A stretch of DNA of 32,000 bases from Sinorhizobium meliloti (GTDB lineage: Bacteria; Pseudomonadota; Alphaproteobacteria; Rhizobiales; Rhizobiaceae), in the NCBI RefSeq assembly GCF_017876815.1, contig NZ_JAGIOS010000001.1, positions 3,000,001-3,032,000 on the forward strand. The letters run 5' to 3'. Positions 1-32,000 of this stretch are shown here, one piece after another. A program made the translations under genes and the position numbers. Within the stretch, counting starts at the first letter, position 1; every line of letters begins with the position of its first letter. The notes under the pieces were generated by a model. It searched no databases and had not been told where the DNA came from. It saw only the letters and a program-made list of their open reading frames with translations.

Positions 1-2
1 CC

Positions 3-191
3 TGCCCGGCGGATGCTTTGGCAGGCGCTACATTCGATATCGGGCGCTGCCGCGCGCATCTGAGAACCGGGGAAGGGGTGGCCGGCTGCCTTGCTCACGG
101 CTGCCTGTCGCGCGATGCCTGTCCGGTTGGGCGCGACTATCGCTATCCGGTGGGGCAGTTGCGTTTCCATATGGCGGCGATCGAGTTTTAA
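3..191 (+). CDS. 3' end of a gene entering from upstream; Cys-rich C-terminus, possibly an Fe-S protein (function not assigned)
   Basis: Frame 3 is open from the window edge to TAA 189-191. It reads CPADALAGATFDIGRCRAHLRTGEGVAGCLAHGCLSRDACPVGRDYRYPVGQLRFHMAAIEF. Two CP motifs and clustered Cys resemble cluster ligands. Not in the ORF track because it has no start in the window. Confidence 0.35.
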   Translation, partial: CPADALAGATFDIGRCRAHLRTGEGVAGCLAHGCLSRDACPVGRDYRYPVGQLRFHMAAIEF

Positions 192-264
192 TCAGAGCGC
201 GCCCACATAAATCCGCTGCAATCCATGCGATGCTACGTCGTATGATTCCCTCCGGGTCTGTTCG

Positions 265-1017
265 ATGCCGCTGTTTACAAGAGCCTTCATCGCCGGCGCC
301 GCCCTTCTATCCGCCGGTCTCGCTACACCCGCGTTCGGTGCCTGCCGCGATGTTCGCCACCTCGGCGAAACCTACCTCGCCTGCAGCTTCGACCCGGCGA
401 CGAGCGACATACGACTCTACAACAAGGACCAGGCGGGCGTGCCGTTCAGGTCCTTCAGAGCGCTGTCGCTCGAACTTCGTCGTCGCGAACAGTATCTCGT
501 CTTCGCAATGAACGGCGGCATGTACCACGAGGACCTCGCTCCGGTCGGGCTGCATGTGGAGGAGGGCGCGGAGCAGGCGCCGCTCAATACAAATCCGGGT
601 TGGGGCAACTTTCACATGCTGCCGAACGGCGTCTTTTATGTCGGCGACGGCAAGGCCGGGGTCATGGCTGCGGAGGCCTATCGCCTTGCCGGCATCGAGC
701 CGCGTTTCGCGACGCAATCCGGTCCGATGCTCGTCATCGACGGTGCGCTGCATCCCCGTTTCCTGCCGGATAGCGACAGCCTCAAGACCCGCAACGGCGT
801 CGGGGTGACGCCCAATGGCCAGGTGGTCTTCGCCGTGTCGAAACGGCCGGTGCGCTTTCACGATTTCGCGACCTTGTTTCGCGACGCGCTGGATTGCCCC
901 AATGCGCTCTTTCTGGATGGCACGATCTCGAGCCTTTATGCGCCGGAGATCAATCGGCACGACCGGCTGTTTCCGCTCGGCCCGATCATCGCTGTCGTCG
1001 CGAAGTTTCCGCGCTGA
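265..1017 (+). CDS. secreted phosphodiester glycosidase family protein (DUF2233/NAGPA-like)
   Basis: 250-aa ORF with an N-terminal signal-like segment (AGAALLSAGLATPAFGA). Family-typical blocks are FAMNGGMY, NFHMLPNGVF, QSGPMLVIDG, RNGVGV and ALFLDGTISS. Confidence 0.75.
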   Translation: MPLFTRAFIAGAALLSAGLATPAFGACRDVRHLGETYLACSFDPATSDIRLYNKDQAGVPFRSFRALSLELRRREQYLVFAMNGGMYHEDLAPVGLHVEEGAEQAPLNTNPGWGNFHMLPNGVFYVGDGKAGVMAAEAYRLAGIEPRFATQSGPMLVIDGALHPRFLPDSDSLKTRNGVGVTPNGQVVFAVSKRPVRFHDFATLFRDALDCPNALFLDGTISSLYAPEINRHDRLFPLGPIIAVVAKFPR

Positions 1018-1081
1018 CTTGCGATCGGATGTATTATAAGTCTAATATTGACAAAATATACAAATCCCGTCAGATGCCTGC

Positions 1082-1720
1082 ATGAAGACTGAACCCATCA
1101 TCCCCCAGAGTCTCGCGATCCACGCGCCGTCAGCCGCGGCGATTAATGCGCTGCTCTATCCCCATGCCGAGATCGTCCTGCACGATCTTGCGAGCGGGCG
1201 GATCGCCGCGATCTGGAATGCTTTTTCCGGCCGGGGCGTGGGCTTGGTATCGCTCATCGAGGATGGCCTCGGGGACATCGTTGAGGGCGCCTCCGTGCTT
1301 GGGCCCTACGAAAAGACGGGTGCGGATGGGCGGCGGCTGAAATCCGTATCCGCGGTGCTGCGCGACGGCGAAGAACGTGCCGTCGGGTTGCTCTGCATCA
1401 ATCTCGATGTTTCCCGTATCGACGACGCCGTGAGGCTGCTCGCGGCCTTTGCCGGCACGCCGGAACGACGGCCGCAGGCATTGTTTTCGCGCGACTGGCG
1501 CGAGGAGATCAATGCAGCGCTGCACGCTTGGCTAAAGGTGAGGGGCCTTGCGCTTTCCGCCTTGAAGCGCCCGGATCGCGTGGCCCTGGTTGCGGCACTC
1601 GAAGAGCAGGGGCTCTTCAAGACCCGCAACGCCGTCGACCATCTGGCAAGCCTGATCGGCACCTCGCGCGCATCCATCTACAACTATCTCTCAGCCGCGC
1701 GCGACGAAGGCGCCGCCTGA
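1082..1720 (+). CDS. YheO/DauR-like transcriptional regulator (PAS-like sensor plus C-terminal HTH)
   Basis: 212 aa. The N-terminal part matches the YheO-like PAS pattern (YPHAEIVLHDL, GLLCINLDVS). The C-terminal HTH is VDHLASLIGTSRASIYNYL. The gene lies 38 nt upstream of the aminotransferase, as an apparent operon. Confidence 0.8.
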   Translation: MKTEPIIPQSLAIHAPSAAAINALLYPHAEIVLHDLASGRIAAIWNAFSGRGVGLVSLIEDGLGDIVEGASVLGPYEKTGADGRRLKSVSAVLRDGEERAVGLLCINLDVSRIDDAVRLLAAFAGTPERRPQALFSRDWREEINAALHAWLKVRGLALSALKRPDRVALVAALEEQGLFKTRNAVDHLASLIGTSRASIYNYLSAARDEGAA

Positions 1721-1758
1721 ATGAGCACCGAGCCTCGCCTTCAAAGGGAAGAACGACC

Positions 1759-2901
1759 ATGACGACCTTGCCGGCCTTCCGCCTCGAGACGCATTTCTCG
1801 CGCTGGGAGTTCACGGCGCGCCACCACATGACCGCGAGCGACAGCGAAACCATGTCGATGGCCGAACTTCTTTCGCTTGCCGACGAGGCCGATCGCGACG
1901 CGTGGGAGCGGCTGACGCTCGGCTATACGGAGACCCATGGCGCTCCGGCGCTCCGCAAGGCGATCGCCGCGACCTACGAAGGGCTTGAGCCGGAAGATAT
2001 CCTCTGCTTCGCCGGTGCCGAGGAGGGGCTCTACTGCGCCATGCTGGCTCTGCTCGGTCCCGAGGACCATGCCATCGTCACCGTGCCGAATTACCAGTCG
2101 ATGGAAACCCTTCCGGTCACGATCGCCGCCTCGGTAAGCGGTGTTGCACTCCGTCCCGAGAACAATTGGCAGCTCGATATCGCCGATGTCCAGTCGGCGC
2201 TGCAGCCGAATACGAAGCTGATCGCGGTCAATTTCCCCAATAACCCGACGGGCGCTGTCGCCGAGCCGTCGGTCTTTCGCGCGCTCGCGGCACTCTGCGC
2301 CGAGCGCGGCATTCATCTTTTCAGCGATGAGGTCTATCGAGGGCTGGAGCGCGACGAGGAGAAGCGCCTGCCGCAGGCGGCCGAACTCTTCGACCGCGGT
2401 ATTTCGCTCAACGTCATGTCCAAGGCCTATGGCCTTCCGGGGCTTCGGATCGGCTGGATCGCCTGCCGCGATCACGCGCTTCTCCAGCGCATGGAAGGCA
2501 TGAAACACTACCTTTCCATATGCAATTCCCGGCCATCGGAGGTGCTGGCGACGATCGCGCTGAAATCCCGCCATCGGATACTCGAACGCAATCGCGCACT
2601 CTGCACGCGAAATCTCGAAAAACTCGGCGCCTTCTTCGCCGAGTTTGCCGATCTCTACGAGTGGCAGGCGCCGGACGGCGGCTGCGTCGGCTTCGCCCGC
2701 TATCACGGGCCGGGCAGTGTGGAGGAACATTGCCGGCGCCTTGTCGAGGAATCAGGCGTGCTGTTGCTTCCTTCAAGCCTTTTTGTCTCCGATCTGCTGC
2801 CGGTCGCGCAGGATCGCTTCCGCGTCGGATTCGGCCGTAGGAACATCGAAGAAGGGCTCGAAGCCTGGCGCAATCATCTGCGACGGGCGCGCGTGAGGTG
2901 A
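1759..2901 (+). CDS. class I/II-fold PLP-dependent aminotransferase
   Basis: The track ORF 1528-2901 was trimmed to ATG 1759, preceded by AAGGGA at 1744-1749. The upstream 77 codons are Arg/Pro-rich and overlap the regulator gene. PLP-lysine context is NVMSKAYGLPGLRIGW, with NFPNNPTG also present. Confidence 0.85.
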   Translation: MTTLPAFRLETHFSRWEFTARHHMTASDSETMSMAELLSLADEADRDAWERLTLGYTETHGAPALRKAIAATYEGLEPEDILCFAGAEEGLYCAMLALLGPEDHAIVTVPNYQSMETLPVTIAASVSGVALRPENNWQLDIADVQSALQPNTKLIAVNFPNNPTGAVAEPSVFRALAALCAERGIHLFSDEVYRGLERDEEKRLPQAAELFDRGISLNVMSKAYGLPGLRIGWIACRDHALLQRMEGMKHYLSICNSRPSEVLATIALKSRHRILERNRALCTRNLEKLGAFFAEFADLYEWQAPDGGCVGFARYHGPGSVEEHCRRLVEESGVLLLPSSLFVSDLLPVAQDRFRVGFGRRNIEEGLEAWRNHLRRARVR

Positions 2902-2973
2902 TCGGCGGGGTGGCGCCGGCCGATTGCACATGTTAACGACGCGCCGACCTCACGGAAGTACCTGCCTCGCATT

Positions 2974-3070
2974 ATGCATTATAGACCCGAGATCGACGGG
3001 CTGCGCGCCGTCGCCGTAATCCCCGTCCTGCTGTTTCACGCCGGCTTTATCTCCGGCGGTTTCGCGGGAG
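2974..3070 (+). pseudogene. N-terminal remnant of an acyltransferase family 3 (OafA-like) gene
   Basis: MHYRPEIDGLRAVAVIPVLLFHAGFISGGFAGV is the canonical start of acyltransferase-3 proteins (YRPEIDGLRA..., FHAG, GGF.GVD). After about codon 32 the reading becomes Arg-rich nonsense and stops at 3198. No other frame continues the family. Confidence 0.55.
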
Positions 3071-3196
3071 TCGGAGCGCGGTCGGTTCGGGGCACCTTTG
3101 CACGGGATTTGCGATCTCGAAAAGCTTGCTTTCGTGAGCGCCAGCGCCGTCCCGGCGGCGCACATGCGCACTCACTCTGGTCCCGTAAAATAGGAT

Positions 3197-3220
3197 AGCT
3201 CCGGCTTTGCCGCCGGAGCT
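3197..3220 (-). terminator. intrinsic terminator-like hairpin downstream of bmt
   Basis: AGCTCCGGC-TTTGCC-GCCGGAGCT gives a perfect 9-bp stem, 15 nt after the bmt stop. On the minus strand it is followed by AUCCUAUUUUAC. Confidence 0.55.
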
Positions 3221-3235
3221 GCCGCAAGCATTACC

Positions 3236-4249
3236 TTACGCGCGCCGACGGCGCTCTCGGGCCGGGGCGGCGGGGCCTTCATTTGCCGATTTGTTGCGCA
3301 ACGGTCCGATCTTCTCGACGATCGTTTCGAGCGTGGGGCGCTCGCCCCTGGTGTGATTGTCGATCGCAAGCCGCATTGCGGCCAGATGGTTGCAGGAGGT
3401 GCCGCAACAGCCGCCGATGATCTTGGCACCGGCATCGACGGCCAGCCGGGCATATTCCGCCATCAGCGGCGGAGTCCCGGAATAATGGATCTCCGAGCCG
3501 CGGAATTCGGGAATGCCGCAATTGCCCTTGACGACGATCGTAGCCTCTGGGCTTGCAGCCGTCATGTCGAGCAGCGAGGAAAGAATGTCCGACGCCCCGA
3601 CGCCGCAATTCGCGCCGACGGCAACCGGACCTTCGCCGATATCAGCGGCGACGCCGTGAATGTCTTTCGGGTGCAGGCCCATCATCGTCTTGCCGGCGGT
3701 GTCGAAGGAGCCGGTGTAGACATAAGGGAGGCCGACCTTCGCCGCGGCTTCGGCGGCCGCACGAATTTCGTCCGGAGAGGACATGGTCTCGATCCAGGCG
3801 ACCTCCGCGCCGCCGGCTTTCAGGCCCTCGATCTGTTCGACAAAGGCCGCGACCGCGTCCTCATAGGAGAGGGCGCCGAGCGGTATCAGCAGTTCGCCCG
3901 TTGGGCCGACGGACCCGGCCGTAATGACTTTTCGCGGAGCCTTGTCGGCGACGGCGCGCGCGATTTCTGCCGCCCGCTTGTTGAGCTGGTGGACCCGGTC
4001 TTCGGCCTGGTGAAGCTTCAGCCGGTGGCGTGTGCCGCCAAAGGAATTGGTGAGAATGATGTCGGCACCGGCATCCACGAAGTCCTGATGCAGCTTGGTG
4101 ATGTTGTCCGGCTTGGTCTCGTTCCAGATCTCCGGCGCCTCGCCCGCTTCAAGCCCCATGGCGAAGAGCGACGTGCCTGTGGCTCCATCGGCAAGCAGGA
4201 CGCCCTTCTGGGCGAGGAGATCGGAAAGGGCATGGGCTGCAACGGACAT
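3236..4249 (-). CDS. bmt: homocysteine S-methyltransferase family protein, betaine-homocysteine methyltransferase type
   Basis: The track ORF was trimmed to ATG 4249 (MSVAAHALSDLLAQKGVLLADGATGTSLF). Pfam S-methyl_trans pattern is present: ILTNSFGG, and the zinc-ligand motifs GANCG and GGCCGTS. It neighbours betaine-type ABC genes. The symbol rests on family plus context, not on a search. Confidence 0.8.
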   Translation of the reverse strand: MSVAAHALSDLLAQKGVLLADGATGTSLFAMGLEAGEAPEIWNETKPDNITKLHQDFVDAGADIILTNSFGGTRHRLKLHQAEDRVHQLNKRAAEIARAVADKAPRKVITAGSVGPTGELLIPLGALSYEDAVAAFVEQIEGLKAGGAEVAWIETMSSPDEIRAAAEAAAKVGLPYVYTGSFDTAGKTMMGLHPKDIHGVAADIGEGPVAVGANCGVGASDILSSLLDMTAASPEATIVVKGNCGIPEFRGSEIHYSGTPPLMAEYARLAVDAGAKIIGGCCGTSCNHLAAMRLAIDNHTRGERPTLETIVEKIGPLRNKSANEGPAAPARERRRRA

Positions 4250-4284
4250 CGGATTTTCCCGGCTGAATGGAATTGCAATAAGAT

Positions 4285-4300
4285 ATAAAGATATCTTTAT
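4285..4300. promoter_or_regulatory. perfect 16-bp AT-rich palindrome in the bmt upstream region (candidate operator)
   Basis: ATAAAGAT|ATCTTTAT lies 36 nt upstream of the bmt start in a 75-bp AT-rich gap. It is flanked by direct GAATTGCA copies at 4270-4277 and 4313-4320. Confidence 0.4.
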
Positions 4301-4324
4301 GTGTTGGCAACAGAATTGCACAGA

Positions 4325-5173
4325 TCAACGCGGCAATTCGTCCGCAAGCAGCGCGGCAAGGTCGGCTGCGGGCTTATCCGCCCGGGCGTGCAGACGCAGG
4401 CTGAATTCCGCCGGCGGCAGGGATGGCAAGCCGAGATGGGCAGGAGCGCGCTCGATGCCAGTGCCGAGAAATCGTCCCGTCCGGGTGGTAACGGCGATGC
4501 TGCTCAAGACAGCCGCGCGTAAGCCCGACAGGCTGGGGCTCGTTGCCGCGATCCGAAAGCGGCGGCCGGTTCTCTCTAGGGCCGATATGGCGGCGGCGCG
4601 GAAGCCGCAAGGTGGGTCGAGCACGGCGAGGGGTAGCTCCTCTTCGTCCGTTGCCAAGCCCCTGTCGGAGCAGAGCCAAAGCATCTGTTCGCCGAGCACA
4701 AGCAATTCGTCATCTGCAGCCGCCTGTCGCATGGCAAGAAGAATGTCGATCTGGCCCTGATCGAAGTCGGCCGTCAATTCTTTCGACCTGCCGATCCTCA
4801 AATCCAGGCGAATGCGCGGATGGGAGCGCGCGAAGCGGCGCAGCAATCCGGGCAGCATCGTATCGGCAAAGTCCTGAGTGCTGCCGAGGGAGATCCGTCC
4901 ATCGGCGCGCGCGCCCCTGAGGCTGAGCCAGGCGTCGCGATGCGCATCCAAAATGCGCCGGGCATGCGCGGCGAGTTCCTCTCCCACGGGCGTGAGCACA
5001 CGTCCGCGCCCGGCGGGCGCAAGAAGGCGCTCGCCGATCAGCGCTTCCAACCGCTGCATTTGCGCCGTCACGGCGGAGGGCGAACGGTTGACGGCCATTG
5101 CCGCTCTTGCAAGCGAACCGCCTTCGGCGAATGCGAGAAAAGTGCGCAGCAGTTCGGGATCGATCGGATTCAT
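4325..5173 (-). CDS. LysR family transcriptional regulator
   Basis: 282 aa. N-terminal wHTH is LRTFLAFAEGGSLARAAMAVNRSPSAVTAQMQRLE, followed by a LysR substrate-binding-type C-terminal domain. It is divergent from the tautomerase gene. Confidence 0.9.
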   Translation of the reverse strand: MNPIDPELLRTFLAFAEGGSLARAAMAVNRSPSAVTAQMQRLEALIGERLLAPAGRGRVLTPVGEELAAHARRILDAHRDAWLSLRGARADGRISLGSTQDFADTMLPGLLRRFARSHPRIRLDLRIGRSKELTADFDQGQIDILLAMRQAAADDELLVLGEQMLWLCSDRGLATDEEELPLAVLDPPCGFRAAAISALERTGRRFRIAATSPSLSGLRAAVLSSIAVTTRTGRFLGTGIERAPAHLGLPSLPPAEFSLRLHARADKPAADLAALLADELPR

Positions 5174-5174
5174 A

Positions 5175-5191
5175 CTTCAGTTTTACAGAAG
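5175..5191. promoter_or_regulatory. LysR-type T-N11-A dyad
   Basis: CTTC-AGTTTTACA-GAAG lies immediately upstream of the LysR start, in the 100-bp divergent region shared with the tautomerase gene. Confidence 0.35.
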
Positions 5192-5273
5192 TATTCCTGC
5201 AAAACAATTCGATTTTTTTGATGTGGCAGCGGTGGCAAATTGAAGAGGTGTTATTTCGAGAAAGGAACCTGTG

Positions 5274-5681
5274 ATGCCCATCATCAACATCAGCGTTACC
5301 GGACAGCCGGAGCCGGAGCTTTCGGCGAAAGTAGCGGCAAAGGTAAGCGACCTCACTCAGTCGCATCTTCGCAAGGACCCCTCGGTGACGGCGGTCGTCG
5401 TCAGCTATGTCGATCCGCGGCATTGGTTCGCGGGCGGAAAATCGCTCGCATCGCAGCAGGCCAGCAGTTTCTGGCTCGACATCAAGGTTGTCGACGGCAC
5501 CAATACCAAACAGGAACTTGGCGCCTATATCGAAGCGATCTTTGCGTCCTTCGAGGATATTCTCGGGACTGTCCATCCCGAAAGCTACGTGCTCGTGCAT
5601 GAGGTACCGGCGGCAGCCTATGGCTATGGAGGCAAGACGCAGGAGTTCAGATACATCAGCGGAAGGCTGGCGGTCACTTAA
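5274..5681 (+). CDS. tautomerase superfamily protein (long, about 135-aa form) with Pro at position 2
   Basis: MPIINISV... places the catalytic-type Pro1 after Met removal. GAAAGGA at 5259-5265 precedes ATG 5274 (the track starts one codon earlier, at GTG 5271). Confidence 0.75.
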   Translation: MPIINISVTGQPEPELSAKVAAKVSDLTQSHLRKDPSVTAVVVSYVDPRHWFAGGKSLASQQASSFWLDIKVVDGTNTKQELGAYIEAIFASFEDILGTVHPESYVLVHEVPAAAYGYGGKTQEFRYISGRLAVT

Positions 5682-5746
5682 ATATCACCTGTCGAGCGCG
5701 CGCGGCGCTGTAGCAGAAGGTCGACCGCACCGATCGAGCATCCGTT

Positions 5747-6090
5747 TCAATGACTCTCGACTGGTTTGGATGCCGCCAGGGCGGCCAGCCGCCGAGGCAG
5801 GTTCGTGCGGGCGTGCAGGAAATCGACGATGATTACCTGCTCGGCATTGTCGACAAACACGATGAAGTGCTGGCCGCAGCGGGCAAACCGCAAATCTTCG
5901 GGCAGTTCTGAACTGATGATGCGGCGGCAATCCTGCGACGGCACCGTTCCCGCCGCGATCCCGGCGCAGCGAGCGATCAAATCCTCTTTATAACCCGCAG
6001 CCTGCTCGGTCCGAAGTTTTCAACTGTCCAGCGGGCGATAACGGTCAACGACGTTTCCGCGGATCGGGTCAGTCGCCAGGATTTCGGCAT
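5747..6090 (-). pseudogene. parE: ParE/RelE-family toxin gene interrupted by a frameshift
   Basis: ATG 6090 overlaps the parD stop (ATGA). Frame A reads MPKSWRLTRSAETSLTVIARWTVENFGP, then SRLRVIKRI and a stop at 5977-5979. The family continues in the -1 frame: EQAAGYKEDLIARCAGIAAG...HFIVFVDNAEQVIIVDFLHARTNL, ending at 5747. The break maps to about 6003-6009. Confidence 0.7.
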
Positions 6091-6347
6091 CAGGAGGCTG
6101 CATGCGCTGCCGCGAAAGCACGGCGGATCGCCTCTTCGCCCGTACCTTCGGCTAGATCGCCGCGACGGGCCTCATCGAGTCCCGTGCTCAGCCTTGCCCG
6201 CAAATCGTCCAGCTCGGCCTCTTCCCGTTCGAGCAGCCGCAACCCGGCACGCAAGACCTCCGAGGCATTTTGATAGCGCCCGGAGGCGACCAACCGTTCA
6301 AGCAGCGCTGATTGTGCGTCAGTCAGAACGACGTTTCGAGTAGCCAT
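6090..6347 (-). CDS. parD: ParD-family (CC2985/COG3609-type) antitoxin
   Basis: MATRNVVLTDAQSALLERLVASGRYQNASEVLRAGLRLLEREE is the classic ribbon-helix-helix ParD pattern. AGGAAG lies 6 nt upstream of ATG 6347. Confidence 0.85.
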   Translation of the reverse strand: MATRNVVLTDAQSALLERLVASGRYQNASEVLRAGLRLLEREEAELDDLRARLSTGLDEARRGDLAEGTGEEAIRRAFAAAHAAS

Positions 6348-6368
6348 GCACATCTTCCTAAAAGCGAC

Positions 6369-6383
6369 TGGCAATATATGCCA
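6369..6383. promoter_or_regulatory. TGGCA-N5-TGCCA dyad in the parD promoter (candidate autorepression operator)
   Basis: TGGCAATATATGCCA lies 22-36 nt upstream of the parD start. The AT-rich centre resembles a -10 element on the minus strand. Confidence 0.45.
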
Positions 6384-6519
6384 TTAAATCGAAGCTGTCG
6401 ACAGCGATCGGCCTGGATACGGTGAGATGCGCGGCCTGCCGGCAGCTCACCGTCGCGGAAGACGCAGAAGCAACGACACGGTCAGCGGCAAACCGGCCAG
6501 CCGAATATCCCCCGAACGA

Positions 6520-6537
6520 GGGCGCCCATGGGCGCCC
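6520..6537 (-). terminator. GC-rich palindromic hairpin just downstream of proV
   Basis: GGGCGCCCA|TGGGCGCCC is a perfect 18-nt palindrome, 11 nt after the proV stop. The U-tract on the minus strand is weak. Confidence 0.4.
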
Positions 6538-6548
6538 CTCAATGCGAA

Positions 6549-7595
6549 TCAAGCCGCCTGCCGGTCGGTATGCTGCACGGGCGTCACCATGGCGGAGATG
6601 ATCATCTGCAGGTCGATCGCACCGATCGGGCGGCCATTGGCGTCGACGACATGCGCATTGCTTATTTGCGCGCCGGTCATGGTGCGGGCGGCGGCTTCGA
6701 GCACGGTGCCTGCGGCGAGCGGCAGGCCTTCCGGATTGCCGGACAGCGGCCGCATGATCGTTTCCACGTTGACCACCCGCCCGCGGTTCACTTCCTTCAC
6801 AAAGGCCGTGATGTAGTCGTCGGCCGGCGAGAGCACGATTTCCTGGCCGGTTCCCTGCTGCACGACGCGGCCGTCGCGCAGGATGGCGATCTTGTCGCCG
6901 AGCCTCAGGGCCTCGTCGAGATCGTGGGTGATGAACACCACCGTCTTCTTCAACTCCTTCTGCAGTTCGAGCAGCACCGACTGCATGTCGACGCGTATCA
7001 GCGGATCGAGTGCCGAATAGGCTTCGTCCATCAGCAGTATGTCGGCGTCGTTTGTAAGTGCGCGGGCAAGGCCGACGCGCTGCTGCATGCCGCCGGAAAG
7101 CTGGTTCGGATAGTGCTTTTCGAAGCCTTGAAGGCCGACGCGCTCGATCCAGCCAAGCGCACGCTTCTCGCTCTCGCGCCGGTCCACGCCTTGGATCTCC
7201 AGACCGTAGATGGTGTTCTCGAGAACCGTGCGATGCGGCAGCAGTGCAAATTTCTGAAAGACCATCGCCGTCTTGTGGCGGCGGAATGCGCGAAGGTCGT
7301 TCTCGTTCATCTTGCAGACGTCGACGCCGTCGTAGAGGACTTCGCCGGAGGTCGGATCGATCAGCCGGTTGATGTGCCGGATCAGCGTCGATTTGCCGGA
7401 CCCCGAGAGCCCCATCACGACCGTTATGCAGCCGCCAGGCATGGAAATGTTGATGTCCTGCAGTCCGAGCACGTGGCCGTGCTTTTCGTTGAGTTCGGCC
7501 TTACCCATCCCGTTCTCGACGAGCTTGACGTAATCCTCCCCGCGCGGGCCGAAAATCTTGTAGAGGTTCTTCACCTCGATTGCGTGACTAGCCAT
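6549..7595 (-). CDS. proV: glycine betaine/proline-type (quaternary amine) ABC transporter ATP-binding protein with C-terminal CBS region
   Basis: Walker A is GLSGSGKST, the signature is LSGGMQQRVGLARAL and Walker B is ILLMDEAYSALD. The ProV-typical N-terminus is NLYKIFG, followed by a CBS-like tail. ATG 7595 is preceded by GGGGAAAGG (the track start 7601 is a TTG). Confidence 0.9.
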   Translation of the reverse strand: MASHAIEVKNLYKIFGPRGEDYVKLVENGMGKAELNEKHGHVLGLQDINISMPGGCITVVMGLSGSGKSTLIRHINRLIDPTSGEVLYDGVDVCKMNENDLRAFRRHKTAMVFQKFALLPHRTVLENTIYGLEIQGVDRRESEKRALGWIERVGLQGFEKHYPNQLSGGMQQRVGLARALTNDADILLMDEAYSALDPLIRVDMQSVLLELQKELKKTVVFITHDLDEALRLGDKIAILRDGRVVQQGTGQEIVLSPADDYITAFVKEVNRGRVVNVETIMRPLSGNPEGLPLAAGTVLEAAARTMTGAQISNAHVVDANGRPIGAIDLQMIISAMVTPVQHTDRQAA

Positions 7596-7814
7596 GGACA
7601 ACCTTTCCCCTTCTCTTGGCTTGGAGCTTTTACGCCGACTGCGTTTTCGCGGCGCTTGCCGCTCCTTGCATCAGAACTGTGACAGCGGAAGACGCGGACC
7701 GCTTTACTGTTTGCGACGCAGGCGCGGCTCGTGCGTCGCGCATCAGGCAGCCGCATCCTCGAAGGGGCACCGGAATCGATCACGTTCACGACTTCAGGCC
7801 GATCCGACCGACAA

Positions 7815-8813
7815 TCAGAGCGCCGCCTTCACCTTTTCGGCGACCTCCGGGCTTACCCACTGCGTCCATATCTCCTGGAAGTTCCCGAGGAAGTAGCGGG
7901 CGGCGCTCTCGTTCGTCCCCTGGTTCTGATCCATCCAGGCCAGAACCTTGTTTACCGTCGCGTTTTCCCATTGCCGCGCCTCGACGTAGTCCATGGCGCT
8001 GCCTGCTCTATCGGCAAAGGACTTGGTCACCACGGTATAGACGTCCGAGACCGGATAGGAGTTTACCTTTGGGGTCGGGCAATCCGGAGCGGCAGTGCAG
8101 GAGTCCCATTCCGCCTTGTCGTGATCCACACCGAAAGACAGCAAGGTCATCTCGTACTTGCCGAGCAAGGCGGTCGGAGCCCAATAGTAGCCGAGCCAGC
8201 CGGTCTTCTTCTCGAATGCTTCGGTGATCGACGCGTCAAGCCCGGCAGCAGAACCGGGATCGATCAGCTGGAAGCCGGCCTTTTCCGCATCGAGAGCCTT
8301 GTAGAGATTGGCGGTGGAGAACCGGCAGTTCCAGCTTGAAGGGCAATTATGGATCGCTCCCTTTGCGGGGTTCTCGTGAGAAGGGAAGAGTTCCGGGTGC
8401 TTCAACGCGTCCTGCACCGTTCGGATATCCGGGTGCGCGTCGGCGATGAACTTCGGAATCCACCAGCCTTCGACACCGCCTTCGCTCAAGATCTTGGCGC
8501 CCTCGACGAGGCGGCCCTCCTTGACTGCGGCATCGAAAGGCGTGCGTACGGAGTTGATCCAGAGTTCCGGCACCAGGTCGGGCTCTGCCTTCTCGTTCAT
8601 CGAGGTGAAGGTCAGCATCGTGTCGCCGGCGACGAGCTTCACGCTGCAGCCATAGCCGTTTTCCAGGATGAACCTGTCCACGTGAGCCGCGACGCCCGCC
8701 GACGCCCAGTCCATCTCGGCTATGCTGACGTCGCCGCATTCGGCAGCTCCGGAGGGGCCCGCCAGAGAGCATATGCCTGCCGTGAGGATGAGGGTAGCAA
8801 GGAGTTTTTTCAT
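7815..8813 (-). CDS. proX: glycine betaine-type ABC transporter substrate-binding protein (OpuAC/ProX family), secreted
   Basis: The track ORF was trimmed to ATG 8813 (MKKLLATLILTAGICSLAGPSGAAE signal peptide). Trp-rich OpuAC-like blocks are EMDWAS, GWWIPKF and GYYWAPT. Confidence 0.85.
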   Translation of the reverse strand: MKKLLATLILTAGICSLAGPSGAAECGDVSIAEMDWASAGVAAHVDRFILENGYGCSVKLVAGDTMLTFTSMNEKAEPDLVPELWINSVRTPFDAAVKEGRLVEGAKILSEGGVEGWWIPKFIADAHPDIRTVQDALKHPELFPSHENPAKGAIHNCPSSWNCRFSTANLYKALDAEKAGFQLIDPGSAAGLDASITEAFEKKTGWLGYYWAPTALLGKYEMTLLSFGVDHDKAEWDSCTAAPDCPTPKVNSYPVSDVYTVVTKSFADRAGSAMDYVEARQWENATVNKVLAWMDQNQGTNESAARYFLGNFQEIWTQWVSPEVAEKVKAAL

Positions 8814-9093
8814 GTCCGTCGACACCTTCACGTCACTGCGGCCACACATGGTGGATGGAGCGCCGCCTAACCGCTCCCGCGCTGAAGCTGCCAGCCGGCC
8901 CACTTCGTTGTCATTGCGGCAAGCCTAAGTGTTCGCGTTGAGAAATCAACCTTTTCATCCGGCGTCTGGCGCCGGCGGCGTATTCCGCCGTGACGCCCTC
9001 GCTGTACCGAGCACACGAACGGCGAAATCGACGAAATTCACTTTTGGTTAAGACCTCAATAACGATCCGGTAAGGTTGTGGGGATAATTGTCT

Positions 9094-9210
9094 GCCTGCG
9101 GCGGGCGACTGCCGCAGGTCCGGATCAGGTAGTGCGTGCCGGACCCGATATTCAGCAGAATAATCTGATCGCCGCACCCTTCCGTTCCAACGGTTGGGTG
9201 CGGCTTTTGC
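9094..9210 (+). ncRNA. candidate trans- or cis-acting small RNA (three hairpins ending in an intrinsic terminator)
   Basis: Hairpin 1 is 9094-9119 (CTGCGGC/GCCGCAG core). Hairpin 2 is 9117-9145 (GGTCCGG/CCGGACC). An AU-rich linker spans 9146-9170, and a terminator hairpin 9171-9204 is followed by TTTT. GATAAT at 9083-9088 could be a -10 box. No coding potential on this strand. Confidence 0.3.
9171..9208 (+). terminator. intrinsic terminator (plus-strand orientation; possibly bidirectional)
   Basis: GCCGCACCC-(16-nt loop with inner CCGTT/AACGG stem)-GGGTGCGGC is a perfect 9-bp GC-rich stem followed by TTTTGCATTT. Confidence 0.55.
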
Positions 9211-9276
9211 ATTTCCGGGGGAAGCGTGAAGAAGCTGCCCCGAAAAAGGGGGCGGTTTCGAACGCGACGTGGCGCT

Positions 9277-9420
9277 TTATCCGACGTTGGACGTTCGGAT
9301 GAGGCCGAGTGGGCCGACCGGCGCTTCCGCGACGACATTGCGGACGCGGGACTGGCCGTTCGGCGCCTTGGAGTTCCAGGCGATCTGAACGAAGTTGGGT
9401 TTGCCGAAGACGAACAGCAT
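9277..9420 (-). CDS. unannotated small ORF, 47 aa, unknown function
   Basis: MLFVFGKPNFVQIAWNSKAPNGQSRVRNVVAEAPVGPLGLIRTSNVG. By my hand count 40 of 47 codons end in G/C. An in-frame TAG lies 2 codons upstream of the ATG. CTATAT (an exact rhizobial -10 consensus) is at 9474-9479 on the minus strand, with ATTCAA 17 nt upstream. It falls below the length cut-off of the ORF track. Confidence 0.4.
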   Translation of the reverse strand: MLFVFGKPNFVQIAWNSKAPNGQSRVRNVVAEAPVGPLGLIRTSNVG

Positions 9421-9533
9421 GGCTTTCTACCTTGGGAGACCGGGCAATTTCCGGCGGGGTTTCGATGGCGCGGATATAGGCTCTTGCCGGGACGACTTGA
9501 ATGCCAGGCTCGGCACGGCATGTCGCAATTGAG

Positions 9534-9562
9534 CAAGCGTGCGAGAAATTTTCGCACGCTTG
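9534..9562. promoter_or_regulatory. 29-bp near-perfect palindrome between the small ORF and cobQ
   Basis: CAAGCGTGCGA-GAAATTT-TCGCACGCTTG has 11-bp perfect arms. It lies about 100 nt upstream of the cobQ start and about 35 nt upstream of the putative -35 of the small ORF. Confidence 0.4.
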
Positions 9563-9664
9563 AAGAAGGCCGGAAATGCACCGTGACCGCCGGTGACGCA
9601 ATCATGGCGGAATCGCGTCGGAACAGAGCTTTGCGGCGGGCGGTTTCGATGCTACGGGAAAGGC

Positions 9665-11119
9665 ATGACACGCAAGATCATGCTGCAGGGAACCGGCTCG
9701 GATGTCGGAAAATCGGTACTGGTAGCGGGCCTCTGCCGGCTCGCTTCCAATCATGGCCTCAGCGTAAAACCGTTCAAGCCCCAGAACATGTCGAACAATG
9801 CCGCCGTTGCCGACGACGGCGGCGAGATCGGCCGTGCGCAATGGCTCCAGGCGCTTGCCGCGCGCGTGCCGTCCTCCGTGCATATGAACCCGGTGCTTCT
9901 GAAGCCGCAATCGGATGTGGGCAGCCAGGTCGTCGTCCAGGGCAGGGTGGCGGGCCAGGCCAAGGGGAAGGAATACCAGGCTCTCAAACCGAGCCTCCTC
10001 GGCTCGGTCATGGAGAGTTTCGAACAGGTGTCCGCCGGCGCCGATCTCGTGATCGTCGAAGGCGCCGGCTCGCCGGCCGAAATCAACCTGCGCGCCGGCG
10101 ACATCGCCAATATGGGGTTTGCCACCCGCGCTGACGTGCCCGTGGTTCTCGTCGGCGATATCGACCGCGGTGGTGTGATCGCGTCCCTGGTCGGCACGCA
10201 TGCGATCCTGCCGGGGGACGACCGGCGCATGGTCACCGGCTACCTCATCAACAAATTCCGCGGCGATGTCACCCTCTTCGATGACGGCATCGCATCGGTT
10301 CGTCAGTTCACCGGCTGGCCTTGCTTCGGCGTCGTGCCCTGGCTGAAAAGTGCCGGGCGGCTGCCTGCCGAAGACTCCGTCGTCCTCGAGAGGCTGACGC
10401 GGGGCGGCGGCAAGGCGCTGAAGGTCGCAGTCCCCGTCCTGTCGCGGATCGCCAATTTCGACGATCTCGATCCCTTGGCCGCGGAGCCGGACGTGGACAT
10501 AGTCTTCGTTCGGCCGGGGACGCCGCTTCCCGACGATGCGGGCCTCATCGTCATACCCGGCTCGAAATCCACCATTGCCGATCTCGACGATTTCCGCAGG
10601 CAGGGCTGGGACCGGGATCTCGACCGGCATATGCGGCGCGGTGGCCGGGTCGTCGGTATCTGCGGCGGCTATCAGATGCTCGGAAGCCGGGTTGCCGACC
10701 CGCTCGGTATCGAGGGCGGCAAGCGCGAGATCGAGGGGCTGGGGCTGCTGTCCGTCGAGACGGAGATGGCTCCGGAAAAGACGGTTCGCAACAGCCGCGC
10801 CTGGTCGCGGGAATACGACGTCGCGCTCGAAGGCTACGAAATCCATCTCGGCAAGACGACGGGCGCCGATTGCAGCCGCGCGCCGGTCGAGATCGACGGC
10901 CGCCCGGATGGAGCGATGTCGGCGGACGGCCGCGTGATGGGCACCTATCTGCACGGTCTTTTCGGAAGCGACGCCTACCGGTCCGCGCTGCTCAAGAGCT
11001 TCGGTATCGAAGGCGGGGGAGGCAATTACCGCCGGTCGGTGGATGCGGCTCTCGACGAGATTGCCTTGGAACTCGAAACGGTACTCGATCGGGCGTGGCT
11101 CGGGACACTGCTCGGGTAG
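9665..11119 (+). CDS. cobQ: cobyric acid synthase
   Basis: The track ORF was trimmed to ATG 9665, preceded by GGGAAAGG. MTRKIMLQGTGSDVGKSVLVAGLCR is the CobQ/CbiP N-terminus. The C-terminal glutamine amidotransferase motifs are GICGGYQMLG and GTYLHGLF. Confidence 0.95.
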   Translation: MTRKIMLQGTGSDVGKSVLVAGLCRLASNHGLSVKPFKPQNMSNNAAVADDGGEIGRAQWLQALAARVPSSVHMNPVLLKPQSDVGSQVVVQGRVAGQAKGKEYQALKPSLLGSVMESFEQVSAGADLVIVEGAGSPAEINLRAGDIANMGFATRADVPVVLVGDIDRGGVIASLVGTHAILPGDDRRMVTGYLINKFRGDVTLFDDGIASVRQFTGWPCFGVVPWLKSAGRLPAEDSVVLERLTRGGGKALKVAVPVLSRIANFDDLDPLAAEPDVDIVFVRPGTPLPDDAGLIVIPGSKSTIADLDDFRRQGWDRDLDRHMRRGGRVVGICGGYQMLGSRVADPLGIEGGKREIEGLGLLSVETEMAPEKTVRNSRAWSREYDVALEGYEIHLGKTTGADCSRAPVEIDGRPDGAMSADGRVMGTYLHGLFGSDAYRSALLKSFGIEGGGGNYRRSVDAALDEIALELETVLDRAWLGTLLG

Positions 11120-11211
11120 GGCCGGCCGGACGAGGCGTGCCCGTTTGGAGTTTCCCGCCCCGGCCCGTATCGTGCCGCCAGCGCAGCAAACGGCTCGTTG
11201 AAAGGATCGGA

Positions 11212-12027
11212 ATGCAGCAATACGACGACGATCTTCGGCAGTTCGAAGCCCGGGGCGCACCGGCTCTGCCTCCAGCCGCGGAGCAGGGCTATGTGGAGCG
11301 CGATGGCGCCCGGATATGGTATTCGACATACGGCGCGGGAGCACCGGTGGTCCTTTTGCACGGCGGCCTCGGCCACAGCGGCAACTGGGGCTATCAGCTT
11401 GCGCCGCTTCTTGACGCAGGCCGTCGCGTCGTGCTCATCGACAGCCGCGGACATGGGCGCAGCACGCGTGATGAGCGGCCCTACAGCTACGAAGTGATGG
11501 CATCCGACGTCCTCGCCGTCGCGGACATGCTGCAGCTTCAGAAGTTCGCCGTGGTGGGCTGGAGCGACGGGGCTTGCATCGGCCTCGTTCTTGCGAACCG
11601 CGCGCCCGAGCGCATTGCCGGCGTCTTTTTCTTCGCCTGCAACATGGACCCGAGCGGCGCGACAGAATTCGAGGCCACTCCGGTTATCGATCGTTGCTTC
11701 GCCCGGCACCGGAAGGACTATGCCGAATTGTCGGCGACGCCGGATCAGTTCGACGACTTCGTCTCGGCCGTCAGCGAGATGATGAGTACGCAACCCAATT
11801 ACTCGGCAGGCGACCTCGCCGAAATCCGAGTACCGGTCGCGGTCGTGCAGGCCGAGAAGGACGAGTTCATAAAATGGGAGCACGCCCAATATCTCGCCCG
11901 GAGCATTCCCGCAGCCGACTTGATCGCGCTTGAACACGTCAGCCACTTTGCGCCGCTGCAGAGACCCGACGTGTTCAACGGCGCCATGCTTGCATTTCTC
12001 GACAAGGTCCTTCCAACCAGGACCTGA
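11212..12027 (+). CDS. alpha/beta hydrolase fold protein
   Basis: The track ORF 10321-12027 was trimmed to ATG 11212 (AAAGGA at 11201-11206). Motifs are HGGLGHSGNW, the nucleophile elbow GWSDGA, and a C-terminal HF..LQ.P pattern. Confidence 0.85.
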   Translation: MQQYDDDLRQFEARGAPALPPAAEQGYVERDGARIWYSTYGAGAPVVLLHGGLGHSGNWGYQLAPLLDAGRRVVLIDSRGHGRSTRDERPYSYEVMASDVLAVADMLQLQKFAVVGWSDGACIGLVLANRAPERIAGVFFFACNMDPSGATEFEATPVIDRCFARHRKDYAELSATPDQFDDFVSAVSEMMSTQPNYSAGDLAEIRVPVAVVQAEKDEFIKWEHAQYLARSIPAADLIALEHVSHFAPLQRPDVFNGAMLAFLDKVLPTRT

Positions 12028-12151
12028 GCTTTACACCCGTCTTCACGTTCTCCGTTGCATACGCCTTGCGAAAAATGCAGCATGGTTTCGGGGTAGGACG
12101 ACCTCTTCGCCGCTGTGCATGGCGACGGCGTCCGGCGCGAAGGGCGCTGCC

Positions 12152-14329
12152 ATGGCACGCACGCAGCTAGTTGGGGTCATTATCGGCCTGGCGATCGTCG
12201 CGGCGCTCACAGTGCTGCGTGCAACCGATCCGCCACTTTTGCGTCTCGCCCGCGATCTCACTTTCGACGAGTACCAGCGCCTGGCGCCGCGCAGCTTCGA
12301 GAACGTTCCGGTTCGCGTCGTCGACATCGACGAGGCGTCGCTGAAAGAGTTCGGCCAGTGGCCGTGGCCGCGCGACCGCGTTGCCGCTCTGGTCGACCGG
12401 CTCTCGGAAATTGGCGCGGCGGCGATAGCCTTCGACATCCTGTTCTCCGAACCCGACCGTCTTTCGCCGCGCAGCGTCATGCGCGACGTCGCCGGCGTCG
12501 ATCAGGCGCTCCTTAAGCGGTTGCCGGACAATGACGAGATACTCGCACGATCGATCGGCGACCGGCCCGTCGTGCTCGGTTTCGGCCTTACCAACGCAGG
12601 CAACTACCGGCCGCCGGTGAAAGCGGGTTTCGCCTTCACCGGGGAAAGCCCGTTCGATGCGCCGCCGCGGCTTACGGCTGCGACTCCTTTGAGGCCGCAA
12701 CTCGAAGCCAGGGCCGCGGGCCTGGGCCATATAAGCCTCAATCCCGGCAGCCGGTCGGCCGTCGTGCGCTCGGTCCCGCTGCTGTTGAGCGATGGCGAGC
12801 AACTCTATCCGAACCTGGCCCTCGAAGCGCTGCGCGTGGCTCAAGGCGCTTCCACCTACATCGTAGCGGGTGCTCCGGATGCGCCCGATACCATCACGCT
12901 GATCAAGGTCGGCGAATTCGTGGTGCCGGTGACCGCAGCGGGCGAACTCTGGCTCTATGTCAGTCCGGATCGCGCTGAAAGATATGTCTCTGCCGGCCGG
13001 GTGCTGGCGCCCGGCGGAGTTTCCGCCGAAACGAGGGCAGCGATCGAAGGCGGTATCGTATTCGTGGGCACGTCGGCAGCAGGCCTGCAGGACATTCGCA
13101 CCACGGCTCTTGGGCACAATGTGCCCGGAGTGTCGCTGCACGCGCAGACTGTCGAGCAGGTCCTCTCGGGCCGCTTTCTCTCCCGCCCGGATTGGGCGGA
13201 CGGACTGGAGATCCTTGCGATCGCGGCTGCAGGCAGCCTGCTTGTCCTGCTGACCACCTTCGTCAGCCCGGCCGTCGCGCTTGCCTGCGGCCTCCTGATA
13301 ACCGCGCTGGCCCTCGTGGCCTCCTGGTCAGCCTTCCTTTATGCAGGCCTGCTATTCGACCCTCTGGCTCCAATCCTTGCCGGATCGATCACCCATTTTG
13401 CGGCAACCGCCTATCGGTTCCTGGTCATAGACCGGGAGCGGCGCGTGGTTCGGCGCGCCTTCGGCCAGTACCTGTCGCCCTCGCTTCTCTATCGCATCGA
13501 GCATACGCAGGACGCCCTGCGTCTCGGCGGCGACGATCGTGAGTTGACGATCATGTTCGTCGATGTACGCAACTTCACGGAGATCAGCGAGCGCCTGACG
13601 CCGGGAGAGGTGGTCCGTTTTCTCAATACGCTGCTCGACGCGCTGAGCCGCCATGTCATCGCCAACGAGGGCACGCTCGACAAGTTCATCGGCGATTCGA
13701 TCATGGCGTTCTGGAACGCGCCCGTCGACGTCGCCGATCACCCCGGCAAGGCGGTCCGCGCCGCCTTGGCCATGCGCGAGACGCTCGCCCGGCTCAACGA
13801 GAGCGACGCCTTCGGCTTCGGGAGCGATCAAAAGGTGGCGATCGGCGTGGGAATCCATACCGGGCTTGCCTGCGTCGGCAATATGGGGGCGGAGATGCAC
13901 TTCAACTATTCGGCCGTCGGCGACGCGGTCAACATCGCCGCCCGGATCGAGGCCGCCTGCAAGGACGTCGGCTTCGATATTCTTATATCCGAGACGACGG
14001 CGGATTTGGGCGAACGGTGCGCCGTGCTGGAGGCGGGGGCGCTGGCGCTGAAGGGCAAGAGCACGCGAACGCGGGTATACGCCGTGGTCGGTGACGAGCA
14101 TATGGCCGCTTCGGCCGAGTTTTCCGAGCTGCAGCGCATTCATGAACAGTTGATCGGGGCGATGCGTTCGAGGTCACGGCCGCGCAGAGAACTCGTCAAT
14201 GCCGCAAAGCTCAAGGCTCCGGCCCTATGTGGAGGATTATCGGATTTCTACCGCCGCATCGGGCGCCGGACAGACCACTTTGCCGGTGAGCCTTTGCCGT
14301 TCGCAGACGAAGTCGGATCCGCCGAGTAG
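12152..14329 (+). CDS. CHASE2 sensor domain-containing class III adenylate/guanylate cyclase (membrane receptor cyclase)
   Basis: ATG 12152 is preceded by GAAGGG. The order is an N-terminal TM segment, a CHASE2 pattern (VVDIDEASL..GQWPWPR..AAAIAFDILF), three TM segments, then the cyclase core (IMFVDVRNFT, KFIGDSIMAFWNAP, GLACVGNMG, YSAVGDAVNIAARIE). Confidence 0.9.
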   Translation: MARTQLVGVIIGLAIVAALTVLRATDPPLLRLARDLTFDEYQRLAPRSFENVPVRVVDIDEASLKEFGQWPWPRDRVAALVDRLSEIGAAAIAFDILFSEPDRLSPRSVMRDVAGVDQALLKRLPDNDEILARSIGDRPVVLGFGLTNAGNYRPPVKAGFAFTGESPFDAPPRLTAATPLRPQLEARAAGLGHISLNPGSRSAVVRSVPLLLSDGEQLYPNLALEALRVAQGASTYIVAGAPDAPDTITLIKVGEFVVPVTAAGELWLYVSPDRAERYVSAGRVLAPGGVSAETRAAIEGGIVFVGTSAAGLQDIRTTALGHNVPGVSLHAQTVEQVLSGRFLSRPDWADGLEILAIAAAGSLLVLLTTFVSPAVALACGLLITALALVASWSAFLYAGLLFDPLAPILAGSITHFAATAYRFLVIDRERRVVRRAFGQYLSPSLLYRIEHTQDALRLGGDDRELTIMFVDVRNFTEISERLTPGEVVRFLNTLLDALSRHVIANEGTLDKFIGDSIMAFWNAPVDVADHPGKAVRAALAMRETLARLNESDAFGFGSDQKVAIGVGIHTGLACVGNMGAEMHFNYSAVGDAVNIAARIEAACKDVGFDILISETTADLGERCAVLEAGALALKGKSTRTRVYAVVGDEHMAASAEFSELQRIHEQLIGAMRSRSRPRRELVNAAKLKAPALCGGLSDFYRRIGRRTDHFAGEPLPFADEVGSAE

Positions 14330-14341
14330 AGAGGGAGTGCT

Positions 14342-15250
14342 CTAACCGCGGCCCTTCTTCGTGCCTGTGTCCAGTTGCCCGTTCTTGCCGGTATCCTGGC
14401 CCTTCTTGCCGGTGTCCTGCCCCTTCTTGCCCGTGTCCTGCCCCTTCTTCCCCTTGTCGAGGCCACGCTTGCCCGGCTCGTTGCTGGGTGTCTTGCCCGG
14501 GCGGGGCGCCTTTTGCGGGCTTGCTCTTTCGGGCGGCCGCGCGCGTTCCGGCGCGGTCGGCTTGATCTCGACAGCGGCCGAAATACCGCAACTGCCGCTC
14601 ATGCTGCCGAAGGAGGCAGACAGTCTTTGGTCGCCCGAAAGAAAGGGCAGGGCCTTCCGGTTTCCGAGCGTCGCCAGTGTGCGGCGACCGGCCCTGTGCG
14701 TGTCCGTCATGGTTCCGTCGCGCTTTGCGATCACGCAATCGCAGCGTCGGGTGAGCTGCTGGCATCCCGCCGGGCCGCAGAACCGGGCCGCGCCCTCCAG
14801 GAGAACGATCGCCGTCGTTCCGTCATTGCCGATGTAGAAATCGAACACGGTTCCGCGTACGCCGATCGTTCCGGCAGGTGTCAGGATCTGATAGGCCGAG
14901 TGCTTCGAATTTCCGCTGATCCAGCGAAACGTGCCTTTGGCGGCGGCGACGGTGAGTTGCTGCACCGATTTCGAATCGTTGAAGACGAACTTGTCGATGA
15001 CGACGGAAGAGCCTGCCCCCACCGCCAATTTACTGCCGTCGCGGAACACGAACTGGCCGAGCCCGGATCTGGACGTGCTTATTCGCTCGTCCCGGTGAAC
15101 GGCGTCCCGCTCCACGAGCGGTCCGCCGCTGCCGGTGACCACCGTCCTGATCCGGACCGCTTCTCCAACCGGTTCGGCAGCAATTGTCGGTATGGAACCG
15201 TAAAACGCTGCGCCCAACACAGCGATTGCGGCACGACGCAAGTGAAACAT
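14342..15250 (-). CDS. FecR-domain protein with signal peptide and Lys/Gly-rich repeat tail
   Basis: The track ORF was trimmed to ATG 15250 (GGAGGG 6 nt upstream). The signal peptide is MFHLRRAAIAVLGAAFYGSIPTIAAEP. FecR-like blocks are GTFRWISG and TPAGTIGVRGTVFDF. The C-terminus is GKKGQDT x3. Confidence 0.8.
   Translation of the reverse strand: MFHLRRAAIAVLGAAFYGSIPTIAAEPVGEAVRIRTVVTGSGGPLVERDAVHRDERISTSRSGLGQFVFRDGSKLAVGAGSSVVIDKFVFNDSKSVQQLTVAAAKGTFRWISGNSKHSAYQILTPAGTIGVRGTVFDFYIGNDGTTAIVLLEGAARFCGPAGCQQLTRRCDCVIAKRDGTMTDTHRAGRRTLATLGNRKALPFLSGDQRLSASFGSMSGSCGISAAVEIKPTAPERARPPERASPQKAPRPGKTPSNEPGKRGLDKGKKGQDTGKKGQDTGKKGQDTGKNGQLDTGTKKGRG
14380..14452. repeat. 21-bp tandem repeat, about 3.5 copies, inside the 3' end of the FecR-domain gene
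   Basis: The copies are gttcttgccggtatcctggcc, cttcttgccggtgtcctgccc, cttcttgcccgtgtcctgccc and a partial cttcttcccc. They encode the GKKGQDT heptads. Confidence 0.85.
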
Positions 15251-15457
15251 CGCACCCTCCACGATGATCTCCTGCGGCCGACGTGGTCCGGGATCATGAG
15301 CGTGAATGAGAAATAACCGGATCGACACAATGTCGCCGGACCCCAAGCATTCATTCTTATCATGGGGTGGGCGGAAGTGTCTGCCTACCCGTTCGGAGTA
15401 GCCGACGCAAAGCGCATTTCTGCCGTAATCGGCGGCCCCGGTGTCGCAGGCCGTCGA

Positions 15458-15486
15458 TTGACTTTGCCGCCGCCGCTTCATAATTA
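15458..15486 (+). promoter_or_regulatory. sigma70-type promoter of the cobP operon
   Basis: TTGACT (15458-15463), a 17-nt spacer, then TAATTA (15481-15486). The riboswitch begins immediately downstream. Confidence 0.45.
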
Positions 15487-15494
15487 ACGCAGTA

Positions 15495-15885
15495 TGGATG
15501 GTTCTCTCGTGCCGAGGTGGGGCGAGGGAGTAAATGGGAATGCGAAGGGGCGGACCCACGCCGGGCGCCCTTATCGCAGCCGACCCCGCGACTGTAGAAC
15601 GGTCAGGGTTCGCCATCGGGCATTTCGCCGGATTTCAACGCGCTGCATGGGCAGTCTCGTGAAGTTTGGCGGCATGTCGGAAAAGCCACTGGCGTGGCAT
15701 TGCGATCAGCCGGGCAGGACGCCTCTTCTTCTACGAATCGTCCGCCTTTCGCGATGCCGCAAACGCCGGGAAGGCGAGGCGAGCCCGTTCGGTCTTTTGC
15801 CGCATCGTTTTTCGGGCCGAGCCGGTCCGGCGAACGTGCGGCCATGAGGATCGTGACGCCGTGAGCCAGGAGACCTGCCATCCGT
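15495..15885 (+). promoter_or_regulatory. cobalamin (B12) riboswitch, unusually expanded
   Basis: The conserved blocks occur in the canonical order. They are AAATGGGAA (15532-15540), CCCGCGACTGTAGAACGG (15585-15602), GCCACTGG (15685-15692), CCGGGAAGGCG (15766-15776) and an exact B12 box AGCCAGGAGACCTGCC (15864-15879). It sits upstream of cobP-cobW-cobN-cobO. Confidence 0.8.
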
Positions 15886-16015
15886 CAGGGCATTCCGCCC
15901 GAGGGGAGATGCTCCCCGATGCCAGCACGGAGGTTGTCGTGGCTCATAGATCTTCGATCGAACGCGTTTTCGGCGTGCGCCGTTGCCGCTACAGCCATCG
16001 CTATGGCAAGCGGTA

Positions 16016-16543
16016 ATGGACATTTCCAATCTCGGCCCGACCCTCGTGCTTGGCGGCGCGCGTTCGGGAAAATCCACCTTCGCGGAAAAACTCGTCGAAG
16101 CCACCGGGTCTCCGATGCACTATCTTGCGACCGGCCGGGCCTTCGACGAGGAGATGCAGGAGCGCATCGCCCTTCACCAGGCCACTCGGCAGGGCAAGGG
16201 CTGGACCACGCACGAGGAACCGCTCGATCTCGTGGGGCTGCTTCGCCGCATCGATGAGCCCGGCCGGGCTGTCCTCATAGACTGCCTGACCCTGTGGGTG
16301 ACCAATCTGATGATGGAGGAGCGCGACATGGCCGCCGAATTCGCCGCGCTCGCCGCCTTTCTGCCCGAGGCGCGCTCGCGCCTCGTTTTCGTCTCCAATG
16401 AGGTGGGTCTCGGGATCGTCCCGGAAAACCGGATGGCGCGCGACTTTCGCGATCACGCCGGCCGGCTCCATCAGATCGTGGCGGAGAAATCCGCAGAAGT
16501 TTACTTTGTCGCGGCCGGACTGCCGCTGAAAATGAAGGGTTGA
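16016..16543 (+). CDS. cobP: bifunctional adenosylcobinamide kinase / adenosylcobinamide-phosphate guanylyltransferase (CobP, = CobU)
   Basis: The start was trimmed to ATG 16016. [20 protein letters not shown] carries the P-loop. Further motifs are [10 protein letters not shown] and [12 protein letters not shown]. Confidence 0.9.
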
Positions 16544-16546
16544 TTC

Positions 16547-17611
16547 ATGACACTCGCAAGGGCTCCGCAGCGCAAGATACCGGCTACCGTCATCACCGGC
16601 TTTCTCGGTGCCGGCAAGACGACGATGATCCGCAACCTGCTGCAGAATGCCGACGGCAAGCGCATAGCGCTGATCATCAACGAATTCGGCGATCTCGGGG
16701 TCGACGGCGATGTGCTGAAGGGCTGCGGAGCGGAAGCCTGTTCGGAAGAGGATATCATCGAACTGACCAATGGCTGCATCTGCTGCACCGTTGCCGACGA
16801 CTTCATCCCGACCATGACGAAGCTGCTCGAGAGGGAGAACCGGCCGGATCATATCGTCATCGAAACCTCCGGCCTGGCGCTGCCGCAGCCGCTCGTCGCC
16901 GCATTCAACTGGCCGGACATCCGCAGCGAGGTAACGGTCGACGGCGTCGTCACAGTGGTCGATAGCGCAGCGGTCGCCGCGGGCCGCTTTGCGGATGATC
17001 ACGACAAGGTGGACGCGCTGCGCGTCGGCGACGATAATCTCGACCACGAGAGCCCGCTCGAAGAACTTTTCGAGGATCAGCTCACCGCCGCAGACCTCAT
17101 CGTTCTCAACAAGACGGACCTTATCGACGCCGCGGGACTCAAGTCCGTGCGCGAAGAGGTGGCCTCCCGCATCAGCCGCAAGCCGACGATGATCGAGGCG
17201 AGGAACGGCGAGGTAGCCGCCGCCATCCTGCTCGGGCTTGGCGTGGGTACGGAGGGCGATATCGTCAACCGCAAGTCTCACCACGAGATGGAACATGAGG
17301 CAGGCGAGGAGCATGATCACGACGAGTTCGACAGCTTCGTCGTAGAGCTCGGCGCGATAGCCGACCCTGCCGCTTTCACCGAAAGGCTCAAGGGCGTGAT
17401 TTCAGAGCACGACGTGCTGCGCCTCAAGGGCTTCGTCGACGTTCCGGGAAAGCCGATGCGCCTCCTGGTCCAGGCGGTCGGCAGCCGCATCGACCAGTAT
17501 TTCGACCGCGCATGGGCTTCCGGCGAAACACGCAGCACGCGTCTCGTCGTCATCGGGCTGCACGACATGGACGAGCCTGCCGTGCGTGCAGCGATTTCGG
17601 CACTCGTGTGA
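16547..17611 (+). CDS. cobW: cobalamin biosynthesis G3E GTPase CobW
   Basis: Motifs are the GFLGAGKTT P-loop, the GCICCT metal motif, LNKTDL, and the His/acidic stretch HHEMEHEAGEEHDHDE. It starts 4 nt after the cobP stop. Confidence 0.92.
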   Translation: MTLARAPQRKIPATVITGFLGAGKTTMIRNLLQNADGKRIALIINEFGDLGVDGDVLKGCGAEACSEEDIIELTNGCICCTVADDFIPTMTKLLERENRPDHIVIETSGLALPQPLVAAFNWPDIRSEVTVDGVVTVVDSAAVAAGRFADDHDKVDALRVGDDNLDHESPLEELFEDQLTAADLIVLNKTDLIDAAGLKSVREEVASRISRKPTMIEARNGEVAAAILLGLGVGTEGDIVNRKSHHEMEHEAGEEHDHDEFDSFVVELGAIADPAAFTERLKGVISEHDVLRLKGFVDVPGKPMRLLVQAVGSRIDQYFDRAWASGETRSTRLVVIGLHDMDEPAVRAAISALV

Positions 17612-17649
17612 GGCGATTTTGAGTGTGAAACTGAAGTTCACCTCCCCAA

Positions 17650-17671
17650 CCCCTCGGGAGGGGTCTTTGTT
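17650..17671 (+). terminator. small GC hairpin plus T-rich tract between cobW and cobN (weak internal terminator/attenuator)
   Basis: CCCCT-CGGG-AGGGG is followed by TCTTTGTT, and the cobN RBS GGGAG lies just downstream. Confidence 0.3.
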
Positions 17672-17683
17672 GCGGGAGCATCC

Positions 17684-20600
17684 ATGCATCTCCTCCTAGC
17701 TCAGAAAGGAACGATCGCCGACGGTAATGAGGCGATCGACCTCGGACAGAGCCCGGGCGACATATTGTTCCTGTCGGCGGCCGATACGGAACTTGCCTCG
17801 ATCGCGGCTGCCCATCGTCAGCGCGCGGGCGCAAGAAGCCTGCGGATCGCCAGCCTGATGAATCTCATGCACCCCATGTCGGTCGACACTTACGTCGAAC
17901 GCACGGCGAGGCATGCGAAGCTGATCGTCGTACGGCCGCTGGGTGGTGCGAGCTACTTCCGTTACGTCCTGGAGGCGCTCTACGCCGCGGCGGTTGCGAA
18001 TAAATTCCAGATCGCCGTGTTGCCGGGCGACGACAAGCCAGACCCGGGCCTCGACCCGTTTTCCACCGTATCGGTGGAAGACCGGCAGCGCCTTTGGGGG
18101 TATTGCACCGAAGGCGGCGCGGAGAATGCCGGCCTTTTCCTCGATTACGCGCAGGCATTGATCGACGGCGGCGACAAGCCGCAGCCGGCGCGGCCGCTGC
18201 TCAAGGCCGGCATATGGTGGCCGGGCAGGGGCGTGATCGGCGTCGAGGAATGGGTTCGCCTATCCGAACTGCGTCGGGCTGTACCCACCGCGCAGGCGGA
18301 CAGAGCGGAACACGAACCCACCGTCGCCGTCTGCTTCTACCGCGCGCTCGTCCAGAGCGGGGAGACGAAACCGGTAGAGGCGCTGATCGAGGCGCTTGCG
18401 GCCGAGGGCGTGCGGGCACTCCCCGTTTTCGTCTCCAGCCTCAAGGATCCGGTCTCGATCGGCACGCTCGAAGCGGTCTTCGCCGAAGCCCTTCCGGATG
18501 TCGTGATGAACGCCACGGGCTTTGCCGTTTCCGCACCGGGCGCGGACCGCCAGCCGACCGTGCTCGAATCGGGCGGCGCGCCGGTGCTGCAGGTCATCTT
18601 TTCCGGGTCGTCGCGGGAGGGCTGGGAAACTTCGGCTCAAGGGCTGATGGCCCGCGATCTCGGCATGAATGTCGCGTTGCCGGAGGTGGACGGGCGGGTT
18701 CTCTCCCGTGCCGTTTCCTTCAAGGCAGCCTCGGTTTACGACCCGCTGGTGGAGGCCAATATCGTCGGCCACGAGCCGCTTGCCGATCGCGCGCGCTTCG
18801 CGGCACGCCTCGCCGCCAATTGGACGAAGCTGCGCCGGACCCGGCCCGAGGGCCGCCGGGTCGCAATCGTCATGGCCAACTATCCGAACCGCGACGGGCG
18901 CCTCGGAAACGGCGTGGGTCTCGATACGCCTGCCGGCACGATTGAAGTGCTGAAGGCGATGACGGCAGAAGGCTACGCTGTCGGCAATGTTCCTGATGAC
19001 GGCGACGCGCTGATCGGCTTTCTGATGGCCGGGCCGACCAATGCGGCGAGCCGCGACCGGGAAATCCGCGAAACCATTTCCTTGAATCGCTACAAGGGTT
19101 TCTTCGACGCGCTTCCGAAAAAGATTCAAGAGGAAGTGACCGCGCGCTGGGGTGCGGCGGAGGCCGATCCCTTCTTCATCGACGGCGTATTCGCCCTGCC
19201 GCTCGCGCGCTTCGGCGATGTGCTCGTGGGCATCCAGCCGGCGCGTGGCTACAACATCGATCCCAAGGAAACCTATCACGCTCCGGACCTCGTGCCGCCG
19301 CACGGCTATCTGGCTTTCTATGCCTATCTGCGCGAGGTCTTCGGTGCCCATGCGATCGTCCATATGGGCAAGCACGGCAACCTCGAATGGCTTCCCGGAA
19401 AGGCGCTGGCGCTTTCCGAAGAATGCTACCCCGAGGTGATATTCGGCCCGATGCCGCATCTTTATCCCTTCATCGTCAACGATCCCGGCGAAGGCACACA
19501 GGCCAAGCGGCGGACGAGCGCCGTCATCATCGACCATCTGACGCCACCTTTGACGCGGGCGGAGTCCTACGGACCGCTCAAGGACCTGGAGGCGCTGGTC
19601 GACGAATATTACGAGGCCGCGGGCGGCGATCCGCGGCGGCTGAGGCTGCTCAGCCGGCAGATCCTCGATCTCGTCCGCGACATCGGCCTCGACCACGACG
19701 CCGGGATCGAGAAGGGCGACAGCGAGAACCGGGCGCTCGAAAAACTCGACGCCTATCTCTGCGACCTCAAGGAAATGCAGATCCGCGACGGCTTGCATGT
19801 TTTCGGCCTGGCGCCGGAAGGTCGGCTCTTGACCGATCTTACGGTCGCGCTCGCCCGTGTGCCGCGGGGTCTGGGTGAGGGCGGAGATCAGAGCCTGCAA
19901 CGGGCAATCGCGGTGGACTTGGGGTTGCACGCGGCTTCACGCTCGCAACGCCCGCAACCATTCGACCCGCTCGATTGCGTCATGTCCGATCCCTGGGCCG
20001 GCCTGAAGCCCGATCTTCTCGCCGCCCTCTCGGATGCGCCATGGCGCACCGCCGGCGACACGGTCGAGCGCATCGAACTGCTTGCGGCGAAGCTCGTTTC
20101 AGGCGAAATAGCCTGTCCGGTGGGATGGACCAACACCCGCGCCGTACTTGCCGTGATCGAGACGCGGCTGAAGCCTTCGATCCAAAGCTCCGGCGAGGCG
20201 GAAATAAAGGGTCTGCTGACGGGCCTCGACGGCCGGTTTGTCGCCCCCGGTCCCTCGGGTGCGCCGACGCGCGGCCGTCCGGACGTGCTGCCGACGGGGC
20301 GCAACTTCTATTCGGTGGACAGCCGCTCCGTGCCGACCCCGGCGGCCTACGAGCTCGGCAAGAAATCGGCGGAGCTGCTCATCCGCCGCTACCTGCAGGA
20401 CCATGGCGAATGGCCGTCCTCCTTCGGTCTCACGGCCTGGGGCACCTCCAACATGCGTACCGGCGGAGACGATATCGCCCAGGCTTTGGCACTGATCGGA
20501 GCAAAGCCCGTCTGGGACATGGCCTCGCGCCGCGTGACCGGGTACGAAATCATTCCGCTTGCCGTTCTCGGCCGTCCCCGTGTCGACGTCACCTTGCGTA

Positions 20601-21511
20601 TTTCCGGCTTCTTCCGCGACGCCTTTCCCGAGCAGATAGCACTCTTCGACAAGGCGGTCCGCGCGGTCGGCGCGCTCGACGAGGACGATGCCGACAATAT
20701 GATCGCCGCCCGCATGCGTGCCGAAACGCGGCGGTGGGAAGAGCGGGGCGCCGACGCGAAGGAGGCTCGACGCCGTGCCTCCTATCGCGTCTTCGGTTCG
20801 AAACCCGGCGCTTACGGAGCGGGCCTGCAGGCGCTTGTCGACGAGAAGGGCTGGGAAACGCGCGGCGATCTTGCCGAGGCTTACCTCAGCTGGGGCGGCT
20901 ACGCCTACGGTGCCGGCGAGGATGGAAAGGCGGAGCGCGGCCTTTTCGAGGAGCGTCTGCGCTCGATCGAAGCCGTGGTCCAGAACCAGGACAATCGCGA
21001 GCACGATCTGCTCGACAGCGACGACTACTACCAGTTCGAGGGGGGCATGAGCGCCGCGGCCGAGCATCTCGGCGGCCAGCGCCCGGCCATCTACCACAAC
21101 GACCATTCGCGCCCCGAAAAGCCGGTCATCCGCTCGCTCGAGGAGGAGATCGGCCGCGTGGTGCGTGCCCGCGTTGTCAATCCGAAGTGGATCGACGGCG
21201 TGATGCGCCACGGCTACAAGGGAGCCTTCGAAATCGCCGCGACGGTCGATTACATGTTCGCCTTCGCTGCGACCACCGGGGCGGTCCGCGATCATCACTT
21301 CGAGGCAGCCTATCAGGCCTATATCGCCGACGAGAAAGTCCTCGGGTTCCTGCGCGAAAAGAACCCGGCCGCGCTTTCGGAAATATCGGAGAGGCTGCTG
21401 GAGGCGATCGACCGCGGCCTATGGAACCCGCGCTCCAATTCGGCGCGATTCGAACTGAACAGCCTTTCCGGCCGCGCGGCTACCGACCGTCTGATGGCCG
21501 GAAATCAATAG
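17684..21511 (+). CDS. cobN: aerobic cobaltochelatase large subunit CobN
   Basis: 1275 aa, with the typical MHLLLAQ N-terminus. CobN/Mg-chelatase H-family blocks run throughout (GKHGNLEWLPGK, LPTGRNFYS, FGLTAWGTSNMRTGGDD). Confidence 0.97.
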   Translation: MHLLLAQKGTIADGNEAIDLGQSPGDILFLSAADTELASIAAAHRQRAGARSLRIASLMNLMHPMSVDTYVERTARHAKLIVVRPLGGASYFRYVLEALYAAAVANKFQIAVLPGDDKPDPGLDPFSTVSVEDRQRLWGYCTEGGAENAGLFLDYAQALIDGGDKPQPARPLLKAGIWWPGRGVIGVEEWVRLSELRRAVPTAQADRAEHEPTVAVCFYRALVQSGETKPVEALIEALAAEGVRALPVFVSSLKDPVSIGTLEAVFAEALPDVVMNATGFAVSAPGADRQPTVLESGGAPVLQVIFSGSSREGWETSAQGLMARDLGMNVALPEVDGRVLSRAVSFKAASVYDPLVEANIVGHEPLADRARFAARLAANWTKLRRTRPEGRRVAIVMANYPNRDGRLGNGVGLDTPAGTIEVLKAMTAEGYAVGNVPDDGDALIGFLMAGPTNAASRDREIRETISLNRYKGFFDALPKKIQEEVTARWGAAEADPFFIDGVFALPLARFGDVLVGIQPARGYNIDPKETYHAPDLVPPHGYLAFYAYLREVFGAHAIVHMGKHGNLEWLPGKALALSEECYPEVIFGPMPHLYPFIVNDPGEGTQAKRRTSAVIIDHLTPPLTRAESYGPLKDLEALVDEYYEAAGGDPRRLRLLSRQILDLVRDIGLDHDAGIEKGDSENRALEKLDAYLCDLKEMQIRDGLHVFGLAPEGRLLTDLTVALARVPRGLGEGGDQSLQRAIAVDLGLHAASRSQRPQPFDPLDCVMSDPWAGLKPDLLAALSDAPWRTAGDTVERIELLAAKLVSGEIACPVGWTNTRAVLAVIETRLKPSIQSSGEAEIKGLLTGLDGRFVAPGPSGAPTRGRPDVLPTGRNFYSVDSRSVPTPAAYELGKKSAELLIRRYLQDHGEWPSSFGLTAWGTSNMRTGGDDIAQALALIGAKPVWDMASRRVTGYEIIPLAVLGRPRVDVTLRISGFFRDAFPEQIALFDKAVRAVGALDEDDADNMIAARMRAETRRWEERGADAKEARRRASYRVFGSKPGAYGAGLQALVDEKGWETRGDLAEAYLSWGGYAYGAGEDGKAERGLFEERLRSIEAVVQNQDNREHDLLDSDDYYQFEGGMSAAAEHLGGQRPAIYHNDHSRPEKPVIRSLEEEIGRVVRARVVNPKWIDGVMRHGYKGAFEIAATVDYMFAFAATTGAVRDHHFEAAYQAYIADEKVLGFLREKNPAALSEISERLLEAIDRGLWNPRSNSARFELNSLSGRAATDRLMAGNQ

Positions 21512-21521
21512 GGAGGACATC

Positions 21522-22166
21522 ATGAACGACGAGACCGCGAATACCGGCGAACCGATCGCCGAGAAGGATGAAGCGCGTCACGCCATGAAGATGGCGAAGA
21601 AGAAGACCGCCCGTGACAAGATCATGGCCACCAAGACGGACGAAAAAGGCTTGATCATCGTCCACACCGGCAAGGGCAAGGGCAAGTCGACTGCCGGATT
21701 CGGCATGATCTTTCGCCACATCGCCCACGGAATGCCCTGCGCCGTCGTTCAGTTCATCAAGGGCGCCATGCACACGGGCGAACGCGACCTGATCGAGAAG
21801 CATTTCGGCGAGATCTGCCAGTTCCACACGCTCGGCGAAGGCTTCACCTGGGAAACGCAGGATCGCGCGCGCGACATTGCCATGGCGGCGAAGGCCTGGG
21901 AAAAGGCCAAGGAGCTCATCCGCGACGAACGCAACTCCATGGTGCTCCTCGACGAGATCAACATCGCGCTGCGCTACGACTATATCGACGTCGCCGAGGT
22001 CGTAAGCTTCCTCAAGGAAGAGAAGCCGCACATGACGCATGTGGTCCTGACCGGCCGAAATGCCAAGGAAGACCTGATCGAGATCGCCGATCTGGTGACG
22101 GAGATGGAGCTGGTGAAGCATCCCTTCCGCTCGGGAATCAAGGGCCAGAAGGGCGTCGAATTCTGA
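21522..22166 (+). CDS. cobO: cob(I)yrinic acid a,c-diamide adenosyltransferase
   Basis: Motifs are the GKGKGKSTAG P-loop, FIKG, LDEINIALRY and VLTGRNA. GGGAGGA precedes the ATG, 10 nt after the cobN stop. Confidence 0.93.
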   Translation: MNDETANTGEPIAEKDEARHAMKMAKKKTARDKIMATKTDEKGLIIVHTGKGKGKSTAGFGMIFRHIAHGMPCAVVQFIKGAMHTGERDLIEKHFGEICQFHTLGEGFTWETQDRARDIAMAAKAWEKAKELIRDERNSMVLLDEINIALRYDYIDVAEVVSFLKEEKPHMTHVVLTGRNAKEDLIEIADLVTEMELVKHPFRSGIKGQKGVEF

Positions 22167-22288
22167 TGACGCAGAGCTGGCAGCTATTGGCGCTGCTCTC
22201 CGCAGCGCTGACTGCCGTCTTCGCCAAAATCGTCGCCGCTATGTCCATTCGTATTGACAAGTCGTATCCTAGCGTTAGGCTTGGCTGA
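22166..22288 (+). pseudogene. stump of a small EamA/DMT-type membrane protein gene, translationally coupled to cobO
   Basis: ATG 22166 overlaps the cobO stop (TGATG). MTQSWQLLALLSAALTAVFAKI matches the N-terminal TM1 pattern of small EamA-family proteins. From about 22233 the reading (VAAMSIRIDKSYPSVRLG, then stop) loses the family pattern and GC content drops. Confidence 0.5.
22254..22281 (+). promoter_or_regulatory. possible sigma70-type promoter for the amiC operon
   Basis: TTGACA (22254-22259), a 16-nt spacer, then TAGGCT (22276-22281), within the low-GC junction segment. Confidence 0.3.
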
Positions 22289-22307
22289 AATTATCTGTCG
22301 GCATCTG

Positions 22308-22347
22308 GGCCTCGAAGAGAAACTTTGTTTCTCTGCGGGGCCTTTTT
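22308..22347 (+). terminator. strong intrinsic terminator 15 nt upstream of the amiC start codon
   Basis: GGCCTCGAAGAGAAAC-TTT-GTTTCTCTGCGGGGCC forms a 16-position stem (14 Watson-Crick pairs, 1 GU, 1 mismatch) followed by TTTTT (22343-22347). Confidence 0.75.
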
Positions 22348-22362
22348 GCATTTGAGGGGCGA

Positions 22363-23529
22363 ATGACAGGCAACGTTACCTACCCGGTGGGAGTATTGTT
22401 CTCGCGGAGCGGCAGCTATGCGCAGCCGGCGGGCCAGGGCTTTGGCGGCGCGATGGCAGCGATCGAGCATGTCAATGCATCCCGGCGTTTCCCGTTCAGG
22501 CTCGAGGCCCATCATTTCGATCCCGCGGGCGAGGCGGATCGCTATGCACCGTTTTGCAGGCAACTGATCCGCGAGCACGGTGTGCGCCATGTGGTGGGCT
22601 GCACCACCTCCTGGAGCCGCAAGGAAGTGATTCCCGTGGTCGAGAAGCTCGACGCGCTGCTCTGGTATCCATGCGTCTATGAAGGTTTCGAGGTTTCCGA
22701 AAACCTTATCTACGTTGCCGCCTGTGCCAACCAGCACCTGGTGCCGCTTCTCGACTATATCGCGCCGCGCTTCGGCAGCAGGGCGATGCTTGTCGGCTCC
22801 AACTATATCTGGGGCTGGGAGACCAACCGGATCGCACGCGACATTCTCCATCGCTCGGGCGGCGAGATCCTGGGCGAGCGTTTCGTGTCGATGGGAGACA
22901 CGGATATCGCCCATCTGATCGACGAGGTGCGCGAGAAGAAACCGGATTTTATCCTGAACAACCTGATCGGACCGTCGTCCTACGCTTTTCTGCGCGCACT
23001 TCAGGCTCTCGCTGAAGCAGATGATCGCTTCCATCCGGATAGATGCCCGGTCATCAGCTGCAATCTGTACGAGGGCGAGATCGCCGGGCTCGGACACGCC
23101 GCGGCGGGACATTTCACGGTCAGCTGCTATTTCCGCACGATCCAGTCGCCCGAAAACGACTCCTTCCTGAAGACACTTGCGGCGCTGGATCCGGGTGCCG
23201 TGGTCGATGCCTTCTATGTGCAGGCATTCAGTGCCGTGGTGATGATCGCCGAGGCGATCGCGCGCAGCGGCAGCGACGATGCGGATCTTGTACGCGCCGC
23301 CCTGTGCGGGCAGGCAGTCGACACGCCGCTCGGGGCCATCAGCGTCGATCGATGGACGAACCACGTGGAATTGCCTGCCCATATCGGCCGCGCGGGTGCG
23401 GATGGCAGTTTCGAGATCGTCAAGCGCTCGTATGAAGCCATCGCGCCGGATCCGTTCCTGACATCCACGCCGCTTGTCCGCCCGTTGGGGCGGGACGAGG
23501 GGCGGCCCGAACTGAAGGTGGTGAAATGA
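22363..23529 (+). CDS. amiC: AmiC-like cytoplasmic amide sensor (periplasmic-binding-protein fold, no signal peptide), negative regulator of AmiR
   Basis: It aligns by eye along its length with P. aeruginosa AmiC. Shared blocks are VGVLFS, DRYAPFCRQLI..GVRHVVGC, VIPVVEKLDALLWYPCVYEGFE, APDPF. GAGGGG RBS at 22354-22359. Confidence 0.88.
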   Translation: MTGNVTYPVGVLFSRSGSYAQPAGQGFGGAMAAIEHVNASRRFPFRLEAHHFDPAGEADRYAPFCRQLIREHGVRHVVGCTTSWSRKEVIPVVEKLDALLWYPCVYEGFEVSENLIYVAACANQHLVPLLDYIAPRFGSRAMLVGSNYIWGWETNRIARDILHRSGGEILGERFVSMGDTDIAHLIDEVREKKPDFILNNLIGPSSYAFLRALQALAEADDRFHPDRCPVISCNLYEGEIAGLGHAAAGHFTVSCYFRTIQSPENDSFLKTLAALDPGAVVDAFYVQAFSAVVMIAEAIARSGSDDADLVRAALCGQAVDTPLGAISVDRWTNHVELPAHIGRAGADGSFEIVKRSYEAIAPDPFLTSTPLVRPLGRDEGRPELKVVK

Positions 23530-24140
23530 GTTCCGTTCATAACACCCCGAATTTCGATGGCTGGCGGGCGCTCATTCTGCACCGGCCGCATCAGAACGTC
23601 GACGCTCTCTTTGCCCAATGCGCCCGCATAGGCATTGCGGCGGAACAGGCCTGGCCGGATTTTCCCAGGGATCGATCTGCAGAGGAGTTCAACGTCCTCC
23701 TGATCGACGCAGATATGGGTCACGACGAGCAATTTCCCTGGCGTCAGGGGGAAGCCCCCTTGCCGATGATCGCACTGATCGGCTCCGAGGCACCCGGCCG
23801 CATCGCCTGGACTATCGCGCAAGGGGCCGACGCGCAGCTCCTGAAGCCCATCGGCAGCGCCGGGCTGTACAGTGCTCTGATGGTCGCAAGCCACAGTTTT
23901 GTCCGCCGCCGTGCGCTCGATCGTGACGTCGCCGCATTGAAGGATCGCCTCGCGCGACGCCAGGAACTTGCGGAGGCGACGGCACTGCTGATGCTCCGGA
24001 AGAACTGCGGGGCCAGCGAAGCCTACCAGCACCTGCGCCTGACCGCGATGTCGCGCAGCTGCAGCATCGAGGACGTCGCTGCGGCCATCGTCCAGGAATT
24101 CGAGAACCACGGATTGAAGAATGCCGACCATGGTCGCTGA
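23526..24140 (+). CDS. amiR: AmiR-type ANTAR antiterminator (pseudo-receiver plus ANTAR domain)
   Basis: The start overlaps the amiC stop (ATGA). The order is an N-terminal receiver-like fold without an obvious phospho-Asp context, a coiled linker, then the ANTAR segment ATALLMLRKNCGASEAYQHLRLTAMSRSCSIEDVAAAIV. Confidence 0.88.
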   Translation: MSSVHNTPNFDGWRALILHRPHQNVDALFAQCARIGIAAEQAWPDFPRDRSAEEFNVLLIDADMGHDEQFPWRQGEAPLPMIALIGSEAPGRIAWTIAQGADAQLLKPIGSAGLYSALMVASHSFVRRRALDRDVAALKDRLARRQELAEATALLMLRKNCGASEAYQHLRLTAMSRSCSIEDVAAAIVQEFENHGLKNADHGR

Positions 24141-25017
24141 AACGGCGCGCAGCAAAGAGAACAGGACACCGGGCGTGTGGACGCGCCTCCTGCACAGGCC
24201 GCTTGCGCTCATCGGTCTTGCGGTTATCATCGTGGTGGTGGGCGCAGCAGCGCTTGCGCCTTGGGTCGTGCCCTATGACCCGCACGAGCAGTTCTTCGAG
24301 GGTCTGACCATCGAAGGCGCGCCGCTGCCGCCCAACAGCCAGTTCTGGCTGGGTACCGACCTTGTCGGACGCGACCTCCTTAGCCGCCTGATCTACGGCG
24401 CGCGCACCTCGCTCGTCATCGGCGTGGTCGCCAATGGCATTGCCGTCGTCATCGGCTCGCTCGTCGGCATTGCAGCCGGCTATTTCCGGGGCTGGGTGGA
24501 CACCGTGCTGATGCGCTTCACCGATCTGATGATGGCCTTTCCGGCACTTCTCCTTGCCATCGTTCTGGCTGCGATCTTCACGCCCAGCCTGTGGATCGTG
24601 GCGATGGTCATCGCCATGGTGAACTGGGTGCAGATCGCCCGCGTCGTCTATACCGAAACCCGCTCGATCGCCGAGCGCGATTTCGTGACTGCCGAGCGGG
24701 CCATGGGCGCCGGCGCCGGACGCATTCTCTTCCGTCACATCCTGCCGCATCTTCTGTCCACGATCATCGTCTGGGCGACGCTCGGCATTGCGACGACTGT
24801 ACTACTGGAGGCGACGCTTTCATTCCTCGGTATCGGCGTGCAGCCGCCCATCCCGTCGTGGGGCAACATCATTTTCGAAAACCAGACCTATTTCACGTCG
24901 GCACCCTGGCTGGTGTTCATACCGGGTGCGGCGATCCTGGCGCTCGCGCTCGCCTTCAACCTGGTCGGCGATGCGCTGCGCGATGTTCTCGATCCGACGC
25001 AGCAGGGGAGGCATTGA
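24121..25017 (+). CDS. ABC transporter permease, DppC/OppC-like
   Basis: Six hydrophobic spans and the EAA-type loop AERAMGAGAGRILFRHILPH. The start (24121 or 24130) overlaps the amiR 3' end. Confidence 0.9.
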   Translation: MPTMVAETARSKENRTPGVWTRLLHRPLALIGLAVIIVVVGAAALAPWVVPYDPHEQFFEGLTIEGAPLPPNSQFWLGTDLVGRDLLSRLIYGARTSLVIGVVANGIAVVIGSLVGIAAGYFRGWVDTVLMRFTDLMMAFPALLLAIVLAAIFTPSLWIVAMVIAMVNWVQIARVVYTETRSIAERDFVTAERAMGAGAGRILFRHILPHLLSTIIVWATLGIATTVLLEATLSFLGIGVQPPIPSWGNIIFENQTYFTSAPWLVFIPGAAILALALAFNLVGDALRDVLDPTQQGRH

Positions 25018-25937
25018 TGGCAGCCTATATCGCGCGGCGACTGCTTCAGACGGTCGTCATCCTGCTTGGCATCAGCTTCGTCACCTTCGTTCTGCTCTAT
25101 CTGATACCGGCCGATCCGGCCAGACAGATCGCCGGCCGCAGCGCAACGGCTCAGACCGTGGAGAACATCCGCGAACAGCTCGGGCTCAACCTGCCCTTCT
25201 ACGAGCAGTATCTGCGTTACGTCACGGGCCTGGTGCAGGGCGACTTCGGCCGCTCCTATCTGCAGAAGACGGAAGTCGCCACTTTGATCGCATCGCGCCT
25301 TCCGGCAAGCCTCGTGCTGATGGCCGGAGCCATCACTTGTGAACTGATCTTCGGGCTCACCATGGGCATCGTCGCGGCGCTCCGGCGCGGCTCACGCACC
25401 GACGATACGCTGATGATCGCGTCTTTCGTCGGGGTGTCGGCGCCGCAATTCGTGATCGGCATCCTGCTGCTTTACGTCTTCGCCGTGAAGCTCGGCTGGT
25501 TCCCGATTGGCGGCTACGGCACCTTCGCCCATCTGGTCCTGCCCTCCGTTACGCTCGGCTTCCTGGGCGCCGGTTGGTATTCGCGCATGATGCGTTCCTC
25601 GCTGATCGAAGTGATGCGCCAGGATTTCATCCGCACGGCGCGCGCAACCGGTGCCGGTCGCGCCAAGGTCCTGTTCCGGCACGCAATGCCCAACGCGATA
25701 CTGCCCGTTATCGCGATGATCGGCATCGACATCGGTCTGTTCATGTCCGGCATCGTGGTGGTGGAAAGCGTCTTCGGCTGGCCCGGCATCGGCCAGCTGG
25801 CCTGGCAGGCGATCCAGCGGGTGGACATCCCGATCATCATGGGCGTCACGCTCGTCTCTGCGTTTGCAATCGTGCTCGGCAACCTGCTCGCCGACCTCAT
25901 CACACCGCTTATCGACCCGCGCATCAAGCTGCGCTGA
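25017..25937 (+). CDS. ABC transporter permease, DppB/OppB-like
   Basis: ATG 25017 overlaps the preceding stop (TGATG), with AGGGGAGG upstream. MAAYIARRLLQTVVILLGISFVTF is the typical N-terminus and the EAA loop is TARATGAGRAKVLFRHAMPNA. Confidence 0.9.
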   Translation: MAAYIARRLLQTVVILLGISFVTFVLLYLIPADPARQIAGRSATAQTVENIREQLGLNLPFYEQYLRYVTGLVQGDFGRSYLQKTEVATLIASRLPASLVLMAGAITCELIFGLTMGIVAALRRGSRTDDTLMIASFVGVSAPQFVIGILLLYVFAVKLGWFPIGGYGTFAHLVLPSVTLGFLGAGWYSRMMRSSLIEVMRQDFIRTARATGAGRAKVLFRHAMPNAILPVIAMIGIDIGLFMSGIVVVESVFGWPGIGQLAWQAIQRVDIPIIMGVTLVSAFAIVLGNLLADLITPLIDPRIKLR

Positions 25938-25978
25938 CGCGGGAAGAAAAAACTGCAGCATCAAGAAAGGAACTTCAG

Positions 25979-27595
25979 ATGAGGAACTTGCTACTGGCCG
26001 GCGTCTGCACCGCCGCACTCATGGGAAATCCCGCGCTTGCCGACGACATCAAGCAGGGTGGCGAAATGACCGTCACCTACAAGGACGACGTTTCGACCCT
26101 CGATCCGGCGATCGGCTACGACTGGCAGAACTGGTCGATGATCAAGTCGCTGTTCGACGGTCTGATGGATTATGTCCCGGGCACGACCGAGCTGCGTCCC
26201 GACCTTGCCGAATCCTACGAAATCTCGGAGGACGGCAAAATCTTCACGTTCAAGCTGCGCAAGGGCGTCAAGTTTCACAACGGCCGCGAGCTGACTGCCC
26301 AAGACGTGAAATATTCGATCGAGCGCGTGGTGAACCCGGCGACCCAGAGCCCGGGTGCCGGGTTCTTTGCAACGATCAAAGGGGTCGAAGAGGCCTCGGC
26401 CGGCAAGGGTGGCGAGCTATCCGGCATCACGGTGCAGGATCCGCACACGATCAGGTTCGAACTGACCCGCCCGGACGCCACTTTCCTCCACGTCATGGCG
26501 CTCAACTTTGCCCATGTCGTGCCGAAGGAGGAGGTCGAGAAACACGGCGCCGATTTCGGTAAGAATCCGGTCGGTTCCGGTGCCTTCAAGCTTGCCGAAT
26601 GGACACTTGGGCAGCGTCTGGTGTTCGAACGCTTCACCGACTATTGGAACGAAGGGCTTCCGAAGCTGGACCGCATCACCTTCGAGGTTGGCCAGGAGCC
26701 GGTCGTTGCGCTTCTTCGCCTGCAGAACGGCGAAATCGACGTGCCCGGAGACGGCATTCCGCCGGCGAAGTTCGTCGAGGTGACGAACGACCCCAACTTC
26801 AAGGATCTGATCATCCGGGGCGGCCAGCTGCACACCGGCTATGTGACGATGAACGTCAAGATGGCTCCCTTCGACAAGGTCGAGGTGCGCAAGGCTGTGA
26901 ACATGGCCATCAACAAGGATCGTATCCTGCGTATCATCAACGGTCGCGCGGTCGCTGCCAACCAGCCGCTGCCGCCCTCGATGCCCGGCTATGCAAAGGA
27001 CTACGCAGGCTATGCCTACGATCCCGAAGGCGCCAAGAAGCTGCTCGAGCAGGCCGGCCTCGGCGACGGGTTCTCGACCGAACTCTATGTCATGAACACC
27101 GACCCGCAGCCGCGCATCGCCCAGGCGATCCAGCAGGATCTGAAGGCGATCGGCATCACGGCATCGATCAAGTCGCTCGCACAGGCCAATGTCATCGCGG
27201 CCGGCGGCGAGGAAAACCAGGCGCCGATGATCTGGTCGGGCGGCATGGCGTGGATTGCCGATTTCCCCGATCCGTCGAACTTCTACGGCCCCATTCTGGG
27301 TTGCGGCGGTGCCGTGCCGGGAGGCTGGAACTGGTCCTGGTACTGCAATGAAGAGCTCGACAAGAAGGCAGCCGAAGCCGACGCCATCGCCGACCCGGCA
27401 AAGGCCGCGGAGCGCGAGGCCCTGTGGCGCGACATCTATCTGAAGATCATGGAGGACGCGCCCTGGGCGCCGATCTTCAACGAGGAGCGCTTCACCATCC
27501 GCTCGGAGCGTATCGGCGGCGACGACAAGCTGTTTGTCGATCCGGTCCACATCCCCGTCCACTACGATCAGGTATATGCAAAAGATGTGCAGTAA
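25979..27595 (+). CDS. ABC transporter substrate-binding protein, family 5 (peptide/opine/nickel type), secreted
   Basis: The track ORF was trimmed to ATG 25979 (AAGAAAGGA upstream). The signal peptide is MRNLLLAGVCTAALMGNPALADD. SBP_bac_5-type blocks are LDPA, KFHNGRELTAQDVKYS and GSGAFKL. Confidence 0.9.
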   Translation: MRNLLLAGVCTAALMGNPALADDIKQGGEMTVTYKDDVSTLDPAIGYDWQNWSMIKSLFDGLMDYVPGTTELRPDLAESYEISEDGKIFTFKLRKGVKFHNGRELTAQDVKYSIERVVNPATQSPGAGFFATIKGVEEASAGKGGELSGITVQDPHTIRFELTRPDATFLHVMALNFAHVVPKEEVEKHGADFGKNPVGSGAFKLAEWTLGQRLVFERFTDYWNEGLPKLDRITFEVGQEPVVALLRLQNGEIDVPGDGIPPAKFVEVTNDPNFKDLIIRGGQLHTGYVTMNVKMAPFDKVEVRKAVNMAINKDRILRIINGRAVAANQPLPPSMPGYAKDYAGYAYDPEGAKKLLEQAGLGDGFSTELYVMNTDPQPRIAQAIQQDLKAIGITASIKSLAQANVIAAGGEENQAPMIWSGGMAWIADFPDPSNFYGPILGCGGAVPGGWNWSWYCNEELDKKAAEADAIADPAKAAEREALWRDIYLKIMEDAPWAPIFNEERFTIRSERIGGDDKLFVDPVHIPVHYDQVYAKDVQ

Positions 27596-28529
27596 CTGCG
27601 ACTACACCATCCACGGACGCCATCACCACTACGGCTGGGATCATTCGATCCCGCCGGTGGAAACCGTGGCGCCCGGATCGCGGCTCGAGTTCAATTGCCT
27701 GGACTCCGGTTCCGGTCATTTCACCGCCGACAGCACGGTTGCCGATGTCTCGACGGTCGATTTCACGAAGGTCAATCCGGTCACCGGTCCCATCTATGTC
27801 GATGGGGCCAAGCCGGGTGACGCCCTGAAGGTGACCATCGAGCACTTCAAGCCGAGCGGCTTTGGCTGGACGGCCAATATTCCGGGCTTCGGGCTCCTCG
27901 CCGACCAGTTCGCGGAGCCGGCGCTGACACTCTGGAAATATGATCCGGCTACGCTCGCTCCCGCAGCCTTTGGCGAGTTCGGCCGGGTTCCTCTGAAGCC
28001 CTTCGCCGGCACGATCGGGCTCGCGCCGGCAGAGCCGGGGCTGCATTCCGTGGTTCCGCCGCGGCGGGTAGGAGGCAATCTCGACATTCGCGACCTGGCG
28101 GCGGGCACAACCCTCTATCTGCCCGTCGAGGTGGAGGGCGCCCTGTTCTCCATCGGCGACACGCATGCGGCGCAGGGCGATGGCGAAGTCTGCGGCACGG
28201 CCATCGAAAGCGCGATGGACGTGGTCCTGAAGCTGGAACTGGTGAAGGACGCCAATCTCAGGATGCCGCGCTTTACCACGCCGGGCCCCGTCACACGGCA
28301 TCTCGATGCCGAGGGCTATGAGGTCACGACCGGTATTGGAAGCGATCTGATGGAAGGTGCGCGGGCGGCCGTGTCCGGCATGATCGACCTTCTCTGTGCG
28401 ACACGCGGCATGAAGCCGGAAGACGCCTACATGCTCTGCTCCGTCTGCGGCGACCTTCGCATCAGCGAGATCGTCGACCAGCCGAACTGGGTCGTGTCCT
28501 TCTATTTCCCGCGCATCGTCTTTGCGTGA
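27576..28529 (+). CDS. acetamidase/formamidase (FmdA_AmdA) family amidase, short (about 315 aa) form
   Basis: Family blocks are [29 protein letters not shown] and [18 protein letters not shown]. The start is ATG 27576 or 27585, overlapping the binding-protein stop. Confidence 0.85.
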
Positions 28530-28536
28530 CGAACCG

Positions 28537-28564
28537 GTCCTGCCCCGCCTCGGCGGGACAGGAC
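28537..28564 (+). other. stable intercistronic hairpin between the amidase and ATPase genes
   Basis: GTCCTGCCCCGC-CTCG-GCGGGACAGGAC forms a 12-position stem with one C/A mismatch and no U-tract. Confidence 0.5.
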
Positions 28565-28598
28565 GTCCTTCCGATGACATTGCCAAGGCCTCTGCCTG

Positions 28599-30380
28599 AT
28601 GACTTCCTCTCTGCTTTCCGTGAAGGATCTGACCGTCCAGGTGGCTACGCCGACCGGGCCGAAGGTCGTGGTGGAGCGTCTGTCCTTCGATCTTCTTCCC
28701 GGCAGGACGCTTTGTCTTGCAGGCGAGAGCGGATCGGGTAAATCGATGACCGCGCTTTCGCTGATGCAGTTGCTGCCGAAGCCGATGGCACGAATTGCGG
28801 GCGGCTCGGCCACTCTCGATGGCGAGGACATATTGGCGCTTCCGGAAGCACGCATGCGGCGGATTCGCGGGCGCAAGATCGGGATGATCTTCCAGGAGCC
28901 GATGACCTCGCTCAATCCGGTGATGACGGTCGGAAATCAGCTGATCGGGGCGATCACCGCCCACGGAAACACCAGTGGCCGGCGCGCCGCGCGGGCGCGG
29001 GCCGCCGAACTCCTGGACCAGGTTCAGATTCCGGAGCCGGAGCGGCGGCTCGGCCAATATCCGCACGAGCTCTCCGGCGGCTTGCGTCAGCGAATCGTCA
29101 TCGCGATGGCGCTCGCGCAAAACCCGAAAATCCTGATCGCCGACGAGCCGACGACGGCGCTCGACGTAACGGTTCAGGCGCAGATCCTGGCCCTTATCCG
29201 CAAGCTGCAGGCCGATCACGGGATTTCGGTGATCATGATCACCCATGACATGGGCGTGGTCGCGGAAATGGCCGACGAGGTGCTGGTGATGAAGCATGGC
29301 CGTACCGTGGAGCACGCAACCAGCAGGGATCTTTTCGCGCATCCGCAGGATGCGTACACGAAGGAGCTCCTATCCGCCGTGCCGCGCCTTGGCGAAATGG
29401 CGGGAACGGAGACGCCGAAGCGTGCAGCGGGGAAGGCGGTCGAGGCAGGATCTGAGCCAGGCGCCGAACAGCCGATGCTCCAGGTCGAGAACCTCACGGT
29501 TCGTTTCGACATAAAGGGCGGCATCCTTCAGCGCCCGGTCAGGCGACTTCACGCGGTGGAGGGCATCTCTTTGTCCGTGCGCAGGGGTGAGACGCTGTCT
29601 CTCGTCGGAGAGTCCGGTTGCGGCAAGTCGACGACCGGCAAGGCGCTCTTGAACCTTGTCCCGTGGACGGGAGACATACGCGTCGACGGACGCTCCACGC
29701 GCGGCTTGCGAGGGAGCACGATGCGGCCCATCCTGCGTGACGTCCAGATGATCTTCCAGGACCCTTACGCATCGCTGGATCCGCGTATGCGGGTCGGCGA
29801 TCTGGTGGCCGAGCCACTTGTGATCCACGGCCTTGCAAGCGGAAGCGAGCTGCGTGACCGGGTGGAGTATCTTTTCAAGCGGGTCGGATTGTCGCCCGAG
29901 CAGATGAAGCGTTACCCGCATGAGTTTTCGGGCGGTCAGCGGCAGCGCATCTGTATCGCGCGCGCCCTGTCTCTCTCACCGAAGCTCATCGTCGCAGATG
30001 AGTCCGTCGCGGCACTCGACGTGTCGATCCAGGCACAGGTGCTCGATCTCCTGCAGGACATCCAGGACGAGACCGGCGTCTCCTACCTGTTTATTTCGCA
30101 CGACATGGCGGTCGTCGAGCAGATCAGCCACCGGGTAGCGGTCATGTACATGGGCCGCTTCGTCGAAATGGGCACGCGGCGGCAGATCTTCGAGAGTCCG
30201 CAGCATCCCTATACGAAGAAACTGATGGCAGCCGTTCCCGTGGCCGATCCGGGCCGAGTACGCCGGGATTTCGTGCCGAAAGCGGAAGACCTGCCGAGTC
30301 CTGTGCGCGCCCTGGATTATGCGCCATCCTTCCCGCCGCCATCGGATCTGGGCGGCGGACATCTCGTCTGGAACGGCTAA
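28599..30380 (+). CDS. fused double ATP-binding protein of a Dpp/Opp-type ABC transporter (DppD-DppF fusion)
   Basis: 593 aa with two complete cassettes. Walker A motifs are GESGSGKS and GESGCGKS. Signatures are LSGGLRQR and FSGGQRQR. Walker B motifs are [12 protein letters not shown] and [12 protein letters not shown]. Confidence 0.92.
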
Positions 30381-30405
30381 TCCGTGGTCAGTTTGGTATT
30401 GTGGC

Positions 30406-31206
30406 CTACAGCCTCAGCCAGATACGCAGCGGATATTCCGGGTCGGCGAGCAGCCGGATGGCGAGCGCGATCGAAACGACGACCAGCAGAGGCTTGATGA
30501 TCTTCGCGCCCTTTGCCATCGCATAGCGCGAGCCGACCTGCGCGCCGAGGAACTGGCCGACGCCCATCGTCAGGCCGATCTTCCAGAGCACGACGCCGCT
30601 GAGCAGGAAGACGAAAAATGCGCCGATATTGGAGCCGAAATTCAGGAATTTCGTGTGCGCCGTCGCCTTGAGGATGCCGTAGCCTGCAAGCGAGACGAAA
30701 CCGAGCATGAAGAAGGAACCTGTGCCCGGACCGAAAACGCCGTCATAGAGGCCGATCAGGGGCACGAAGGTGATTGTGAACAGGAAAACCGACAGGCGCC
30801 GATGCTTGTCGAGGTCGCCGATATTCGGCTTGAAACCGAAGTAGAGCGCGATGCCGATCAACAGGAACGGCAGCACGGCCTCCAGAACGTCCGCGGGAAC
30901 GACCGTCGCCAGCAATGCGCCCAATACCGCGCCTGCCGCCGACATCAGCGCCATCGGGAGTTGCTCTCGGAGGTTCACGTGGCCGTGCCGGGCATAGGCG
31001 ATGCTCGCCGAACCGGAGCCGAAAAGCGACTGCAGCTTGTTGGTGCCGAGCGTCTCGAGCGGTGGAATCCCCGCGATCAGCATGGCCGGGATGGTGATCA
31101 TCCCGCCGCCGCCGGCGATCGAATCGATGAAGCCGGCAAGGAATGCGGCCGCGAAAAGAAAGAGCAGTATGTGGAGGGCCAGGTCGTGCACTGGAGTCTC
31201 GAGCAA
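30406..31206 (-). CDS. TauE/SafE (DUF81) family anion-exporter-type membrane protein
   Basis: The 452-aa track ORF was trimmed. The family region starts about LETPVHDLALHILLFLFAAAFLAGFIDSIAGGGGMITIP, and a second repeat contains GPGTGSFF. There is no in-frame ATG here; candidate starts are TTG 31206 or GTG 31191. Confidence 0.75.
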   Translation of the reverse strand: MLETPVHDLALHILLFLFAAAFLAGFIDSIAGGGGMITIPAMLIAGIPPLETLGTNKLQSLFGSGSASIAYARHGHVNLREQLPMALMSAAGAVLGALLATVVPADVLEAVLPFLLIGIALYFGFKPNIGDLDKHRRLSVFLFTITFVPLIGLYDGVFGPGTGSFFMLGFVSLAGYGILKATAHTKFLNFGSNIGAFFVFLLSGVVLWKIGLTMGVGQFLGAQVGSRYAMAKGAKIIKPLLVVVSIALAIRLLADPEYPLRIWLRL

Positions 31207-31294
31207 ATAGGGCGGCGGGAACTGCTTCAGCCGCCTTGTGTCAGAGGTGACGCCGAAATGCAAAGAATTGTCTGAGGTCGATCCCGTGGCTGCA

Positions 31295-31324
31295 CGGATT
31301 GCGACACGTGGATGGCGCAATCCG
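31295..31324. promoter_or_regulatory. 9-bp perfect inverted repeat in the divergent TauE/cobE intergenic region
   Basis: CGGATTGCG-(12 nt containing CACGTG)-CGCAATCCG. Confidence 0.35.
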
Positions 31325-31482
31325 GTTTGACCGACCTGAAGCGCTCCGATAAAAATGACGATCATGCGACGGCGTCCGTTCAGGCGGACTGAAAGAGCGT
31401 CCGGTGCGGCCGACCCATGCAGGGGGCTTGATCCGGTGCTGTCCGGACCGGTACGTGGCATTTCGCCGGGCCGGCGCTTCGT

Positions 31483-31947
31483 ATGGAACGCCGACGCCGC
31501 ATGGGAGCCGCACCGCATATGCCTTCCGCCGAAGGACACATCACCGCCAAACTTGTGCTCGGCCTTGGCTGCGAGCGCAACACTGCGCCCGAAGAGGTTA
31601 TCGCGCTTGCCGAACAGGCGCTTGCGGACGCCGGCGCTTCCGGCAAGGATGTCGGACTCGTCGCCTCTCTGGATGCGCGGACCGATGAGCCCGCGATCCA
31701 TGCGGTCGCGCGGCACTTTTCGGTGCCCACGCATTTCTTCGACGCTGCCACGCTGGAGGCGCAATCGTCGCGTCTAAAAAATCCATCGAAGGTCGTCTTT
31801 GCCCATACGGGTTGCCACGGCGTCGCTGAGGGCGCGGCCTTGGCGGCCGCAGGGTGCGACGCGGTGCTGCTCGTGCCTAAGATCCGATCGGTGCGGGCGA
31901 CGGCGGCAATCGCCGGACCGGCCGATTATGCAAGGGGAGCCATGTGA
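31483..31947 (+). CDS. cobE: CobE / CbiG C-terminal-domain cobalamin biosynthesis protein
   Basis: The CbiG_C pattern is LVLGLGCERN...VASLDARTDEPAIHAVARHFSVP..F...L......GCHGVAEGAALAAAG..LLVPK. The start is ambiguous (ATG 31483, 31501 or 31519). Confidence 0.7.
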   Translation: MERRRRMGAAPHMPSAEGHITAKLVLGLGCERNTAPEEVIALAEQALADAGASGKDVGLVASLDARTDEPAIHAVARHFSVPTHFFDAATLEAQSSRLKNPSKVVFAHTGCHGVAEGAALAAAGCDAVLLVPKIRSVRATAAIAGPADYARGAM

Positions 31948-32000
31948 TGGCCTCGGGCGAATTTTGCAGTTTCTTTGATGAGCCGATTCAATTATCTGCC

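Follow-up and report, generated by a model that had tools for sequence, protein, structure and literature searches.

The window, by which is meant the whole 32,000-nt stretch of Sinorhizobium meliloti DNA that was analyzed, carries a 463-bp intergenic region that has exactly the same length in strain 1021, where it separates the genes SMc04310 and SMc04311. SMc04311 is a minus-strand gene of 999 nt for an ABC substrate-binding protein, and its start at 2129580 in strain 1021 corresponds to window position 8813. With this start as the anchor, a strain 1021 coordinate x converts to a window position w by w = 2138393 - x. The equal intergenic length, together with the fit of a published structure string described below, indicates that this map is free of indels. 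The mapped start of the SMc04311 leader lies at window position 8915. An earlier note on this DNA had named the gene proX; its placement on the minus strand stands, and its product is more precisely an OpuAC-family substrate-binding protein (Pfam E = 2e-55). The chromosome of S. meliloti Ak57, a record that stands mislabeled in the plasmid collection, is 99.1% identical to the window across 3.4 kb.

The plus strand of the intergenic region holds the elements listed in Table 1, from a conserved promoter block through two stem-loops and an A/U-rich linker to an intrinsic terminator. Transcription would start at ~9094-9095, directly downstream of the promoter block.

Table 1. Features of the SMc04310-SMc04311 intergenic region in window coordinates
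Feature	Position	Strand	Basis or remark
Conserved promoter block, family consensus ATTCAtCTTTGgTTAAgctCtCaaTAACcATCCGGTAAcgaTGTcngGCTAaTTGT	9036-9093	+	Column consensus over 83 sequences
CtrA-box-like site TTAAGACCTCAATAAC	9048-9063		TTAA-N7-ATAAC on plus, TAT-N7-TTAAC on minus
Third phased half-site GTAAG	9070-9074	+	
-10 box GATAAT (family consensus GCTAAT)	9083-9088	+	Sequence, conserved column block
Match to covariance model R1	9092-9214	+	70 bits, E ~1e-14, full model length, sole significant match in the window
Stem-loop 1, CCUGCGGC...GCCGCAGG, GCGA tetraloop	9095-9118	+	Folds, family pairing
Transcript contig SmelC488 (= Sm135)	9101-9208	+	Schlueter 2010, Table S1 and Table 4 coordinates, mapped base for base
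Stem-loop 2	9117-9145	+	Folds; outer pairs covary
Loop of stem-loop 2, AUCAGGUAGUGCGUG, nearly invariant	9124-9138	+	Family comparison
A/U-rich linker CGAUAUUCAGCAGAAUAAUCUGAUC	9146-9170	+	Sequence; specific to the S. meliloti clade
Intrinsic terminator, perfect 9-bp stem GCCGCACCC/GGGUGCGGC plus inner 4-bp stem	9171-9204	+	
Terminator tail UUUUGCAUUU	9205-9214	+	Sequence; RNA-seq 3' end at window 9207

The building blocks on which the earlier note had based its sRNA candidate are all present, namely (i) the GATAAT box, (ii) the two GC-rich hairpins, (iii) the 25-nt A/U-rich stretch, and (iv) the perfect 9-bp terminator stem followed by a T-tract, in which an RNA-seq 3' end is located. The smaller hairpins that it had reported toward the binding-protein gene, at 8937-8990, exist as well and are not remarkable, with z = -1.6 on the plus strand and z = -2.3 on the minus strand. 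Folding of the plus strand of 9060-9215 yields -70.3 kcal/mol, compared to -53.8 +/- 3.7 for shuffled sequences (z = -4.5, with 0 of 200 shuffles as good), and the terminator half folded separately attains z = -5.2. Because the minus strand of 9060-9215 also folds strongly (z = -4.0), folding energy by itself cannot assign the strand. Scanners for consensus promoters and terminators, run over the region, called neither element. These misses reflect the poor -35 region, a terminator loop that exceeds the 8-nt limit of the rule, and the presence of only four consecutive T after the stem; they are an artefact of the rules rather than a sign that the elements are absent. The whole window matches no Rfam 15 family at the gathering threshold, and a search of the 1.1-kb region at E values up to 10 returned chance matches only (mir-9198, and BSR0602 with 13.7 bits against a cut-off of 191 bits).

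A transcript from this locus is already on record. SmelC488, 108 nt long, is listed as a "trans-encoded sRNA, type 1"; in strain 1021 it occupies 2129185-2129292 on the minus strand (Schlueter 2010, PMC2873474, Table S1). Its RNA-seq 3' end at 2129186 falls in the U-tract, at window position 9207, while the sample enriched for processed RNA contributes two further ends, the 5' one at window 9150 (2129243) and the 3' one at window 9147 (2129246). Read coverage is low, with a mean of 12, and comes only from the sample enriched for processed RNA (PMC2873474). A 50-mer microarray probe within SmelC488 is enriched in the <200-nt RNA fraction after heat shock (PMC2873474), with M values for the small versus the long RNA fraction of 2.84 at 15 min and 3.01 at 45 min; heat shock is the sole recorded induction of this RNA and would not readily be taken as a mark of CtrA. 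Table 4 of the same study, which gives no Northern blot for SmelC488, equates it with Sm135 of Valverde 2008. Sm135 had been predicted as an RNA of 122 nt, marked "not tested", with a terminator at 2129186 (window 9207) and a neural-network promoter at 2129308 (window 9085) (PMC2573895).

In the published dot-bracket string of 108 nt (PMC2873474, Table S10), the 9+4-bp terminator coincides with window 9171-9204, and the four unpaired bases at the end fall on UUUU. Position, strand, length, structure string, and the 3' end in the U-tract all agree: the RNA of the window is SmelC488/Sm135, identical in locus, strand, and extent, and nothing differs between the two (PMC2573895, PMC2873474). Because the published contig begins within stem-loop 1 (window position 9101), the RNA probably has its true 5' end a few bases upstream. 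The earlier note had proposed a terminator-ended plus-strand sRNA of ~110-150 nt, antisense to both neighboring genes, and the published 108-nt transcript, which occupies this exact locus on the window plus strand with its 3' end at 9207, bears out both the size and the orientation. That note therefore found again, from the letters alone, an sRNA that was catalogued but uncharacterised; as an sRNA candidate, the locus has been known since 2008-2010. Mentions of SmelC488 or Sm135 beyond the 2008 and 2010 studies were not found in the literature searched. SmelC488 is likewise missing from the table of a 2020 review of rhizobial riboregulation, in which EcpR1 and GspR are the only cell-cycle sRNAs named (PMC7143759).

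Homologous loci were retrieved via relatives of the binding protein, with one genome per species, and the resulting 80 loci sample Sinorhizobium/Ensifer, Pararhizobium, Shinella, Ciceribacter, and several "Rhizobium". A homolog of window 9040-9145 is present in all 80, located upstream of the binding-protein gene and divergent from it, and a blastn query with window 9040-9280 matched over its first ~105 nt in each of them. Synteny is kept and comprises cobQ, the divergent 47-aa gene SMc04310, the sRNA convergent with SMc04310, and the divergent OpuAC gene.

Most genera share an RNA form of ~145 nt that consists of (i) stem-loop 1, (ii) stem-loop 2 with the loop AUCAGGUAUUGCGU, (iii) a variable stem-loop 3, (iv) a small hairpin, GCCAUGCGUAUUUUGGC, and (v) the terminator, followed by UUUUCGCGUUU. 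S. meliloti, S. medicae, S. saheli, and E. aridi depart from this form in that the A/U-rich linker replaces both stem-loop 3 and the GCCAUGCGUAUUUUGGC hairpin, and the total RNA length in members of the S. meliloti clade is 107-122 nt. The earlier note had proposed target prediction for the linker, in effect treating it as the probable seed. Since other genera have stem-loop 3 and the small hairpin in its place, that presumed seed is specific to one clade. Variation elsewhere includes a diverged 3' half in the S. fredii group and an insertion of ~50-60 nt after stem-loop 2 in one Ensifer clade.

Stem-loop 2 contains a GCGU that, together with its flanking CCGG, is invariant in 62 sequences. 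A related motif, UG(C/U)GU, recurs in three loops of the ~145-nt form and takes the variants UUGCGU in stem-loop 2, GUGCGU, GUGUAU, or GUGUGU in stem-loop 3, and AUGCGUAUUUU in the linker hairpin. Two of these three loops have been lost from the S. meliloti clade, so the RNA of this clade and the longer form may not share the same function. The S. meliloti RNA is quite probably a local, shortened member of a single-copy Rhizobiaceae sRNA family, a statement that belongs to the joint explanation set out below.

To assess the conservation of structure, 62 distinct sequences that share the ~145-nt form were aligned with plain MAFFT, without fitting to any structure, and four helices were scored on the result. 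In this alignment 90.7% of cells are paired, and 13 of 24 pairs have changed on both sides, in a total of 103 cells. None of 500 shuffles reaches the observed number of double-sided changes, and controls with slid partners give at most 24 cells. Alignment to the covariance model (81 matches) provides 15 covarying pairs and 141 cells. The changes are spread over the helices: both sides have changed in 4 of 6 pairs of stem-loop 1 (92-93% of cells paired) and in 6 of 8 pairs of the terminator stem (95% of cells paired), and the outer pairs of stem-loop 2 covary as well (e.g., CG:25, UA:23, GC:11). Although its stem sequences differ widely, stem-loop 3 folds as a hairpin with 5 bp or more in all 62 sequences. 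Stem-loops 2 and 3 are misaligned in the MAFFT alignment owing to clade-specific shifts, and RNAalifold therefore retrieved from it no more than portions of stem-loop 1 and of the terminator. In view of these limits, the helices were set by hand for the pair counts, and the sequences were subsequently realigned with the covariance model. Lack of structural conservation in relatives had been named beforehand as grounds for dropping the candidate; the structure holds among relatives, with covariation.

The same alignments resolve the question of strand that folding energies leave undecided. Cells with G-U pairs number 139, as opposed to 17 with A-C, and every homolog with a canonical terminator has a T-tract behind it on the plus strand. 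The G-U excess and the plus-strand T-tract together identify the plus-strand RNA as the selected molecule. Covariance model R1, which was built from the MAFFT alignment and includes no sequence of the S. meliloti clade, recognizes the window locus over its full length (Table 1). It finds a single significant match per locus, except in one locus with a weaker second match of 36 bits (L035); another, which is cut by a contig end, was detected only at a relaxed threshold (L042). It is very likely that the locus holds a genuine, selected sRNA gene.

An intergenic palindromic repeat of the REP or RIME type, transcribed incidentally, had been held open in the earlier note as the alternative. G+C-rich hairpins in a rhizobial intergenic region invite such a reading, and transcribed REP elements are indeed described in Schlueter 2010 (PMC2873474). 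The copy number speaks against it: the 3.7-Mb S. meliloti chromosome, three Sinorhizobium sp. chromosome records, and a Shinella chromosome have one copy each, which amounts to one per chromosome in five chromosome-scale records. True plasmids among the 72,556 records of the plasmid collection carry none, and no related copy was found elsewhere within the 32-kb window. A single-copy element is not a repeat element. SmelC488 is also missing from the table of REP-related transcripts in PMC2873474, and its syntenic position is constant across genera, so that a repeat deserves next to no credence.

A gene for a small protein is just as hard to credit. Two open reading frames exist mechanically, one of 74 codons at 9078-9302 on the plus strand and one of 88 codons at 8911-9177 on the minus strand. 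The homologs range from 107 to 205 nt, and their indels do not preserve a reading frame, which indicates that the segment is not coding. The plus-strand frame would furthermore run through the terminator, and substitutions track base pairing rather than codons.

Across genera, conservation at this locus is highest in the promoter block upstream of the RNA and not within the RNA itself. This block (9036-9093) is 100% identical in S. meliloti and Sinorhizobium sp. K101, with flanks that vary. Its core, GGTTAAGACCTCAATAACGATCCGGTAAG, holds three half-sites at intervals of ~11 bp, TTAA, ATAA(C), and GTAA(G), which read TTAA-N7-(A/C)TAACCAT-N-GGTAAC in the family consensus. The CtrA box of Caulobacter is TTAA-N7-TTAAC, with the half-site TTAACCAT. 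For S. meliloti, the CtrA consensus is TAA-N7-TTAAC (PMC3616915), and the site in the window has one mismatch to the consensus. The pattern TTAA-N7-HTAAC has one match in 32 kb, at 9048-9063, with 0.01 expected. TAA-N7-TTAAC with at most one mismatch gives two matches, both of which are this same site, one per strand, and over the whole window the relaxed pattern shows no enrichment (2 found versus 2.65 expected). Of 82 loci, 70 retain a CtrA-like motif at the corresponding position, 10 have no match, and two more have one only elsewhere in the locus; in five of the loci without the motif in place, the alignment shows the upstream TTAA half to be lost.

The box is centered ~40 bp upstream of the presumed start and overlaps the -35 region. 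The earlier note had judged this region poor, and rightly so; the conserved activator-type box that overlaps it provides an explanation. A box at ~-40 over a poor -35 region suggests the geometry of an activator-dependent promoter.

CtrA occupies this locus in vivo, as documented by published ChIP-seq. Table S4 of Pini 2015 (PMC4433202) lists 198 CtrA peaks genome-wide, obtained with fragments that averaged 300 bp, and includes a peak at chromosome position 2129268 (window ~9125) that is annotated to "SMc04310 op" and to SMc04311. The summit is inside the sRNA gene, 60-80 bp from the CtrA-like box. By our own estimate from 198 peaks, a length of 300 bp, and a genome of ~6.7 Mb, the chance of a peak in a given 300-bp stretch is ~1%. 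The site is missing from the list of Schlueter 2013 (PMC3616915) because that motif search was limited to the direct strand and to the upstream regions of protein-coding genes.

The occupancy by itself could also serve a DNA-level element, i.e., a region bound by CtrA that controls the divergent OpuAC transporter operon or the 47-aa gene, with the transcript as a by-product. The conservation of the promoter block above all other parts, the published CtrA occupancy, and the linkage to the binding-protein gene in 80 of 80 loci all fit this possibility. The box, however, lies ~135-150 bp upstream of the SMc04311 leader start at window 8915 and ~260 bp further in other genera. Moreover, neither SMc04310 nor SMc04311, the protein-coding neighbors to which the published arrays are confined at this locus, showed a cell-cycle phase or a microarray response to CtrA depletion (PMC4433202), and the compensatory changes, the G-U excess, and the conserved terminator show that selection acts on the RNA itself. 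A purely DNA-level role is accordingly very unlikely. The ChIP peak appears to belong to the sRNA promoter instead, and control of the sRNA by CtrA is, on balance, probable.

The explanation that best accommodates these observations is an independent, trans-acting sRNA gene at ~9094-9208 on the plus strand under the control of CtrA, to which, together with its membership in the single-copy family, we assign a joint probability of roughly 0.8. The gene would have its own promoter, composed of the GATAAT -10 box without a usable -35 element and the overlapping conserved CtrA-type box. Most likely, CtrA binds this box at ~-40 and governs transcription, with activation likelier than repression. 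Transcription stops at the intrinsic terminator, and the RNA folds as stem-loop 1, stem-loop 2 with its almost invariant 15-nt loop, the A/U-rich linker, and the terminator. Pairing via the conserved loop of stem-loop 2, the RNA would probably act in trans on mRNAs encoded elsewhere. The A/U-rich stretch and the U-tailed terminator would probably form a module for chaperone binding and processing.

Several traits of the RNA match the anatomy of a trans-acting sRNA: (i) a stand-alone gene, (ii) a conserved unpaired loop, (iii) an A/U-rich stretch by a U-tailed terminator, and (iv) an internal processing site at 9147/9150. Among the single-stranded elements, the loop of stem-loop 2 is the foremost candidate for function, and it may correspond to the seed. 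The linker is probably a processing site, on the basis of the ends published at 9147 and 9150 for the sample enriched for processed RNA. Judged by its letters, the A/U-rich stretch beside the U-tailed terminator is compatible with an Hfq-dependent sRNA. Whether the RNA acts by base pairing is an even call.

Complementarity tests against the neighboring genes, which together covered 34-68 species, and against the ctrA leader gave null results. Folding of full-length duplexes with the translation-initiation regions of three neighbor genes produced the same energies as shuffled controls and carries no information. Exact complements of the stem-loop 2 loop in the neighbor initiation regions (68 species) reach no greater length than with reversed or complemented controls. 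Duplex energies between segments of the sRNA and 580 nt comprising the ctrA leader and start codon of Ak57 range from z = -0.3 to +1.0 relative to shuffled leaders. At this crude level, a CcnA-like feedback on ctrA is not supported.

Because UG(C/U)GU recurs in three loops, a protein-binding mode is also conceivable, in which the RNA would serve as a sponge or scaffold whose repeated loops hold multiple copies of a single RNA-binding protein. By inspection, the motif is present in three separate loops of the ~145-nt form, and no complementary target was found among the neighboring genes or in the ctrA leader, as would suit such a molecule. We nevertheless know of no protein partner for the UG(C/U)GU loop motif, and the S. 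meliloti clade keeps a single copy of it yet stays strongly conserved within the clade. Repeated loop motifs are also found in base-pairing sRNAs, such as those of the alpha-r14/NfeR1 type. Binding of a protein as the principal function is therefore improbable, and a trans-acting riboregulator with the stem-loop 2 loop as its putative pairing element is preferred.

One close counterpart among known systems is CcnA of Caulobacter crescentus (PMC8959179), which, like SmelC488, is a small non-coding RNA with a CtrA box in a CtrA-occupied promoter. In contrast to CcnA, SmelC488 (i) is not at the replication origin, being located at 2.13 Mb in strain 1021, (ii) has no C-rich loop, the loop of its stem-loop 1 being G-rich, and (iii) lacks significant complementarity to the leader of S. 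meliloti ctrA. SmelC488 may be at most a functional analog of CcnA and not a relative.

EcpR1 (SmelC291) and GspR (SmelC775) resemble SmelC488 as structured trans-sRNAs of S. meliloti that are encoded on the chromosome by stand-alone genes and measure ~100-170 nt (PMC4414408, PMC5928217, PMC7143759). The ecpR1 locus, too, has a CtrA ChIP peak nearby, at 1411567, ~110 bp upstream of the 5' end of the published contig. Both are stress-responsive and act upstream of cell-cycle regulators (dnaA, gcrA, ctrA). GspR is reported to be restricted to Sinorhizobium, whereas the SmelC488 family spans several genera. The alpha-proteobacterial sRNAs of Rfam (alpha-r7, r9, r14, r15/AbcR, r35, r45, suhB, and others) share the general layout of stem-loops followed by an intrinsic terminator in Rhizobiales intergenic regions; none of these families matches the window at the gathering threshold of Rfam 15.

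Three points, none of which was found in the literature searched, are added here to the published record: (i) SmelC488 belongs to a structured, single-copy family that occupies one syntenic position in several Rhizobiaceae genera and is missing from Rfam, (ii) the promoter rather than the body of the gene is most conserved and carries a CtrA-type box, and (iii) a CtrA peak that its authors assigned to two unresponsive protein genes sits on an sRNA. The family-wide conservation and the link to CtrA are modest additions to a known sRNA candidate. Should CtrA drive SmelC488, this RNA would become the first sRNA in rhizobia on the output side of CtrA, as EcpR1 and GspR act on cell-cycle regulators and not downstream of them.

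A bolder reading, which we regard as rather doubtful, is that SmelC488 is a CtrA-dependent, cell-cycle-timed riboregulator of the Rhizobiaceae. It could then either occupy the same slot in the CtrA circuit as the unrelated CcnA or, as a multi-loop (UGCGU) RNA of a novel type, carry CtrA output to motility, envelope, or transport genes. Such a riboregulator has been sought since the description of CcnA in Caulobacter. If this reading were true, several "orphan" CtrA ChIP-seq peaks of S. meliloti would be sRNA promoters.

The sRNA SmelC488/Sm135 varies in architecture across the Rhizobiaceae. The longer, ~145-nt form of the family, found at L038:3337-3481 (a related locus) and in the other homologues of alignment A2, carries a UG(C/U)GU motif in three separate loops, of which the S. 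meliloti clade has kept solely the stem-loop 2 copy. In the S. fredii group (L033, L044, L053, and L069), the promoter and the first two stem-loops are retained, with a 3′ half that has diverged and is without the canonical terminator. One Ensifer clade (L005, L008, L016, L019, L021, and L024) bears an insertion of ~50-60 nt 3′ of stem-loop 2.

The sRNA is adjoined by the convergent 47-codon gene SMc04310, homologues of which occur in nearly all of the ~80 related loci with 66-100% identity (45% in L081) and, wherever present, lie between cobQ and the sRNA. SMc04310 is a real small protein; searches against Pfam and NCBIfam matched it to no family. A second hairpin follows the sRNA terminator. 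Its counterpart in other genera has a strong stem with a plus-strand A tract immediately before it, and this identifies the hairpin as the terminator of the 47-aa gene on the minus strand. The sRNA and its convergent neighbor therefore have separate terminators, which do not overlap.

On the other side, the small hairpins that the earlier note had described toward the binding-protein gene (SMc04311) occupy the space separating the two divergent promoters. These hairpins are confined to the S. meliloti clade, with an A-rich tract at the same place in other genera, and are statistically unremarkable (fold z = -1.6 on the plus strand and -2.3 on the minus strand).

Further CtrA ChIP-seq peaks whose flanking genes are unresponsive lie a short distance upstream of sRNAs, as placed by their published 5′ ends or contig starts (PMC4433202, PMC2873474). 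Promoters of sRNAs may often account for orphan CtrA peaks.

Features of the sRNA locus and the wider window, with further CtrA peaks; peak and sRNA coordinates are from the literature, refer to the S. meliloti 1021 chromosome, and lie outside the window
Feature	Position	Strand	Remark
Small hairpins	window 8937-8990		
Second hairpin, GCUGCCCC GAAAAA GGGGGCGG	window 9240-9262		~30 nt past sRNA terminator
47-codon ORF SMc04310, MLFVFGKPNFVQIAWNSKAPNGQSRVRNVVAEAPVGPLGLIRTSNVG	window 9277-9420	minus	
Tandem repeat, TGCCCGTTCTTGCCGGTATCC-like	window 14376-14438		3 copies of 21 nt, 86% identical
UG(C/U)GU loops, ~145-nt form	stem-loop 2 loop; stem-loop 3 loop; GCCAUGCGUAUUUUGGC hairpin		
CtrA peak 207046	SmelC025, 5′ end 206977	minus	
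CtrA peak 1411567	EcpR1 = SmelC291, contig start 1411678	plus	
CtrA peak 1518749	SmelC337, contig start 1518791	plus	
CtrA peak 1728294	SmelC419, contig end 1728277	minus	classed as open reading frame in source catalogue

Upstream of cobQ, an Rfam search of a 1.1-kb region (E up to 10) detected no cobalamin riboswitch. Alignment with Sinorhizobium sp. K101 is abruptly lost there, past window ~9545 (~9545-9600), suggesting that one lineage has undergone an insertion or replacement. Elsewhere in the window, the tandem repeat lies within a long ORF region.

Follow-up and report, generated by a model that had tools for sequence, protein, structure and literature searches.

The locus described here lies in a window of 32,000 nt of Sinorhizobium meliloti DNA and consists of two genes that converge tail to tail, one encoding a CHASE2 receptor adenylate cyclase and the other a predicted exported FecR-domain protein, SMc04306 (Table 1). 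The pair is flanked by cobQ and by cobU-cobW-cobN, and likewise in strain Ak57. CHASE2 represents a widespread bacterial sensor domain whose ligand is undefined and whose structure is unsolved, and SMc04306 offers a testable candidate partner for this still ligand-less domain.

Table 1. Features of the cyaD2/SMc04306 locus, in window coordinates.
Feature	Position	Strand	Basis
cyaD2 (SMc04307), CHASE2 receptor class III adenylate cyclase, 725 aa	12152..14329	+	exact-sequence match, Pfam
CHASE2 domain, aa 16-362, predicted periplasmic	12197..13237	+	PF05226, E 2.3e-52
Class III cyclase catalytic domain, aa 464-639	13541..14068	+	PF00211 Guanylate_cyc, E 5.7e-22
Gap between convergent stop codons, 12 nt, AGAGGGAGTGCT	14330..14341	.	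sequence
SMc04306, predicted exported FecR-domain protein, 302 aa	14342..15250	-	PF04773, exact match
Disordered basic tail, aa 226-302, pI 10.4, K+R 20, D+E 9	14345..14575	-	composition, model
21-bp tandem repeat, about 4 copies, encoding KKGQDTG units	14376..14458	-	TRF
Cys-rich motif CGPAGCQQLTRRCDC, aa 158-172 (C158, C163, C170, C172)	14735..14779	-	sequence
FecR-type beta-solenoid domain, aa 56-155	14786..15085	-	PF04773 E 9e-12, AF2, Foldseek
G133-T134, aligned with E. coli FecR self-cleavage site G181-T182	14849..14854	-	hmmalign
Predicted Sec signal peptide, aa 1-25, MFHLRRAAIAVLGAAFYGSIPTIAA/E	15176..15250	-	hydrophobic aa 7-23
Shine-Dalgarno GGAGGG of SMc04306	15255..15260	-	sequence, orthologue 8-mer count

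An earlier, sequence-only reading of this DNA had ascribed to the cyclase the architecture of CyaD1, CyaD2 and CyaK. The architecture was right but the identity was missed: in the database comparison, the protein is an exact match to 'adenylate cyclase CyaD2 [Sinorhizobium]', and by this match it is CyaD2 itself, beyond mere resemblance to the S. meliloti CHASE2 cyclases. The cyclase half of the locus is already known. SMc04307 is CyaD2, and CyaD1, CyaD2 and CyaK have a described role in cAMP, Clr and secondary-infection control (PMC5498481); plant-signal-driven cAMP synthesis has been attributed to CyaD2 (PMC5498481, PMC7529298), and signal 1-prime has been assigned to NsrA plus CyaD1/D2 (PMC7529298). 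The start at 12152 that had been chosen for the cyclase is correct, giving the 725-aa form present in nearly all records, with orthologues aligning from residue 1, and the gene ends with a TAG at 14327-14329. The domain calls made earlier, CHASE2, cyclase and FecR, were borne out by Pfam, and the C-terminal region of CyaD2 is assigned to the class III cyclases by its PF00211 match. A hydrophobicity scan found segments at aa 1-27 and aa 348-402 flanking the periplasmic domain, and together with the Pfam match these place CHASE2 between an N-terminal TM helix and a TM-helix block. The CHASE2 domain is 72-96% identical among 77 orthologues. A PDB sequence search with the CHASE2 profile returned no significant match, and the AF2 model of the CHASE2 region, built from a 37-orthologue alignment, had a mean pLDDT of 45.6, too poor for a fold search or an interface.

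SMc04306 is an uncharacterised protein whose sequence is identical to the entry 'FecR domain-containing protein [S. meliloti]'. Its locus tag was taken from the SMc04305(cobPW)/SMc04306 intergenic entry in the one paper found to mention the tag, where it appears only as a flank (PMC2573895). The search found 643 homologues, and PF04773 was present in all of the best 120 of the 643. The stop codon, on the minus strand, occupies 14342-14344. The earlier choice of start, 15250, also holds, with the GGAGGG just upstream of it; GGAGGGTG, which contains this GGAGGG, is the commonest 8-mer 5' of the orthologues (26/75), and the k-mer count upstream of the FecR gene in 75 loci yielded the Shine-Dalgarno only, with no conserved promoter motif. 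An alternative, longer ORF (to 15616) would cross a cobalamin riboswitch in antisense.

The signal peptide, Cys-rich middle and basic repeat tail noticed earlier in this protein were all recovered. The residues A24-A25-E26 are near-invariant in the orthologue alignment and the model has a helix at aa 5-17, within the predicted signal peptide, so that export and signal-peptide cleavage appear likely from the sequence. The AF2 core is all-beta, with block-mean pLDDT of about 77-96, and in Foldseek the model matched the PupR CCSSD (6ovk_R; E 2e-6, rmsd 2.3 A) and the anti-sigma structure 4m0h (E 5e-7); as modelled, the core has the fold of the FecR/PupR periplasmic signalling domain. A PDB sequence search with the FecR-protein profile gave no significant match. 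The G133-T134 pair, which aligns with the cleavage site of E. coli FecR (PMC8144685), is invariant in 46 orthologues. Among the same 46 orthologues C158, C163, C170 and a fifth conserved cysteine at aa 221 are invariant and C172 is near-invariant, and the Cys motif sits on beta-hairpins (aa 146-175) in the AF2 model.

The two genes are inherited together. A convergent CyaD2 orthologue lies directly after the FecR gene in 77/80 loci; of the three exceptions, two fall at the end of a contig and one has a probable IS-type transposase ORF, so that 77 of the 78 informative genomes, in Rhizobiaceae and Phyllobacteriaceae, retain the convergent arrangement. The surroundings are much less stable, the cob flanks being kept in only 10/80 loci and an alpha/beta hydrolase in 2/80, and no further ORF cluster occurs in more than 15 of the 80 loci. 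The orthologues of cyaD2 and SMc04306 thus move as a unit. The FecR and CHASE2 domains also co-diverge (r = 0.69, Mantel 0/10,000), and nearest relatives are concordant for both partners, Ruegeria for the CyaD2 pair and Methylosinus for the CyaD1 pair. Co-inheritance by itself is expected to make neighbouring genes diverge in step, and such co-divergence is no proof of contact.

The neighbourhood extends well beyond these orthologues. A CHASE2 profile search for diverse proteins gave only CyaD2 orthologues, and the wider sample was instead drawn from PLSDB loci. A FecR ORF adjoins 18 of the 20 other CHASE2 genes sampled there, whether the output domain is a cyclase, a histidine kinase or absent, and the background check found no unrelated FecR ORF in a total of about 1 Mb of flanking DNA. 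Two CHASE2 histidine-kinase loci (L089 and L099) have no FecR gene within 6 kb, and CHASE2 can therefore work without an adjacent partner. The N-termini of 13 other FecR partners, read by eye with no predictor, are signal-peptide-like, and the partners frequently come fused or linked to modules that bind the wall or the outer membrane, such as LysM, OmpA and the predicted barrel of NsrA. The CHASE2-FecR association is already in the literature, with clusters published for Burkholderiales and Pseudomonas (PMC5192318) and for Campylobacterota (PMC9239204). The neighbourhood that the sequence-only reading had named is therefore real, and in S. meliloti all three CHASE2 cyclases adjoin a FecR-domain gene (3/3), forming three paralogous modules: cyaD2/SMc04306, cyaD1/SMc02177 and cyaK/nsrA.

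These modules share their plan and differ in their parts. In NsrA-CyaK (SMb20775/SMb20776), the CHASE2 adenylate cyclase likewise has a FecR-domain envelope protein encoded beside it. The ORF lying 5' of cyaK is assigned to nsrA by its position; it contains a FecR domain and TPRs, and its C-terminal region, which ends in Phe, has been predicted in the literature to form an outer-membrane beta-barrel. This ORF is about 1,200 aa long and co-directional with cyaK, and its stop overlaps the cyaK start, whereas SMc04306 has 302 aa and converges on its cyclase. SMc04306 is predicted to be soluble, with a Cys cluster and a basic tail in contrast to the TPRs and predicted barrel of NsrA, and the FecR domains of the two are only 24% identical. 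SMc02177, encoded beside CyaD1, is also a small standalone FecR-domain protein convergent on a CHASE2 cyclase, with a gap of 227 nt; the cyaD1 locus was reached via coordinates from PMC2573895, as tblastn with a Methylobacterium CHASE2 query missed cyaD1. SMc02177 and SMc04306 are 27% identical over 141 aa, and SMc02177 has neither the Cys cluster nor the repeat tail. SMc02177-cyaD1 stands within a larger cluster that also contains clr, smc02178 (a sel1-repeat gene) and spdA, which encodes a phosphodiesterase. The Campylobacterota clusters have the same set of parts, a CHASE2 adenylate cyclase being joined there by an outer-membrane protein that carries a FecR domain, a TPR protein and a phosphodiesterase (PMC9239204), whereas at cyaD2 the FecR gene is the sole companion, with no conserved TPR or phosphodiesterase gene adjoining. 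In the Burkholderia 'BiofilmReg' operon and in P. aeruginosa PA4035/PA4036 (COG4254), an exported FecR-domain protein is likewise encoded right beside a CHASE2 sensor (PMC5192318); unlike the CyaD2 pair, these are co-directional operons with a LysM-FecR protein and with a histidine kinase and response regulator as output, and the phenotype is biofilm formation rather than symbiosis.

SMc02177 is a Clr target (PMC5498481), whereas SMc04306 has no visible Clr box: the search of the window for TGTTN8AACA found none near cyaD2 or SMc04306, and the supplements of the Clr-regulon paper mention neither smc04306 nor smc04307. Sites with one mismatch number just two in the window, fewer than chance would give; one of them, at 11921-11936, about 215 nt 5' of cyaD2, was not counted as Clr-box evidence.

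The best reading of these observations, we infer, is that SMc04306 acts as a periplasmic partner of the CHASE2 domain of CyaD2. Made with a Sec signal peptide, SMc04306 would be released into the periplasm, where its beta-solenoid core, stabilised by the conserved Cys cluster, would work with the periplasmic CHASE2 domain. There it would relay or gate an envelope-derived signal, most likely the NsrA-dependent plant 'signal 1-prime', and so set cAMP synthesis and, in turn, Clr-dependent control of secondary infection. We regard this whole scheme as probable, though well short of assured. Physical contact between SMc04306 and CHASE2, the sign of its effect, and a link to NsrA and signal 1-prime are what the scheme would entail. 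The earlier suggestion of a periplasmic co-sensor is in this respect a reasonable one, strengthened by the co-inheritance and co-divergence of the pair. A precedent may be seen in NsrA, on which, by genetic evidence, the plant-signal-driven synthesis of cAMP by CyaK and CyaD1/D2 depends (PMC7529298). The closest tested analogue, SMc02177, is dispensable for shoot-signal perception (PMC5498481), which by analogy would count against a sensing role of SMc04306.

The partnership would bear on a gap in S. meliloti, namely the route of the signal from the outer-membrane NsrA to the inner-membrane CyaD1 and CyaD2. Each of the three CHASE2 cyclases of S. meliloti is paired with a FecR-domain protein of its own that has co-diverged with it, in a system already equipped with reporters, mutants and purified signal. 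If the partnership is true, CHASE2 systems would be relatives of FecA-FecR cell-surface signalling whose outputs are second messengers or kinases; if it fails, what remains is a known gene correctly annotated, together with its conserved neighbour. A bolder view, which we hold possible but doubtful, is that FecR-domain proteins are general, direct periplasmic co-receptors, with CHASE2 reading an envelope-tethered FecR-fold partner, possibly GT-processed, instead of a small ligand; SMc04306 and SMc02177 would then be the missing links that give CyaD2 and CyaD1 their signal 1-prime specificity downstream of NsrA.

SMc04306 might instead bind CHASE2 as a brake or decoy, holding CyaD2 off or competing with the FecR domain of NsrA until a signal removes it, for instance through proteolysis once it has cleaved itself at the GT site, in the manner of FecR and FoxR. 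The self-cleaving GT motif does align with the invariant G133-T134, but that conservation may be purely structural. NsrA, needed for CyaD1/D2 signalling, carries a FecR domain of its own, and a second, free FecR domain could therefore compete with it; the tandem duplicates of the FecR gene found in some Ensifer genomes would fit a tuning of dosage. However, the smc02177 mutant is hyper-infecting, as are cyclase-null mutants (PMC5498481), which fits a positive role of that paralogue, and we consider a brake unlikely.

SMc04306 could also be a non-sensing envelope effector or output protein of the same pathway, co-inherited with cyaD2 since both serve infection control or envelope remodelling. 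SMc02177 would be its model, being a Clr target needed for secondary-infection control and dispensable for shoot-signal perception (PMC5498481), and the frequent ties of FecR partners to LysM, OmpA and the predicted outer-membrane barrel of NsrA would suit such a function. The absence of a Clr box upstream of SMc04306 speaks against it, as does the tracking of FecR identity with that of the CHASE2 periplasmic domain. Moreover, the neighbourhood holds across unrelated CHASE2 outputs (histidine kinases, cyclases or none) in non-symbiotic bacteria and is independent of the output, so the FecR protein is tied to the sensor domain and not to one output pathway; an effector role is rated quite improbable.

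The tail-to-tail layout itself could be regulatory, with mutual read-through producing antisense RNA or transcriptional interference and, as a result, reciprocal expression of the two genes. This possibility is compatible with a partnership of SMc04306 and CyaD2 and does not exclude it. As described earlier, only 12 nt separate the two stops and no terminator lies between them: the scan in and beside the gap found no terminator-like site, and folding across it did not exceed shuffled sequence in stability (z -0.3 to -0.9). Overlap of the two transcripts is plausible because no terminator was found. Stop-to-stop distances of 11 nt or less occur in 27/77 orthologous loci, three of them overlaps, and convergence is also seen at cyaD1/SMc02177 and in Methylosinus (10-nt gap). 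Against a regulatory layout, the distance among the 77 loci has a median of 36 nt and reaches 329 nt, and the gap at cyaD1 is as wide as given above. The FecR gene lies upstream of the CHASE2 gene, and in the same direction, in most other lineages, and the partnership therefore has no need for convergence; a layout with a function of its own seems to us a long shot.

The classical FecR systems provide the last comparison. FecA-FecR-FecI and PupB-PupR share with SMc04306 the periplasmic FecR beta-solenoid fold and the GT motif (Foldseek, hmmalign), and their logic is similar: the signal leaves an outer-membrane protein, crosses the periplasm by way of a FecR domain and reaches a transducer in the inner membrane. 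Unlike these systems, that of SMc04306 has no anti-sigma domain, transmembrane anchor, STN, ECF sigma or TonB-dependent transducer, and its presumed receiver is the CHASE2 domain, with cAMP as output. The N-terminus holds about 25 signal-peptide-like residues ending AA/E, with the first strand at aa 27, in place of an anti-sigma domain and TM anchor; Pfam finds FecR only, with no C-terminal STN/FecR_C subdomain, and after aa 175 the model has short helices and the disordered tail. The neighbours are cyaD2 and cobU, with no ECF sigma or TonB-dependent transducer gene nearby and no such cluster conserved in the 80 loci. That SMc04306 is a conventional anti-sigma or iron-signalling regulator of the FecR type lying beside cyaD2 by chance, as its Pfam match and the annotation 'iron dicitrate transport regulator FecR' in some records would suggest, is hardly credible and is effectively refuted by this architecture, which lacks a cytoplasmic anti-sigma domain and, apart from the signal peptide, any membrane anchor, and by a gene neighbourhood in which adjacency to the cyclase persists while the flanks change.

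Within SMc04306 as partner of CyaD2, the variable, basic and Pro-rich tail probably acts not as a sensor but as a flexible envelope tether or spacer. Its block-mean pLDDT is about 40-55 and falls below 50 at aa 228-235, 253-255 and 259-299 (AF2). The repeat tail is not conserved beyond the species and is therefore unlikely to be a specific sensing element; it differs among genera, with Pro/Lys/His/Asp-rich tails elsewhere. The copy number of KKGQDTG varies between strains, and the 302-aa and 295-aa alleles of SMc04306 differ by exactly one unit.

By exact-sequence look-up, the cyclase is the 'adenylate cyclase CyaD2' of Sinorhizobium meliloti, which is SMc04307 (PMC5498481), and its neighbour matches an S. 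meliloti 'FecR domain-containing protein'. The neighbour is SMc04306, because that gene has been placed beside SMc04305 (cobPW) (PMC2573895). The sequence-only reading had likened the cyclase to the three CHASE2 cyclases of S. meliloti; the group was right, but the gene is itself one of the three. The named cyclase gene and, in outline, the CHASE2-FecR neighbourhood were already known, and a literature search found no study of SMc04306. New are the assignment of SMc04306 to a third module in S. meliloti, counts indicating that the two genes are mobile as a unit, a test of co-divergence between FecR and CHASE2, and the conserved GT and Cys features of SMc04306.

The domain calls of that reading agree with the Pfam matches, and the convergent stops that it placed 12 nt apart are present in the sequence. 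The cyclase start also stands, as the 725-aa form is matched from its first residue by orthologues of many genera, and the FecR-gene start is backed by a ribosome-binding site, GGAGGG, 4 nt upstream of the ATG. The 8-mer GGAGGGTG, which contains GGAGGG, is the commonest upstream of the FecR-gene orthologues (26/75), and a longer SMc04306 ORF, reaching 15616, would run antisense through the cobalamin riboswitch. No conserved promoter motif was found upstream of the orthologues at 75 loci, and no Clr box near cyaD2/SMc04306. As had been claimed, terminator-like sites are absent in or near the gap; folding across it is no better than that of shuffled sequence, and overlap of the two transcripts is plausible.

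The pair is flanked by cobQ, an alpha/beta hydrolase gene and cobU-cobW-cobN. Lying between cobQ and cobU, the pair breaks up the cobalamin cluster; the inserted stretch is 11212-15250 together with the hydrolase gene (11212-12027), which is present there only in S. meliloti and S. medicae. The riboswitch match, at 27.1 bits, is below the Rfam gathering score of 31.5 and was missed by the default window scan; in agreement with it, a riboswitch between SMc04305 and SMc04306 is listed in the literature (PMC2573895).

Features of the cyaD2/SMc04306 pair and tandem FecR duplicates at comparison loci (L handles)
Feature	Position	Strand	Remarks
Cyclase ORF	12152-14329	+	725 aa; Pfam CHASE2 and class III cyclase domain
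FecR-domain ORF	15250-14342	-	302 aa; Pfam FecR
Gap between facing stop codons	14330-14341		12 nt
Cobalamin riboswitch RF00174	15482-15631	+	upstream of cobU; 27.1 bits, E 8e-5
Signal-peptide-like segment	aa 1-25		RR, hydrophobic stretch, AA/E junction; AA/E nearly invariant
All-beta core	aa 27-175		block-mean pLDDT about 77-96 in model
Basic tail	from aa 226		pI 10.4; low model confidence
21-bp coding repeat, KKGQDTG units	14376-14458	-	inside basic tail
FecR tandem duplicate	L018:9147-10175
FecR tandem duplicates	L017, L022, L034: about 6735-7817

Scanning the FecR alignment against one genome per species yielded 80 loci, from Sinorhizobium/Ensifer, Rhizobium, Phyllobacterium, Mesorhizobium, Pararhizobium and Mycoplana. 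A CyaD2 orthologue lies directly downstream of the FecR gene, on the opposite strand, in 77 of them, with a CHASE2 region 72-96% identical. Two of the three exceptions are contig ends, and at the third a truncated FecR gene precedes an ORF that resembles, on inspection by eye, an IS110-like transposase. As a control, cob genes flank the pair in 10/80 loci and the hydrolase in 2/80, and no ORF cluster other than the pair is common to more than 15 of the 80. Because the pair is kept while its flanks differ across loci, the FecR gene and cyaD2 are a unit moving between genomic contexts, located within the cob cluster in the S. meliloti clade. The distance between the two stops ranges from -6 to 329 nt, not counting two outliers; its median is 36 nt, and it is 11 nt or less at 27 loci. 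One outlier stems from a tandem FecR duplicate, and the other (L021) probably reflects an in-frame stop or a sequencing error in the cyclase ORF. Tandem FecR duplicates stand beside the CyaD2 orthologue in four Ensifer/Sinorhizobium genomes.

Beyond the orthologues, 20 further CHASE2 loci were drawn from tblastn matches in PLSDB replicons, representing Alpha-, Beta- and Gammaproteobacteria, with a cyclase, a histidine kinase or no output. A FecR-domain ORF directly adjoins the CHASE2 gene in 18 of these 20, a sample confined to Proteobacteria in PLSDB, in which the Ruegeria and Shinella loci were known to have FecR matches before they were chosen, and the Ensifer PDNC004 locus, whose NsrA-like upstream ORF suggests a CyaK orthologue, is perhaps not independent of cyaK/nsrA. 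The CHASE2-FecR gene neighbourhood, put forward in the earlier reading, is borne out by both sets of loci, and publications already describe the association in Burkholderiales and P. aeruginosa (PMC5192318) and in Campylobacterota (PMC9239204). A profile search for distant CHASE2 proteins returned orthologues only. The usual layout in the further loci has the FecR gene upstream and co-directional; the convergent layout is seen again at cyaD1 and in Methylosinus (10-nt gap), and short gaps are common among the orthologues. Convergence is not essential to the FecR-CHASE2 partnership, because gaps reach 329 nt and in most other lineages the genes form an operon.

S. meliloti has two other modules. 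That of cyaK is on pSymB, where the preceding ORF, presumed from its position to be nsrA, overlaps the cyaK start. Behind a signal peptide this ORF codes for a FecR domain (E 2e-15) and TPR repeats, and its C-terminal region, to which the literature assigns a beta-barrel, ends in Phe. Just upstream of the nsrA-cyaK operon, and divergent from it, pSymB of strain RMO17 has a 202-aa ORF (locus L002:3766-4374, minus strand) with PycTM (PF18967, E 1e-11), a Pycsar effector domain; an effector domain of cyclic-nucleotide systems here adjoins a cyclase locus. On the Ak57 chromosome the order is spdA, the sel1-repeat gene smc02178, the FecR gene smc02177 (+), cyaD1 (-) and clr, with smc02177 convergent on cyaD1 across a 227-nt gap. 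The Ak57 replicon CP090106.1 (PLSDB, 3.72 Mb) is labelled 'plasmid pSymB', but is evidently the chromosome, since it has the cob cluster, cyaD2, cyaD1 and clr.

Judged by identity, the S. meliloti paralogues of both families are distant from each other (CyaD1 and CyaD2, 29%; SMc02177 and SMc04306, 27%; the NsrA FecR domain and SMc04306, 24%). Pairwise identities of the FecR core and the CHASE2 periplasmic domain correlate over 14 pairs (Pearson 0.69), a value reached in 0/10,000 permutations. For both proteins, the CyaD2 pair is nearest to the Ruegeria pair and the CyaD1 pair to the Methylosinus pair, and the S. meliloti paralogues are not mutual nearest relatives. The CHASE2-FecR modules are old and were inherited as pairs, because the nearest relatives agree for both partners and do not lie among the paralogues. 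Such co-divergence is expected of co-evolving partners, and co-inheritance alone would have the same outcome.

The best-supported reading makes the FecR fold the cognate periplasmic partner of CHASE2, with contact between SMc04306 and CHASE2, and the direction of any effect, being putative. According to published genetics, both CyaK (signal 1, candidate uL2) and CyaD1 and CyaD2 (signal 1-prime) depend on NsrA for cAMP signalling (PMC7529298; PMC13001267). In NsrA the FecR fold would be joined to an outer-membrane protein; in SMc02177 and SMc04306 it would stand free. Two observations count against a co-sensor, the role first proposed for SMc04306. The smc02177 mutant, though hyper-infecting, kept its perception of the shoot signal; the assay used mostly reflects signal 1/CyaK, and its authors left the matter open for other signals (PMC5498481). 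Additionally, two CHASE2 loci, in Cupriavidus EM10 and B. multivorans, are without any FecR gene, and both combine a response regulator with a CHASE2-kinase. Chance adjacency is negligible, because an HMM of the FecR core, built from CHASE2-linked FecR domains and also used on the 20 further loci, found no unrelated FecR ORF in about 1 Mb of DNA flanking the 80 loci.

Structurally, the best matches of the SMc04306 core are periplasmic domains of FecR-type regulators, namely PupR (6ovk_R, rmsd 2.3 A) at E 2e-6 and BDI_1681 (4m0h) at E 5e-7. SMc04306 is ruled out as an anti-sigma factor, and differs from FecR proteins of that class, because the cytoplasmic anti-sigma domain, membrane anchor and STN subdomain are all missing. 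The cyaD2/SMc04306 module would operate like a cut-down cell-surface signalling relay. PDB sequence searches with the FecR-protein and CHASE2 queries gave no significant matches, and the AF2 model of the CHASE2 domain (pLDDT 45.6) is unusable. The GVRGT motif is invariant in 46 orthologues, and its G133-T134 aligns with the E. coli FecR self-cleavage site Gly181-Thr182; any role of the motif in SMc04306 is presumptive. The Cys-rich middle described earlier is conserved; of the five Cys in SMc04306, the same orthologues have C158, C163, C170 and C221 without exception and C172 nearly so. The signal peptide and basic repeat tail were likewise found, the former as a prediction, and SMc04306 would be exported. 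The repeat number differs among S. meliloti strains (302- and 295-aa alleles, one unit apart), and other genera have Pro/Lys/Asp/His-rich low-complexity sequence in place of the tail, so the tail, to judge from its sequence, is a variable spacer or tether and no conserved sensing element. The S. medicae form has 294 aa. In other lineages the FecR partner is joined to LysM or OmpA modules, which suggests, by inference, that CHASE2-linked partners are tethered to the wall or outer membrane, and the basic tail may serve as such a tether.

Some of the further loci have features of their own. In P. aeruginosa (CP109682.1, L090:5842-8159), the CHASE2 kinase gene beside the FecR gene is broken into two ORFs that overlap, by either a frameshift or a sequencing error, and is missing from the protein table. 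Paraburkholderia aromaticivorans (L085, 4707-7305) and Caballeronia (L102) pair a short FecR protein with a CHASE2 protein of about 495 aa that has no recognised output domain; an OmpA-family gene lies between the two genes in the former, and our guess is that another occupies the 5117-5755 gap in the latter. A Shinella sp. H4-D48 plasmid (L084) has an NHLP-type bacteriocin export cluster in which a FecR-domain protein of 849 aa and a CHASE2 cyclase are encoded among a C39 peptidase, a secretion protein and ABC exporters. Outside the rhizobia, the pair most closely related to the CyaD2 pair lies on a Ruegeria sp. AD91A plasmid (L083). A divergent TonB-ExbB-ExbD set (1455-4005, minus strand) stands two genes upstream of it, separated by a small hypothetical ORF, a layout which resembles TonB-dependent cell-surface signalling.

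Follow-up and report, generated by a model that had tools for sequence, protein, structure and literature searches.

The seven genes described here probably form a self-contained, inducible operon for scavenging L-α-amino acid amides, the S. meliloti member of the MeAmi-type family. We analyzed a 32,000-nucleotide (nt) stretch of S. meliloti DNA (the window), in which the genes are tightly packed on the forward strand at positions 22363-30380, as seen in the ORF table and Pfam matches (Table 1). An earlier note on this DNA had proposed that an amide larger than acetamide, with an amino acid amide as the first example, is taken up and hydrolyzed inside the cell. This is supported by the ligands of MeAmi_SBP, the binding protein of the MeAmi system, and by the residues kept in the window protein. 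The novelty implied by the note did not hold: Smith et al. 2024 (10.1101/2024.02.22.581678; PDB 8UPI) described the MeAmi operon in Mesorhizobium sp. AP09, together with a family of 610 members and the substrate. Thus, the operon architecture is already known, and the functional guess was correct. What goes beyond that paper is the replacement of the sensor gate, the P2/terminator leader, and the absence of hairpin P1 in S. meliloti.

The binding protein matches MeAmi_SBP (8UPI) with 76.5% identity over 519 ungapped residues (E=1e-284). All 7 ligand residues and all 9 Ca2+-site residues (16/16 in total) are identical. MeAmi_SBP binds L-alaninamide, L-serinamide, glycinamide, and L-tyrosinamide and requires the α-amino group of the ligand, and it binds none of about 100 di-/tripeptides, amino acids, acetamide, glutathione, or octopine; its pocket is shrunk by a loop insertion and bulky Trp/Tyr residues and is sized for one amino acid amide (10.1101/2024.02.22.581678). 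The pocket-shrinking residues are all retained in the window protein, the ligands of which are probably L-amino acid amides as well. Its translation begins with a signal peptide (MRNLLLAGVCTAALMGNPALA), which is missing from the translations of the amidase and the AmiC-like sensor.

Table 1. Features of the operon region (positions in the window)
Feature	Position	Strand	Description
Putative sigma-70-type promoter	22254-22281	+	-35 TTGACA 22254-22259; 16-nt spacer; -10-like TAGGCT 22276-22281
Mini-hairpin P2	22300-22311	+	GGC / hexaloop AUCUGG / GCC; candidate AmiR (ANTAR) site
Intrinsic terminator	22308-22347	+	16-nt arms 22308-22323/22327-22342; 3-nt loop; T5 22343-22347
Shine-Dalgarno-like GAGGGG of the amiC-like gene	22354-22359	+	Read from sequence
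AmiC-like cytoplasmic sensor	22363-23529	+	388 aa; Peripla_BP_5, E=8e-107; without signal peptide
AmiR-like antiterminator	23526-24140	+	204 aa; AmiR_N pseudo-receiver + ANTAR
ABC permease, OppC/DppC type	24121-25017	+	298 aa; OppC_N + BPD_transp_1 (Pfam)
ABC permease, OppB/DppB type	25017-25937	+	306 aa; BPD_transp_1_N + BPD_transp_1 (Pfam)
Family-5 solute-binding protein, periplasmic	25979-27595	+	538 aa; SBP_bac_5, E=5e-104; predicted L-amino acid amide binder
FmdA_AmdA amidase, cytoplasmic	27585-28529	+	314 aa; Pfam 204 bits, E=5e-60
Intercistronic GC-rich hairpin, amidase/ATPase gap	28537-28564	+	No T-run
Fused double ABC ATPase	28599-30380	+	593 aa; two ABC_tran + oligo_HPY; GsiA/YejF-like architecture

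Seven co-directional genes with these domains had been reported in the earlier note, and all were found on the + strand. ORF table and sequence bear out three of its junctions: the amiC/amiR ATGA overlap (23526-23529), the amiR/permease overlap (24121-24140), and the permease/permease TGATG (25015-25019). The permease start at 24121 is also the choice of PGAP in strain Ak57. The overlap between the binding-protein and amidase genes exists, but its proposed length of 20 nt (27576-27595) is less likely than 11 nt (27585-27595): translation from the ATG at 27585 gives 314 aa, in agreement with the homologue consensus and PGAP, and from the ATG at 27576 it gives 317 aa. Position 22254, taken as the start of the cluster, is the first base of the TTGACA hexamer and not a gene start. 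There are only two intergenic gaps, of 41 nt (25938-25978) and 69 nt (28530-28598). The latter has a folding energy of -29.1 kcal/mol, and most related loci carry hairpins or repeat elements in the same place. Using the amidase alone as anchor, we fetched 80 loci from species-level genomes; gene order and strand of all seven genes are kept in 66 of them, showing that the arrangement is not due to chance.

Upstream of the sensor gene, a putative promoter is followed by a leader with a folding z score of -3.4. The promoter was not called by the consensus scan; the same TTGACA-N16-TAGGCT arrangement is present in a closely related locus, and many related loci have TAGGCT/TACGCT/TAAGCT-like boxes 12-16 nt 5' of their leader hairpins. 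The terminator ends 15 nt 5' of the amiC ATG; its inverted repeat is 88% complementary, with a stem energy of -19.9 kcal/mol. The 3' arm of mini-hairpin P2 is part of the terminator 5' arm, and strict criteria recover a matching terminator opened by this arm in at least 59 of 69 related loci. P2 is the single match of GGCANNNNNGCCYYG in the whole window. Its motif is 125-fold enriched in leaders (3.46/kb in the 260 nt 5' of amiC versus 0.028/kb in the remainder of 3 Mb of loci), and positions G2, C3, A4, G10, and C11 are invariant in 66 aligned leaders. The loop consensus is A-W-N-N-R-N. No Rfam family matches the leader element.

These data make P2 a candidate non-canonical ANTAR target to which AmiR may bind. 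Alternatively, GGCA-N5-GCC could be a DNA operator (a GGC-N6-GCC dyad) or a conserved terminator base, with AmiR acting elsewhere or otherwise, e.g., in translational control. We consider this possible but rather unlikely. It would fit the loop, in which the canonical G at position 4 is found in just 6 of the 66 leaders and is replaced by U in the window, and it would fit the stem, which has only 3 bp and is nearly invariant and thus gives little covariation support (one compensatory AGC/GCU variant among the 66). Moreover, ANTAR dimers normally need a second, upstream hairpin, and the window contains a single one; Smith et al. 2024 (10.1101/2024.02.22.581678) found no canonical dual-hexaloop site. 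On the other hand, P2 lies 3' of the putative promoter, adjoins an intrinsic terminator, and fronts an ANTAR-encoding operon, and its loop position 1 is A in 66/66 leaders, as in canonical sites. A covarying upstream hairpin, P1, with variable loops of 3-9 nt, is present in 53/66 leaders (22.4 ± 3.6 in shuffles) and recreates the dual-hairpin layout; neither S. meliloti nor its nearest relatives (loci L002-L005) have it. Finally, no further terminator-like site was found in the intergenic gaps of the operon.

The regulators match the AmiC/AmiR pair of P. aeruginosa. In the AmiR-like protein, AmiR_N and ANTAR each score 45 bits, above the Pfam cut-offs, and residues 14-186 match AmiR chain 1QO0_D (E=9e-11). 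The AmiC-like protein matches AmiC (1PEA/1QO0; E=5e-54, 32% identity) and also urea-binding proteins (E about 1e-40), and Pfam places the enzyme in the acetamidase/formamidase family. The operon might therefore serve short-chain aliphatic amides, formamide, or urea, with a sensor for acetamide-sized ligands, and the pocket residues S85, Y104, and Y150 of AmiC are indeed kept. Such a system is improbable, however. The UrtA equivalog (237 versus 493 bits) and the formamidase equivalog (130 versus 500 bits) miss their cut-offs, and the orthologous binding protein rejects acetamide. Furthermore, the sensor pocket, which also keeps R88, Y108, and E109, carries the changes Y83→T, M84→T, Y152→W, P153→G, and T233→N. 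In 70 operon-linked sensors, Tyr does not occur at position 83, Thr and Trp are invariant at 84 and 152, respectively, and 68 sequences have Asn at 233. In P. aeruginosa AmiC, a steric gate has been assigned to Y83/T233, and Y83H/T/C mutants gain a response to (S)-2-aminobutyramide. Loss of this gate fits sensing of a bulkier, α-substituted amide. As in the literature, we infer that the AmiC-like protein senses the imported amide, which the earlier note had predicted as well.

Proteins of 314 aa from various alphaproteobacteria, including Brucella/Ochrobactrum, share 78-88% identity with the amidase, and the 90% cluster to which it belongs carries the name 'putative L-amidase' in S. meliloti 2011. 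The L-selective amidase of Ochrobactrum anthropi NCIMB 40321 (Sonke et al. 2005, AEM 71:7961) is cited in PMC7431475. Brucella/O. anthropi genomes encode a 314-aa protein that is 80-81% identical to the window amidase and lies within the same kind of seven-gene operon. The O. anthropi L-amidase reportedly has 314 aa, acts on L-α-amino acid amides, in line with the ligands of the binding protein, and does not hydrolyze simple aliphatic amides, which again does not suit a short-chain amide system. The window enzyme is predicted to be an L-selective α-amino acid amidase.

Automatic annotations would make the transporter a Dpp/Opp/Gsi-type importer that takes up di/oligopeptides or glutathione, with the amidase as an accessory peptidase-like enzyme. 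In NCBIfam, the binding protein is matched best by DppA and GsiB, the ATPase by GsiA, and the permeases by Opp/Gsi/Dpp models, and the PDB matches ranked after 8UPI are dipeptide-binding proteins with about 30% identity. We regard peptide import as very unlikely, since no equivalog cut-off is reached: DppA scores 231 versus 1005 bits, GsiB 216 versus 594 (OppA is likewise far below), GsiA 720 versus 1077, and all permease equivalogs fall short. In addition, the orthologue with its shrunken pocket binds neither peptides nor glutathione.

A cobalamin-related role, e.g., in taking up or deamidating a corrinoid amide precursor, could be suggested by the position of the operon inside the chromosomal cob cluster, with cobN-cobO on one side and a TSUP transporter gene followed by more cob genes on the other (window and strain Ak57), but it is effectively refuted, because this linkage is limited to Sinorhizobium: cobN, cobO, or the TSUP gene lies within 10 kb of the amidase in 0/80 other loci, the related loci have no conserved flanking gene family, and the pocket of the orthologue fits a single amino acid amide.

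For the amino acid amide operon, we propose the following mechanism. Transcription from the promoter at ~22254-22281 would yield a short leader, most transcripts ending at the terminator (22308-22347). Read-through would provide the AmiC-like sensor and the AmiR-like antiterminator by coupled translation, and we infer that AmiR is sequestered. In the periplasm, the binding protein would capture L-amino acid amides, recognizing the free α-amino group via its Asp413 equivalent and the carboxamide via backbone carbonyls and its Trp34 equivalent, and hand them to the permease pair, with the fused ATPase supplying the energy. The imported amide would dock in the open-gated pocket of the AmiC-like protein and free AmiR, which may then bind the GGC-AUCUGG-GCC mini-hairpin at the terminator foot. 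Since P2-bound AmiR would withhold the bases that complete the terminator stem beside the U-tract, RNA polymerase could read through into all seven genes, creating positive feedback. In the cytoplasm, the amidase would convert the amide to L-amino acid and ammonia, feeding nitrogen and carbon metabolism and removing the inducer. L-Amino acid amides are not known to occur abundantly in nature, and the physiological substrate may therefore be another molecule with an α-amino carboxamide. The same caveat was raised by Smith et al. 2024 (10.1101/2024.02.22.581678).

Like E. coli GsiABCD/DppABCDF, the operon encodes a family-5 binding protein and OppB/OppC-type permeases, and its ATPase is a fused two-domain protein as in Gsi. 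It differs from these systems in its equivalog scores, in the ligands rejected by the orthologous binding protein, in the embedded amidase gene, and in the proposed ANTAR antitermination control. With P. aeruginosa amiEBCRS it shares the pairing of an AmiC-type ligand binder with an AmiR_N + ANTAR antiterminator, a leader intrinsic terminator, and a predicted amide substrate from which ammonia is released. In contrast to amiEBCRS, the regulatory genes come first and are themselves 3' of the terminator, the enzyme is of the FmdA_AmdA type instead of the nitrilase-superfamily AmiE, a binding-protein-dependent ABC importer takes the place of AmiS/AmiB, and the sensor lacks the Y83/T233 gate. The work on the O. 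anthropi L-amidase, a probable orthologue from the same formamidase family (Pfam), dealt with industrial biocatalysis and not with the operon context. Canonical ANTAR targets are found in the E. faecalis eut leaders, K. oxytoca nasF, and P. aeruginosa amiE (Ramesh et al. 2012). P2 resembles them in its 3-bp stem and A-initial hexanucleotide loop, in the second hairpin a few nt 5' in most relatives, and in its location at the 5' base of the terminator, which makes hairpin and terminator mutually exclusive; it differs at loop position 4 and in P1, whose loops vary and which S. meliloti and its near relatives lack. The closest system is the MeAmi operon. Smith et al. (10.1101/2024.02.22.581678) did not identify its RNA target and did not cite the O. 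anthropi L-amidase. Apart from the organism and the chromosomal context within the S. meliloti cob cluster, the two operons are identical in content and order: sensor, ANTAR protein, two permeases, SBP_bac_5, FmdA_AmdA, and ATPase.

Profile searches with Pfam and NCBIfam were used to assign the operon gene products. All seven co-directional genes, with the domains named in the earlier note, were found on the + strand. The 5' end of the operon encodes a Peripla_BP_5 protein without a signal peptide and an ANTAR protein, and Pfam matches and gene order in the window place an SBP_bac_5 protein, permeases, an ATPase and an FmdA_AmdA amidase together in the same operon. FmdA_AmdA is its sole enzyme; a nitrilase-superfamily AmiE is not present according to Pfam. 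Reading of the sequence revealed just two intergenic gaps, of 41 nt and 69 nt. The tight junctions proposed earlier were also seen: the ATGA overlap of amiC and amiR (23526-23529), a 20-nt overlap of amiR with the permease gene, and the TGATG shared by the two permease genes (25015-25019). The proposed overlap of the binding-protein and amidase genes exists as well, but its extent had to be corrected to 11 nt, with ATG 27585 as the amidase start. This start (314 aa) is the one in the homologue consensus, in PGAP and in most database entries. The feature had been said to begin at 22254; this coordinate corresponds to a TTGACA hexamer, and no gene starts there.

Features of the amide operon and its leader (window coordinates)
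Feature	Position	Strand	Basis or remark
AmiC-like sensor gene	22363-23529	+	Peripla_BP_5 (Pfam)
AmiR-like antiterminator gene	23526-24140	+	AmiR_N + ANTAR (Pfam)
ABC permease gene, OppC type	24121-25017	+	Pfam/NCBIfam
ABC permease gene, OppB type	25017-25937	+	Pfam/NCBIfam
Periplasmic binding protein gene	25979-27595	+	SBP_bac_5 (Pfam)
Amidase gene	27585-28529	+	FmdA_AmdA (Pfam)
ATPase gene, 593 aa	28599-30380	+	two ABC domains
Candidate promoter TTGACA-N16-TAGGCT	22254-22281		sequence resemblance; same element in L002, a nearest relative
Mini-hairpin P2, GGC-AUCUGG-GCC	22300-22311		3' arm shared with the first terminator bases
Intrinsic terminator	arms 22308-22323 and 22327-22342 (16 nt), 3-nt loop, T5 22343-22347		just upstream of amiC

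This architecture is exactly that of the MeAmi family operon. In the conserved operon that Smith et al. 2024 (bioRxiv 10.1101/2024.02.22.581678) reported for 610 SBP_bac_5 proteins, the partners are an FmdA_AmdA amidase and ABC components, and the 5' end encodes an ANTAR protein and a Peripla_BP_5 protein lacking a signal peptide. The binding protein of the published type operon, MeAmi_SBP from Mesorhizobium sp. AP09, binds L-alaninamide (KD 1.5 uM), L-tyrosinamide (0.19 uM) and glycinamide (50 uM) and was co-crystallized with L-serinamide (PDB 8UPI); it did not respond to approximately 100 di- and tripeptides, glutathione, octopine, free amino acids, acetamide or glucuronamide (Smith et al. 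2024). The amidase substrate and the ligand of the cytosolic sensor were left open in that study. Alignment of the window binding protein with 8UPI was ungapped over 519 residues (E=1e-284, 76.5% identity). Identical in both are 7/7 ligand residues (Tyr32, Trp34, Met408, Trp410, Ile411, Asp413 and Trp435) and 9/9 residues of the Ca2+ site (Lys41, Ser42, Phe44, Asp45, Asp49, Asp60, His164, Tyr207 and Asp515). On the features testable here, the window operon is, judging from its sequence, a member of the MeAmi family, and its ligands in S. meliloti would be L-amino acid amides. This lends support to the earlier proposal of uptake and intracellular hydrolysis of an amide larger than acetamide, as an orthologue binds L-amino acid amides and 16/16 residues are kept. 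The novelty implied at the same time does not stand by the earlier note's own measure, since both architecture and substrate class were published in 2024. The operon is a real feature of an already known kind. The MeAmi_SBP binding data contradict a role in the import of peptides or glutathione, and so do equivalog scores below cut-off (DppA, 231 vs 1005 bits; OppA, 143 vs 947; GsiB, 216 vs 594; GsiA, 720 vs 1077). A literature search for L-amidase and alaninamide returned no specific S. meliloti work on the operon.

The amidase scored 204 bits on FmdA_AmdA. Against the formamidase profile FmdA NF045496 (about 407 aa), it reached 130 bits at a cut-off of 500, the 314-aa protein covering part of the profile, and matches to 300-aa structural-genomics "acetamidases" had E values of about 1e-38 to 1e-40. 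Its closest relatives among the matches listed are 314-aa proteins with 78-88% identity across alphaproteobacteria, and the name of its own 90% cluster in S. meliloti 2011 is "putative L-amidase". A Brucella (Ochrobactrum) anthropi genome (L005) encodes a 314-aa protein, 80-81% identical, within a complete seven-gene operon. The L-amidase of O. anthropi is reportedly a metal-dependent enzyme of 314 aa, and is said to cleave L-alpha-amino acid amides but neither simple aliphatic amides nor dipeptides. The window enzyme has the family and the reported length of this LamA-type enzyme of the formamidase family, and a link between the window amidase and the industrial O. anthropi L-amidase is offered as a lead. 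The O. anthropi enzyme is not cited in Smith et al. 2024 (bioRxiv 10.1101/2024.02.22.581678).

The AmiC-like protein starts with MTGNVTYPVGVLF, and its translation shows no signal peptide. It aligned over its whole length with P. aeruginosa AmiC (1PEA; E=5e-54, 32% identity), and the AmiR-like protein matched 1QO0_D (E=9e-11), with AmiR_N and ANTAR both exceeding the Pfam cut-off. An AmiC-fold sensor and an AmiR_N + ANTAR regulator are thus encoded together, as in P. aeruginosa. Unlike periplasmic UrtA, the sensor has no signal peptide, and it scored 237 bits on UrtA TIGR03407 (cut-off 493). For the ligand pocket, we relied on a 2026 engineering paper (PMC13531289), which names those AmiC residues that lie no more than 5 A from the ligand. 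In that paper, Tyr83 and Thr233 are regarded as a steric gate, and the AmiC-AmiR sensor gained a response to the alpha-amino acid amide (S)-2-aminobutyramide with Y83H, Y83T or Y83C. In the window protein, AmiC residues Ser85, Arg88, Tyr104, Tyr108, Glu109 and Tyr150 are kept, and others are replaced (Tyr83 by Thr, Met84 by Thr, Thr106 by Cys, Pro107 by Val, Tyr152 by Trp, Pro153 by Gly and Thr233 by Asn). Among 70 operon-linked homologues, none has Tyr at position 83 (Val, Ile, Thr or Gln instead), position 84 is Thr in 70/70, position 152 is Trp in 70/70 and position 233 is Asn in 68/70. Because of this residue conservation in the window protein and its homologues, we infer that the sensor pocket keeps the part shared with AmiC and that its gate was opened in a family-specific manner, which fits sensing of amino acid amides. 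The earlier note had named retention of a small acetamide-sized pocket as evidence against its reading; the pocket closed by Tyr83 and Thr233 is not retained in the window sensor (Y83->T, T233->N). The natural changes at position 83 hit the same AmiC site as the 2026 directed evolution. Three results contradict the idea of a system for acetamide, formamide or urea: the gate residues are replaced, FmdA and UrtA scores are sub-threshold, and the MeAmi_SBP binding data do not agree with it.

To survey the distribution, one genome per species was scanned with the amidase alone as the anchor. This single scan of species-level genomes yielded at least 576 confirmed amidase relatives, of which the best 80 loci were kept. 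Protein searches and gene-neighbourhood comparison, envisaged earlier as a check, bore out the arrangement: the other six genes are present in identical order and strand in 66/80 loci (best 80 of at least 576). Within the same 80, these loci belong to Hyphomicrobiales, Rhodobacterales and Rhodospirillales, plus one gammaproteobacterium (L056); in a second gammaproteobacterium (L053), six of the seven genes are joined by an ANTAR-type reading frame that stayed under the search threshold. In a few of the best 80 loci, amiC/amiR are missing next to the transporter-amidase core, or nothing but the amidase is present. The order permease-permease-binding protein-amidase-ATPase without amiC/amiR upstream was seen in L037, L054, L061 and Rhizobium leguminosarum-group plasmids (matches H8-H20), where the core must be regulated differently. 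At four loci (L009, L034, L049 and L077), the amidase is present and the transporter absent.

The window and Sinorhizobium meliloti strain Ak57 share 98.7% identity; for this strain, PGAP gave the operon genes generic labels ("ABC transporter", "acetamidase/formamidase family protein"). In Ak57, cobN-cobO flank the operon on one side and a convergent TSUP transporter gene, then more cob genes, on the other; the window flanks (17684-22166 and 30406-32000) likewise place it between cobN-cobO and a convergent TSUP-family gene with further cob genes. None of cobN, cobO and the TSUP gene was found within 10 kb of the amidase in the 80 related loci, and the 4.5-kb flanks of related loci showed no conserved flanking gene family or accessory genes, only unrelated ABC transporter genes. 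The cob linkage is therefore incidental, and the operon behaves like a module of its own that came to lie in the cob cluster in Sinorhizobium. A cobalamin-linked function was rejected, as this linkage is absent in the 80 other loci. In Ak57 (CP090106.1; L001 about 7547), a 1-nt deletion in the G run corresponding to window 23746-23750 (G5) frameshifts amiR, which is missing from the CDS table of CP090106.1; the window amiR is intact. Either the deletion is natural and abolishes the regulator, or the homopolymer was misread in sequencing. Titled 'plasmid pSymB', the PLSDB record CP090106.1 spans 3.72 Mb and includes the cob cluster; it seems to be a chromosome-sized replicon under a wrong label.

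Folding and an inverted-repeat search revealed a Rho-independent terminator (stem energy about -20 kcal/mol) in the leader of the regulated operon, as in P. aeruginosa-type AmiC/AmiR systems. A consensus promoter/terminator scan missed it and called no promoter upstream of amiC; -10-like boxes similar to TAGGCT precede the leader hairpins in other loci. The mini-hairpin P2 shares GCC 22309-22311 with the 5' arm of the terminator. When upstream regions of related amiC-like genes were aligned by anchoring on P2, its 3' arm formed the first three bases of the terminator in at least 59/69 loci under strict criteria, and most of the remaining loci had an interrupted T-run. G2, C3, A4, G10 and C11 of P2 are invariant across 66 leaders, with one compensatory AGC/GCU variant. 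A strict pattern for the motif was matched 3.46 times per kb in 260-nt leaders vs 0.028 per kb in the other 3 Mb, and a single time in the 32-kb window. For the loop, the consensus is A-W-N-N-R-N, with A1 in 66/66 and G4 in 6/66 leaders; the window loop, AUCUGG, has U at position 4. Two copies of ATCTG lie 10 nt apart, one (22293-22297) in the leader stretch without structure 5' of P2 and one (22303-22307) in the P2 loop, and AUCUG-type loops are also found in the upstream hairpin of L012, L029 and L045. This repeat is not conserved in the nearest relatives (L002-L005) and may be due to chance.

RNAalifold on a MAFFT leader alignment gave P2 only. The upstream hairpin P1, missed because its loops differ in length, was then tested by a custom hairpin search against dinucleotide shuffles. 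A second hairpin ending 0-5 nt before P2 was present in 53/66 leaders, with 31 stem sequences and loops of 3-9 nt; the shuffles gave 22.4 +/- 3.6 (maximum 32). No such hairpin (at least 4 bp, within 6 nt of P2) was found in the window or in L002-L005. Inspection by eye and by script detected no canonical ANTAR dual hexaloop (A1/G4) site in the window leader, and an Rfam search of 21500-31000 (E<=1) returned no relevant family, only a chance snoRNA match (E=0.74). An A1/G4 hairpin, CCU-AGCGUU-AGG (22272-22283), was set aside because it shares bases with the inferred -10 box and lacks conservation in L002-L005.

The leader hairpin/terminator is likely the target of AmiR. We propose that AmiR-like proteins recognize a non-canonical ANTAR RNA in which an invariant mini-hairpin, GGC-A(W)NN(R)N-GCC, is joined to the base of the terminator before the sensor and regulator genes, so that the whole amide regulon would be autoregulated. 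Most lineages would add a covarying upstream hairpin, and S. meliloti and its nearest relatives would use a single one; the AmiC pocket would have been retuned in parallel for alpha-amino acid amides (Tyr83 -> Val/Ile/Thr, Thr233 -> Asn, Tyr152 -> Trp). We see an even chance that this proposal as a whole is correct. Its most serious open rival concerns the RNA element only, namely that P2 is something other than the AmiR site, which we consider rather unlikely.

In the mechanism that we propose, basal read-through of the terminator would supply the coupled sensor and antiterminator, and the periplasmic protein and importer would take up L-amino acid amides. The amide-bound sensor would then free sequestered AmiR, which would hold the mini-hairpin and leave the terminator stem incomplete next to the U-tract, allowing transcription of all seven genes. 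The amidase would yield amino acid and ammonia and thereby use up the inducer.

Further structured elements surround the operon. The 69-nt amidase-ATPase gap (-29 kcal/mol) contains a strong GC-rich hairpin without a T-run (28537-28564), which may, as an mRNA-stability or polarity element, set how much binding protein and amidase is made relative to ATPase. Related loci usually have a GC-rich hairpin or a long repeat element in this gap, and 59/73 gaps fold below -15 kcal/mol, a raw count without control. In several Mesorhizobium and relatives (L004, L006, L014, L016, L017, L022, L026 and L032), the gap is widened to 200-400 nt by highly structured repeats with CCCCCTC...GAGGGGG-type palindromes (-110 to -204 kcal/mol), which resemble rhizobial intergenic mosaic/REP-like elements. 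Directly 3' of the cobO stop codon, a long imperfect hairpin (22171-22222) without a following T-run, its core unique in the window, may end or stabilize the cob transcript upstream of the amide operon promoter.

The automatic labels "peptide ABC transporter" and "acetamidase" conceal what is probably a dedicated L-amino acid amide scavenging system, widespread in rhizobia, Rhodobacterales and relatives. Three incremental leads emerge: the leader target, the natural AmiC gate variants, which match engineered substitutions (PMC13531289), and the O. anthropi L-amidase link. They may serve builders of amide biosensors and work on ANTAR recognition. For S. meliloti, the seven genes now have an annotation open to testing, together with a candidate for an inducible switch that would respond to amides.

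In published ANTAR systems, the terminator has a mini-hairpin at its 5' base, which acts with an upstream partner (PMC3369931; PMC8164766). The family leaders have this layout with a non-canonical loop sequence, which is probably why Smith et al. 2024 did not find a canonical dual-hexaloop RNA site. If our proposal is true, it supplies the RNA target that those authors sought in vain, and a natural one-hairpin ANTAR site. In P. aeruginosa, amiE comes first, whereas in the window operon the regulators lie downstream of their own terminator, and for this reason induction would be self-reinforcing.

Follow-up and report, generated by a model that had tools for sequence, protein, structure and literature searches.

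A probable AmiR-type transcription attenuator with a single non-canonical hexaloop in the amiC leader of Sinorhizobium meliloti

Background

The canonical RNA target of ANTAR proteins is a pair of hairpins, each with a stem of 3 bp or more and a hexaloop that carries A at position 1 and G at position 4, the second hairpin overlapping a terminator (Ramesh et al. 2012, PMC3369931). In vivo induction by EutV needs both hairpins, and the published seed alignment includes the second hairpin (P2) of the Pseudomonas aeruginosa amiE leader, AGAGC-AAAUGG-GCUCU, and that of E. faecalis eutP, GGC-AAAGGA-GCC (PMC3369931). The ANTAR dimer was later found to contact one hexaloop at a time, with the loop G4 stacking on a tyrosine in the EutV-RNA structure, and the minimal site has been redefined as a single hexaloop (Walshe et al. 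2022, PMC8934654). Such single sites would be expected where binding does not have to keep pace with a transcribing polymerase (PMC8934654).

In P. aeruginosa the amidase operon has a rho-independent leader terminator and is controlled by AmiC and AmiR, the latter made of AmiR_N and ANTAR domains; amiE is the first gene, and the regulators are also transcribed from the operon that they regulate. A second system, the MeAmi operon of Mesorhizobium sp. AP09, encodes an L-amino-acid-amide ABC importer, and canonical dual-hexaloop targets 'could not be identified' for operons of this type (bioRxiv 10.1101/2024.02.22.581678). Here, the leader of an amiC operon of Sinorhizobium meliloti is compared with these systems and with its orthologues in other genomes.

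Results

The amiC operon and its setting

The window is the whole stretch of DNA that was analysed, 32,000 nucleotides of S. meliloti (NCBI RefSeq assembly GCF_017876815.1, contig NZ_JAGIOS010000001.1, positions 3,000,001 to 3,032,000 of the forward strand), to which all coordinates refer. It is 98.4% identical to CP090106.1, a Sinorhizobium meliloti chromosome, and its AmiC and AmiR proteins are identical to Q92P38 and Q92P39. The genes cobN (17684–21511) and cobO (21522–22166), both on the plus strand, are followed 3' by seven tightly packed plus-strand genes, in the order amiC-amiR-permease-permease-substrate-binding protein-amidase-ATPase.

The first of these, amiC (22363–23529), encodes a cytoplasmic sensor of the Peripla_BP_5 family (PF13433, 8e-107), for which the best PDB match is P. 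aeruginosa AmiC (1PEA, 5e-54). As the domain begins at residue 8, a signal peptide would not fit before it, and the protein is presumed to be an amide-binding negative regulator. The amiR gene (23526–24140) encodes an AmiR_N pseudo-receiver (PF21332, 1.1e-11) and an ANTAR domain (PF03861, 8.7e-12), with AmiR (1QO0 chain D, 8.6e-11) as the best PDB match. The Pfam and PDB matches agree with the sequence-only reading, made earlier from the letters and open reading frames of the window, which had placed an AmiC/AmiR (ANTAR) pair directly behind the leader. Two genes for Opp/Dpp-type ABC permeases (24121–25017 and 25017–25937; NCBIfam, Pfam BPD_transp_1), in the same order in all loci, are followed by a gene for an ABC substrate-binding protein (25979–27595), so annotated in the 98.4%-identical record and similarly placed in all loci. 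By this position, rather than by family, the gene corresponds to the SBP_bac_5 L-amino-acid-amide binder of the MeAmi-type operon (bioRxiv 10.1101/2024.02.22.581678). An amidase of the acetamidase/formamidase family (27576–28529; Pfam FmdA_AmdA, 6e-60) and a fused double ABC ATPase (28599–30380; NCBIfam, Pfam ABC_tran twice) complete the operon, all on the plus strand; in the annotated relative, the ATPase gene is followed by a convergent gene.

An AmiC-type protein, the domains of AmiR, a leader terminator and an amidase within the operon are therefore all found in the sequence, as in P. aeruginosa, where AmiC and AmiR are homologous, the leader terminator is likewise rho-independent and the regulators are likewise part of the regulated operon. 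The two differ in order, with the regulators first here and amiE first there, and in cargo, which here is an Opp-type ABC importer and an FmdA/AmdA amidase that is not of the AmiE family, in place of AmiE, AmiB and AmiS. By description, the components are the same as those of the MeAmi operon: two regulators at the 5' end (Peripla_BP_5/PF13433 and ANTAR), permeases, substrate-binding protein, amidase and ATPase.

The sequence-only reading had claimed that nothing else in the operon resembles a terminator. A covariance model of the leader (R1, below) finds no second copy of the leader module there, which fits; there is, however, a strong hairpin at 28537–28564 (-24.5 kcal/mol), in the gap that separates the amidase gene from the ATPase gene, although it has no U-tract. 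The pattern GGCANNNNNGCCYC occurs twice in the window, where 1.16 occurrences would be expected, and the second, at 30869, is outside the operon.

Promoter, terminator and mini-hairpin

The promoter-like hexamers, the terminator and two candidate hairpins read at exactly the coordinates that had been given for them. There is a TTGACA hexamer at 22254–22259, read directly from the plus strand, with TTGAC(A/T/G) at the equivalent position in 80 of 80 orthologous leaders. It is followed after a 16-nt spacer by TAGGCT at 22276–22281 on the same strand, which is the commonest -10 candidate (14 loci); most of the others match TAnnnT at a spacing of 16–18 nt. The TAGGCT hexamer scores below the threshold of a consensus promoter scan, and the promoter spacer was not found among the transcription start rows listed for S. 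meliloti 1021 (Schlueter 2013). As a rejected candidate, a sigma-54 promoter over the T-tract or the GGCA motif has no fitting GG-N10-GC spacing, as judged by eye.

From the geometry of the promoter, the leader RNA would start near A22288, with a short AU-rich stretch (22288–22299, plus strand) that is unpaired in folding. Only about 12 nt separate this start from 22300, so there would be no room for an upstream P1 hairpin. At 22300–22311 on the plus strand there is a P2-like mini-hairpin, GGC-AUCUGG-GCC, with a 3-bp stem (22300–22302 with 22309–22311) and a hexaloop (22303–22308), which is proposed on its sequence as the AmiR site and as an antiterminator. The terminator hairpin (22307–22343, plus strand) has an 8-bp outer stem (22307–22314 with 22336–22343), a 1x1 mismatch, an 8-bp inner stem (22316–22323 with 22327–22334) and a UUU loop (22324–22326). 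The base of its 5' side, 22307–22311, is made up of the 3' arm of the mini-hairpin together with the two loop bases that precede it, an overlap of 5 nt.

The U-tract that follows the terminator stem is a T5 on the plus strand (22343–22347), the first U of which can pair with G22307, and T-rich tails are also found 3' of the hairpin in orthologous leaders. There are then exactly 15 nt (22348–22362) to the ATG of amiC at 22363, and these contain a plus-strand Shine-Dalgarno sequence, GAGGGG (22354–22359), 6 nt past the U-tract, outside the terminator stem and not sequestered by it; a G-rich run is present 3' of the U-tract in most orthologous leaders. With a stability of -29.2 kcal/mol and 16 bp (z = -5.9; none of 200 shuffles as stable), sequence and fold give the stable GC-rich stem-loop abutting a U-tract that is looked for in an intrinsic terminator. 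The hairpin was missing from the output of a simple terminator scan, presumably because its stem has the 1x1 internal mismatch. The terminator is a leader element that has its own promoter upstream, and the claims that every amiC transcript must cross it and that the operon has no second element of this kind stand. On the evidence of the orthologous loci (below), it belongs to the amiC operon.

No AUG occurs in 22288–22362, and a leader peptide was rejected. Within the 32 kb there is no Rfam family at gathering score, and a permissive Rfam scan of the leader returned only a meaningless miRNA match (E = 6.9).

Conservation of the leader module

Alignment of AmiC homologues yielded 80 genomic loci, with AmiC identities of 44–97%, from Rhizobiaceae, Phyllobacteriaceae, Brucellaceae, Devosiaceae, Stappiaceae, Inquilinus, Thalassospira, Azospirillum and others. 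These loci are related by descent, and counts over them are not counts of independent events. The seven-gene order is kept in 78 of the 80 as far as contigs reach, while the upstream neighbours differ; of the two exceptions, one has a second ATPase-like match off the usual position and the other (L074) ends just after amiR. The layout of the leader is nearly universal: the TTGAC promoter comes first, then a short leader and GGC-[A+5 nt]-GCC, and after these a strong hairpin with a T-rich tail, followed by a ribosome-binding site rich in G and the start codon. The TTGAC lies 44–86 nt upstream of the mini-hairpin, with a -10-like hexamer 16–18 nt 3' of TTGAC(A/T/G), and the strong hairpins range from -16 to -48 kcal/mol.

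The motif GGC-[A N5]-GCC, overlapping the terminator base by 1–5 nt, is present in 80 of 81 leaders, which makes the mini-hairpin at 22300–22311, with its 3' arm in the terminator base, the conserved one of the two candidate hairpins. Across the 75 unique sequences, only two lineages depart from a GGC/GCC stem, and in these the changes are compensatory, with GCC/GGC in three Thalassospira loci, where the 3' arm of the terminator is altered too, and AGC/GCU in another locus (L033). In the hexaloop, 73 of the 75 have A at position 1 (A22303 in the window), 70 have A or U at position 2 and 50 have G at position 5; at position 4 (U22306 in the window), U is found 48 times, C 17 times, G 6 times and A 4 times. 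Loop positions 5 and 6 and the 3' arm pair and co-vary with the 3' strand of the terminator, which is the pattern expected for two mutually exclusive structures. Part of the conservation of the mini-hairpin, that of the GCC and of loop positions 5–6, is forced by the terminator stem, and independent conservation lies only in the GGC 5' arm and A1.

Over 72 leaders the base helix of the terminator is 92.7% paired, with 78 double-change cells as against 18 in shuffles; the percentage is inflated by the use of per-sequence folds in building the anchored pseudo-alignment (A4, which contains an artificial ATATAT linker), and the pair counts are partly circular, owing to these folds and to the anchoring regex, which presupposes the mini-hairpin. 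Because of this circularity, a test blind to the hairpin was run, in which terminators were called from T-runs and folding alone. A strict mini-hairpin, with a C-G closing pair and A1, overlaps the base of 51 of 60 amiC-leader terminators called in this way, whereas only 2 of the remaining 557 terminator-like hairpins called in the same DNA (1.4 Mb) show this overlap. The leader covariance model likewise gives one match per locus over 1.43 Mb, always at the amiC leader; its single match in the window is at 22288–22352 (60.5 bits, E = 5.5e-9).

About 40 leaders, that of the window included, have 16–26 nt between the -10 hexamer and the mini-hairpin and nothing structured in this interval; these are referred to as class I. 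More distant lineages have further GC-rich hairpins, one or two per leader, whose loops measure 3–9 nt; a few of these resemble a true second hexaloop, for example CCGGC-AAAUGC-GCCGG in one Azospirillum leader (L050). The apical loop of the terminator does not provide a second hexaloop, its length and sequence varying among the loci.

Comparison with canonical ANTAR targets

The sequence-only reading had proposed a dual-hairpin target, of which the first hairpin would be CCT-AGCGTT-AGG (22268–22279, plus strand) and the second the mini-hairpin. In single-sequence tests both 3-bp hairpins are indistinguishable from chance (z = -0.8 and -0.4); only the comparison between genomes tells them apart. 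This comparison retains the second, in 80 of the 81 leaders, and not the first, which is seen in Sinorhizobium only. It had also been noted that a promoter and the first hairpin are mutually exclusive, since the hairpin lies between the -35 and -10 hexamers and overlaps the latter, and the presence of TTGAC with a -10-like hexamer in all 80 leaders favours the promoter. The first hairpin would then be in a variable promoter spacer, upstream of the inferred start. More generally, hairpins with A1/G4 hexaloops are found within 50 nt upstream of the mini-hairpin in 9 of 78 leaders, where 10.8 would be expected from shuffles, and the first hairpin was rejected as a P1.

A covariance model of the canonical target (R2) was built from the nine sequences of the published seed alignment (PMC3369931). 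With filters off it has no plus-strand match in 22150–22420, and it has no match at any amiC leader in the 81 loci searched (1.43 Mb). This agrees with the failure to find dual hexaloops in the MeAmi study (bioRxiv 10.1101/2024.02.22.581678), and would suggest that the clade of the window uses a single hexaloop.

What the window shares with canonical targets is A1 and a 3' hairpin over the base of the terminator; two tandem transcribed hairpins and G4 are absent. The canonical EutV/eut and NasR/nasF targets have two hexaloops with G4, whereas the window has one, with U4. The 3-bp GGC/GCC stem is nevertheless identical to that of eutP P2, with A1 in both and the same P2 position over the terminator base. 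Doubt had been raised over the U at position 4. G4 is indeed absent, but this matters less given that the amiE P2 loop, AAAUGG, also has U4 and G5; it shares A1, U4, G5, G6 and the GC closing pair with the loop of the window, AUCUGG. Compared with the amiE leader, the clade of the window has no P1, the stem is shorter (3 bp against 5 bp), and the U-tract is just 15 nt from the start codon. Class I leaders fit the single-hexaloop minimal definition of Walshe et al. 2022 (PMC8934654), differing from the expectation stated there in that the single loop is here part of a co-transcriptional attenuator.

Occurrence of the module in metagenomes

When metagenome contigs were searched with the motif pattern only, there were 37 matches. 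In 21 of these an amiC homologue (42–89% identity) begins 12–47 nt downstream, two run off the contig, and 13 have no association with amiC or amiR; chance matches were roughly estimated at some tens, an estimate that leaves the size of the collection out. In the remaining match (L101) the module is upstream of a different operon, encoding an amidase-signature amidase, a Peripla_BP_6 protein and Liv-type permeases, and an amiC-amiR pair is divergently transcribed beside it. This locus is the strongest hint that the module tracks the regulator and not the amiC gene itself.

Folding of the leader RNA and a proposed mechanism

When the nascent RNA is folded stepwise, the mini-hairpin (-2.7 kcal/mol) stays within the most stable fold up to position 22338; after GGGCC(U) has been transcribed, the full terminator dominates (-29.2 kcal/mol). 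With the mini-hairpin locked, the best structure has -15.1 kcal/mol, and 4 nt separate its residual stem from the U-tract. An intrinsic terminator needs its stem to lie against the U-tract, so that such a structure should not terminate transcription.

The following sequence of events can be proposed. A sigma-70-type promoter, TTGACA-N16-TAGGCT, would start the RNA near 22288, and after about 12 unstructured nucleotides the RNA would fold the 3-bp hexaloop hairpin at 22300–22311. The 3' arm of the terminator would be made some 30 nt later, its last five bases displacing the mini-hairpin, and with the full stem reaching the U-tract, transcription would stop 15 nt before amiC. AmiC may sequester AmiR until an amide ligand frees it; the analogy with the MeAmi binding protein makes an L-amino-acid amide the probable ligand. 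The ANTAR domain of freed AmiR would then bind and hold the mini-hairpin, so that termination fails and the whole operon is transcribed. As amiC and amiR are behind the attenuator, their basal level would depend on leaky termination, and induction would raise both regulators, feeding back on both.

Discussion

It is likely, from the sequence comparisons, that 22254–22362 is the promoter and attenuator of the seven-gene operon, and that AmiR antiterminates through one hexaloop, feeding back on amiC and amiR. The earlier description of the leader as an autoregulatory AmiR target would thus probably be right in substance, having been wrong in its dual-hairpin detail.

The attenuator could be real and yet be read by another RNA-binding protein, a small RNA or elongation factors, with the GGC-A motif serving, for example, as an initial transcribed sequence or in RNA stability. 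That the motif fails the canonical ANTAR model, and that the G4 which stacks on tyrosine in the EutV-RNA structure is absent from the loop of the window, are points for such a reader. It is unlikely all the same, given that the motif always co-occurs with amiC/amiR, L101 with its divergent regulators and different gated operon included, that its closing pair, A1 and U4/G5 are as in the P2 of the known AmiR target, and that it is placed exactly like an ANTAR P2, over the base of the terminator. A role that is mainly post-transcriptional, with the stem-loop as a 5' stabiliser or translational element and not as a terminator, would be in keeping with the mere 6 nt between U-tract and Shine-Dalgarno sequence; moreover, mycobacterial ANTAR RNAs are described as acting on translation (bioRxiv 10.1101/660928). 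This is very improbable, as the Shine-Dalgarno sequence is outside the stem, and what is conserved is the GC-rich stem abutting a U-tract, the defining combination of an intrinsic terminator.

Two further explanations turn on transcripts that enter from cobO. In these, both hairpins would exist in the RNA and might form a canonical pair, with CCU-AGCGUU-AGG as P1 and the mini-hairpin as P2, and Sinorhizobium sp. K101 and S. medicae have retained A1 and G4 of the former (loop AACGUU in S. medicae). The leaders of Sinorhizobium are, however, 89–98% identical, so that this retention carries little information, and the hairpin covers the promoter spacer and the -10 hexamer. With its absence outside Sinorhizobium, the chance rate at which such hairpins arise, and no score at all for the pair and its 20-nt linker with the canonical model, this arrangement has very little probability. 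The other possibility is that of a plain terminator for the cobN-cobO (and EamA) unit, with amiC expressed by unregulated read-through. The terminator is indeed on the same strand as cobO and about 180 nt past it, and relatives (Sinorhizobium sp. K101, Ensifer sp. USDA 6670 and S. medicae) have an intact EamA-family gene about 100 nt before the terminator. In S. meliloti most of this gene has been lost upstream of the amiC leader, through a 380-bp deletion and a 9-bp gap, and it is only for this reason that the terminator is close behind cobO. The fact that the same module precedes amiC in 80 loci with differing upstream genes, with a conserved promoter between the upstream gene and the terminator, makes a mere cobO terminator extremely unlikely. 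The terminator probably also stops cob read-through in Sinorhizobium, as a side effect.

Conclusions

The leader described here is, as judged from its sequence, a probable AmiR-type attenuator with a single non-canonical hexaloop, conserved over a large operon family. More tentatively, and with rather less than even confidence, it may represent a minimal ANTAR riboregulator, in which a single 12-nt hexaloop hairpin (A1/U4/G5), placed some 12 nt into the RNA, would suffice for AmiR to overcome a -29 kcal/mol terminator during transcription. P1 would then be dispensable and lost in the Rhizobiaceae, Phyllobacteriaceae, Brucellaceae and Devosiaceae, and the module would be the cis target of hundreds of MeAmi-type operons.

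If the attenuator reading is true, the leader module is a candidate for the cis element left unidentified in the only study of the MeAmi operon family (bioRxiv 10.1101/2024.02.22.581678). It would offer a small natural system in which to ask whether one hexaloop suffices for co-transcriptional ANTAR antitermination, the question raised by the EutV-RNA structure, and, with a promoter and about 60 nt of leader RNA, a small, portable, amide-inducible switch. It would also explain why searches for canonical dual hexaloops miss AmiR-type targets in the alphaproteobacteria.

The region between cobO and amiC

In the window, the stop codon of cobO is overlapped by a 40-codon ORF (22166-22288) that is the remnant of an EamA-family transporter gene (141 aa). 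An intact copy of this gene is present in Sinorhizobium sp. K101 (7667-8092 of locus L002), Ensifer sp. USDA 6670, and S. medicae, relative to which 380 bp and a further 9 bp are missing from the window, with the junction at 22227/22228. The junction is within a short repeated ATCG(G/T)CG..CGC stretch, which suggests that the gene was lost by microhomology-mediated deletion. The promoter of amiC begins 26 nt 3' of the junction and is intact.

The spacer of this promoter carries a perfect 12 bp palindrome, CCTAACGTTAGG, in Sinorhizobium sp. K101 (8158-8169 of L002) and in S. medicae (L004). The equivalent sequence in the window, at 22268-22279, is imperfect. The sequence-only reading had put this site forward as the first of two candidate RNA hairpins; the palindrome could instead act at the DNA level, as an operator that overlaps the -10 hexamer.

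Organization within the operon

There is a 4 nt overlap between amiC and amiR (23526-23529) and a 20 nt overlap between amiR and the first permease gene (24121-24140). With these overlaps, neither a promoter nor an attenuator can be accommodated between the regulatory genes and those for the transporter. In S. meliloti strain Ak57, the match to amiR is split into two overlapping pieces (9023-9633 of L001) and no CDS is present between amiC and the first permease in the gene table, from which pseudogenes are omitted, suggesting that amiR is a frameshifted pseudogene in this strain.

The amidase and ATPase genes are separated by a 69 nt gap that is occupied in the window by a strong GC-rich hairpin without a U-tract (28537-28564; -24.5 kcal/mol, z = -3.4), and in many orthologous loci this gap also holds a hairpin, of different sequence. 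The hairpin of the window may be an mRNA-processing, stabilizing, or partial-termination element that sets the stoichiometry of the ATPase. In ten loci (L016, L028, L036, L038, L043, L060, L063, L064, L067, and L077), insertions lengthen the gap to 130-1150 nt. These are highly structured, with folding energies as low as -616 kcal/mol, and motifs such as CCCCCTCTGCCCTGCCGGGCATCTCCCCC...GGGGGGAGATC are common to several of them, which suggests that the insertions are REP/RIME-like repeat elements.

The leader in other lineages

The GGC-AUCUGG-GCC hairpin and terminator module of the window is also present at 5545-5604 (+) of the metagenome contig L101, where it is followed by genes for an amidase-signature amidase, a Peripla_BP_6 protein, and two BPD_transp_2 permeases. 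Genes lie on this contig at 3174-4925 (-) and 5640-10474 (+), and its amiC-amiR pair is divergently transcribed, without its own copy of the module.

In the more distant lineages (L035-L082), one or two additional GC-rich hairpins follow the promoter and precede the conserved hairpin, for example in L050 (8866-8944), L045, L060, and L042, with the nearest being 2-5 nt from the conserved hairpin. Their loops are of 3-9 nt and only some begin with A; there is a true second hexaloop, AAAUGC, in Azospirillum (L050). Judged from these leaders, it looks as though P1, the upstream hairpin of the canonical dual-hexaloop ANTAR target, has been lost in a graded fashion across the family.
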